Source: Candidatus Heimdallarchaeota archaeon B3_Heim (GTDB lineage Archaea > Asgardarchaeota > Heimdallarchaeia > Hodarchaeales > Hodarchaeaceae). Taken from it: a DNA stretch of 32,000 nt. The stretch covers positions 3,321 to 35,320 of the forward strand of contig NJBF01000039.1 in assembly GCA_003144275.1 (NCBI GenBank). The letters are read 5' to 3'. This document shows, piece after piece, positions 1 to 32,000 of the stretch (position 1 is the stretch's first letter; each line of letters begins with the position of its first letter). The translations under genes and the position numbers were made by a program. Under the pieces are notes generated by a model. The model saw nothing but the letters and a program-made list of their open reading frames with translations. It ran no database searches and was not told where the DNA came from.

Positions 1-2
1 AA

Positions 3-461
3 GAAATTACAAGCATTTTGGATATCCTAGGTCTTTTTACAGCTGTTATTATGGGATTGTGGAATGCACTTGGTGTGGAGCAAATTACTGAACCATTACG
101 TGGACTCAAACGATTGAATCCTCTGGAGTACATTGGCCGGTTACATCCTTATACTAAAGCACTTTTTCTTTTAATAATATCTATGTTTGCTTTTTTTTCT
201 TCTATGGAAAGTAACACGATTGCAGCAATAACAGGCAATCCAGACACTCTTAAATTGCAAAAATTAAATTTACTGGCAGCTTTCATCGGAGCAGCCTATT
301 TTATCCTATTGTGGAGATACAAAGGCCAAGCTCGTTCAACAATGCCTGGATTACTGAAAACCACTCAATATCAAATAGAGGGAGGTTTAGCTAAAATTCG
401 ATCTTTCATCAGCGGTGAACGTAGTGTCTTGGATATTCCTTCTTATGAGGAAGAAGAATAA
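3..461 (+). CDS. Membrane protein of unknown function, C-terminal part (5' end probably outside the window)
   Basis: Frame is open from position 3 (EITSILDILGLF...). About three hydrophobic segments, then an acidic tail (PSYEEEE). No family motif recognised. Confidence 0.7.
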   Translation, partial: EITSILDILGLFTAVIMGLWNALGVEQITEPLRGLKRLNPLEYIGRLHPYTKALFLLIISMFAFFSSMESNTIAAITGNPDTLKLQKLNLLAAFIGAAYFILLWRYKGQARSTMPGLLKTTQYQIEGGLAKIRSFISGERSVLDIPSYEEEE

Positions 462-501
462 ACCTGCAAATCCAGAAGTGTAACACAGGGGAAAATGAAT
501 A

Positions 502-1095
502 TCACAGATCTTTTTTTTTAGATATAGTAATGTAAGTTCCTTCATCAACATAAGCCTGTCTAACGATATGCAGATTCGCTTTTCTATGCATTTTACGCAT
601 CTCGATAGTTGTAAAAAACTTAGAACCCATCCAAAAAAATTTCTCCATTGATTTAATGTAGTGTCCAAGAGGCCTAGAAGGATCAAACTCAACGACAATG
701 GACAGACCTTGTTTAGGTTCAAGTACTCGTTCTATCTCTTTTAACCCTTTTAATTGGTCATCCCAATGATGTAACGAGTCAATAACAATTACTCGATCAA
801 AGTAAACTCCATCAAAAGGTAATTGTTCCGCATAACCAAGGACAGGTTTCGCTGTTGGAAATTTCTGTATAGCTTGTTGAAGCATGGGTTGCGAGGGATC
901 CAGTAACCATACTTGTCGTGCTAATGAAATTATGGAAGCAATACTTCTTCCCGTTCCAGCTCCTATTTCAAGAACCTTTTCCTGACCAGTCAATTCTAGT
1001 GCATCTATAATTTTAGAAGTTGGGTTATCCCGAATGAGAAAATCATACAAAGGACTAATCAAATCAAAAAACCGTTTGGGAATTCTTGTTACCAT
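502..1095 (-). CDS. Class I SAM-dependent methyltransferase (UbiE/Methyltransf_11-like)
   Basis: Motif I VLEIGAGTG, acidic post-beta2 LLDPS, GYAEQLPF..YFDRV, SLHHW. ORF track starts at 1131; the ATG at 1095 (MVTRIPK) is an alternative and possibly better start. Confidence 0.85.
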   Translation of the reverse strand: MVTRIPKRFFDLISPLYDFLIRDNPTSKIIDALELTGQEKVLEIGAGTGRSIASIISLARQVWLLDPSQPMLQQAIQKFPTAKPVLGYAEQLPFDGVYFDRVIVIDSLHHWDDQLKGLKEIERVLEPKQGLSIVVEFDPSRPLGHYIKSMEKFFWMGSKFFTTIEMRKMHRKANLHIVRQAYVDEGTYITISKKKDL

Positions 1096-1136
1096 CCTGT
1101 CATTGTTAAACGTCAATGTGCATACGATCATACTGA

Positions 1137-2450
1137 TTAATCAGAACTAGTAGTTTCAAGTAGTCGATTAGTCACTCTTTGAGCTTCATTTTTCACTTTA
1201 GTAATATCTAATGTCAAAAATTTGCCATTCTGATAAACGATCGATCCATCGATAATTGTCATAACGACTTGTTCCCGTCCTATTGCATAACAAAGATGAC
1301 TCACGGGATCTATTACAGGTGTGGTACCAGGGGAGTCAAGATCAAGAACTGTTAGATCTGCACGCGTATTTTCAAGCAATGTCCCTGAATAACAATTTTT
1401 TGGAAACAATGTCTGGGCATTACACGTGGCCATCCTCACTACTTCAGTTGAGGTGACAACTGTTGGATCTTTGTAAACTGCTTTGTGAATCAGTGCCTCA
1501 AATGACATCTCTTCAAACATATCCAGTTTATTATTGCTTGCTTGACCATCAGTTGCCAAGCACACATTTATATTTTCTTTCAGCAATCGAGGAGTGTCAG
1601 CTATTCCAGTTCCTATTTTTGCATTACTTTTAGGACAATGTAGAACATTTACTCTATATTTTTTCAGCAGATCACGTTCTGCTTGTGACAGATGAACACA
1701 ATGAGCTGCACTATTTATAGTCTCCAAAACCCCTATTTTATCCATCCATTCAATGGGACGAAGAGAATGTGTTTTTTGGGATTCATTGACCTCATATTCA
1801 GTTTCATTTAAATGTGTATGAATATTCGTTCCTCTATCTCTAGCCTCATTTGCAATTGTTTGGAACCATTCTTTTCCTACAGTATATGGCGCATGTGGCC
1901 CAAATGCAACATAAAGGCGGTTGTTATTTCCATTCCATTTGTCATGTACATTTTTAGCATGTTTGAATGCTTCTTCCATAGAATTAGATTCAGGATTACC
2001 AGCAAAAAAGATACTCGGGGCAAGAACGGCTTTTATTCCTGTTTCGTGAATCGCTCGTGCAATTTGATCTGAATAAAAATATTGATCATTAAATCCTATA
2101 GTCCCACCTGCAAGCATTTCAGCAATTCCTAGCATCGTCCCCCAGTATGCATCCTCTGGAAGTAAATTTGGTTCTATACTCCATATATGCTGTAACCACG
2201 TTTGTAGAGATTTATTTTCCGAGATACCTCTTTGTAATGTCATGGGAATATGTGTATGGGCGTTAATCAAGCCTGGAATGACTAAACCTTTTTCAAAGTT
2301 ATAATATTCATGACCAGCTTTTTTGTCACTTTCTTTACCTCTGGGGCCAGAATAGATAATTTTCTTCTCTTCAATAACTATCCGCCCGTTATTAATAACC
2401 TCTCCAGACAACGGATAATAAATCCATCTTCCATCAATAACTAAATCCAT
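1137..2450 (-). CDS. Amidohydrolase, 5'-methylthioadenosine/S-adenosylhomocysteine deaminase (MtaD/TrzA-AtzA)-like
   Basis: PGLINAHTHIPM (HxH metal motif), GPHAPYT, HTHLNET (HxxE), AAHCVHL, HCPKSNAKIG, LATDGQASNN. Substrate not provable from sequence. Confidence 0.85.
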   Translation of the reverse strand: MDLVIDGRWIYYPLSGEVINNGRIVIEEKKIIYSGPRGKESDKKAGHEYYNFEKGLVIPGLINAHTHIPMTLQRGISENKSLQTWLQHIWSIEPNLLPEDAYWGTMLGIAEMLAGGTIGFNDQYFYSDQIARAIHETGIKAVLAPSIFFAGNPESNSMEEAFKHAKNVHDKWNGNNNRLYVAFGPHAPYTVGKEWFQTIANEARDRGTNIHTHLNETEYEVNESQKTHSLRPIEWMDKIGVLETINSAAHCVHLSQAERDLLKKYRVNVLHCPKSNAKIGTGIADTPRLLKENINVCLATDGQASNNKLDMFEEMSFEALIHKAVYKDPTVVTSTEVVRMATCNAQTLFPKNCYSGTLLENTRADLTVLDLDSPGTTPVIDPVSHLCYAIGREQVVMTIIDGSIVYQNGKFLTLDITKVKNEAQRVTNRLLETTSSD

Positions 2451-2470
2451 GAAAAGACCCTTTAACTCTC

Positions 2471-2480
2471 TTTTTATATT
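2471..2480 (-). promoter_or_regulatory. Probable archaeal TATA box for the amidohydrolase-methyltransferase pair (leaderless transcript)
   Basis: Minus strand AATATAAAAA ending 21 nt upstream of the ATG at 2450, the spacing expected if transcription starts at or near the start codon. Confidence 0.45.
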
Positions 2481-2554
2481 TGTGATTCGAGTGAAATTTT
2501 TGCCTCTATCCTTCCTTTTTTAAAATTGCGATAGAATCTTGGAAGCGTATTTGA

Positions 2555-3118
2555 TTGAAGCAATTTCTATTCGAGGTTGTGGAATTGAAGAAAGGACTTT
2601 TATTAGCTATATTCATCATTATTACTTATTATTCCTCTGCATATCTCTATTACCAATATCTACTTCCCTATACAGTTGAAGAGGGCACAATCTCACTAAA
2701 TAATTTAAACAAAACGATAGAAATTGATTATCATGATCCAGATATTTCATACAGAGACCTGCCTGTTGTAATAAAACTGCTCTCAGGTGATCCGCTTGAA
2801 ATTACTTATATGAAATGTTCTGATGATTTTTCAATAAATTTAACTGAAGGTTCAGTGAGATTTACGCATAATTTTGCTGGGAATATTTACATCCGTTTGC
2901 TCAACGAAAATTCTTCCGCAATAATGAGTTACACAATTATCGATCGAGCATCATTATTTGTCCCTAAATCGGCCACAAAAGCATGTACTTCTATGCCTGG
3001 AATAGTATTTGGATTTAATATTACCATACTACTCATTTTATCTTCAAGTATCTTCATAATTATATATATTCTTATTTATAAGAGAGATTTGCTAATTGAC
3101 AAAATAAGACTGAGTTGA
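2555..3118 (+). CDS. Hypothetical membrane protein (N- and C-terminal TM segments around a soluble domain)
   Basis: 187 aa, TTG start; hydrophobic LLLAIFIIITYYSSAYLYY and IVFGFNITILLILSSSIFIIIYILIY; stop overlaps the next start. Confidence 0.65.
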   Translation: MKQFLFEVVELKKGLLLAIFIIITYYSSAYLYYQYLLPYTVEEGTISLNNLNKTIEIDYHDPDISYRDLPVVIKLLSGDPLEITYMKCSDDFSINLTEGSVRFTHNFAGNIYIRLLNENSSAIMSYTIIDRASLFVPKSATKACTSMPGIVFGFNITILLILSSSIFIIIYILIYKRDLLIDKIRLS

Positions 3119-4557
3119 ATAAGATGTTAACTAAATATAATTGTTCATTAGGCTTGATAATCACTTTGATGTTATTTTTAAATCTCGCATTTCTAGAAAG
3201 TAGTCGTAATGCCAAGATTATCTGGAGTACTTCAACAACAGACACAAAGATTTCAAAATCTATGTCAAATGATAATTTCGAATTCACTGGTACCTTAATT
3301 TGGAAGAACACCGATTCAACAGCATACATTCAGCATGTGATTGTAGGGGATTTGAATGGTGATGGAATCGATGATGTTTTAGCAAGAGATCATGAAACCC
3401 ACGTCTATGCTATTGACGGAGTTTCAGGTGAAAGTCTCTGGATAAACATAGTTCCGACTGATATGGTTAGATCAATTTCTGTTGGTGACTTTAACAATGA
3501 TGGATCGGATGATGCATTAGTAGGAGAGTGGGGAGGAATGGTTTACGCGATAGAAGGGAAAACTGAAGCTATGTTGTGGAACAATTCAGACACGAATCAA
3601 AAAATATTCTCATTAGCAGTAGGAGATTTTAATAATGACGGAGTAGATGACGCCCTAGCGGGAAGCTGGGAGAAGAAGATATTAGCTATTAATGGATGGA
3701 ATGGGGAAACCTTATGGAACTACTCTAATCCTTCTGAATATATATTACCTGTTACAGTGGGGGATTTCAACAATGATGAAATTGATGATGCTCTTGCAGG
3801 AAGTCTAGATGGCAAAGTTTATGCCTTAAATGGAAGTAATGGGGAAATATTATGGATTAACACAGATCAAGATGATGCGACGATTTCTATTGCCGTAGGA
3901 GATTTCAATAATGATACAATTGATGATGTAGTAGTAGGTTGCTTATCTACTTTGAAAATATATACAATTGACGGAAATACAGGAGTAACATTGTGGAACC
4001 ACACCAATATTGGGTCAGTTCAGTCTGTAGCTGTTGGTGATTTCAACAATAATGGAGTTGATGATGTTTTAGCTGGAAGTTCAGATACCTATGTATATTC
4101 ATTTGATGGATTTACGGGAAATCAAATTTGGAACACAAGTACTCCTGAAAAAGAGGTAATTTCTGTCACAGTTGGAGATTTTGATGGTGATGGATTAGAT
4201 GATGCCCTTGCAGGTTCCTATGACACCAATGTTTACATTTTCAATGGCTCGACAGGTGAAAATCTTTGGAAAACTGATGAACCAACGGATTGGGTTGTTT
4301 CAGTAGCTATCGGAGATTTTAATGACGATGGTATTGATGATATATTAGCAGGGGGCTATGATAAATCAATCTATGCTTTCTCCCTTATTGAACCAAGTAT
4401 AACTACTGATACCAGTTTATCAGCTGATTCATCGGTGACTACTACTTTAAATTCGACTACAGATGATTCAGACGTCACTAGTTTGACATTTCCAATATTT
4501 CTTATCGCCTTGGTTATATTAAACTTCATAAAACGAAATTATTATAAAAACGGGTAA
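3115..4557 (+). CDS. Secreted/surface FG-GAP (VCBS)-repeat, PQQ-like 8-bladed beta-propeller with Ser/Thr linker and C-terminal membrane anchor
   Basis: N-terminal hydrophobic signal; eight (V/I)GD(F/L)(N/D)xxxxDDx(L/V)x loops, seven followed by IDG/NGxTG(E)xLW-type motifs; S/T-rich linker; hydrophobic helix plus basic tail (FPIFLIALVILNFIKRNYYKNG). Alternative start ATG 3124. Confidence 0.85.
   Translation: MNKMLTKYNCSLGLIITLMLFLNLAFLESSRNAKIIWSTSTTDTKISKSMSNDNFEFTGTLIWKNTDSTAYIQHVIVGDLNGDGIDDVLARDHETHVYAIDGVSGESLWINIVPTDMVRSISVGDFNNDGSDDALVGEWGGMVYAIEGKTEAMLWNNSDTNQKIFSLAVGDFNNDGVDDALAGSWEKKILAINGWNGETLWNYSNPSEYILPVTVGDFNNDEIDDALAGSLDGKVYALNGSNGEILWINTDQDDATISIAVGDFNNDTIDDVVVGCLSTLKIYTIDGNTGVTLWNHTNIGSVQSVAVGDFNNNGVDDVLAGSSDTYVYSFDGFTGNQIWNTSTPEKEVISVTVGDFDGDGLDDALAGSYDTNVYIFNGSTGENLWKTDEPTDWVVSVAIGDFNDDGIDDILAGGYDKSIYAFSLIEPSITTDTSLSADSSVTTTLNSTTDDSDVTSLTFPIFLIALVILNFIKRNYYKNG
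3343..4386 (+). repeat. Intragenic tandem repeat, 8 units, 138 bp (46 aa) period
   Basis: The V/I of each (V/I)GD motif starts at 3343, 3481, 3619, 3757, 3895, 4033, 4171 and 4309, each exactly 138 bp apart. Confidence 0.9.
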
Positions 4558-4696
4558 TTGTAAGTAACTTTTCAATTCAATTCGATCAAAGTTATAAAGT
4601 TATAAAAAGAAAAAAGAATCACTTCTCCACAATCGAAAGAAATTTAATTTTTAAATTTAAACAAGAATCCACTCCTTCTTTACGTGTGATTATATA

Positions 4697-5248
4697 ATGG
4701 TAGATCGAGAATATCTTGAACAATTACCTGATTCCGAACTAGATAAGTTATTTCAAGAAAAGAAAACTGATTATGACCAACGCTCGACAAAGTACAAAAG
4801 GATTCAAGATTTATTAAGACGTAAAGTGACAACGAAGGAAAAAACCGTTAGAAATTATCAATCAGAAACCGATCTGCTTCGAGTGAAACATCCTGATGTT
4901 AATGTCGCCAAACAAGACTTTGACGACAATCCACAATTTCTGAGAGAGAGTATCCAAAAACACACAACGGCGGTATTAAATCTTCAGACTCATCAAATTC
5001 AACTTAAGAAACTAATAAAAGAAGTCAATCTGGATTTTGCTAAGCTAAAAGCACAAGAAAAGTTTCTACAACAAGAAGTAGATAATTTAATTACATTAAA
5101 TGATGAACTAAGTCAAGACCTAGAAGATCAATCTGAGAAAATGCAACTAGCTGTGATTACCTCAGAGTATCAATCTACTCACGATCTTTTAGATACTCTA
5201 TCTTTGGAGATTGAACATCTGCATAAACGTTTACACGATAGGAGCTAG
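4697..5248 (+). CDS. Coiled-coil protein of unknown function
   Basis: 183 aa, rich in E/K/Q/L with heptad-like spacing, no Cys/Trp; no family motif. Confidence 0.7.
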   Translation: MVDREYLEQLPDSELDKLFQEKKTDYDQRSTKYKRIQDLLRRKVTTKEKTVRNYQSETDLLRVKHPDVNVAKQDFDDNPQFLRESIQKHTTAVLNLQTHQIQLKKLIKEVNLDFAKLKAQEKFLQQEVDNLITLNDELSQDLEDQSEKMQLAVITSEYQSTHDLLDTLSLEIEHLHKRLHDRS

Positions 5249-5254
5249 TACCAC

Positions 5255-6247
5255 ATGCCTTCAAAAATTGACGGAATCCTATCGCTCCATACTCAGATAG
5301 AAAAGTTGTCATCTAACCATCTCCAAACGAAATATGATTTGACACAAGAGCTCAAAGAGCTTGCTCAACAAGAAAAATTAATTAAAACTGAAAATGATGA
5401 GCTAAAGGAAGCAGTGGTACGGCTTCAGACAGAATCTAAACCTGAACGTAAGGTCGAAGATATAACGAAACTAATTACGACCATCAATGAACTCGAAAGT
5501 GAAATATCAAAAAATGAATTACAAAATTCAGAATTGGAATCAGAGCTAACTGTTAAAAAAACTGAGCACGGAATTTTAGCAAATAAAATTAAGATATTGC
5601 AAAATGAGAAAGAGGAGCTTGAAACCTCAAGCAATCAAAAGAAAGCAGAACGCTCTCGTGCGAAAAAAACCAGTGCAAAAGTACGAAGTGAACGAGAACG
5701 ACTTAACAGGTTACGACAGCAAATAGAAAGAAAAGAAGAAACAAAAAAGAATTTAGAGTCAGCTACACAGACATTAAGTATAATAGAACAAGTGATAGTT
5801 TCATCTTCTCCTGTTTCTGATTCAGATTCAAAAGGTATACCACCAGAAGTCACTGCAGAGATAAAAGAATTGATTTTAACATCGAAACGTACTTTTGATG
5901 AGGCACAAACAAAGTTTTCTTCCACAGATCTGACTCCATTTCTACTTGATGCAGCTAAGGCTTATCGACTTGGCGTAAAGGCATTTATCTTATTATGCGA
6001 CAGGATGGCTAACAAGATTGTAGAGCAACCATTAGGTGAACAGGCATTTGAAATTGTAAATTATGGCTTAATTCTTAATACCCGGCACCTCAAAGCAGTG
6101 GATGCAATGTTACAAAAATTGGAAAAGGGGGTAGAAATTGCCCCATTAGCAAGCTTTGCCAATGAAGTTCGAGATTATTTCATAGAAAATTTATCCTTAC
6201 TTAGACTTGCAGGTGAGACTCTAGATCTGGAATTGCTAAAAAAATAA
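5255..6247 (+). CDS. Coiled-coil protein with C-terminal helical globular domain
   Basis: First ~180 aa heptad-rich and charged; low-complexity SSSPVSDSDS linker; then a ~135 aa amphipathic helical domain. Confidence 0.7.
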   Translation: MPSKIDGILSLHTQIEKLSSNHLQTKYDLTQELKELAQQEKLIKTENDELKEAVVRLQTESKPERKVEDITKLITTINELESEISKNELQNSELESELTVKKTEHGILANKIKILQNEKEELETSSNQKKAERSRAKKTSAKVRSERERLNRLRQQIERKEETKKNLESATQTLSIIEQVIVSSSPVSDSDSKGIPPEVTAEIKELILTSKRTFDEAQTKFSSTDLTPFLLDAAKAYRLGVKAFILLCDRMANKIVEQPLGEQAFEIVNYGLILNTRHLKAVDAMLQKLEKGVEIAPLASFANEVRDYFIENLSLLRLAGETLDLELLKK

Positions 6248-6254
6248 AAAAAAA
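6246..6254 (-). terminator. Possible oligo-T terminator after the HAAS-type gene
   Basis: Run of 9 A on + (T9 on minus) a few bases downstream of the stop at 6261-6263; oligo-T termination is typical of archaea. Confidence 0.35.
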
Positions 6255-6260
6255 GGGAAA

Positions 6261-7352
6261 TTAGATTAGTGATTTCCGATCACTAGCTTTCCAAGACCCA
6301 AATTTAAATACATCATAGAGTGCTGACACAAAAGAAGTTACAGCGGCTAATCCGATTATTACTCTCATAATCAAATCAGCATTTTGGATAAATTGGTATG
6401 TAGTAGGATTAGTCAATATATCGGAAGGAGCAGTAGCAGTTATTGCCGCAAAGAGAGTAAAGGGGAAGTAAATTACCACAACCACTCCTGATATTCCACC
6501 TACGATATTTTTCAAAGCTGAAGCTAGACGAGTAACCCTAATTCTTCCAAACAAAACCAAAAAGGCATTATATGCGAGACTAACACTCAACGAAAAATAA
6601 ACTGCAAACCCACTAATCACAAACCAGTTTGTATTAAACAAAGGGATATCGGATATTTCTAAATAAAGTAAAAAGGCGATAGCGATTACAGTAAGTAAGC
6701 CACCAAGGAAACCTCCAAGATGTTGCCCAAAAGCAGGCCAAAAACTGACCTCAGAAGGTTTTGATTCATCTTTTACATAATAAAAATCTAACGATTTTTT
6801 CGGAACTGGAGTTGTCCTTTTATTAAATTCTGTTTTAATATCCTCATATGACTTCTGGAATGAAACGCGTAATTTTAACATTTGCTCCTTGAAGGTTTTT
6901 TCATCAGTGATATATAAAGCCATAATAAAGAATGCTATTCCAATAAAACCCATAACAAAAGATAAAAAAGCAACGAATGGATCATTTGTAGCGATCTGGA
7001 TGATCCATGCAATTATCATAATTCCAATAAATCCAGCCATGGCAAGTATGATAAACTGTTCATTCTGAATCTTGGATTCAGGTCGAGTTAATGGATTTTT
7101 CCATTCTGTAGCGATATTGGATTCCTCTTCAAGAAATTTCGTTGCTAGAATTTTAGGATCTTCCATAATCATTATAGCTTGTTCAAAGGATTCGTGAATA
7201 GTTAGTCCTTTCTCTTTTTCGGATATGTTATGAGCAAGATCCCAGATATGAGCTTGTAATTCCTTCAAAATTTGTTCTTTATCAGCTAAAGGGTCTAAAT
7301 ATCTGCCAACCTCAGCTAAATAGTCATCAATTTCTTTATATGTCGTATTCAT
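6261..7352 (-). CDS. PadR-associated membrane protein (HAAS / DUF1700-like N-terminal domain plus multiple TM helices)
   Basis: N-terminal EIDDYLAEV...ILKELQAHIWD...MEDPKILA pattern; about 6 TM helices; start overlaps the PadR stop (7349-7352). Confidence 0.75.
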   Translation of the reverse strand: MNTTYKEIDDYLAEVGRYLDPLADKEQILKELQAHIWDLAHNISEKEKGLTIHESFEQAIMIMEDPKILATKFLEEESNIATEWKNPLTRPESKIQNEQFIILAMAGFIGIMIIAWIIQIATNDPFVAFLSFVMGFIGIAFFIMALYITDEKTFKEQMLKLRVSFQKSYEDIKTEFNKRTTPVPKKSLDFYYVKDESKPSEVSFWPAFGQHLGGFLGGLLTVIAIAFLLYLEISDIPLFNTNWFVISGFAVYFSLSVSLAYNAFLVLFGRIRVTRLASALKNIVGGISGVVVVIYFPFTLFAAITATAPSDILTNPTTYQFIQNADLIMRVIIGLAAVTSFVSALYDVFKFGSWKASDRKSLI

Positions 7353-7750
7353 TTTAGTTCACTTTCAGTGTTTTCAATTAAATCTTCAAGGATCCCATAA
7401 TAGTGAATCCAATTCTGCCAAAGAGCTTGATAGGCCCGTTCACCCCTCTGAGTCAAACGGTAGTGCTTACGTGCAGGTCCGGAGGATGAAACTTTTAATT
7501 CATGTTCAACCATCTGTTCTTTTTCAAAACGTCTCAGAATTGCATAAAACGTGGCTTTGGTACCATCAAGCTCTCCTTGAGTGGCCTCGATTAGTTTTTC
7601 TCCAATTAAATAACCATAAATACCTTCATCTTGATATTTCTTTATAATAGCTAGTAATGCAAGACGATTAGCATTGTTTAAGAGATTGATAATCTCTTTG
7701 GTCACCCATTGAGTAATTTCATCAGTTTCTGTCAAAGCGTAATACCTCAA
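7349..7750 (-). CDS. PadR family transcriptional regulator
   Basis: LALLAII...GIYGYLIGEKL...ATFYAILRRFEKEQMV...GPARKHYRLTQRGE, the PadR winged-helix signature; TTG start. Confidence 0.9.
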   Translation of the reverse strand: MRYYALTETDEITQWVTKEIINLLNNANRLALLAIIKKYQDEGIYGYLIGEKLIEATQGELDGTKATFYAILRRFEKEQMVEHELKVSSSGPARKHYRLTQRGERAYQALWQNWIHYYGILEDLIENTESELK

Positions 7751-7751
7751 A

Positions 7752-7783
7752 TAGTATTATCATCTACTAATAGCAACACTATT
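7752..7783. promoter_or_regulatory. Candidate PadR operator: two inverted repeats directly upstream of the padR start
   Basis: TAGTA-N8-TACTA (7752-7769) and AATAG-N5-CTATT (7769-7783); a TATA-like TTTTAAG lies on the minus strand at about 7789-7795. Confidence 0.5.
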
Positions 7784-7894
7784 CTATGCTTAAAAGTACT
7801 GCTGTTGAGGCATATAATTCATATCAATTAAACCCTGAAAATCATCAAATTTTCATGGTTCGATGTCCCACCAATTTCTTTTCATCCTTTTTGA

Positions 7895-7993
7895 CGATTT
7901 TTTGTTGAAGCTCAAGGTGGTTCTCTTTGGGCAGAAAGTTAAGGAATTAGGCTAGGATCAACGTTTATATTAGAATTACCTCTTCTAAAATAA
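7895..7993 (+). pseudogene. Relic of the C-terminal end of a histidine kinase HATPase_c domain
   Basis: Reads RFFVEAQGGSLWAES*GIRLGSTFILELPLLK* (internal TAA 7940-7942, end TAA 7991-7993), matching the typical end IVEAHGGxIWAESxGxGxGSTFxxELP; preceded by an in-frame TGA and no upstream kinase boxes. Confidence 0.7.
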
Positions 7994-8181
7994 AAAATTC
8001 ACCCTTCTGATTAAACAAAGGTAGAGAGTAAGGATATCGGTAATAAAAGGGACTATATTAATAAAAAATCATTATTTCGGGAAGACATCCGAAATATATT
8101 ACCCTCATCTTTAGTTTTTTATACTCATTTTTTAGCTGGTATATTTATTATCTAAAAATCTTTGATTAAGTTGAATTAATC

Positions 8182-9111
8182 ATGAGCTCTGATATAATTA
8201 CTACGGATCAGCTTTCTAAGTTTTATGGTTCCATTCTAGGTATACATGAGGTTTCAATCAAGGTTCCACCTGGAGGAGTTGGATTCCTTGGCCCCAACGG
8301 AGCAGGAAAGACAACATTAATCCGAACGTTGTTAGGAATCATTCGTCCAACAAAAGGAACCGCCCATGTCTTAGGATACAATATCAAATCGGAAATAAAT
8401 CAAGTTAGGGATCGGATTGGGTATATTCCTGAATTTAATACATCTTTTATTCCCGATATGACTGCTATGAAATTTGTAGCCTTCTGTGGTCGGATGAATG
8501 GTCTTGCTAATGCCGAATCGAAACAACGGGCAAGTGATTCTTTGTATTATGTTGGTCTCGGGGAGGAAAGATATCGAAAATTAGGAACATTCTCCCTCGG
8601 AATGAAGCAGAAAGTTAAACTTGCATCTGCTCTGGTTCATGATCCAGATATCATAATTGCTGATGAACCAACAAATGGTTTAGACCCAACAGGTCGCAAT
8701 CAGATGCTAGATTTAATAAAGAATTTACAGATAGATCAGAACAAGCACGTTATCTTAAGCTCACATTTATTAAGAGATGTAGAACAGACAACAGATTATG
8801 CAATTGTATTTTCTGAGGGAGAAATATTAGCTCAAGGCAAAATTAAAGAGTTAACCTCTGGTCAAAGAACTTCTATCAGTGTAAAAGTAAAATTCAACGA
8901 GGATCTGTTCATTAGAAATCTTAAGGATAAGGGATATGAGGTTTGGGATGAAGGAGGATTTATCGAAGTAAAAATTTCTAGTGATACAGAGAAAGCGATT
9001 TTCAATGCTGCTTATACCGCTGGAACTGAAATTAGATATTTTGGAAGTCGTTCTAACACACTAGAGGATGTTTTTGTTGATTTATTCCAAAATAAGGAGG
9101 GGATAAAATGA
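8182..9111 (+). CDS. ABC transporter ATP-binding protein (ABC-2/drug-export type)
   Basis: Walker A GPNGAGKTT, signature FSLGMKQKV, Walker B/D-loop IIIADEPTNGLDP, H-loop SSH. Confidence 0.95.
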   Translation: MSSDIITTDQLSKFYGSILGIHEVSIKVPPGGVGFLGPNGAGKTTLIRTLLGIIRPTKGTAHVLGYNIKSEINQVRDRIGYIPEFNTSFIPDMTAMKFVAFCGRMNGLANAESKQRASDSLYYVGLGEERYRKLGTFSLGMKQKVKLASALVHDPDIIIADEPTNGLDPTGRNQMLDLIKNLQIDQNKHVILSSHLLRDVEQTTDYAIVFSEGEILAQGKIKELTSGQRTSISVKVKFNEDLFIRNLKDKGYEVWDEGGFIEVKISSDTEKAIFNAAYTAGTEIRYFGSRSNTLEDVFVDLFQNKEGIK

Positions 9112-10118
9112 GCGACCAATCAACAAAAAATGATGCCTATGTCAGAAAGTTTTCTTTTCGGCCGTTCACAGGATTACGGCGGGGACGAATTTTCCGAATG
9201 TGGTCAATTTCTTGGCAATGGTGGATTCACGAATGGGATCGATCTCGAGCAATAAAAGTTCTAATAGGTTTCCAAATTTTTATTCTTTTTTTAACCAACA
9301 TTTTTGTCCTCACCTTCAAAGACATTCAGCTTCAAGCGGATCCAACCTTAACTACTGGACAAATCCTAGAGGACACATTAATTCCTTTAGTACGCGGGAT
9401 AGTGAGTTTTCAGACCAGAATTCGTGGAGAAAGTGCTGGCCATGGCGACGAGTTTGGAACATCTTTTTCCATTGGAGGAACAAGTCTTTTCATTCTGCTA
9501 CTTGCTGTTCTTGTTGGCTCAGGACTAATAGCTGATGATATTACAAATAAAACAAATGAGATTTATTATTCAAAATTAGAAAAATACGAATATATCATGG
9601 GTAAGTTTGGAGCGTTCTTTATATTCGGCAATGTCATGATAACTCTCCCTTACGTTTTAGAATTCTTTCTACTTTACATTGGATTAGGAAATATGGACTT
9701 TCTAGCTGTCTTACCAGTATTAGTTCATGTAATCCTCTTCACTGAATTAGTAAATATAACTTATGCGGCAATCATCCTAGCATTTTCTTCCTTGACTGGT
9801 AGACGGTTATATGCAGGTCTTACAACCTTCATGCTTTTATTCCTTGCAAATATGATTGTCCCCTCATTGGCTTTTGCTCAAGGAGGTGAAGTCGGACTTC
9901 AGCTATTAACTGACGTTTTAACTCTGCTTCTTGTCAGTTCCTATCTTTTAGACGGAGAATCGATAATTAGATTGGATCTTTTAGGTAGAGAACACACTCT
10001 AAATCTCGCGAACGGAATCGGAATTGAGGGATGGATGATTATAGGAAGTTTGGGATTATTCATCTTTTTAGGAATCTCGATTGTAATTCTGCAGGTCTAT
10101 AGGAGGCATAGCGCTTGA
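9108..10118 (+). CDS. ABC-2 type transporter permease
   Basis: About 6 TM helices; GSGLIADDITNKTNEIYYSKLEKYEYIMGKF motif of ABC-2 permeases; GGAGG at 9096-9100; overlaps both neighbours by 4 bp. Confidence 0.85.
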   Translation: MSDQSTKNDAYVRKFSFRPFTGLRRGRIFRMWSISWQWWIHEWDRSRAIKVLIGFQIFILFLTNIFVLTFKDIQLQADPTLTTGQILEDTLIPLVRGIVSFQTRIRGESAGHGDEFGTSFSIGGTSLFILLLAVLVGSGLIADDITNKTNEIYYSKLEKYEYIMGKFGAFFIFGNVMITLPYVLEFFLLYIGLGNMDFLAVLPVLVHVILFTELVNITYAAIILAFSSLTGRRLYAGLTTFMLLFLANMIVPSLAFAQGGEVGLQLLTDVLTLLLVSSYLLDGESIIRLDLLGREHTLNLANGIGIEGWMIIGSLGLFIFLGISIVILQVYRRHSA

Positions 10119-11035
10119 TCGAATTAGAAAACGTATCTAAATCATTTGGAGATGTTGTTGCAATATCAAATATGAGTATGCATGTTAAAACAGGCACGAT
10201 AACTGGGTTCCTTGGCCCAAATGGAGCTGGAAAATCGACCACATTAAAAGTTGTTATGGGTGAGATTTTTCCAGATCTTGGAACCGTTAATGTTCTTGGT
10301 GAAAATCCTGTTAATAATATCAAGCTCAAACAAAGAACTGGATATGTTTCAGAACATGATGACTTGTATCAATGGATGAAAGGAAAACAATTCGTATCAT
10401 CTCTTGCAAGATTACTGCTTCCTCGTGAAGAAGCCGAACGTGCAGCAAAAGAGGCATTAAAAACAGTTGGATTAGCAGTCAAAGGAAAAAAAATTCAAGC
10501 GTATTCGAAAGGAATGAGACAAAGACTGAAGGTAGCTGCCGCAATCGTTCACAATCCAGATCTACTTATCTTAGATGAACCTTTTGGGGGCCTTGATCCT
10601 TTAGGTCGTCGTGAAATGAAAAAACTCGTTTCAAATCTCAATCAAGATGGTGTTACAATTCTAATTTCAAGCCATATTTTATATGAGCTTGATCAAATGA
10701 GCACGAACATGATTCTCATTCATCGTGGACAAACTCTTGCTGAAGGCGCTCCCTCTGAAATTTTAGAATTAATTGATCAGTTTCCACATCAAATATTAAT
10801 TCATGCTCCAATTGATCAACTTAAAAATCTTTCAAAACTAATGATTGATGAATCAATTGTTAATTCTTTGAAATTCGGTGCTGACAAATCCTCCACAGAT
10901 TTAGTTGCAATTACAAACAATCCAAAGGAGTTTTATCCCAAAATTACTCAGTTGATTGCAGAGAATAATCTCTTTGTTGAGCATCTTGAAAGTAAGACTG
11001 ACAACATCGAAGCAATTTTTGAGTTTCTAACATAA
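10115..11035 (+). CDS. ABC transporter ATP-binding protein (second)
   Basis: GPNGAGKST, YSKGMRQRL, LLILDEPFGGLDP, SSH; TTG start overlapping the upstream TGA. Confidence 0.95.
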   Translation: MIELENVSKSFGDVVAISNMSMHVKTGTITGFLGPNGAGKSTTLKVVMGEIFPDLGTVNVLGENPVNNIKLKQRTGYVSEHDDLYQWMKGKQFVSSLARLLLPREEAERAAKEALKTVGLAVKGKKIQAYSKGMRQRLKVAAAIVHNPDLLILDEPFGGLDPLGRREMKKLVSNLNQDGVTILISSHILYELDQMSTNMILIHRGQTLAEGAPSEILELIDQFPHQILIHAPIDQLKNLSKLMIDESIVNSLKFGADKSSTDLVAITNNPKEFYPKITQLIAENNLFVEHLESKTDNIEAIFEFLT

Positions 11036-11054
11036 AAATGGAGGAATAAGAGAT

Positions 11055-11861
11055 ATGGTGAACAAACAAAACAATACAAAATACGAATATTCTCCTCCTC
11101 TGTTTTCACGGGGAATTTTCTTAATCCAAATATTCTTGAATAAATATGTCTATGATAAAAAGACATATATTCTAATACTGATAAGTGTTCTCCCCTTATT
11201 AACGATTGGCAATATCCATCAACCTGGAATTGAAGATTACGTAGATCTCATTGGCCCCATATCCATTTTTACTTTTATTATTATGCCTTTAATTTCCTTA
11301 ATATTAGGTGTAACAGCCATCTCGGACGAAAAAGAAAATAAAACAATCAGTCAACTGTTAGCACGTCCAGTAAGACGAGAGGAAATAGTTATCTCCAAAT
11401 GGATTACTATTATGATTATTGGCCTAATAATTACCACAATTAACAGTACTATTTTATATCTAGGATTTTATATCCTTCTGCCAGGATCTATTAGCCTACT
11501 CGGTAATTTATCTGTATTACTTGGAACGTGGATGTATTTAGGATTATGGTTTGGGGTTTACGCAACAATTTTCCTTTTCGTTGGGGTATTTTTAGATAAA
11601 AATGCTATTGGACTGGGTTTAGCAATTGCGTATTTTGAAGCTTTTTTTGGACAATTCATTTTTGGAGCCTTTTCTGGAAATTCTCCTTTTTCAGTTGCAA
11701 ACCATATTTACTACATTGCTTCAGAATTTTTCTTGAGCGATTATATCTCGTTTAATATAGCAAAATTCGAGCCAATCTCTTCTGTTCTTGTCTGCATTGG
11801 ATTAGTATTTGGATTTCTATTTCTCGCTGCATTCACGATGCGACGTAAAGATTTCCCCTAG
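11055..11861 (+). CDS. ABC-2 type transporter permease (second)
   Basis: AISDEKENKTISQLLARPVRREEIVISKW motif; about 6 TM helices; GGAGG at 11040-11044. Confidence 0.9.
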   Translation: MVNKQNNTKYEYSPPLFSRGIFLIQIFLNKYVYDKKTYILILISVLPLLTIGNIHQPGIEDYVDLIGPISIFTFIIMPLISLILGVTAISDEKENKTISQLLARPVRREEIVISKWITIMIIGLIITTINSTILYLGFYILLPGSISLLGNLSVLLGTWMYLGLWFGVYATIFLFVGVFLDKNAIGLGLAIAYFEAFFGQFIFGAFSGNSPFSVANHIYYIASEFFLSDYISFNIAKFEPISSVLVCIGLVFGFLFLAAFTMRRKDFP

Positions 11862-12814
11862 TTTCTCTTTTTTTTCCTTCTAATAACAAAAGATACTGAA
11901 ATTAATGCGCTGAATACCGCAAAAAAGTCAAATCTGCTAATATAATCTAATTCCTCTTCTCGTTCAAGTCGAATGTCTAGAGAAAAACTAGCAGAATTAC
12001 TATTATTTACTGATCCCTCCATATCTGAATTGATATCGTAGAATACTAATACTCCATTCTTTTTCTCCCACTTAAATTCAGCTGCATAAACAAAGTCCAA
12101 AACAATTCCTGTAGATCTATCATTCATAGTACCAGAGTATTCTACTTCCATGATGAAATATTTCTTTGTTTCCTCATAATCCAAATAAAGAACTGTCTCA
12201 ATTCCTTCCAATGCTCCATCTAATTCTGGAATGGATTGATTCCAAATATTGAAAATTGATAACCAAGGTAGGGTGACGGGTATTACAAAAAATTCGTCTC
12301 CAGCTGATACTCCAGAAGAATTATCTAGGAAATTGACATCGTTTCCTAGGACACTGAGGCCTAATGCATTTTGAATCCCCAAAATGACTTGGGACTCATT
12401 ACTTTCAATATTTACCTCGCTTATGCTTGATTTGAGTTGATACACAACATAAACTGGATCTTCATCATTAACGGCAACGATACTGAGGTTAAATGTTGTT
12501 CCTACGGGAATGATTTCCTTTCCCAGCATATATCCTCTTGTTGAAATTTCCGTACTAAAGAATCCAAAGGAATAAGCAAAAGTTCTTTTTGCAGCTACTA
12601 CTGTATAGGTCCATTGGTCTTCGGAATCAACATTATAGCTTGAAAAGCTAGCCTCAACTGTGAACGGAGTGAGAAGTACTAAGAGGAACAGGGAAAGAAC
12701 AGAAATATACCTAATTTGCAATGCTCGTTTAAGAACTCTCAAATCACTCACATAACCAAAATACTTTGAGATATAAAAATATTCAGATGTAGGATTCGTC
12801 AATATACTCTTCAA
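11858..12814 (-). CDS. Secreted/surface protein with C-terminal TM and basic tail (resembles Asgard 'choice-of-anchor S' type proteins)
   Basis: Signal-like RYISVLSLFLLVLLTPFTVEA, beta-rich body (DQWTYTV, GTTFNLSIV, AEFKWEKKNGVLVFY), C-terminal FFAVFSALISVSFVIRRKKKRN. True start is probably downstream of 12814 (e.g. TTG at 12721). Family label is from memory and unverified. Confidence 0.65.
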   Translation of the reverse strand: MKSILTNPTSEYFYISKYFGYVSDLRVLKRALQIRYISVLSLFLLVLLTPFTVEASFSSYNVDSEDQWTYTVVAAKRTFAYSFGFFSTEISTRGYMLGKEIIPVGTTFNLSIVAVNDEDPVYVVYQLKSSISEVNIESNESQVILGIQNALGLSVLGNDVNFLDNSSGVSAGDEFFVIPVTLPWLSIFNIWNQSIPELDGALEGIETVLYLDYEETKKYFIMEVEYSGTMNDRSTGIVLDFVYAAEFKWEKKNGVLVFYDINSDMEGSVNNSNSASFSLDIRLEREEELDYISRFDFFAVFSALISVSFVIRRKKKRN

Positions 12815-12854
12815 GTATAACTTAAGAGATTATAGTGATTTAACGTTAAGAAAT

Positions 12855-14015
12855 TCATCCCATATAATCTCTAATTCGCTTAAACGCTTCTTTAATCTCT
12901 TCTTCAGACCTAGAAAAAGCAACACGGAAATATCCATCTGCTGAATTCCCAAATGCCGTACCAGGAATTGTGGCAACATTTGCATTATTTAGAATTTCCT
13001 CTGCTACAAGCTCTGATGGCTTATCTGAATGGGAATATTTGACAAAGCCATAAAATGCTCCATCAACACTATCGAGTGATAATCCATCTATCTTAGATAT
13101 TTCATCTAGTAACAATTGTCTACGGACAGGAAATACTTCTTCAATTACTTTTTGAGCTTCAAACCTTTGTTCCAAAGCGGTTACCGCACCCCATTGGCAA
13201 AAAGTAGTTGCACAACTTGTACTTGCCTGTATAAATCGTAAAATACCTTGAGACAACGTTTCATTCGCAATAGAATATCCGAGACGGAAACCAGTCATGC
13301 TGTACGTTTTAGAAAAGCCATTCACAACAATAATGTTGTCTCTCCAGTTTTCCAATTCAGTTAAAATAGTTTTGAAGGAGCTGGGAATATACATATAGTC
13401 GTTATAGATTTCATCTGCAATTATCGTAAGATTCGTATCCTCGATCAAATCCTTCACAAATGAGAGCTCTTGGGAGGAAATTATATGTCCAGTCGGATTA
13501 TTTGGAGAATTTATGAGAAGTGCTTTAACGTCAGTATTTGAGATAGTTTCTTTGACCAACTCCTGATTAAGAGAAAAGTCATCCTGCATGGGGATAGTCA
13601 AAAATTGTCCACCAGAGAGACGCGCCATATCGGGATAGGAAACCCAATACGGTTCAGGAAATAGAATTTTTTCTCCCCGATTAAGTAGGGCATAAATTGA
13701 TGCCAGAATACTCTGTTTTGCCCCTGAAGTTACAATAATTTCCTCATTTGGATTTATATCAACAGAAAAATCCTCTGCATAGACAGAAGCTATCTTACTT
13801 CTTAATTCTGGGATTCCTGAACTGATAGCATATGTTGTTTTTCCTTGATTAATCGCTTCGATAGTGGCGTTCACAATAGATTGTAAAGGTTGGAAATCTG
13901 GTTGGCCTATTTCCAAATGAATTATATTATGTCCATTGGCTTCTCTTTCTTTTGCTAATCGAAAAAATTTTGCCGTAGGAGACCCTTGAAGTTGTTTAAG
14001 CTGTTCTGATAGCAT
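12855..14015 (-). CDS. PLP-dependent aminotransferase class I/II (aspartate aminotransferase family)
   Basis: LEIGQPDF, TSGAKQS, INSPNNPTG, IIADEIY, NGFSKTYSMTGFRLGY (PLP lysine), PGTAFG...YFRVAF. Confidence 0.95.
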   Translation of the reverse strand: MLSEQLKQLQGSPTAKFFRLAKEREANGHNIIHLEIGQPDFQPLQSIVNATIEAINQGKTTYAISSGIPELRSKIASVYAEDFSVDINPNEEIIVTSGAKQSILASIYALLNRGEKILFPEPYWVSYPDMARLSGGQFLTIPMQDDFSLNQELVKETISNTDVKALLINSPNNPTGHIISSQELSFVKDLIEDTNLTIIADEIYNDYMYIPSSFKTILTELENWRDNIIVVNGFSKTYSMTGFRLGYSIANETLSQGILRFIQASTSCATTFCQWGAVTALEQRFEAQKVIEEVFPVRRQLLLDEISKIDGLSLDSVDGAFYGFVKYSHSDKPSELVAEEILNNANVATIPGTAFGNSADGYFRVAFSRSEEEIKEAFKRIRDYMG

Positions 14016-14232
14016 TTAATTCACATCTAGATTTGAATCATGTTGATAAACTTATAAATCTTTAAGATAATGAGGACATTGTCATAAAAGAAATTTTAAT
14101 TTACACTTTTGAAAACTATTCCCAAAGAATTTATTAATTCTAATCTTACTTAATTCCAAAAGTACTAGATTCATCTTCAAAGTCTATAATCTAACGTAAT
14201 CGTGCTGATGAAATTAAACATATACACGTGAA

Positions 14233-15273
14233 ATGAGTATGAAAGTCGACCCAAATTGGTTTCTCTTTGTGGAGGAAAAAGAGATACGATGGAGTTTTGG
14301 AAACCCCGATGAGGAGTTTAAAGGCTTCGTGATTAATTTTCTTGCTGGATTAGCTCAAATTGGAGAGGAAATCTTTGGAGAGAATGGTGTAGCTTCGATA
14401 GAGTTTGATCTACCAAAGAAATCTCAAGTTCTATCTTCAGAAATATTCATTGTGAATTTGTCAAATAAATTTTTTATTATTATGTCAGATCCAAGCATTA
14501 CCATGAAGATGCTGAACCAACAAGGGGGAATAGCGCATGAAGTTGAGGAAATTTTATCAGCTGTGTTGGTTGGACAAGCAGCGATTTTATTTGGAACTAG
14601 TATTTCAGAAGTCTCATCAGATGATGAGAGTAGTAAAATTGAAAAGGTCTGGCAAAACATAATACTTGATATTTCAGCGAAGTATACTGATGATATTGAC
14701 CAAATTGTTTCTTCGAACTCATCCAACTTTTCACGGCTTGCATTTGAAGATTTGTTATTTCTACACTATCATTTAAGAAAACAATCAGAGCTAGGAAAGA
14801 TTATTTCTCCCAAAGGATGGAGTCTGGTGTCTCATTACAGTGGTAGTGAAATCCCATTAGAACACAATATGGAATGGGATGCAGTTGTTCTAGCAGGTTA
14901 TTTAGGAATAATTATTTCTTTCATTACTGCACTCTTTAATTCTAAACCAAAATCTCTCACCTTTGGAACGCATACAGTCCAAACTCTTTGTTTTATTAAT
15001 GGAAAAGATGAATATTTCATAGCTATTGATTCCCCATTTACAAAACTTATTTTAGATTCTGAATTTCAAACAAAATTCTTCGCACTTCAGGAAGAAGTTA
15101 TTACGGATTTACACGATGCCCTTCGCAAGCGTATTATCGAAGAAATTTTAGCTGCAAACGCAGAAGAATTGGAAAATCAAAATTTAGTCTCACTACTTCA
15201 AGACAACGTTTTATCAAGAAAAACACTCTTTGAACGATTGTTTTCCCGTAAGAAACGACTTGAATTTCGGTAA
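14233..15273 (+). CDS. Hypothetical protein, probable tandem longin-fold domains
   Basis: Two segments with beta-beta-alpha-beta-beta-beta-alpha pattern, each with a longin-like helix (FVINFLAGLAQIGEEIFG; DAVVLAGYLGIIISFITALFN). Pattern recognition only. Confidence 0.5.
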   Translation: MSMKVDPNWFLFVEEKEIRWSFGNPDEEFKGFVINFLAGLAQIGEEIFGENGVASIEFDLPKKSQVLSSEIFIVNLSNKFFIIMSDPSITMKMLNQQGGIAHEVEEILSAVLVGQAAILFGTSISEVSSDDESSKIEKVWQNIILDISAKYTDDIDQIVSSNSSNFSRLAFEDLLFLHYHLRKQSELGKIISPKGWSLVSHYSGSEIPLEHNMEWDAVVLAGYLGIIISFITALFNSKPKSLTFGTHTVQTLCFINGKDEYFIAIDSPFTKLILDSEFQTKFFALQEEVITDLHDALRKRIIEEILAANAEELENQNLVSLLQDNVLSRKTLFERLFSRKKRLEFR

Positions 15274-15367
15274 AAACTTCTAATCAAGTTTACTACAATC
15301 GCAAACTATTTGAATAGGAGAGCCTGTTATGTGTTGTCTAATATCTGAAAAAATGAAGTAGATAAAA

Positions 15368-15616
15368 ATGGCAGATAAAATTGGCGTTATAGAGAATTTT
15401 TTCGCAAAGATAAATGTGGGTGTTTTACATGTTACTAGCGGTGAATTGTCCTTAAACGACACGATTAGTATAAAGGGGTCAACAACCGATATCACAATGA
15501 CTGTAAACTCGATGCAAATTGATAGAAAGGATGTAGAACTTGTCAAAACTGGAGAAAAAGTAGGTTTAAAAGTTCCAGAACGTGTACGACCCGGAGATGA
15601 GGTTTTCAAAGAATAA
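15368..15616 (+). CDS. Stand-alone translation elongation factor domain-II-like beta-barrel protein
   Basis: KIGVIENFFAKINVG...GELSLNDTISIKG...VNSMQID...AKTG-like VKTGEKVGLKVPERVRPGDEVF, the EF-Tu domain 2 / U32 C-terminal-like pattern. Confidence 0.8.
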   Translation: MADKIGVIENFFAKINVGVLHVTSGELSLNDTISIKGSTTDITMTVNSMQIDRKDVELVKTGEKVGLKVPERVRPGDEVFKE

Positions 15617-15838
15617 ACAATAGAAGTTTTATTTATTTTTTGATTCGATATTTCCTGAAGGTTTTCAATCATTTCGTCAGTAATTCTAGAAAGAGTCATT
15701 TCGTGTTGAGTGTAATCTATTTCATTCCATTTATATAATAGATCAAGTTTGAATGAAACACTTAACAAGTAAAAATCTTTAAGTATCCCTTAGAATCTGA
15801 AAGATTGTTATATTTTTCTCTGGATCAACGTTAAGGCA

Positions 15839-18226
15839 GTGAAAGAAATTTCTCAACCTAGTATCCAACCAAAAGATTTGAAACCAGCTGAAATTCTCTG
15901 TCTCGACGATGATGAGTGGTTCTTACGTTTATTAGTTAAAAAATTTCAGAGCGTTGATCCCTCTTTTAAGATAACAACAGCAATGAGTGTTGATGAGGCA
16001 CTAGACTACTTAAAGGAACAATCATATGATTGCATTTTGTGTGATCATAAACTCCCTGGTACAATTAACATTCACGGAAAGGTCTTTCCTTCTGACGGTA
16101 TCCATGTAATGCGGAAATTTAAAGATGAATTAGAAATTGATACACCATTTATCTTCGTGACGGGACAGGGATCAGAGGAAATAGCCTCACAAGCACTACA
16201 ATTAGGGGCAGCAGGTTATTTCATTAAACGTGTCCAACCCGGTTACTACAGCTTAATGGCAACCTCAATTCGCCAAATTATTGATCGATATTGGTTACAG
16301 CGTGAATTAAAAGAATCTGAGTTCCGTTATAAGGATTTATTTGAAAATGCGACTGGTTTAATCTTTATTTTTGATACGAAAGGAAATTTACAAGAATCAA
16401 ATCAAAACTTCTATACTATGTTCGGCTATAAAGAGGAGGAGAAGTTAGCTTACACCCAGATTGCTCATACAGCCGATTTTGATAAATGGCAGAACATGAT
16501 TGATTCGATAATACTAGGGAATAATCAGATCCAATTACTCAGAGCTGTTACAAAAGATAATACCGTGCTCCATCTCGACATTAACGCTCGTCCACTCTGG
16601 GATAAACGCCAAAAGACAATCATCGGGATCCAAGCCATTGCACGAGACATTTCAGATCAAGTTAAGACCCAACAAGCATTGATAGATTCAGAAGAAAAGC
16701 ATAGAAAGATCGTTGAAGGCTCAATTGATGGGATAATTTTTCTTGATACTCAAGGTGGAGTCATCGATTGGAATCCTGCAGCAACTATAATAACAGGAAT
16801 TGATCAAAATGACGCTGTAGGAAAAAAGATTGAAGAGATCATACAATCACTAAAGCCTTCTCAAATAAATGACCCTGAATCTGTAGAGGTTGATCCTTCG
16901 GTTATTCGAAAGGAGTACGAAAAACTCTTCGCATCAGAAGCCGATCTTCAGACTCCAAAAATGATTGAATTCAGCTTAGAGAATATAAAGACGTGCAAAA
17001 GGCATTTAATTGAAACGGTCGGCTTTATTGTTGAACATTCAAAAGGAAATCGTGTCGCAATTGTAATGCGTGATGTCACAGAGCGTCGTAACGCTGAAGC
17101 AGAAAGTCGATCATTTGCACAGCGATTTCAAATTCTAATTGAACAAACAGCTATCGGTGTATGGGTAACTGATCTTACAGAAACTACTACATACGTTAAT
17201 GAAAGTGTCGCACAAATTCTTGGTTATAGTAAACGAGAAATTATTGGAGCTTCAGTTTTGGATTTTGCATCTCCTGAAAGTGCAGAAATAATTAAATCCA
17301 AAACAAAAAGCCGATTTGCGCAAAAAACCGTCAATGATACTTATGAACTACATTTCTTTCATAGAAATGGGAAAATCATAACCACACTTGTAACTGCAGC
17401 TGCAATTTATGATGAAAAAGGGAATCTTCAAGAAACTTATGGGCTTATTCGTGATGTTACGGATGAACGGGAGCGAGAACAAGAATTAAAACGTACAAAA
17501 GAATATTTAGAGTCAATAATAGCTTCCATGCCCGCTGGTGTCTATTCTTATGATTTAGATCAAAAAATAACAATGGCAAATCCTCGGTTAGCAGACATTC
17601 TTCAGTATACCTCCGAGAAAGAATTAATTGGCCGTTCAATTTATGATTTATTTCCATCTCGTGAACATACTAGAGTTGAAAACTTTGTTAAAGAAAGAAT
17701 GACTGGCCAACGATCAAAGGAATATATTCCACTAAACTATCTAACCAGAAAAGGTGAAGAAGTGACTACTTCTGTTACTTCCATCCCATTAGTAATTGAT
17801 GAAAAAGTTGAGGGTGCAGTTGTCACAGTTTCAGATTTAACGGAACAAAGACAAATAGAAGAATATGTGCATAAAATTTCTCACGAGTATAGGGTATTGC
17901 TAGAAAAACTTCCAGGGGGAATATTAAAAATCAATACTCTTGGACAAATTGTCACATATAATGAAAAAGCAGCTGAACTATTGAATTTCATTGATGTAGT
18001 TGATTTAGGAACCTTAAATTTACTGGAATATCATCCATTCAAAGAAGCGGGGATTACAGAAAAATTTAGGAATTTGTTATACCAAAAAACTGATGAAGAG
18101 GTAATTGTAGCCGAAATTATTGATAATTTGGGGAAAAAGCATCTGTTAAAATTTCATTTCTTTCCTGTGAAGGATCAGTACATGGAGAATCTTTCCTGGT
18201 TTTTAGTTGTTAATAAACCAGATTAA
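15839..18226 (+). CDS. Response regulator receiver plus five PAS/PAC domains, no kinase or DNA-binding output
   Basis: REC: ILCLDDD, DCILCDHKLP (phospho-Asp), FVTGQG, GAAGYFIK. Repeated PAS units (LFENATGLIF; IVEGSIDGII..WNPAA; LIEQTAIGVW..VNESVA; IIASMPAGVY..ANPRL; LLEKLPGGIL..YNEKA) with PAC ends ARD, MRD, IRD, VSD. GTG start. Confidence 0.9.
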   Translation: MKEISQPSIQPKDLKPAEILCLDDDEWFLRLLVKKFQSVDPSFKITTAMSVDEALDYLKEQSYDCILCDHKLPGTINIHGKVFPSDGIHVMRKFKDELEIDTPFIFVTGQGSEEIASQALQLGAAGYFIKRVQPGYYSLMATSIRQIIDRYWLQRELKESEFRYKDLFENATGLIFIFDTKGNLQESNQNFYTMFGYKEEEKLAYTQIAHTADFDKWQNMIDSIILGNNQIQLLRAVTKDNTVLHLDINARPLWDKRQKTIIGIQAIARDISDQVKTQQALIDSEEKHRKIVEGSIDGIIFLDTQGGVIDWNPAATIITGIDQNDAVGKKIEEIIQSLKPSQINDPESVEVDPSVIRKEYEKLFASEADLQTPKMIEFSLENIKTCKRHLIETVGFIVEHSKGNRVAIVMRDVTERRNAEAESRSFAQRFQILIEQTAIGVWVTDLTETTTYVNESVAQILGYSKREIIGASVLDFASPESAEIIKSKTKSRFAQKTVNDTYELHFFHRNGKIITTLVTAAAIYDEKGNLQETYGLIRDVTDEREREQELKRTKEYLESIIASMPAGVYSYDLDQKITMANPRLADILQYTSEKELIGRSIYDLFPSREHTRVENFVKERMTGQRSKEYIPLNYLTRKGEEVTTSVTSIPLVIDEKVEGAVVTVSDLTEQRQIEEYVHKISHEYRVLLEKLPGGILKINTLGQIVTYNEKAAELLNFIDVVDLGTLNLLEYHPFKEAGITEKFRNLLYQKTDEEVIVAEIIDNLGKKHLLKFHFFPVKDQYMENLSWFLVVNKPD

Positions 18227-19230
18227 ACGTCTAATTCAATAACTTTTCCAGTTTCAATACTTTTTCTGGTCGCTTCGACTAATTTCAGAGCATTAATACC
18301 ATCATCAATTGTAACTAAAGGTTCACCATCACCCCTAATGCAATCTACTAGATTCCACAGTTCAGAAAGTAGTGGTTCGCCGTAAACTTTTATCTGTTCT
18401 CCATTAGAAAAGGGAATACGAATAGCTGATACTTCCTTATCCCCTCGGGCAATTTCTAAACTCCTTAATTCAAGAATTTGAGTAAGCAAATTGGCACACA
18501 ATGTTGCTTTTGTACCTTCAATATCTATTGTCCGTAATTTCCCAGCGAATTCTCGACTCATCAAAAATGTTACTATAAATTCTCCCTCTTGAGATGTTAA
18601 TACAATAATACTAGAGTTTCCTACATTGTTTAACGTGAGAGCAGAAGAGAATAACTTCAATTTGCCTCGGGGTAGTAAACGCATAGCTACATCAAAATCG
18701 TGGACTCCAATATCTTCATAAACATCACCGATTGAATCAAGACGTGCTTCAGCAACAGCTCCTCGCCTTTGAAATAGCACTGATCGTGGTTCTCCGATTA
18801 CTCCCTTGTCAAGAATTTCGATTATGCTAGATATAACAGGATTAAAAACTTCTACATGGCCAACGATAGTTTTTATATTTTTACCATGAATCTTACTTTT
18901 TAACTCAAGCGCCTGTTCGACAGAAGATGCAACAGGCTTTTCTATAAGAAGTCCTTTTAAAGAAGGTAAGTGAGAAACGACTTCTAATGCAACCTTCGAG
19001 TGAATATTAGTTGGTACTGCAACAATAACGCCATTTGGTTTTCGTTCACTTGCTAACTCTTCTATAGTTGAAAAACTTGGAACTTTAAATTTTAGACTTA
19101 CCCTTTCTGCTGTAGCGTTATCAGGTTCAACAATTGAATCTAGAAAACCCAATCTATGTAATAATCGCGCGTGGGAAAAACCCATTCTTCCCACTCCTAC
19201 AACTGTTATTCGTATTGAATCATTTGACAT
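18223..19230 (-). CDS. Gfo/Idh/MocA family NAD(P)-dependent oxidoreductase
   Basis: VVGVGRMGFSHA Rossmann motif, VAVPTNIH, LLIEKP, VGHVEVFNP, DIGVHDFD. Confidence 0.93.
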   Translation of the reverse strand: MSNDSIRITVVGVGRMGFSHARLLHRLGFLDSIVEPDNATAERVSLKFKVPSFSTIEELASERKPNGVIVAVPTNIHSKVALEVVSHLPSLKGLLIEKPVASSVEQALELKSKIHGKNIKTIVGHVEVFNPVISSIIEILDKGVIGEPRSVLFQRRGAVAEARLDSIGDVYEDIGVHDFDVAMRLLPRGKLKLFSSALTLNNVGNSSIIVLTSQEGEFIVTFLMSREFAGKLRTIDIEGTKATLCANLLTQILELRSLEIARGDKEVSAIRIPFSNGEQIKVYGEPLLSELWNLVDCIRGDGEPLVTIDDGINALKLVEATRKSIETGKVIELDV

Positions 19231-19267
19231 TTCCTAATCACCCTACTAGCATTTGAAGAGTTCCACA

Positions 19268-20605
19268 TTAAGGCCGATATGTTTCTTGTGCTACGATCGA
19301 GAGAACTTGAATAGAATAATAAAACGTGAGTAGGATGACTATTAGCATTATGAAGTATGCGACAATATTCCACTGTTTTAGCACACGATCATAGAAATCA
19401 CCCAATGGTAAAATTAAGATTAACGAAATCCAAGTGGCTCCGAAAAAGACTGCGATAAAATGAGTCTTGAGAGAAAAGTCCTGGAATAAGAATCCCGAAA
19501 ACTCTCCAACTAAACCCACTACCCCAATACTAAGGATTGCAAGCAGAAAAGTTATACAAACAGTATAGATTGATCCCCATGAAATACCTTTGACGAAGGA
19601 TTGATTTCTGATCCCCCTTTCTTCCGATGTTTTTATATCCCCTAAACGAAGGATTATTGGTCCTCCGCCAAAATAAATCCATAAAAAGTTAAAAATAGCC
19701 GTAATAAGAACTCTTGAAGTATCTAAGCGATAATTTACTTGATAACCCGTCTTTCTGTACACGAAAAATGTAGCTAGCCAGATTGGCATCATTAACAAGG
19801 ATGTCAGAAGAAAACCTGACATGATGCCAAACAAACCATCCAAAATAGGATCTGTTTCGATATTTAAGAAAAAATCACTTGTCGAATATCTGAAATACCA
19901 ATAAAAGTAAATCATTGTAACCAATATAAGAGATCCACCATAGTTCAGCAAATTCTGCCGGTTAAACCCACCAAAATTTTTATTCAGAGAACTTAAGGTC
20001 TGGTGATTCCTGTGTACAACTCCGAAAGAACGTGAATGTGAAATTGTACTTTTTATAGGAAAAGATCTTGATGTCCCATGTCTGATTATTGTAAGTGGAA
20101 TACTTGCAGGTTTTAATAATTGAGACAACTCTACTTGAAATCCTTCAAATGGTTTCTCAAGTAACAAAGAACGTTTCGTTTTCCTACCAAAATCAGTCGC
20201 TCCACAATGTACACAATATCCTGTATTCGGAGGATTTGGTTTCCAACAATGATTACAAATAACAGCTTGTGATCCTTCTTGAACGGAAGTTTGCAATCGA
20301 GCTCCACATAAATGACAAAATGAATGTCCTGTGGGGATTTCCTGTCGACATAAAGGACAATTTTGATTTTTGGCAATCACTGGTGATTCAGTGTCGAGAG
20401 ATTTCCCGCATCTGATACAAAAAATCGTTTTGGGAACTAACTCTTCACAATGTGGACATTTGATCTCACTAAATGAAGGTTGTTGAACCTTCTCCAAGGT
20501 AGAGCTCAATTTTTGCCCACAGGTAATACAAAATTCCGTTTTAGGGACGTTGTTATTACAATGAGGACAATTAATAAAAGTAATATCCGTATTATCTGAA
20601 TTCAT
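19268..20605 (-). CDS. Four zinc ribbons (double-zinc-ribbon repeats) fused to a polytopic membrane domain, possibly a catalytically dead M50-like protease fold
   Basis: Eight CxxC motifs (CPHC/CITC, CPHC/CIRC, CPLC/CHLC, CNHC/CVHC) in the first ~140 aa; about 6-7 hydrophobic segments after aa ~220. Confidence 0.75.
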   Translation of the reverse strand: MNSDNTDITFINCPHCNNNVPKTEFCITCGQKLSSTLEKVQQPSFSEIKCPHCEELVPKTIFCIRCGKSLDTESPVIAKNQNCPLCRQEIPTGHSFCHLCGARLQTSVQEGSQAVICNHCWKPNPPNTGYCVHCGATDFGRKTKRSLLLEKPFEGFQVELSQLLKPASIPLTIIRHGTSRSFPIKSTISHSRSFGVVHRNHQTLSSLNKNFGGFNRQNLLNYGGSLILVTMIYFYWYFRYSTSDFFLNIETDPILDGLFGIMSGFLLTSLLMMPIWLATFFVYRKTGYQVNYRLDTSRVLITAIFNFLWIYFGGGPIILRLGDIKTSEERGIRNQSFVKGISWGSIYTVCITFLLAILSIGVVGLVGEFSGFLFQDFSLKTHFIAVFFGATWISLILILPLGDFYDRVLKQWNIVAYFIMLIVILLTFYYSIQVLSIVAQETYRP

Positions 20606-20736
20606 TAGATCTAAATGTCCTGTTTCGATTATTAGTTGTTTTCATCTATTCATATACTTGTTTAAAAATGATGTTCTGTTAAAGCAACAACTATTCTTGT
20701 TTATTGCTGATTTCTCACAAAGTAAAAAGAATTTTC

Positions 20737-21189
20737 TTAGTTCCAAATGAAAGTGAATACTCCAAACAAGAAAATCATTAACTCGACGACGATTATTTGT
20801 TGTTTCCTATAGTAATTCTTAATGAAATTCACAGGATTTGATTCTTCGAGAATTTCTAATGGATCTAAATTGAGAAGTGACACTGAATAGTCGGAAAAAG
20901 GAGCAAATATATACACATTCCAATCAATCATATCACTCATGAGATGTATGAAACCACCAAGGAAAAACCAATAAAAATTTGATTTTAGGAGGAAGGAAAA
21001 AGAAGTAAGAAAAATCCATACCATTGGATAGTGGGGAAAATAAGTCCGATGGTTCTTTTTTTGAAGAATTCCTAAGAATATATCTGCATCTGGAAGAACA
21101 CAGCCTAGAATTAATAACATATTCGAGAACGAATCGATTTGAAGGATATTCACAAATATTATTCCGATTAAAAGATGGATATGAGGCAT
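20737..21189 (-). CDS. Membrane-bound metal-dependent hydrolase (YdjM-like)
   Basis: MPHIH, LPDADI, NHRTYFPHYP, IHLMSDMID pattern. ORF track starts at 21267; the ATG at 21189 fits the family N-terminus. Confidence 0.75.
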   Translation of the reverse strand: MPHIHLLIGIIFVNILQIDSFSNMLLILGCVLPDADIFLGILQKKNHRTYFPHYPMVWIFLTSFSFLLKSNFYWFFLGGFIHLMSDMIDWNVYIFAPFSDYSVSLLNLDPLEILEESNPVNFIKNYYRKQQIIVVELMIFLFGVFTFIWN

Positions 21190-21316
21190 CAAATTGCATA
21201 CCAGCTGGAAATCTATATACTGATGCAGAATTTTCGAGTTTACTATACGCATATAATTTAAAAACAAAATTCATTCTCTAATAAAATGGTCAAATACATT
21301 TTGGGATAGATGTGCT

Positions 21317-21700
21317 ATGCCATACCGTCAACCTTTAGAAAAGTTGCTTGAAGAAAAGAAAGTTCTTGGAGTGGTAATTTTTGACCCTTCTGGCAATGAT
21401 TGGTGGCATACAGGGTCATTCCCGCAAGCAAATGACAGACTTTTAGATGGATACTATTTAATTCACGAATGGGTAACATACCCAGCTTCTGCTGAAATAG
21501 CTGGAGTAAAATATCTGACATTACTTAATGCGTACCCAGATTACTGGCTTTTGACAAATATGCAAGGCCAAGGATCCTTAATTCTCCAAAAAGCTACTAA
21601 CGGCTTTTATTTTTTCTGTTATCTAGATGAATCCATTGATCCACCTGACATCCAGAAAGAAGTAAAAGTAATTGCCGAGCTTTTCGCACAAGGCGTCTAA
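21317..21700 (+). CDS. Profilin (Asgard type)
   Basis: 127 aa; VLGVVIFDPSGNDWWHT, EIAGVKYL, LTNMQGQGSLI, C-terminal helix IQKEVKVIAELF; N-terminus aligns without gaps to eukaryotic profilins as recalled (yeast [34 protein letters not shown]). Confidence 0.8.
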   Translation: MPYRQPLEKLLEEKKVLGVVIFDPSGNDWWHTGSFPQANDRLLDGYYLIHEWVTYPASAEIAGVKYLTLLNAYPDYWLLTNMQGQGSLILQKATNGFYFFCYLDESIDPPDIQKEVKVIAELFAQGV

Positions 21701-21710
21701 GGGATTTATA

Positions 21711-23135
21711 ATGACATCAGGAAACGATTATTCGAGTCTAAGCCATATTTTTCGAGCTTATGACGTACGAGGAGTATATAATAAAGAAATCACTGCTGCA
21801 GTCCATTATCGGATTGGTCTAGCCTTCGGAACATTCTTGCAGAGAAATCAAGGATTTCAGACCCAGGATCATTTTGTCTTTATTGCTTGGGATATTCGCC
21901 AAACAAGTTCACTATTAGCACAAGCTTTTGCTGCCGGAGTCATGTCTTCTGGAATACATATTGAGTATTCTGGGGAAGCTTTACAATTTGGTGCATGTAT
22001 GTTTTCAGCTTGGAAACGGAATGCATTTGCTACGGCATATATAACTGCTTCTCATCTTCCTCCTGAATGGAATGGGGTCAAATTTTATTATGGTAATGGA
22101 GTGGGTTTTTCTGAAGAAGACAACATGAAAATTCGAGACATTTTTATTGAAGGTGATTTTCTTCAACCATCATGGACAGGGGTAGGACAAATGACTCGCT
22201 TGAATCTCAAAAATGAGTATCGTGATTATTTAAGTACAAAGTTTACACTTAAAAGACCATTAAAAGTTGTTGTCGACTGTGGGAATGGTTCCTCATGTTT
22301 GTCAGCTCCTGAAGTCCTAAAATCTATCGGTCTTGAGGTAATTCCCTTATACTGTGAAGTCAATCCTGCTTTCCCCAATAGGCCTTCTGAACCCAATGAA
22401 CAAACTTTGACTGAGCTATCGAAAATTGTTATTGAAGAGAAAGCAGATTTTGGAGTGGGATTCGATGGGGATGGTGATCGTGCTGTTATTGCTGATAATA
22501 CAGGCCGTGTCTTACTCGCCGATATTACAGGTCTAATTCTGGCCAAATATATGCTCTCGATTTTTCCGAAGAAGAAAAGGGTACTAGCGAATGTAGAATG
22601 TTCTCTTGCATTAGAAAAATCACTCCCTGAATCAACAATTGTTGACCGTATTAAAGTAGGCCATACATTCCTAACTGCAGATGCACAGGATAAGAAAGAT
22701 ACATTAATTGGAATTGAGAGCTCTGGACATATGGTTTTTCCACATATATACCTATTTGATGATGCAATGATCATTCCTTTGATCTTAGCTGAAATGCTAT
22801 CAACGCAAGATACTAGTCTCTCTGAATTGGTTGATCAACTGCCCTTATTGTATAAACGTAGGGTAGCTGTCCCAGCACCAGATAATATCAAATTTAACGC
22901 TATAACAAGTTTGTTACAAGAGATTAAAGCATCCCATAATTCTGTGACTGACATCGATGGAATTGGTATTTCTTTTGGTGTTGAATCTTGGGTATTAATT
23001 CGGGCTAGTAATACAGGACCAAAAATTCGCATCACTATAGAGGCAGAATCAGCTAATCAGGCAGATGAGTTACTAGTTAAATATCAAAAGTTATTAGAAG
23101 ATAAGCTTCAAGAGATTACCTCTACAATGGAATGA
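21711..23135 (+). CDS. Phosphomannomutase/phosphoglucomutase (alpha-D-phosphohexomutase)
   Basis: IFRAYDVRG, ITASHLPPEWNGVKF (phosphoserine), GFDGDGDRA (metal loop), GIESSGH, LIRASNTGPKIRI. ATG 21711 chosen over 21672, which overlaps profilin. Confidence 0.95.
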   Translation: MTSGNDYSSLSHIFRAYDVRGVYNKEITAAVHYRIGLAFGTFLQRNQGFQTQDHFVFIAWDIRQTSSLLAQAFAAGVMSSGIHIEYSGEALQFGACMFSAWKRNAFATAYITASHLPPEWNGVKFYYGNGVGFSEEDNMKIRDIFIEGDFLQPSWTGVGQMTRLNLKNEYRDYLSTKFTLKRPLKVVVDCGNGSSCLSAPEVLKSIGLEVIPLYCEVNPAFPNRPSEPNEQTLTELSKIVIEEKADFGVGFDGDGDRAVIADNTGRVLLADITGLILAKYMLSIFPKKKRVLANVECSLALEKSLPESTIVDRIKVGHTFLTADAQDKKDTLIGIESSGHMVFPHIYLFDDAMIIPLILAEMLSTQDTSLSELVDQLPLLYKRRVAVPAPDNIKFNAITSLLQEIKASHNSVTDIDGIGISFGVESWVLIRASNTGPKIRITIEAESANQADELLVKYQKLLEDKLQEITSTME

Positions 23136-23136
23136 T

Positions 23137-23844
23137 GTGTTAGAAATGATTGATAAAATCGGTTTAATAGGTGGCACTGGTCCATTAGGACAAGGATTAG
23201 CTTTACGGTGGGGATTAGTAGGCGAACCAGTCTGTATGGGTTCAAGGCAGCAGGAAAAAGCGGACAAAATTGCTCTTGAAATAAATTCGAAGTTAAATAG
23301 TCAGATAATTCAACCTATGACAAATGAGGATTGTATTCAAGAAGCAGACATTATTCTCATCACTACTCCATTTAATTTCATGATTAAAACGATAGAACCA
23401 TTATTACCTCACTTAACGGTGGAAAAAATCCTTGTCGATGTCACTGTTCCTCTGAAACCGTTTGAAAAGGGAAAAATGGTTGACATTCTACCACCAATGG
23501 ACTTAAAAGCTCAAAGTGCCACGGAACTCCTACGAAAAGTTGTTCCTCCTAACATACCTGTAGTAGGTGCCTTTAAAACCCTATCAAATTCCACATTACG
23601 AGATATTAACAGATTACCAACCTTATATCAGGATGTTTTCATTTTTAGTAAAGATAAAGAAGCTAAAAATAGAGTGAAGGAGAAAGCCCTTAAAATTGAG
23701 CACCTCCGACCTGTTGACGCTGGAGGAACGCTTTCAGCAAGACATGTGGAAAGATTTACTGCCTTCCTCATTGGTCTCAATCGAAGATATAAAACACATG
23801 ATTCTGGAATTAAAGTTTCAGGACTACCTACACGAAAATGGTAA
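23137..23844 (+). CDS. npdG: NADPH-dependent F420 reductase (F420H2:NADP+ oxidoreductase)
   Basis: IGLIGGTGPLGQGLALRW, MGSRQQEKA, VDVTVPL, VVGAFKTLS, RPVDAG, ERFTAFLIGLNRRY. Alternative start ATG 23146. Confidence 0.88.
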   Translation: MLEMIDKIGLIGGTGPLGQGLALRWGLVGEPVCMGSRQQEKADKIALEINSKLNSQIIQPMTNEDCIQEADIILITTPFNFMIKTIEPLLPHLTVEKILVDVTVPLKPFEKGKMVDILPPMDLKAQSATELLRKVVPPNIPVVGAFKTLSNSTLRDINRLPTLYQDVFIFSKDKEAKNRVKEKALKIEHLRPVDAGGTLSARHVERFTAFLIGLNRRYKTHDSGIKVSGLPTRKW

Positions 23845-23848
23845 TTAT

Positions 23849-25474
23849 TTAGATGCTTGGTTTAAAAGTATCTATTATCTGTTTTTGTGATTTAGAGATA
23901 TTATAATGGTTGAGGATAAACTCGTCCAATTGAGTTATTTCCTCATTTCCCAAACATTTTTCTCTCTCTATCTTCATTTCTTCGATTTTTTGTTCCTCTA
24001 ATGCGGAAAATGGTAATTTAATGGGAAGTCGCTTCAAATAGTTGATTGCTATTTTAGGAAATATTTTCTTTACCGTTTTAAACTTATGGTTAAGATAAAA
24101 AGTCAATAACGAGGAGTTTAATATGATTTCTAAGTGTTTTAAATTGAAATGAGACCATTGTGGGTTGAAGGTAATTATATACACATCGCACACACAAAAA
24201 AGCCTGTTTGGATCATAAACTGCTATAAGCTCACGACCAATTCTTCGGAGGAGCAATTTAGGTGTCATATACATTGATTTATCTTTAAAAATTGATTTCC
24301 TGTTCGAATCGAAATCAATATATCTCTTATCTCCTACTATGGAAAATTTACTGATATTTCTCCCAGCTATCAATGGTATAGAATCCTTTGTAGAAGGTGT
24401 TTCGCTAGTTAAGGTTGACTTAAATCCTAACTCGATTCCACGTGTAATAGATGCAATATCCTTTAGAAATAGCGAATCTATTTCCATAATCTCAAGAATT
24501 TCAGTAATTTCTGTAGCCATATCAGGTACAATGTACCTAAACTTCTGATCCATAATCATACTTTGGTCATTCTTTTTAATCTGAGAAATTCCACTTTCAA
24601 CTGAATACCTACTGAATTCAATGATATTGGAAAGACTCTTCTCGGCTTCAGTTTTCTTATATCCCATTACAATGCATGTTTCAACAGATACTGAAGGAAA
24701 TACATTGTCATCCAACATTATGATTTTCTTGATGTAAATCTGATTGAGTAATAAATCCCTGAATGCTTGATATCGAAAGTTTGTAGTGAAGTTATTCGGA
24801 ATAAGGAAGATTAACGCTCCTCCTTCTCGTAATAGATGTATTGACCGTTCCACAAATAGAAGATAACTTTCTATTTCGGGATCAACACCTTCAAAAATTC
24901 TTCTATAGATATTTTTCTCTTCTGAAGTAAATGAAATCCCAAAGGGGGGATTTCCTATACAAATATCATATCCCTCTTTAGTATTAGGTAAGGGCCATTC
25001 ATAAAACCAATGAAACGCATTTTTAACCAAACTTATGTCTGGCTGAGTAATGTTAAGATCATCGAAGAAATAACGAGTTAATTTTTCTTCTGTATAATAA
25101 TTCTTCATGGTTTTAGGAGGTTTAATATACCCAATTAACGCATTACCAGTTTTAAACGAAATTTCAATATCCTGATTAGTCGCTAATTCCCTTTTTTTTG
25201 ACTCACATAAATTTATAGATTCATTATTTATATCTAAACCATGCAAAATTAGTTTAAAGTTTTTTAGATCACTTGCTCTGATGTTGTTCCGGTGTTTCAT
25301 AATTTCAAATAAAAATCTACCATCTCCAACTGAATTATCAAGGATGCTGATACTTCTAGAACCAAGTGGTTGGTTCAGAATCTTGTTAATAAAATCGAGA
25401 GAGAGATTGACCATTAATTTTACAATTGCTTGTGGAGTTGGGATCGCTCCTAGTGGTTCTTTTCCTTTATTCAC
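23849..25474 (-). CDS. N6-adenine DNA methyltransferase-like protein A (gamma class, Eco57I/TaqI-like with TaqI_C-type specificity domain)
   Basis: GAIPTP, motif I ILDNSVGDGRFL, GLDIN, motif IV DICIGNPPF (24941-24952), LFVERSIHLLREGG, FPSVSVETCI, C-terminal PKLLLRRI...LNSSLL. GTG start with GGAGGGGG upstream. Confidence 0.88.
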   Translation of the reverse strand: MNKGKEPLGAIPTPQAIVKLMVNLSLDFINKILNQPLGSRSISILDNSVGDGRFLFEIMKHRNNIRASDLKNFKLILHGLDINNESINLCESKKRELATNQDIEISFKTGNALIGYIKPPKTMKNYYTEEKLTRYFFDDLNITQPDISLVKNAFHWFYEWPLPNTKEGYDICIGNPPFGISFTSEEKNIYRRIFEGVDPEIESYLLFVERSIHLLREGGALIFLIPNNFTTNFRYQAFRDLLLNQIYIKKIIMLDDNVFPSVSVETCIVMGYKKTEAEKSLSNIIEFSRYSVESGISQIKKNDQSMIMDQKFRYIVPDMATEITEILEIMEIDSLFLKDIASITRGIELGFKSTLTSETPSTKDSIPLIAGRNISKFSIVGDKRYIDFDSNRKSIFKDKSMYMTPKLLLRRIGRELIAVYDPNRLFCVCDVYIITFNPQWSHFNLKHLEIILNSSLLTFYLNHKFKTVKKIFPKIAINYLKRLPIKLPFSALEEQKIEEMKIEREKCLGNEEITQLDEFILNHYNISKSQKQIIDTFKPSI

Positions 25475-25479
25475 CTTTC

Positions 25480-27222
25480 TTATTCCCCCTCCAAAATTAT
25501 CTGCTTTTCATTTTGAGATAATTCATAAAGATTGAAAACAATTTCGTCTATAATGGACCTAACATATTCCATCCTTGAATATTTTCCAAATATCCCTTCG
25601 ACGTAAGATTTATTGACTTTAATTCCTATTTGTTTTCCTAACCATGATAAGTCGTCTACATTTCTTGTTCGAAAAAACCTATCAATCTGCTTCATTAACT
25701 TAAAGGGATTACTTGTATGATTTTTCTGATTATATATTGACTGATTAACCATTTCATCTAGCAGTTGTTTTAGCTCCTTCCCTTCATTAAGATACAATTT
25801 GAAGATTTCTCCAATCACGAAGAATTGGTCTACGTTTGATTCCTTTTTTGCTGACAAACAAATATTGGGAAGCTGACTCTTTTCTACCATTTTCTTAATT
25901 TTACTACGGAAGTCAGAATTCGAATCACCATCCAAACGAGGAATTATTAGTTTATTTAGATATGGTTTATCTAAATCTTTGCTTGTTACAAATCGTTTAG
26001 TATATACTGCATTTTGTAACCACCAATTTATAAACTTAGATTGAAGTAAAGCACCATATGCATAAATATCATTAGACGAAGAATAAGGAGGAATTATGTT
26101 AATGACAGTTTCATGAGTAAGGTAGACACCTAAGGAATCAACCCAAATTGGAAGATCCAGTTGGAATTTTGGTTTGGTTTTATAAGCAATAATACGTTGT
26201 CCAATTATTTTAGGTTGTTTTAACCTTTTAAACTTAATTTCAGGAACAGCTTCATTTACATAATTACGTTCTGGAAATAAAAATCCGTGTGTAAGCGAAA
26301 CTTTTTCTATTAATGGAGTAGATACGTCTTTTACACGAAATCGACTACTTAAACCACGAAAAGCAGTCCATTCGATTCTTCTGTGATCTTTTAGGAGCTT
26401 TTCCATTAGTTTCTGCTCTGAGGGAGTGACACCCACTAAAAAATTATCGAAACGAATCGCGTTTTGAGTCTTTACGGTTGAAATGAAAGCTAGCTTTTCA
26501 TTCACAGGATCCCAGATCCCTGTTCGGAACTCTAAAGATGGAGAGATTTTTTGTAGTGTGAGGGCAACTTGCTCTTGCAATTGACCAGAAAATTGATTTG
26601 CTAAATCAAATACTTCTAAAAGACGAACCTGGGTTAGACATAATTGTCGAAATATTTTCCATTTATTAGAGTAAATAAAAGGTTTAGGTAAAATAAATGA
26701 AAGGATACCCCTGTCTTTCAAGAGATTAATTGACTTCAGTACGAAATAAAGAGCGGATTCTGACGGAATATTCTCTTGGACATCTTTAGGACGCAATTTT
26801 CTTATTTTATCCCACTCTTGTGGAGAATATTTCGCATGATGAGGAGGGTTAGATATGATTAAATCGTATTTTGTTCCTTGATTCTCTGTATCAAATTCAG
26901 TCAGAAAATTTTTGAGATGAAAAACAACAGAACATCTATCATCTTTAACAGAGTTAATTACTAATGATTTAGCTCTTGAGAGCGCAGAAGGGTCAATATC
27001 TAACGCATCGATATTGATAGAACAAAATTTATTCTTTAATATCTGAATAAGTGTTCTACAAAAAATTCCTTCTCCAGCTGATGGGTCTAACACTGAGAGA
27101 GTATCATTATCTCTTGGGTCATCAAGATAATAGACAATGTTTCCAATTATTGCCTGTACAATGTTTTCAGGTGTAAAATATTGCCCTTTTTCGCGCTGAG
27201 TACGTGACAAGCTGAGTCCCAA
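25480..27222 (-). CDS. N6-adenine DNA methyltransferase-like protein B (gamma class, atypical NPPH motif)
   Basis: REKGQYFTP, motif I VLDPSAGEGIF, ALDID, motif IV DLIISNPPH (26839-26850), LLKDRGILSFILP, C-terminal PKIIGQRI...IDEIVFNLYELS. TTG start (27222 or 27210). Confidence 0.85.
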   Translation of the reverse strand: MGLSLSRTQREKGQYFTPENIVQAIIGNIVYYLDDPRDNDTLSVLDPSAGEGIFCRTLIQILKNKFCSINIDALDIDPSALSRAKSLVINSVKDDRCSVVFHLKNFLTEFDTENQGTKYDLIISNPPHHAKYSPQEWDKIRKLRPKDVQENIPSESALYFVLKSINLLKDRGILSFILPKPFIYSNKWKIFRQLCLTQVRLLEVFDLANQFSGQLQEQVALTLQKISPSLEFRTGIWDPVNEKLAFISTVKTQNAIRFDNFLVGVTPSEQKLMEKLLKDHRRIEWTAFRGLSSRFRVKDVSTPLIEKVSLTHGFLFPERNYVNEAVPEIKFKRLKQPKIIGQRIIAYKTKPKFQLDLPIWVDSLGVYLTHETVINIIPPYSSSNDIYAYGALLQSKFINWWLQNAVYTKRFVTSKDLDKPYLNKLIIPRLDGDSNSDFRSKIKKMVEKSQLPNICLSAKKESNVDQFFVIGEIFKLYLNEGKELKQLLDEMVNQSIYNQKNHTSNPFKLMKQIDRFFRTRNVDDLSWLGKQIGIKVNKSYVEGIFGKYSRMEYVRSIIDEIVFNLYELSQNEKQIILEGE

Positions 27223-27237
27223 AAATCGTTTTTTTCA

Positions 27238-29196
27238 CTAAGAGCTGACATTCAACATATCTTTAATTTTCTTCGCAGTGAAAGTCTTACCAGTAAGTAC
27301 ATTACCACTCATTATAATAAGACGATGATTATTTTTGTTGATCATTGATACCAAATTTTTCACCTTCAAATCGTAATTATCTGATCTAGTCGATAGCTCA
27401 ACAACGTGACTCTTACTCGGAACATAGAGAGAAGATTCATACGTCCTAATTAATTTTTCATAACGCACAAAAATTGAGAGATCTGCATCGCTCTTGGTTA
27501 GAGATTCTTCTTCTTGACCTCTGGCGTCGAAATTTAATTTCAGAGCTTCCTTAGATACATTAATATGGACAAAAATCGGATTGAAAACTCTAAATTGCTT
27601 GATTAAATTCTCTCGATGATTTGGATGTGAGGGGGAATTAAAATTAGTTCCATCAAAAAATACGACATTGGATTTATTTCTACGTAGATGACAGGAAATA
27701 AGCCATATTGCGAGTCGATAAGTATGGGTACTCTCCCAAGTGGAATAATTTGGTTTATTCATACGATATAATTTTCGAATATGATCTGTTGATATTATAT
27801 TGATCTTCGGAATTTTTAACGCAGTACATAAGTTTACAACCATTTTAATTCGATTGAGAATTTCATACAACTCTTTTTTTGAATTAAGTGATGGTTTAAC
27901 CTCGACTTGCTCACGTAATAGGGTTAAACAAATTCCAATAAACTCTCGTTGTATAGCTTTTGTCTTATCTATGTTTAAGTAAGCAACAACATCATTTCCA
28001 TTGATCTTCAAATCTTTCAAATAAATTGGGCTTTGTGAGGCACTTCTCAGTTTTATATCCTTTAACAATGCTTCAATGGGATCAGCCTCATTCCCTAACA
28101 ACTTCCATGCTTTGATAAAATTAAGGTAATCTTCAAGGAATCTAGGATCGATTCTGAAAAGGAATTTCCTTAGTGCATAGTTTTTTGAAATTTCAGGAGC
28201 TAGAGTAGAATAAGGTAAAGGGACCGAATAAATTGTTAAAATGTGTATTATATCATCAATTTGCTTGTTTGGGAATTTGAGTCCTTTAAGGATACCAATA
28301 ATCAACTTCTTGTCTAATTTAGGGACAGCATGTGATAACTTATAATCAGTAGCTGATAATTGATGAATAAGAACAGAAAATCTGAGATTTACTGAAGAAT
28401 TGTTGGTAAGATTGTCTATAATACGAAAAGTAATTTCTAATCGTGATAAACCTAAACCTGATATGAGAGTATGCATGAATTCAGTATTAAATTGAGGGAT
28501 TAACTTAGCTAGTACCCCTGTAGTATGTAAGAAGTGCACAGCTTGTTGCCAATATCGCCCCGACATCAATTTCTGTAATTCAGTTCCAATTCGTTCCTTT
28601 GCAACTTGATCAAATACATCTAAATGTCTAGGAACCGCTGCAAGAGATGAATTCTCAACAGAATACCCTAATTCTGAAACAAATCGAAAGATTCTAATTA
28701 ATCGCAGCCCATCTTCCCCTAACCGAGCATCAGGATCACCTACCAACCGTAAAAGTTGATTATTGATATCAGAACGTCCATTGTAAGGATCTGTAAATTC
28801 CTCAGTTATAGGATCATATGCAATTGCATTTATTGTTAGATCACGTCGAGCAAGATCTTCCCCAATATCAGTTACAAACTGAACTTCGGAAGGACGACGC
28901 CCATCTTTATACACACCTTCGACCCGAAAAGTTGTAATCTCTATTGAAAGATTTTTAAAGAGAAGAGTAACTGTTCCATGTTGTATACCCGTCGGAATTA
29001 CCCTAAAATGAGTAAATAAATCCATAACTTCAGATGGAGAGGCGTCAGTTGCTATGTCCCAATCATTTGGTCGTGTTTCACCCCGCAAAAGATCACGAAT
29101 TGACCCACCAACGACAAAAGCCTTGAATCCAGAAGAAGAAAATTTGTGACAGATCTCAAGAATTTCCGAAGGAAAAAGATTTGGGGTTAATTCCAT
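27238..29196 (-). CDS. cca: Class II CCA tRNA nucleotidyltransferase fused to a C-terminal, circularly permuted P-loop kinase-like domain
   Basis: VVGGSIRDLL...DWDIATDA (DxD), EITTFR, DLARRDLTINAIAY, EDGLRLIRIFRF, AKERIGTELQKL. C-terminal ~190 aa: ISTDHIRK, VFFDGTN, FVHINV, SDAD, ending RLIIMSGNVLTGKT. GAGGT upstream of the ATG. CCA-adding versus CC- or A-adding activity is inferred. Confidence 0.88.
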   Translation of the reverse strand: MELTPNLFPSEILEICHKFSSSGFKAFVVGGSIRDLLRGETRPNDWDIATDASPSEVMDLFTHFRVIPTGIQHGTVTLLFKNLSIEITTFRVEGVYKDGRRPSEVQFVTDIGEDLARRDLTINAIAYDPITEEFTDPYNGRSDINNQLLRLVGDPDARLGEDGLRLIRIFRFVSELGYSVENSSLAAVPRHLDVFDQVAKERIGTELQKLMSGRYWQQAVHFLHTTGVLAKLIPQFNTEFMHTLISGLGLSRLEITFRIIDNLTNNSSVNLRFSVLIHQLSATDYKLSHAVPKLDKKLIIGILKGLKFPNKQIDDIIHILTIYSVPLPYSTLAPEISKNYALRKFLFRIDPRFLEDYLNFIKAWKLLGNEADPIEALLKDIKLRSASQSPIYLKDLKINGNDVVAYLNIDKTKAIQREFIGICLTLLREQVEVKPSLNSKKELYEILNRIKMVVNLCTALKIPKINIISTDHIRKLYRMNKPNYSTWESTHTYRLAIWLISCHLRRNKSNVVFFDGTNFNSPSHPNHRENLIKQFRVFNPIFVHINVSKEALKLNFDARGQEEESLTKSDADLSIFVRYEKLIRTYESSLYVPSKSHVVELSTRSDNYDLKVKNLVSMINKNNHRLIIMSGNVLTGKTFTAKKIKDMLNVSS

Positions 29197-29290
29197 GTTT
29201 CTACCTCTGTCTACTTTCGAATTGAGGAAAAGAGCTATTAAAACCTTTAATATCTCCTATGGATAAGCAATACTTTCTGAGAGATGATAT

Positions 29291-31888
29291 TTGCAACACC
29301 TATCTCAAAAACTAAAAGAGTTTTATGTATCACTTCTTCAAGGTGGGAGATACTTAGGTTGGTCTGATACAGATAACTTTGAGGTAGCTCTAAATTCACT
29401 CATTAAATTTCTCTCGGTATTTTATTACCAACCTTGGGATAAAATCACAGAAGAATCATTCTCTTCACTTGAAAAAGTAGAAAAATGTAAAATATTTTTC
29501 AAAATATGGATTCACTTATCTAATGGGTCTCCAGATAGAAATTATATTTCGGTTGTTGAAAAAACTAGTTATCATTTATCTCACCTTACCCCGCATGAGG
29601 AAAAATTACTACAGAGTATTCCAGAAGCAGATTGGGACCAAATGATCATATTTATGGGAAGATATCAATTTGTTTTGGTCGAAACATTCCAACAATCTGG
29701 GGGGAAAGACGAAGGAATAACCCCAGAATTTCTCTCTATATTTGCAGAAATGGTCACAAATGAATTTGAAAAAGATTTTTCTGTTTCACCCAAAGTTTCG
29801 AGTCGCAAGATAAAGGGAGTATACTACTCGCCGTGGAAAATCATCCGAGAGTTAACAAATAATCTTATAGCAAGAGATAAAGTTCAGGTGACGGTGTTAG
29901 ATCCAAGTTCTGGAACTGGTTCATTTCTTCTTTACGCAGCAGAAAGAATTTTCCAAAATCAATTGAAATCTTCATGTAAACACGCTGAAAACCCATCAAT
30001 GATTGTCAAGAATTTCATTTTTGGGGTAGATAAGGCAGGTCCAGGTATATTAGTAACCAAGCTTCGGTTGCTATTCTGGATGTTAAGTAAAAATCCTGAA
30101 TCAGAAATAGAGATCAATCCAGGGTTATTTTCGAATATTCGGAAAGGAAACTCGCTTTTTGGATTTATTAATGAGAAATTCAGTCCGTCTATTGAGATCT
30201 TGAGTTATTTTTCTCAAAAGATAGAGGAAAGTGAAGTAGAGTCATCAAAACGTGTTAAATTGACTAAAAATATGGATACAAATTGGGTACACTCTTGTAA
30301 CCAACTCAAATCAATTTTAATGAGTAAGAACTGTATAAATGGAGGAAATATTGACTCTCTAACGGAGCAATTAAATCGAGAGATTTCAAAACTGTTAGAT
30401 ATATCATACATACAATTTTTGTCTTTTTTAACGAATAAAACAGCTAAAGTAAAATCTTTTTACAATATTGACACAGAACAGCATAATTTTTTTCATTGGG
30501 GGTTGATTTTTCCCAATATTATTCTACAAGGAGGATTCGACGTATGTTTAGGAAACCCTCCTTATGGCCGTTCTATTCTGTCAGTAAAAGAGAAAAACAT
30601 CCTAAAAAAATCTTACAATTCATGCAAAGGATCTAATGCAAAAAAAGTAAGCTTGAATGCTGCAGGAGCTTTTATTGAACGTTCAATCAAACTCTTAAAG
30701 CCAGAAGGCCGTTTAGCATTCATTCTTCCATTTTCTGTTCTTAGGGTGGAAGAATTTGAAGGAATTCGGAATTACATTCTAGAAAGGACTGTGATTAACG
30801 AAATTCATGACGAATCTGCAGCTTTCCAAGATGTTACTTTAGAAATGTGTTCATTGATCTTAACTAAACATCAAAAAAGTGACTACTCGATATTTATTAA
30901 ACCCAGAAAAGGTTTGGAACCAGGATTACAAATAAGAAACTCTATTTTCATGAATTACAAGCGATTTATGATTTACTATGACACAAATTGGCAGAAGATT
31001 GTTAATGGTGGAAAATTCTCCCAAGTAATGGGAGATTATGGAGTAGATCACAGGATTGTCAAGAAAGACTTGAAACGAAATTACACCCCTTCCATAGGCT
31101 ATGTCGTTCCATTTCTTCATTCAGGAAAGTGCGTCACTCGCTATGCACTGAACCCAAATTATTTTCTTTGGTCAAAATCGACTCATAAGAATCCTAGATT
31201 TATCAACTATCTTGAGAAACCTAAACTTGTATGTACTGCAATTGGTAACGAGTTTCGGGTAGCGTACAAACCTAGGGGGATCGTACCAGGAACAAATGTC
31301 TCAATAATGGAAATTTCAAACCCCCATCATGATTTCTTTCCTCTAATGATTATACTCAATTCTTCTCTAATTAATTATTTATTAAAACGATATATATTGA
31401 ACTATTCTCATCTAACGGTCTATCTACACAAATATTATACACAATTAATACCAATAAAGTATCCATGGTCTTATGAAAAGGAATGGAGAATAATTGGGAC
31501 ATATATATCCTTATTAAATCAGATACAACAATTGAACATTGGACTCTCTTACCAAAAAGAGTTGAAATTTTTGGAAGAAATTACAGAGCACCTTGTTTAC
31601 CATTTATATCTTCCAGAAATATATATAGGTTCAAAGTTAACGTTAACATCTATACTTCAGGATTCCCTTCTTGAAATCCAATTTGAGGACTGTATTGAGG
31701 CACTCTTATCCCCAGCTAGCAATATTGAGGAGATTATAAGTGAAAAAAATTCTGATGTAATGAAAGCTGAAGCAAGAATACTAACTGTCATTAGTACATT
31801 GAAAACTGATTCAATTCTCAATATCCTATCTCAATCCAAGCAATTAAGAGAAAAATCGGGAATAACGAAAAAAAGAGATTTCGTCTAA
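29291..31888 (+). CDS. Large N6-adenine DNA methyltransferase-like protein C (Eco57I/type IIG-like MTase-TRD, no recognisable nuclease domain)
   Basis: RKIKGVYYSP, motif I VLDPSSGTGSFL, FGVDK, NIRKGNSL, FHWGLIFP...GGFDVCLGNPPY (30554-30565), FIERSIKLLKPEGRLAFILP, C-terminal PKLVC...ILNSSL. TTG start. Confidence 0.88.
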   Translation: MQHLSQKLKEFYVSLLQGGRYLGWSDTDNFEVALNSLIKFLSVFYYQPWDKITEESFSSLEKVEKCKIFFKIWIHLSNGSPDRNYISVVEKTSYHLSHLTPHEEKLLQSIPEADWDQMIIFMGRYQFVLVETFQQSGGKDEGITPEFLSIFAEMVTNEFEKDFSVSPKVSSRKIKGVYYSPWKIIRELTNNLIARDKVQVTVLDPSSGTGSFLLYAAERIFQNQLKSSCKHAENPSMIVKNFIFGVDKAGPGILVTKLRLLFWMLSKNPESEIEINPGLFSNIRKGNSLFGFINEKFSPSIEILSYFSQKIEESEVESSKRVKLTKNMDTNWVHSCNQLKSILMSKNCINGGNIDSLTEQLNREISKLLDISYIQFLSFLTNKTAKVKSFYNIDTEQHNFFHWGLIFPNIILQGGFDVCLGNPPYGRSILSVKEKNILKKSYNSCKGSNAKKVSLNAAGAFIERSIKLLKPEGRLAFILPFSVLRVEEFEGIRNYILERTVINEIHDESAAFQDVTLEMCSLILTKHQKSDYSIFIKPRKGLEPGLQIRNSIFMNYKRFMIYYDTNWQKIVNGGKFSQVMGDYGVDHRIVKKDLKRNYTPSIGYVVPFLHSGKCVTRYALNPNYFLWSKSTHKNPRFINYLEKPKLVCTAIGNEFRVAYKPRGIVPGTNVSIMEISNPHHDFFPLMIILNSSLINYLLKRYILNYSHLTVYLHKYYTQLIPIKYPWSYEKEWRIIGTYISLLNQIQQLNIGLSYQKELKFLEEITEHLVYHLYLPEIYIGSKLTLTSILQDSLLEIQFEDCIEALLSPASNIEEIISEKNSDVMKAEARILTVISTLKTDSILNILSQSKQLREKSGITKKRDFV

Positions 31889-32000
31889 ATTGTTGAACAC
31901 CACCATTAACCTTTAAAAAGAAAACTAAGAAATCTTAACCTTAGAAATCATCAATGGCCATAGCTGAAATAACAAACGATAAGGAATATGCCATGATTGA

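Follow-up and report, generated by a model that had tools for sequence, protein, structure and literature searches.

A block of four genes in the window, the 32,000-nucleotide stretch of DNA analysed here, brings together a CCA-adding enzyme fused to a kinase and three methyltransferase genes, MTases A, B and C. The block is real and is inherited as a unit: divergent MTase C, the CCA-kinase fusion and then MTase B follow one another in 14/14 of the same-genus loci fetched (L022-L035), and the new element here is that this trio has been kept in every one of them despite rearrangement of its flanks. We lean, at somewhat better than even confidence, towards a reading in which the methylases are orphan enzymes that are co-transcribed with, or share a promoter with, the essential cca gene, the link between them being transcriptional and historical.

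Three of the four genes lie on the minus strand. The CCA-kinase fusion (27238-29196) is followed by MTase B (25480-27222, 580 aa), which starts 15 nt past the cca-kinase stop, and, after a 5-nt gap, by MTase A (23849-25474, 541 aa). Neither downstream gene has room for a promoter of its own, and both would be co-transcribed with cca-kinase. A Shine-Dalgarno-like stretch (GGAGGGGG, 25485-25492, minus strand) lies within the MTase B 3' end, 11-18 nt 5' of the MTase A GTG; direct reading of the sequence places a GGAGG upstream of this GTG in the end of MTase B, and the stretch may well serve as a Shine-Dalgarno signal. MTase C (29291-31888, plus strand, 865 aa) is separated from cca-kinase by a 94-nt divergent spacer (29197-29290) with AT-rich, TATA-like elements at about 29235-29243 and 29246-29253. 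This spacer measures 94-180 nt in 15/15 loci, its sequence is conserved inside clades, and it is presumably a bidirectional promoter region. The coordinates, both gaps, the divergent spacer and the Shine-Dalgarno sequence before MTase A had all been described in the initial annotation and were confirmed on the sequence. The contig stops at window position 32000, 112 nt beyond MTase C, and the region past this gene was therefore read from relatives. Elsewhere in the window the genes are core housekeeping ones, and none belongs to a mobile element.

The N-terminal part of the fusion has the motifs A-E, the flexible loop and the head-neck-body-tail layout of a class II CCA-adding enzyme. The nucleotidyltransferase head and neck (residues 1-245; 28462-29196, minus strand), assigned by Pfam, motifs and structure match, contain GGSIRD, DWD, a complete flexible loop (TTFRVEGVYKDGRRP), RRD and EDGLR, and the class II motifs are invariant across 15 orthologues. 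The body and tail (residues 246-455; 27832-28461, minus strand) match tRNA_NucTran2_2 at 2.6e-5 and are helical, with high pLDDT, in the predicted structure. Pfam places both the PolyA_pol head (PF01743, 118.7 bits) and the RNA-binding domain (PF12627, 33.1 bits) above their cut-offs, solved CCA-adding enzymes are matched by profile at 2e-50, and structure comparison with 1miv gives a Z of 31.1 over 390 aligned residues, up to residue 458. The NF009814 alignment covers only positions 1-236 of 396, which keeps its score, 254.9 bits, under the 290-bit cut-off. A separate class I CCA enzyme (TIGR03671), for which the initial annotation had suggested looking, was not found in this genome, which is 94% complete, nor in 18 of the 21 same-genus genomes, and this suggests that the fusion is probably the housekeeping CCA enzyme of the lineage. 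A preprint (10.64898/2026.05.29.728689) reports that Hodarchaeales carry only CCA2, class I enzymes likewise being missing from the lineage, that the cca gene is bacterial in origin, and that one Hodarchaeales CCA2, the paralogue being unspecified, adds the full CCA in vitro. The bacterial class II enzymes (Geobacillus 1MIV, Planococcus 6IBP) have head, neck, body and tail in common with the fusion, which differs from them and from the Hodarchaeales CCA2 in its extra 200-residue permuted kinase domain and its methylase neighbours; the preprint mentions neither of these.

The putative kinase domain has an unusual order. Its core, residues 456-620 (27337-27831, minus strand), is of the AAA_33/PNK/PSTK-like P-loop type without the first strand and P-loop, and the motifs STDHIRK, FDGTNF and HPxHR within it are invariant. 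The displaced strand, Walker A and helix occupy the C-terminal extremity (residues 621-652 plus the stop; 27238-27336, minus strand), with the Walker A motif GNVLTGKT at 27283-27306, and this segment too is invariant in 15 orthologues. All of the AAA_33/PNK kinase motifs are present and invariant, in permuted order. On its sequence, then, the domain is a circular permutation, as the strand, Walker A and helix have been moved to the extreme C-terminus. Alignment with a standalone AAA_33 kinase follows the same pattern, residues 29-51 of that protein matching the C-terminal segment of the fusion and residues 55-197 the preceding core. The AAA_33 profile scores weakly on the window fusion (18 bits against a 27-bit cut-off, with the first ~18 profile positions missing), and a profile built from the fusion kinase reaches standalone AAA_33 proteins at E values of 1e-7 to 1e-3. 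By structure comparison, Z-scores range from 6.6 to 8.7 (PSTK 8.7, Kti12 8.5, CthPnk 7.7), with further matches to T4 PNK, Trl1 and Pnkp1. Residues 456-652 resemble standalone AAA_33 kinases, PSTK, KTI12 and the T4/Clostridium polynucleotide kinases in fold and motifs, but differ in that the first strand, P-loop and helix come last in the domain and not first. tRNA may be the substrate of this kinase.

Judged from their motifs, which are intact, MTases B and C are DNA adenine methyltransferases of the TaqI/Eco57I type, and DNA would be the substrate of the methylases of the block. Pfam finds Eco57I/N6_Mtase in all three MTases and TaqI_C in A and C, with A and C passing the cut-offs. MTase B consists of an Eco57I/N6_Mtase catalytic domain (residues 1-235), a TaqI_C-like recognition domain (residues 236-470), recognised in its C-terminal half from atlas features and structure, and a variable helical tail; its profile matches M.BseCI at 7e-23 and CamA at 8e-17. 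MTase C has a helical N-domain (residues 1-170, of which the first 165 are modelled as all-helical), a PglX/MmeI-like Eco57I methylase, a TaqI_C recognition domain (residues 541-760) and a helical tail. Its best folds by Foldseek are BREX PglX/BrxX (E about 1e-11, the best matches over the full length), CamA and BsaXI, and it also matches TaqI. The two proteins are homologous over methylase and recognition domain (hhalign 99.2%). Motif I reads VLDPSAGEGIF in MTase B and VLDPSSGTGSF in MTase C, which has motif IV as NPPY at 422-425, and the SAM motif and NPP(Y/F/H) are conserved among the orthologues of both. All three MTases can be placed in the gamma class (Eco57I/TaqI type) of N6-adenine enzymes; MTase B combines its motif I and TaqI_C-like recognition domain with NPPH, found in 13/14 orthologues (NPPY in 1/14), where NPPY/F is the usual form.

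The recognition domains, with 64% mean pairwise identity and 33% invariant columns in MTase C and 48% and 17% in MTase B, were assessed as at least as well conserved as the catalytic cores of the same proteins and as the head domain of the CCA enzyme (62%). MTases B and C resemble solitary methyltransferases in three respects: no nuclease adjoins them, they are conserved lineage-wide, and so are their recognition domains. Such recognition domains together with intact motifs fit orphan enzymes of fixed specificity, and not the methylase partners of restriction-modification systems. CamA of Clostridioides difficile, M.BseCI and M.TaqI have the same layout as MTases B and A, Eco57I/N6_Mtase followed by a TaqI-like recognition domain, and like CamA the methylases of the block are lineage-conserved without a cognate nuclease nearby. 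Unlike these three enzymes, the genes of the block flank an essential tRNA-processing gene and share putative transcription signals, and MTase B carries NPPH instead of NPPY. MTase C has the domain order of BREX PglX/BrxX and the type IIL/IIG (MmeI family) enzymes: a helical N-domain comes first, then an Eco57I methylase carrying a long insertion, and last the recognition domain. At 865 aa, it is shorter than BREX PglX (about 1200 aa), and its helical N-domain shows no nuclease fold.

MTase A is an optional third gene of the operon. Its motif I is ILDNSVGDGRF and its motif IV is NPPF; with a TaqI_C recognition domain as well, it belongs to the TaqI/Eco57I type of N6-adenine DNA methyltransferases. 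Its orthologues are confined to L022, L023, L024, L032, L033 and G005, being absent or replaced at the other loci. The third position is taken by MTase A in some loci and by a 303-aa nucleotidyltransferase-like ORF in others, or is empty.

The core of the block is far more stable. Across L022-L035 protein identities are 32-88% for MTase B, 39-75% for MTase C and 42-70% for the fusion, and the major clades come out alike in all three gene trees. Flanks on both sides differ from clade to clade, with at least three configurations on the left and at least four on the right, and no break falls inside the trio. Synteny had been proposed as a check, with a fusion lacking methyltransferase neighbours in relatives as the adverse outcome; wherever contigs allowed a view, the fusion was never seen without MTases B and C. 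With several flank rearrangements and no break inside the trio, the genes are more tightly linked than a frozen accident would require. Matches to the Eco57I family number 16 in this genome of 3.95 Mb, from which simple arithmetic gives a chance expectation of ~0.007 triples within 8 kb. Against the closest relative, G013, sliding identity marks an allelic-replacement tract (27241-31230; 64-84% nucleotide identity) that takes in cca-kinase from end to end, the spacer, and MTase C over its N-terminal two thirds, with flanks 87-98% identical on both sides; for the window and L022 the cca-kinase and MTase B gene trees conflict. Many assemblies break in or beside the block.

In the model we prefer, the block would be a vertically inherited chromosomal unit of one Hodarchaeales genus, centred on a housekeeping class II (bacterial-type) CCA-adding enzyme with a C-terminal permuted AAA_33/PNK/PSTK-like kinase. 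MTase C, a PglX/MmeI-like solitary N6-adenine methylase, would use the short divergent promoter region in common with cca-kinase, while the lineage-specific, BseCI/CamA-like MTase B would sit next in the cca-kinase transcription unit, followed in some species by the TaqI-like MTase A. The methylases would be orphans of fixed sequence specificity and part of a lineage-wide Eco57I-type expansion, linked to cca by constitutive co-expression from the promoter of an essential gene and by a gene order that was fixed in the common ancestor and kept since then. Methylases and cca are probably not in a common biochemical pathway, and we infer an absence of functional coupling between them. Among the options raised in the initial annotation, whose interpretation is partly supported overall, an orphan-methylase cluster at a housekeeping promoter fits best: the downstream genes lack promoter room, the short spacer recurs at every locus, and the methylases behave as vertically inherited, fixed-specificity enzymes. 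Several observations count against our preferred model: the tightness of the linkage, the restriction of both the fusion and MTase B, as far as found, to Hodarchaeales, the lack of methylases beside the nearest unfused class II CCA enzyme, which belongs to a sister family, the joint presence of cca-kinase and the N-terminal two thirds of MTase C in one recombination tract, and a motif IV in MTase B that is not the usual NPPY/F.

A defence locus, in which the methylases are the modification half of a restriction-modification, BREX-like or MADS-like immunity with its effector elsewhere, or in which the CCA-kinase counters tRNA-damaging toxins, seems to us very unlikely. The PglX-like fold of MTase C, weak MAD2 and PglX profile matches, allelic replacement at the locus, the assembly breaks and the many Eco57I-type genes of the lineage speak for it. 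Searches with Pfam, NCBIfam and PADLOC, however, found no nuclease domain in the three MTases or the fusion and bore out the earlier statement that the window holds no nuclease; none was seen next to the block in relatives either. An endonuclease just past the window had been named as an outcome that would explain the methylases as ordinary restriction-modification; in relatives MTase C is followed by a PLP enzyme, cobalamin adenosyltransferase, CheB/CheR and similar housekeeping genes. Type II restriction-modification was rejected on this border of housekeeping genes and on the lack of an endonuclease adjoining or fused to the MTases. BREX type 1 was rejected with MTase C at 59.7 bits against the 500-bit cut-off of the BREX-1 PglX profile (NCBIfam) and no match to PglZ (PF08665) in the 94%-complete genome; PglZ, BrxC, BrxA/B and BrxL were likewise not found in the window or in the flanks of relatives. 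MADS was rejected with a best MAD2 score of 58.9 bits against 720, in partial alignments only, and no other mad genes seen. Apart from the partial mad2 matches, the PADLOC run that had been called for gave, like NCBIfam, only generic methylase matches. The conserved rather than diversified recognition domains, vertical inheritance with congruent trees and a core housekeeping neighbourhood without mobile-element genes also oppose a defence locus. The anti-toxin form of this idea, put forward in the initial annotation, gained no positive support, with no nuclease, PglZ, ligase or phosphatase found.

It is also unlikely that the trio is a functional tRNA/RNA-end module, in which CCA addition rebuilds the 3' end, the kinase acts on the tRNA end and the MTases, B above all, are modifying or co-regulated enzymes. 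Strict adjacency, the 15-nt step from cca to MTase B, the restriction of fusion and MTase B to Hodarchaeales, the unusual NPPH, the unfused relative without methylase neighbours and kinase matches that include the tRNA-dependent PSTK, Kti12 and the RNA-repair enzymes CthPnk, T4 PNK, Trl1 and Pnkp1 would suit such a module. All detectable relatives of A, B and C, however, are DNA methyltransferases with a TaqI-type recognition domain, a sister family that lacks the fusion has a C-like methylase on its own, surrounded by housekeeping genes, and Z-scores of about 8, as obtained for the kinase, are in the generic shared-fold range. The module would loosely parallel Pnkp/Hen1 RNA repair, whose gene cluster similarly unites methyltransferases with a PNK-type P-loop kinase and RNA end-modifying nucleotidyl transfer. 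The MTases of the block are N6-adenine DNA-type enzymes, whereas Hen1 methylates the 2'-O of ribose, and the Pnkp ligase adenylyltransferase has a CCA-adding nucleotidyltransferase in its place. Neither the four proteins nor those encoded next to them contain a ligase, phosphatase or Hen1 domain, and Pnkp/Hen1 repair was rejected as an assignment on that ground. We regard as distinctly unlikely the more specific proposal of a Hodarchaeales-born module in which MTase B, with its NPPH, and perhaps C work with the fusion on a tRNA or nucleic-acid end, or couple DNA methylation to tRNA maturation. If true, it would amount to a repair or quality-control pathway of CCA addition, 5'-kinase and methylation.

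As improbable as the RNA-end module is an account in which class II cca, acquired horizontally, inserted into a region rich in methylases and prone to recombination, and in which adjacency reflects shared history only. This account overlaps with our preferred model of promoter-sharing orphan methylases, and the sole difference is that it denies selected co-expression. The reported bacterial origin of cca (10.64898/2026.05.29.728689), the recombination mosaic, the variable third operon position and the presence in G007, G009, G011 and G012 of two to three additional Eco57I-type genes no further than about 25 kb from the block agree with it, but B and C are single-copy orthologues under strong purifying selection, their trees are congruent with that of the fusion, and the trio survived the flank rearrangements. 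The insertion hotspot suggested in the initial annotation fails for B and C on congruent trees and genus-wide orthology. It holds in part as background: block-carrying genomes have 13-26 Eco57I-family matches each, where genomes from other families of the class have 1-9, the third position varies, and some relatives have further copies at distances of 13-25 kb.

An ORF check recovered the four genes with the same boundaries as the initial annotation. MTase A (23849-25474, 541 aa), MTase B (25480-27222, 580 aa) and the CCA-kinase fusion (27238-29196, 652 aa), a class II tRNA CCA-adding enzyme with a C-terminal kinase domain, lie on the minus strand, and MTase C (29291-31888, 865 aa) lies on the plus strand. 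The genes are separated by 5 nt (A/B), 15 nt (B/cca-kinase) and, divergently, 94 nt (cca-kinase/C), and a GGAGG stretch can be read 11-18 nt ahead of the GTG of MTase A. Pfam assigns Eco57I and N6_Mtase domains to all three methylases, TaqI_C to A and C, and a PolyA_pol head with an RNA-binding domain to the fusion. PADLOC and NCBIfam returned only generic type II methylase matches for the four proteins, those to PglX and MAD2 being partial and far under the curated cut-offs. The rest of the window carries ordinary chromosomal functions (an amidohydrolase, ABC transporters, an aminotransferase, a PAS response regulator, oxidoreductases, a profilin-like protein and phosphoglucomutase); domain annotation found no mobile-element or defence genes there, and searches for tRNA genes and Rfam families across the window returned none. 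The contig stops at window position 32000, so that sequence past MTase C is readable in relatives only. A partial ORF (starting MAIAEITNDKEY...) occupies 31955-32000, 66 nt past the MTase C stop, and is truncated by the end of the contig; the same place in the closest relative holds about 1.1 kb with short ORFs only, and then a PLP-enzyme gene. In seven assemblies (G000, the genome studied here, and G005, G008, G014, G019, G021 and G018:C190) a contig terminates within the block or at one of its edges, which may stem from heterogeneity among strains at this locus or simply from the fragmentation of metagenome assemblies.

The arrangement of MTase C, the fusion and MTase B is conserved in every same-genus locus that was fetched. 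Full-length fusions were found in 16 of 21 other same-genus genomes, and approximately 18 kb was fetched around the gene in 14 of these. All 14 loci have MTase C divergently upstream of the fusion and MTase B directly downstream, with protein identities to the window of 42-70% (fusion), 32-88% (B) and 39-75% (C) and a divergent cca-kinase/C spacer of 94-180 nt in every case. The flanks vary by clade, with at least three configurations on the left and at least four on the right, and there are no breaks within the trio. In maximum-likelihood trees of the fusion, B and C, the major clades coincide. Only some loci include MTase A; in one clade (L025-L030) its place after B is taken by a 303-aa ORF, for example L026:5065-5976(-), which has no Pfam match and whose atlas features resemble the NTP_transf_5/DUF2204 minimal nucleotidyltransferases, and in two loci an F420-type oxidoreductase gene directly abuts B. 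The ORF adjoining the 303-aa ORF is itself weakly NTP_transf_5-like, for example L026:4134-4994(+). MTase C is followed in relatives by a PLP-dependent enzyme, a cobalamin adenosyltransferase, a hydrolase or CheB/CheR, and by no nuclease in the loci fetched. The initial annotation had considered that the fusion might occur in relatives without methylase neighbours, or that a cognate endonuclease might lie just beyond the window; since the trio is intact in every locus and no nuclease follows MTase C, neither situation was encountered among the 14 loci. One assembly, G018, contains two cca-kinase/MTase B junctions, on contigs C190 (L040; 49%/37% identity to the window) and C59 (L024; 62%/56%), which may represent co-binned strains or species, or a real duplication.

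The fusion and MTase B appear to be confined to this lineage. All 28 database clusters of the kinase-fused form are labelled Hodarchaeales or Heimdallarchaeota, as are all 46 clusters of the MTase B family, beyond which the score falls from 280 to 59 bits in a search whose reach is limited by the preselection of candidates by shared words. In G026 (locus L041), which belongs to a sister family of the class, the nearest class II enzyme has 523 aa and no kinase domain, with no methylase within approximately 8 kb of its gene. This gene has a divergently oriented neighbour, which encodes a standalone 222-aa AAA_17/18/33 kinase whose Walker A is in the normal N-terminal position (both within L041:6961-9286). 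We considered this kinase (L041:8618-9286) as a precursor and rejected it, as it is of the AAA_17/18 type and no resemblance to the kinase part of the fusion could be detected. A 911-aa methylase 40-44% identical to MTase C in its core and recognition domain occurs in the order's sister family, where it is solitary among housekeeping genes, with no fusion present. The fusion, B and C are jointly absent from five same-genus genomes; we do not count this as independent support for the association, as assembly gaps are likelier and three adjacent genes drop out together. The contig of G005 ends within its MTase A orthologue, at the conserved flank, and no CCA enzyme of either class was found in G010, G017 and G006, which suggests assembly gaps in these three.

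Residues 1-245 of the fusion carry the GGSIRD, DWD, RRD and EDGLR motifs and a complete flexible loop, invariant in 15 orthologues. The CCA part matches solved CCA-adding enzymes at 2e-50, and the full-length model (pLDDT 86.8) superposes 390 residues on the Geobacillus enzyme (Z 31.1). Residues 456-620 resemble a P-loop kinase core, with PSTK (Z 8.7), Kti12 (8.5), 6PF2K, Clostridium polynucleotide kinase (7.7) and T4 PNK (6.6) as the best fold matches. In each of these matches the alignment begins only past the P-loop of the target, around its residue 25-40, and every orthologue has the fusion's strand, Walker A and helix (R-LIIMSGNVLTGKT) at its very C-terminal end. Compared pairwise with a 199-aa standalone AAA_33 kinase, the fusion core aligns to that kinase's residues 55-197 and the C-terminal 23 residues to its residues 29-51. 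Because the two segments align in swapped order, the kinase domain appears to be an AAA_33/PNK-type kinase in circularly permuted form. When a profile built on this domain was run against 1.8 billion representatives, it retrieved only a handful of fused forms, followed by standalone AAA_33 proteins at E 1e-7 and weaker; the neighbourhoods of the two best standalone relatives (P0088 and P0089), both on short contigs, contain no CCA gene or methylase close by.

The fusion probably serves as the essential enzyme for CCA addition, or at least for A addition. The initial annotation had raised the matter of a separate class I enzyme, and the archaeal class I model finds none in this 94%-complete genome, nor in 18 of 21 same-genus genomes; the same model does detect enzymes in sister families. 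A further class II gene in the genome (contig C43, 43926-44606; L038:1405-2568) encodes a 387-aa paralogue, whose head is 33% identical to that of the fusion and whose flexible loop is degenerate (YGQ-PP for DGRRP), so that it may be CC-adding or otherwise sub-functionalised. A recent preprint reports that Hodarchaeales have class II CCA enzymes only, with two paralogues in some, and that one Hodarchaeum enzyme, the paralogue not being specified, adds full CCA in vitro; neither the kinase domain nor the methylase neighbours are mentioned there (10.64898/2026.05.29.728689, 2026).

Profile searches against sequences of solved structures placed MTase B nearest to M.BseCI (7e-23) and CamA (8e-17), and MTase C nearest to BsaXI, M.TaqI and BREX PglX. 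The C-terminal half of B resembles TaqI_C recognition domains both in language-model features and in structure (TM 0.6-0.73), and B and C align across methylase and recognition domains with 99.2% probability. The model of MTase C is modest (pLDDT 65.6), with a recognition domain (residues 558-725, pLDDT <50) too poorly modelled for structural inference on target recognition; its top fold matches are PglX/BrxX, CamA, BsaXI and HsdM. Its N-terminal 165 residues are confidently predicted to be all-helical, which on the model would exclude a PD-(D/E)xK-type nuclease fold from this region. Motif I is conserved in A, B and C. At motif IV, A has NPPF and C has NPPY. The motif IV of MTase B (residues 124-127, window 26842-26853) reads NPPH in 13 of the 14 orthologues, the exception being L025 with NPPY; histidine at this base-stacking position is unusual among N6-adenine methylases. 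Searches of the literature on Asgard orphan methylases found nothing specific to this gene block, and the only public sequencing runs listed are three marine-sediment DNA runs, each containing 6-7% of the sampled words, with no RNA run among them.

The pattern of conservation helps in weighing what the block might be. Mean pairwise identities are 69% (core) and 64% (recognition domain) for C, 46% and 48% for B, and 62% for the CCA head, so that the recognition domains of B and C are conserved to the same degree as the catalytic cores. Given this equivalence, the pattern would be the signature of fixed-target methylases under purifying selection, not of arms-race restriction-modification partners. 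A defence locus with an unlinked effector, close to what the initial annotation had offered as one option, would accommodate the likeness of MTase C to PglX; PglZ was not found in this genome, and we regard this explanation as improbable. A pure island accident, in which the adjacency would reflect shared history only, draws on the genomic background. There are 16 Eco57I-family (PF07669) matches in this genome, 13-26 per genome among the block-carrying members of the genus and in the order's sister family, and 1-9 in other families of the class, and several relatives have two or three further Eco57I-type genes 13-25 kb from the block; these counts and nearby copies indicate a lineage unusually rich in such genes and a methylase-rich region. 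For three of the 16 copies to lie within 8 kb is nonetheless unlikely by chance, with approximately 0.007 such triples expected by our own arithmetic. Recent accumulation of B and C is ruled out, since both are orthologous across the genus, and we consider an accident unlikely, if a little less so than defence.

Nucleotide identity to the closest relative (G013, L022) is 87-98% over 19250-27240, falls to 64-84% over 27241-~31230 and then returns to 95%. The low-identity tract takes in all of the cca-kinase gene, the spacer and two thirds of MTase C, counted from the N-terminus, and ends before C's recognition domain, and the gene trees agree, in that the window and L022 are tight sisters for B and not for the fusion. 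We read this tract as an allelic replacement in one event. It shows that the locus is open to gene flow and might be a sign that the fusion and the N-terminal part of C are co-adapted. It is also conceivable that the block is a real functional tRNA or RNA-end module, to which we give the same low probability as to an island accident. Co-folding of MTase B with the kinase domain (residues 455-652) scored 0.00, which is no answer and carries no weight either way.

The best-supported reading, and one that we hold at somewhat better than even confidence, is a vertically inherited block in which fixed-specificity orphan DNA adenine methylases would be expressed together with, or beside, the essential CCA-kinase gene. 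The conserved trio, congruent trees and conserved recognition domains favour the proposal in the initial annotation of orphan methylases at a housekeeping promoter. The Hodarchaeales, which are frequently regarded as the archaea most closely related to eukaryotes, have exchanged the archaeal CCA-adding enzyme for a bacterial-type one. New here are the permuted kinase domain on this replacement enzyme, its being locked in a conserved predicted transcription unit with lineage-specific solitary DNA adenine methylases, and the unusually large methylase set of the lineage (13-26 per genome). If the link is transcriptional only, the block would neatly illustrate the domestication of orphan methylases behind an essential gene, and would also point to extensive m6A epigenetics in Hodarchaeales; if it is functional, the block would represent a module of a new kind, for the quality control of tRNA ends or of nucleic acids. 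Across the 16 places in this genome and in G001-G023, the Eco57I-family ORFs range from 550 to 1600 aa, a spread that suggests solitary methylases alongside some that may be type IIG enzymes.

Follow-up and report, generated by a model that had tools for sequence, protein, structure and literature searches.

Fusion of a class II CCA-adding enzyme with a P-loop kinase domain of apparently circularly permuted order in Hodarchaeales archaea

The window analysed here is a stretch of 32,000 nucleotides from Candidatus Heimdallarchaeota archaeon B3_Heim (contig NJBF01000039.1, positions 3,321 to 35,320 of the forward strand). Its minus strand carries a gene for a 652-aa protein that very probably combines a class II CCA-adding enzyme, in its first ~440 residues, with a C-terminal P-loop kinase domain of ~190 aa in circularly permuted order. 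The gene, its parts and the neighbouring methyltransferase genes are as follows, in window coordinates.

23849..25474, minus strand: third methyltransferase, 541 aa, Eco57I/N6_Mtase/TaqI_C (Pfam)
25480..27222, minus strand: 580-aa N6_Mtase/Eco57I-type methyltransferase with motif IV NPPH, downstream of the fusion and co-oriented, 15 bp past it (Pfam)
27238..29196, minus strand: CCA-adding enzyme / permuted kinase fusion gene, 652 aa, stop codon 27238-27240 (ORF list and translation)
28747..29121, minus strand: head domain of the class II nucleotidyltransferase (aa 26-150), carrying the catalytic motifs GGSIRD and DWD (Pfam PolyA_pol, 118.7 bits)
27880..28746, minus strand: predicted remainder of the CCA enzyme (aa 151-439; neck, body and tail), with motif D EDGLR at aa 161-165 and the region that binds RNA (PolyA_pol_RNAbd, tRNA_NucTran2_2)
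27823..27879, minus strand: predicted long linker helix (aa 440-458) from the CCA tail to the kinase domain (AlphaFold2; residues 440-458 of the full-length model and 2-19 of the domain model)
27331..27810, minus strand: kinase core from strand 2 to the last helix, in canonical order (aa 463-622; AAA_33 profile, hhalign, VIA-align)
27775-27792, minus strand: STDHIR (aa 469-474), after strand 2
27643-27657, minus strand: FDGTN (aa 514-518), Walker-B-like, strand 3
27520-27534, minus strand: lid, N555 to R559
27481-27495, minus strand: KSDAD (aa 568-572)
27244..27324, minus strand: relocated unit of strand 1, Walker A and helix 1 (aa 625-651; 6PF2K and PFKFB3 matches, AlphaFold2, conservation)
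27283-27306, minus strand: Walker A GNVLTGKT (aa 631-638), followed by 14 residues and the stop
29291..31888, plus strand: 865-aa N6_Mtase/Eco57I/TaqI_C methyltransferase, divergent, 94 bp upstream of the fusion (Pfam)

The five motifs that a first-pass annotation of this DNA had picked out in the kinase part (STDHIR, FDGTN, the lid, KSDAD and GNVLTGKT) were all found in place when their coordinates were computed from the open reading frame. That annotation had described the protein as a kinase domain fused to a CCA-adding enzyme, and this description is borne out, with a CCA part that is of class II and, judged by its sequence, a complete and catalytically intact Bacillus-type tRNA CCA-adding enzyme (residues 1-~440). 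The head domain matched PF01743 (PolyA_pol) with 118.7 bits against a cut-off of 23. Among 26 homologues, the residues of the GGxxRD and DxD motifs (G30, G31, R34, D35, D45 and D47), of neck motif B (R117, R118 and D119) and of motif D (E161, D162, G163, L164 and R165) were invariant. In class II enzymes, neck motifs B (RRD) and D (EDxxR) form the protein template that selects CTP or ATP. A match to PolyA_pol_RNAbd (33 bits) covered aa 177-237, and a weak one to tRNA_NucTran2_2 covered aa 301-417 (19.5 bits against a cut-off of 27). The best PDB relatives of the CCA part were the enzymes of Planococcus (6ibp, E 1e-50) and Geobacillus (1miv, E 1e-45). The NCBIfam equivalog PRK13299 scored 254.9 bits, short of its cut-off of 290, and aligned with aa 13-244 only; the sequence of the body and tail appears divergent. 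ARAGORN predicted 16 tRNA genes in the 3.9-Mb assembly, and an automatic check found no CCA encoded just past their predicted 3' ends, some of which themselves terminate in CCA or ACCA.

Residues ~463-652 are predicted to fold into one globular domain, which very probably belongs to the AAA_33 / polynucleotide-kinase / PSTK-Kti12 group of P-loop kinases. The P-loop unit (strand - Walker A - helix) makes up the last 28 residues of this domain in all 26 full-length homologues. A regular-expression scan revealed exactly one Walker A per protein, located 12-20 aa from the C-terminus, in 26 of these 26, in agreement with the earlier statement that no Walker A precedes ISTDH. This motif is invariant (G631, N632, V633, L634, G636 and K637) except for T or S at aa 635 and 638, and T470, D471, R474, F514, T517, N518, N555, R559, S569 and A571 are invariant across the fusion homologues as well. 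As the kinase motifs are invariant or nearly so in 24-27 homologues whose domains are 36-71% identical, the pattern exceeds what chance would give. In hhalign comparisons with canonical kinases, STDHIRK, FDGTN and the lid Arg fell on STD.VRR, DGT and the corresponding lid Arg. In AAA_33/PNK-type kinases, the Asp-x-x-Arg after strand 2 provides the general base and a phosphate clamp, and strand 3 ends in a Walker-B-like Asp. The conservation suggests that the domain is probably active as an ATP-dependent phosphotransferase or ATPase; the first-pass wording 'probably active' holds as far as the invariance of catalytic-type residues carries it.

The order of the domain was examined by profile comparison. 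Positions 19-124 of the 143 in AAA_33 matched aa 456-565, and positions 9-39 of 6PF2K matched aa 620-650, so that the two Pfam matches are non-collinear. In native order AAA_33 (PF13671) reached 17.8 bits, below its gathering threshold of 27; the Pfam model expects the P-loop first. Over 27 members the best profile matches were AAA_33 (1e-5), 6PF2K (9e-5) and Zeta_toxin (4e-3). When the family profile was compared with the PDB, PFKFB3 was matched in two swapped pieces, with PFKFB3 residues 5-44 falling on profile positions 172-211. The non-collinear kinase-profile match was reproduced by four independent routes.

Setting the last ~30 residues first, a re-ordering that the first-pass annotation had proposed and that was carried out by hhalign, raised the kinase match and made it collinear. 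With the last 30 residues in front, the profile aligned with a canonical AAA_33 kinase of the same genome in one collinear stretch, whereas the native order gave two swapped pieces. Against 19 canonical Heimdallarchaeial kinases, the score increased from 80 over 109 columns (E 3e-12) in native order to 110.5 over 138 columns (E 2.8e-17; probability 98.9%) in the re-ordered profile, and only the latter alignment was collinear through the P-loop. The maximal hhalign score was reached only by cut points that set the P-loop segment ahead of strand 2.

Structure prediction and fold comparison, which the first-pass annotation had also proposed, bore on the same issue. Kinases of the AAA_33/PNK type have a three-layer alpha/beta fold built around a parallel sheet of five strands. 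The AlphaFold2 model of the domain (pLDDT 85.5, pTM 0.84) contained five strands, with the terminal strand and helix predicted at high confidence, and the full-length model (pLDDT 86.7, pTM 0.78) had the same secondary structure. In the latter, the terminal segment comprised a strand at 626-630 and a helix at 637-651, with block-mean pLDDT of 84-93 over aa 611-650. From the DSSP strand assignment and the high pLDDT and pTM, we infer that the terminal strand packs in the middle of the sheet; a corresponding strand order and a P-loop near D471 would likewise be expected from the model. The top VIA-align matches were nearly all P-loop kinases, with Z values of 8.3 for Kti12, 8.0 for PSTK, 7.8 for PFKFB, 7.2 for CthPnk and 6.3 for T4 Pnk, Z of 7-8 being middling on the tool's own scale. 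Further neighbours at Z 6-7.3 were UMP/CMP kinase, adenylate kinase, APS kinase, gluconate kinase and chloramphenicol phosphotransferase. Kti12, PSTK, PFKFB, CthPnk and T4 Pnk each aligned from about residue 24-40, past their own P-loop helix, and the first four covered model residues 21-185 of the query. An independent model from the ESM Atlas gave TM of 0.6-0.73 to AAA_33/KTI12 clusters over aa 463-623. In Foldseek, by contrast, the domain model gave no PDB match at E <= 0.001; sequential aligners are expected to perform poorly on permuted domains, and the result was not taken to speak against the fold. A circular permutation of a PNK/AAA_33-type kinase domain, the central claim of the first-pass annotation, is supported by the profile comparisons, the re-ordering, the structure prediction and the fold search.

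We found 28 homologues of the fusion (599-679 aa), all in Hodarchaeales/Heimdallarchaeia-type MAGs. The first-pass annotation had named a normal order in homologues as a sign of an assembly artefact; the same permuted order was found in every full-length homologue (26/26), from independent assemblies. The fusion occurs only in one genus-level group of Hodarchaeales, in which 17 of 22 genomes carry it, and it is present in the closed genomes CP070695.1 and CP070760.1. Every fusion-bearing genome also encodes a short (~390 aa) class II paralogue. A recent study of Hodarchaeales CCA enzymes ('CCA2') reported the absence of the archaeal class I enzyme and the presence of one or two class II copies (10.64898/2026.05.29.728689), and both were reproduced in our analysis. 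In the same study, a preprint, CCA addition in vitro was shown for a class II enzyme of Hodarchaeum, with no statement in the text on whether this was the long or the short paralogue.

An exhaustive phmmer search with the kinase domain against 1.84 billion representatives returned 8 proteins, of which 7 were the same fusion or its fragments. The eighth was a weak, repetitive match to a protein of 2,998 aa (30% identity in 10 stretches). A profile search among proteins of 116-385 aa yielded fragments on short contigs only, and so no standalone permuted kinase or intermediate (a tandem kinase, or one with a P-loop at both ends) was found in this size range. The closest canonical relatives are standalone AAA_33 kinases of ~195 aa from Heimdallarchaeia, for example one in the same genome (G000:C50, locus L003). 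As these are standalone kinases of the same archaeal class, the permuted domain most likely originated by duplication and truncation, or by fusion, of such a kinase. The neighbourhood of the canonical kinase in two genomes (an APH-type kinase, a HerA-like ATPase, a deoxynucleoside kinase and a ~320-aa protein without a Pfam match) offered no functional clue.

As the best explanation overall, we propose a bifunctional CCA enzyme and permuted kinase that services tRNA ends, with a probability of roughly 0.5. The first-pass annotation had read the protein as a one-chain enzyme of tRNA end-healing, repair or quality control, and this functional reading stays a suggestion here. The bifunctional protein would work as follows: 1) the CCA enzyme would hold the tRNA on its body and tail, and the tethered kinase would act on the bound RNA; 2) K637 and T638 would contact the ATP phosphates, D471 would serve as the general base, and R474 and R559 would act on the substrate phosphate or transition state; 3) the kinase would use ATP to phosphorylate a hydroxyl group on this RNA, most likely at a 5'-OH end; and 4) one protein would thereby service both tRNA ends, for repair or for marking toward decay. 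We give about even odds to the kinase substrate being an RNA, such as tRNA. That it is specifically a 5'-OH end is a more tentative proposal, with the odds somewhat against it, although an RNA/tRNA 5'-OH kinase is our best guess. Phosphorylation of a 5' end has no obvious connection to the synthesis of a 3'-CCA. It is also opposed by the presence in this genome of RtcB, which ligates 5'-OH ends directly, and by the lack of a genomic match to Rnl2-type RNA_ligase (PF09414), the sole 5'-phosphate-dependent RNA ligase family searched. A further point against this explanation is the location of the domain: it follows the CCA tail, and in known class II-tRNA complexes that tail sits near the elbow of the tRNA, a long way from both acceptor ends. 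A role in RNA repair is weakened further by the conserved neighbours, which are DNA-type adenine methyltransferases and not RNA-repair genes.

The strongest competitor to this explanation, though an unlikely one, is a tRNA-dependent ATPase or kinase like PSTK or Kti12, which would act on or sense the acceptor end or the aminoacyl state. Examples of such activities are proofreading or release of finished tRNA and phosphorylation of the 3'-terminal ribose. The two best fold neighbours, Kti12 and PSTK, are both tRNA-binding P-loop proteins, the closest canonical relative in the same genome matches PSTK (TIGR03574, 30 bits) and KTI12 (33 bits) weakly, and the CCA body could take the place of their separate C-terminal tRNA-binding domain. 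However, the Z values of Kti12 and PSTK lie within 1 unit of those of PFKFB, UMP kinase and polynucleotide kinase, so that they are effectively tied with these. KTI12 was matched in only 1 of 27 members, at E 0.08, and the invariant Asp-x-x-Arg is also typical of 5'-OH polynucleotide kinases.

Somewhat less credible is a nucleotide-binding regulator, or a small-molecule or nucleotide kinase, that senses ATP/CTP or phosphorylates a nucleotide or metabolite and thereby tunes CCA addition. Nucleotide and metabolite kinases occur among the fold neighbours (Z 6-7.3), small-molecule kinases are included among AAA_33 and Zeta-type kinases, and a deoxynucleoside kinase is encoded near the canonical relative in this genome. 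Yet the profiles favour AAA_33, 6PF2K and Zeta over nucleoside monophosphate kinase families, the invariant Asp and Arg residues argue for catalysis rather than mere binding, and the covalent link to a tRNA-binding enzyme, shared by all members, points toward a macromolecular substrate.

The gene neighbourhood raises a further alternative, which we consider rather improbable: the fusion would form a module with the flanking adenine methyltransferases for nucleic-acid modification, surveillance or a defence-like function; its nucleotidyltransferase and kinase would act on another kind of substrate, and ordinary tRNA maturation would be left to the short paralogue present in every fusion genome. 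Four diverged genomes (kinase domains only 44-71% identical to this one) retain the fusion between a divergent methyltransferase of ~860 aa and a co-oriented, close-set or overlapping one of ~580-610 aa, while their outer flanks differ. In relatives, the third methyltransferase is present at loci L019 and L020 and is replaced by an unrelated ~300-aa protein at L017 and L018. PADLOC had no match to the fusion, and its matches to the neighbours were confined to generic type II methyltransferase models, a result that counts against the module and leaves no named defence system that fits the locus. Moreover, the fusion is the more CCA-like of the two paralogues (254.9 versus 177.7 bits to PRK13299; 175 versus 116 bits to 6ibp), the locus is apparently inherited vertically and near-universal within the genus-level group, unlike mobile defence islands, and synteny within one such group can last without a functional link. 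The weakest alternative explains the arrangement by an assembly error, by a frameshift or by a Walker A that arose accidentally where a degenerate domain ends. It starts from the fact that GxxxxGK[ST] is short and can arise by chance, and we regard it as refuted, with next to no probability left, by the shared order and invariant motif in 26 full-length homologues from independent assemblies and two closed genomes, the alignment that runs collinearly across the artificial junction, and the confidently predicted fold.

If the kinase acts on tRNA, as our preferred reading of a bifunctional end-servicing enzyme holds, a new coupling of 3'-end synthesis to a second end-modifying reaction would emerge. 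A bolder and rather unlikely extension is that tRNA is phosphorylated, at a 5'-OH end or at the 3'-terminal ribose, while bound to the CCA enzyme and that this activity, together with the co-conserved methyltransferases, constitutes a Hodarchaeales-specific module for tRNA/RNA repair, marking or surveillance. Hodarchaeales are archaea often placed nearest to eukaryotes, and such a module would represent a new enzymatic route controlling tRNA ends in that lineage. If the kinase does not act on tRNA, the protein would still provide a clean natural case of a P-loop domain tolerating its nucleotide-binding loop at the C-terminus. Our literature search turned up neither a circularly permuted member of the polynucleotide-kinase group of P-loop kinases nor a kinase fused to any CCA-adding enzyme. 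Only very recently have Hodarchaeales been reported to have exchanged the archaeal type of CCA enzyme for the bacterial/eukaryotic one, and the kinase domain was overlooked in that work: the text contains neither 'kinase' nor 'P-loop', and the terminal regions were taken as alignment noise (10.64898/2026.05.29.728689).

Comparison with known systems places each half of the protein. With the class II CCA enzymes of Bacillota (1MIV of Geobacillus stearothermophilus and 6IBP of Planococcus halocryophilus), the fusion shares the head, neck, body and tail and the GGxxRD, DxD, RRD and EDxxR motifs; it differs from them in ~210 additional aa, namely the linker helix and the permuted kinase domain. 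A precedent for a CCA enzyme with a second end-processing catalytic domain at its C-terminus is the multifunctional CCA addition/repair protein of E. coli (PRK10885), likewise of class II. There, however, the extra HD domain works as a phosphatase/phosphodiesterase on ends that bear a 2',3'-cyclic phosphate or a 3'-phosphate, whereas that of the fusion is a P-loop domain of phosphotransferase type. Walker A, S-T-D-x-x-R, D-G-T, the lid Arg and S-D-A..(I/Y) are shared with T4 Pnk (1LY1), Clostridium thermocellum Pnkp (4GP6) and the Heimdallarchaeial AAA_33 kinases. By VIA-align the fusion's domain resembles AAA_33/PNK-type kinases in fold, but the element order of the latter is circularly permuted and it has invariant features of its own (H472, H491-T492-Y493, W498, C502 and an H-P-x-H-R insert). 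In contrast to T4 Pnk and bacterial Pnkp, the fusion is joined to a nucleotidyltransferase; Pfam and NCBIfam detected in it no 3'-phosphatase (HAD or metallophosphoesterase) or ligase domain. PSTK (3A4L) and Kti12 (6QP0) resemble the arrangement proposed here in that a P-loop domain works on tRNA held by another domain. Both have the canonical order and a C-terminal tRNA-binding domain of their own, whereas the chain of the fusion ends after helix 1 without such a domain, and sequence similarity to them is marginal (KTI12 in 1 of 27 members). P-loop GTPases offer well-known natural cases of circular permutation: YlqF/RbgA, YjeQ/RsgA, CpgA and Lsg1 are permuted P-loop NTPases that act in RNA or ribosome biology. 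Those GTPases belong to the TRAFAC class and follow a G4-G5-G1-G2-G3 order with another cut point, whereas the domain fused to this CCA enzyme is a kinase.

The reading frame that fuses a CCA-adding enzyme to a P-loop kinase domain comprises the following parts.

Window 27238-29196, minus strand: fusion ORF of 652 codons, kinase domain at its 3' end
aa 26-150: PolyA_pol, class II nucleotidyltransferase head (Pfam, 118.7 bits)
aa 177-237: neck/body RNA-binding region (Pfam)
aa 301-417: tRNA_NucTran2_2, weak match (Pfam)
aa 440-458: long helix at the start of the last ~210 residues, followed by the kinase domain
aa 469-474: STDHIR
aa 514-518: FDGTN
aa 555-559: lid, N555..R559
aa 568-572: KSDAD
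aa 631-638 (nt 27283-27306): Walker A GNVLTGKT, with 14 residues beyond it before the stop

The CCA-type nucleotidyltransferase part is complete. Among solved structures, residues 1-445 are closest to CCA-adding enzymes (Planococcus 6ibp, E 2e-50; Geobacillus 1miv, E 1e-45), and its motifs for catalysis and templating (GGxxRD, DxD, RRD and EDGLR) do not vary across 26 full-length homologues. For the remainder, a first-pass annotation made from the sequence alone had proposed a circularly permuted kinase domain. Every motif it listed was located at its position between residues 469 and 638, and a pattern scan of the whole protein found GNVLTGKT as the only Walker A, leaving none ahead of STDH as the annotation had claimed. 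In 26 of 26 homologues, the same scan placed a single Walker A 12-20 residues before the C-terminus, in keeping with a terminal GKT unit and a permuted order.

The permuted-kinase reading is supported by four independent lines (library profiles, re-ordering, structure prediction and fold search), all of which agree. In the native sequence, Pfam AAA_33 positions 19-124 (of 143) matched residues 456-565, and the P-loop part of 6PF2K (positions 9-39) matched residues 620-650. Matches to AAA_33 (best E 1e-5), 6PF2K (9e-5) and Zeta_toxin (4e-3) recurred among 27 family members. A search of all PDB sequences with the family profile matched PFKFB3 in swapped pieces, profile positions 172-211 pairing with chain residues 5-44 and positions 63-114 with residues 95-144.

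For the re-ordering, the last 30 residues of each aligned sequence were put first by script, and six-frame ORFs of the B3_Heim genome (G000) served as the own-genome search target. Among non-permuted proteins, the one most closely related to the fused domain is encoded there.

G000:C50:16250-16852 (L003:151-753): canonical-order AAA_33 kinase, 200 aa

This kinase, which scores 73 bits against AAA_33, was matched by the native profile in two swapped pieces and by the re-ordered profile in one collinear stretch. With BLASTP, the alignment of the re-ordered sequence ran over the artificial junction (E 1e-4 vs 0.043). The profile comparison suggested by the first-pass annotation was made by hhalign against 19 canonical, standalone Heimdallarchaeial kinases, aligned with one another, and it bore the proposal out: the native order scored 80 over 109 columns (E 3e-12) and began only at STDH, whereas the re-ordered form scored 110.5 over 138 columns (E 2.8e-17) and was collinear from the P-loop. 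This alignment paired GNVLTGKT of the fusion with GLPGTGKT of the canonical kinases, STDHIRK with STD.VRR, FDGTN with DGT, lid Arg with lid Arg, and KSDAD..IF with SDAd..IY. When 14 cut positions were scanned as a control, the maximum score was reached only with the P-loop unit ahead of strand 2 (cut at domain residues ~145-184); cuts inside the aligning stretch (residues 40-120) lowered it to 64-73.

An AlphaFold2 model built on a 27-sequence alignment predicted one compact domain (pLDDT 85.5, pTM 0.84) with the order helix, strand 26-30, helices, strand 72-76, helix, strand 102-106, lid helices, strand 158-162, helix 169-182, strand 187-191 and helix 198-212. The full-length model (pLDDT 86.7, pTM 0.78) reproduced this order. 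The last strand and helix have block-mean pLDDT of 88-94, and the DSSP strand call, confidence values and topology suggest that the terminal strand is inserted in the middle of the sheet. VIA-align against 48,161 PDB representatives ranked nearly exclusively P-loop kinases at the top, with Z scores that the tool's own scale rates as middling (Kti12 8.3, PSTK 8.0, PFKFB 7.8, UMP kinase 7.3, C. thermocellum polynucleotide kinase 7.2, T4 Pnk 6.3). In almost all rows, model residues ~21-185 paired with the target from residue ~24-40 on, directly past its own P-loop and first helix. A separate ESM Atlas model fell with AAA_33/KTI12 clusters (TM 0.6-0.73) over residues 463-623. Foldseek returned no significant match for the domain model, which we attribute to the non-sequential relationship between the domain and its relatives. 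The domain is a conserved, permuted, PNK/AAA_33-like P-loop domain.

A homology search recovered 28 proteins (599-679 aa) that share the fusion architecture, all from MAGs of Hodarchaeales, Heimdallarchaeia or 'Promethearchaeota', one each being encoded on the closed chromosomes CP070695.1 and CP070760.1. An assembly artefact, which absence or normal order in homologues would have betrayed, is ruled out by these proteins, as the order is kept on both chromosomes. Across 83 genomes of the class, the permuted domain occurs only in the genus-level group of B3_Heim (16 of 21 genomes plus its own), and other families have only ~195-aa canonical kinases matching profile positions ~26-147. Exhaustive and profile searches found neither a standalone permuted kinase nor an evolutionary intermediate. 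In two genomes, a ~317-329-aa ORF without Pfam match follows the canonical kinase gene.

Fusion-bearing genomes also encode a short class II paralogue of ~373-414 aa; the pair is present in B3_Heim and sixteen further genomes of the group, the short member in G058 being seen only as a 209-aa frame where a contig ends.

G000:C43:43875-45038 (L004:176-1339): short paralogue, 387 aa, all catalytic motifs

It is 33% identical to the long paralogue in head and neck. By sequence scores the long one is the more CCA-like (PRK13299, 254.9 vs 177.7 bits; 6ibp, 175 vs 116 bits). The archaeal class I CCA enzyme is generally absent from fusion-bearing genomes and was not found in that of B3_Heim (94% complete). 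This pattern agrees with the reported loss of class I in Hodarchaeales, where one or two copies of class II take its place and one of these enzymes adds CCA in vitro; the text of that report contains neither "kinase" nor "P-loop", and terminal regions were dropped as alignment noise (10.64898/2026.05.29.728689). Three genomes of the same order have a class I (tRNA_NucTransf2) match: G048, which lacks any class II gene, G067, which has both types, and G069. Contamination of 6-8% could account for part of this pattern. ARAGORN found only 16 tRNA genes in the 3.9 Mb B3_Heim genome, suggesting that many are intron-containing or unassembled. An automatic check found encoded CCA past the predicted 3' end in 0 of 16, and some predicted ends finish in CCA/ACCA.

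Four diverged Hodarchaeales genomes share a conserved cluster around the fusion gene and differ in their outer flanks.

Upstream, divergent: ~860-aa N6_Mtase/Eco57I/TaqI_C methyltransferase
Downstream, co-oriented, few-base gap or overlap: ~580-610-aa N6_Mtase/Eco57I methyltransferase (window 25480-27222, minus strand)
Next downstream: third methyltransferase, or else an unrelated ~300-aa protein without Pfam or PADLOC match

In the window, three Eco57I/N6_Mtase-type adenine methyltransferase genes flank the fusion (23849-31888), with no nuclease gene beside them, and PADLOC recognised no defence system at the locus. The methyltransferase at 25480-27222 lacks the TaqI_C specificity domain match of both neighbours, and its motif IV is NPPH in place of NPP[YFW]; the His occurs in 4 of 5 orthologues checked, the fifth having NPPY.

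K637, T/S638, D471, R474, the D515 region and R559 are invariant in the fusion homologues. In this kinase group, the equivalents of K637 and T/S638 bind ATP phosphates, D471 is the general base, R474 clamps the substrate phosphate, the D515 region coordinates Mg and R559 closes the lid. Judged from its residues, the domain is likely an active ATP-dependent phosphotransferase and, being tethered to a tRNA-binding enzyme in every member, probably acts on the bound RNA. Its Asp-x-x-Arg signature, together with its affinity to AAA_33, speaks for a 5'-OH polynucleotide kinase. The CCA enzyme would hold the RNA while the tethered domain transferred phosphate to it from ATP, either healing a broken 5' end or licensing 5'-to-3' decay, a 5'-end step beside that enzyme's activity at the 3' end. 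Several points count against a 5'-OH kinase. The B3_Heim genome encodes RtcB, which joins 5'-OH ends directly, and has no PF09414 (Rnl2-type) RNA ligase match and no detected Clp1-type polynucleotide kinase. The domain sits on the enzyme tail, which binds the tRNA elbow, not the acceptor end. Lastly, the conserved neighbours are DNA-type methyltransferases. The domain may instead be a PSTK/Kti12-like tRNA-dependent ATPase or a 3'-end kinase, or a nucleotide-sensing or small-molecule kinase domain, or it may play a part within a methyltransferase-linked module.

In its workings the fusion would resemble a class II CCA enzyme joined to a domain of the polynucleotide-kinase type. The fused domain is not a regular AAA_33 member, because its score misses the gathering threshold and its order of elements departs from the defining one; nor is the fusion a Pnkp-type healing enzyme, since it has neither phosphatase nor ligase. 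The first-pass annotation was aware of no precedent, and literature searches likewise found no description of a permuted P-loop kinase of the polynucleotide-kinase/AAA_33 group or of a CCA-adding enzyme/kinase fusion. For a CCA enzyme with two activities, the nearest precedent is that of E. coli, which carries an HD phosphohydrolase domain; for permutation within a P-loop domain, it is the circularly permuted GTPases.
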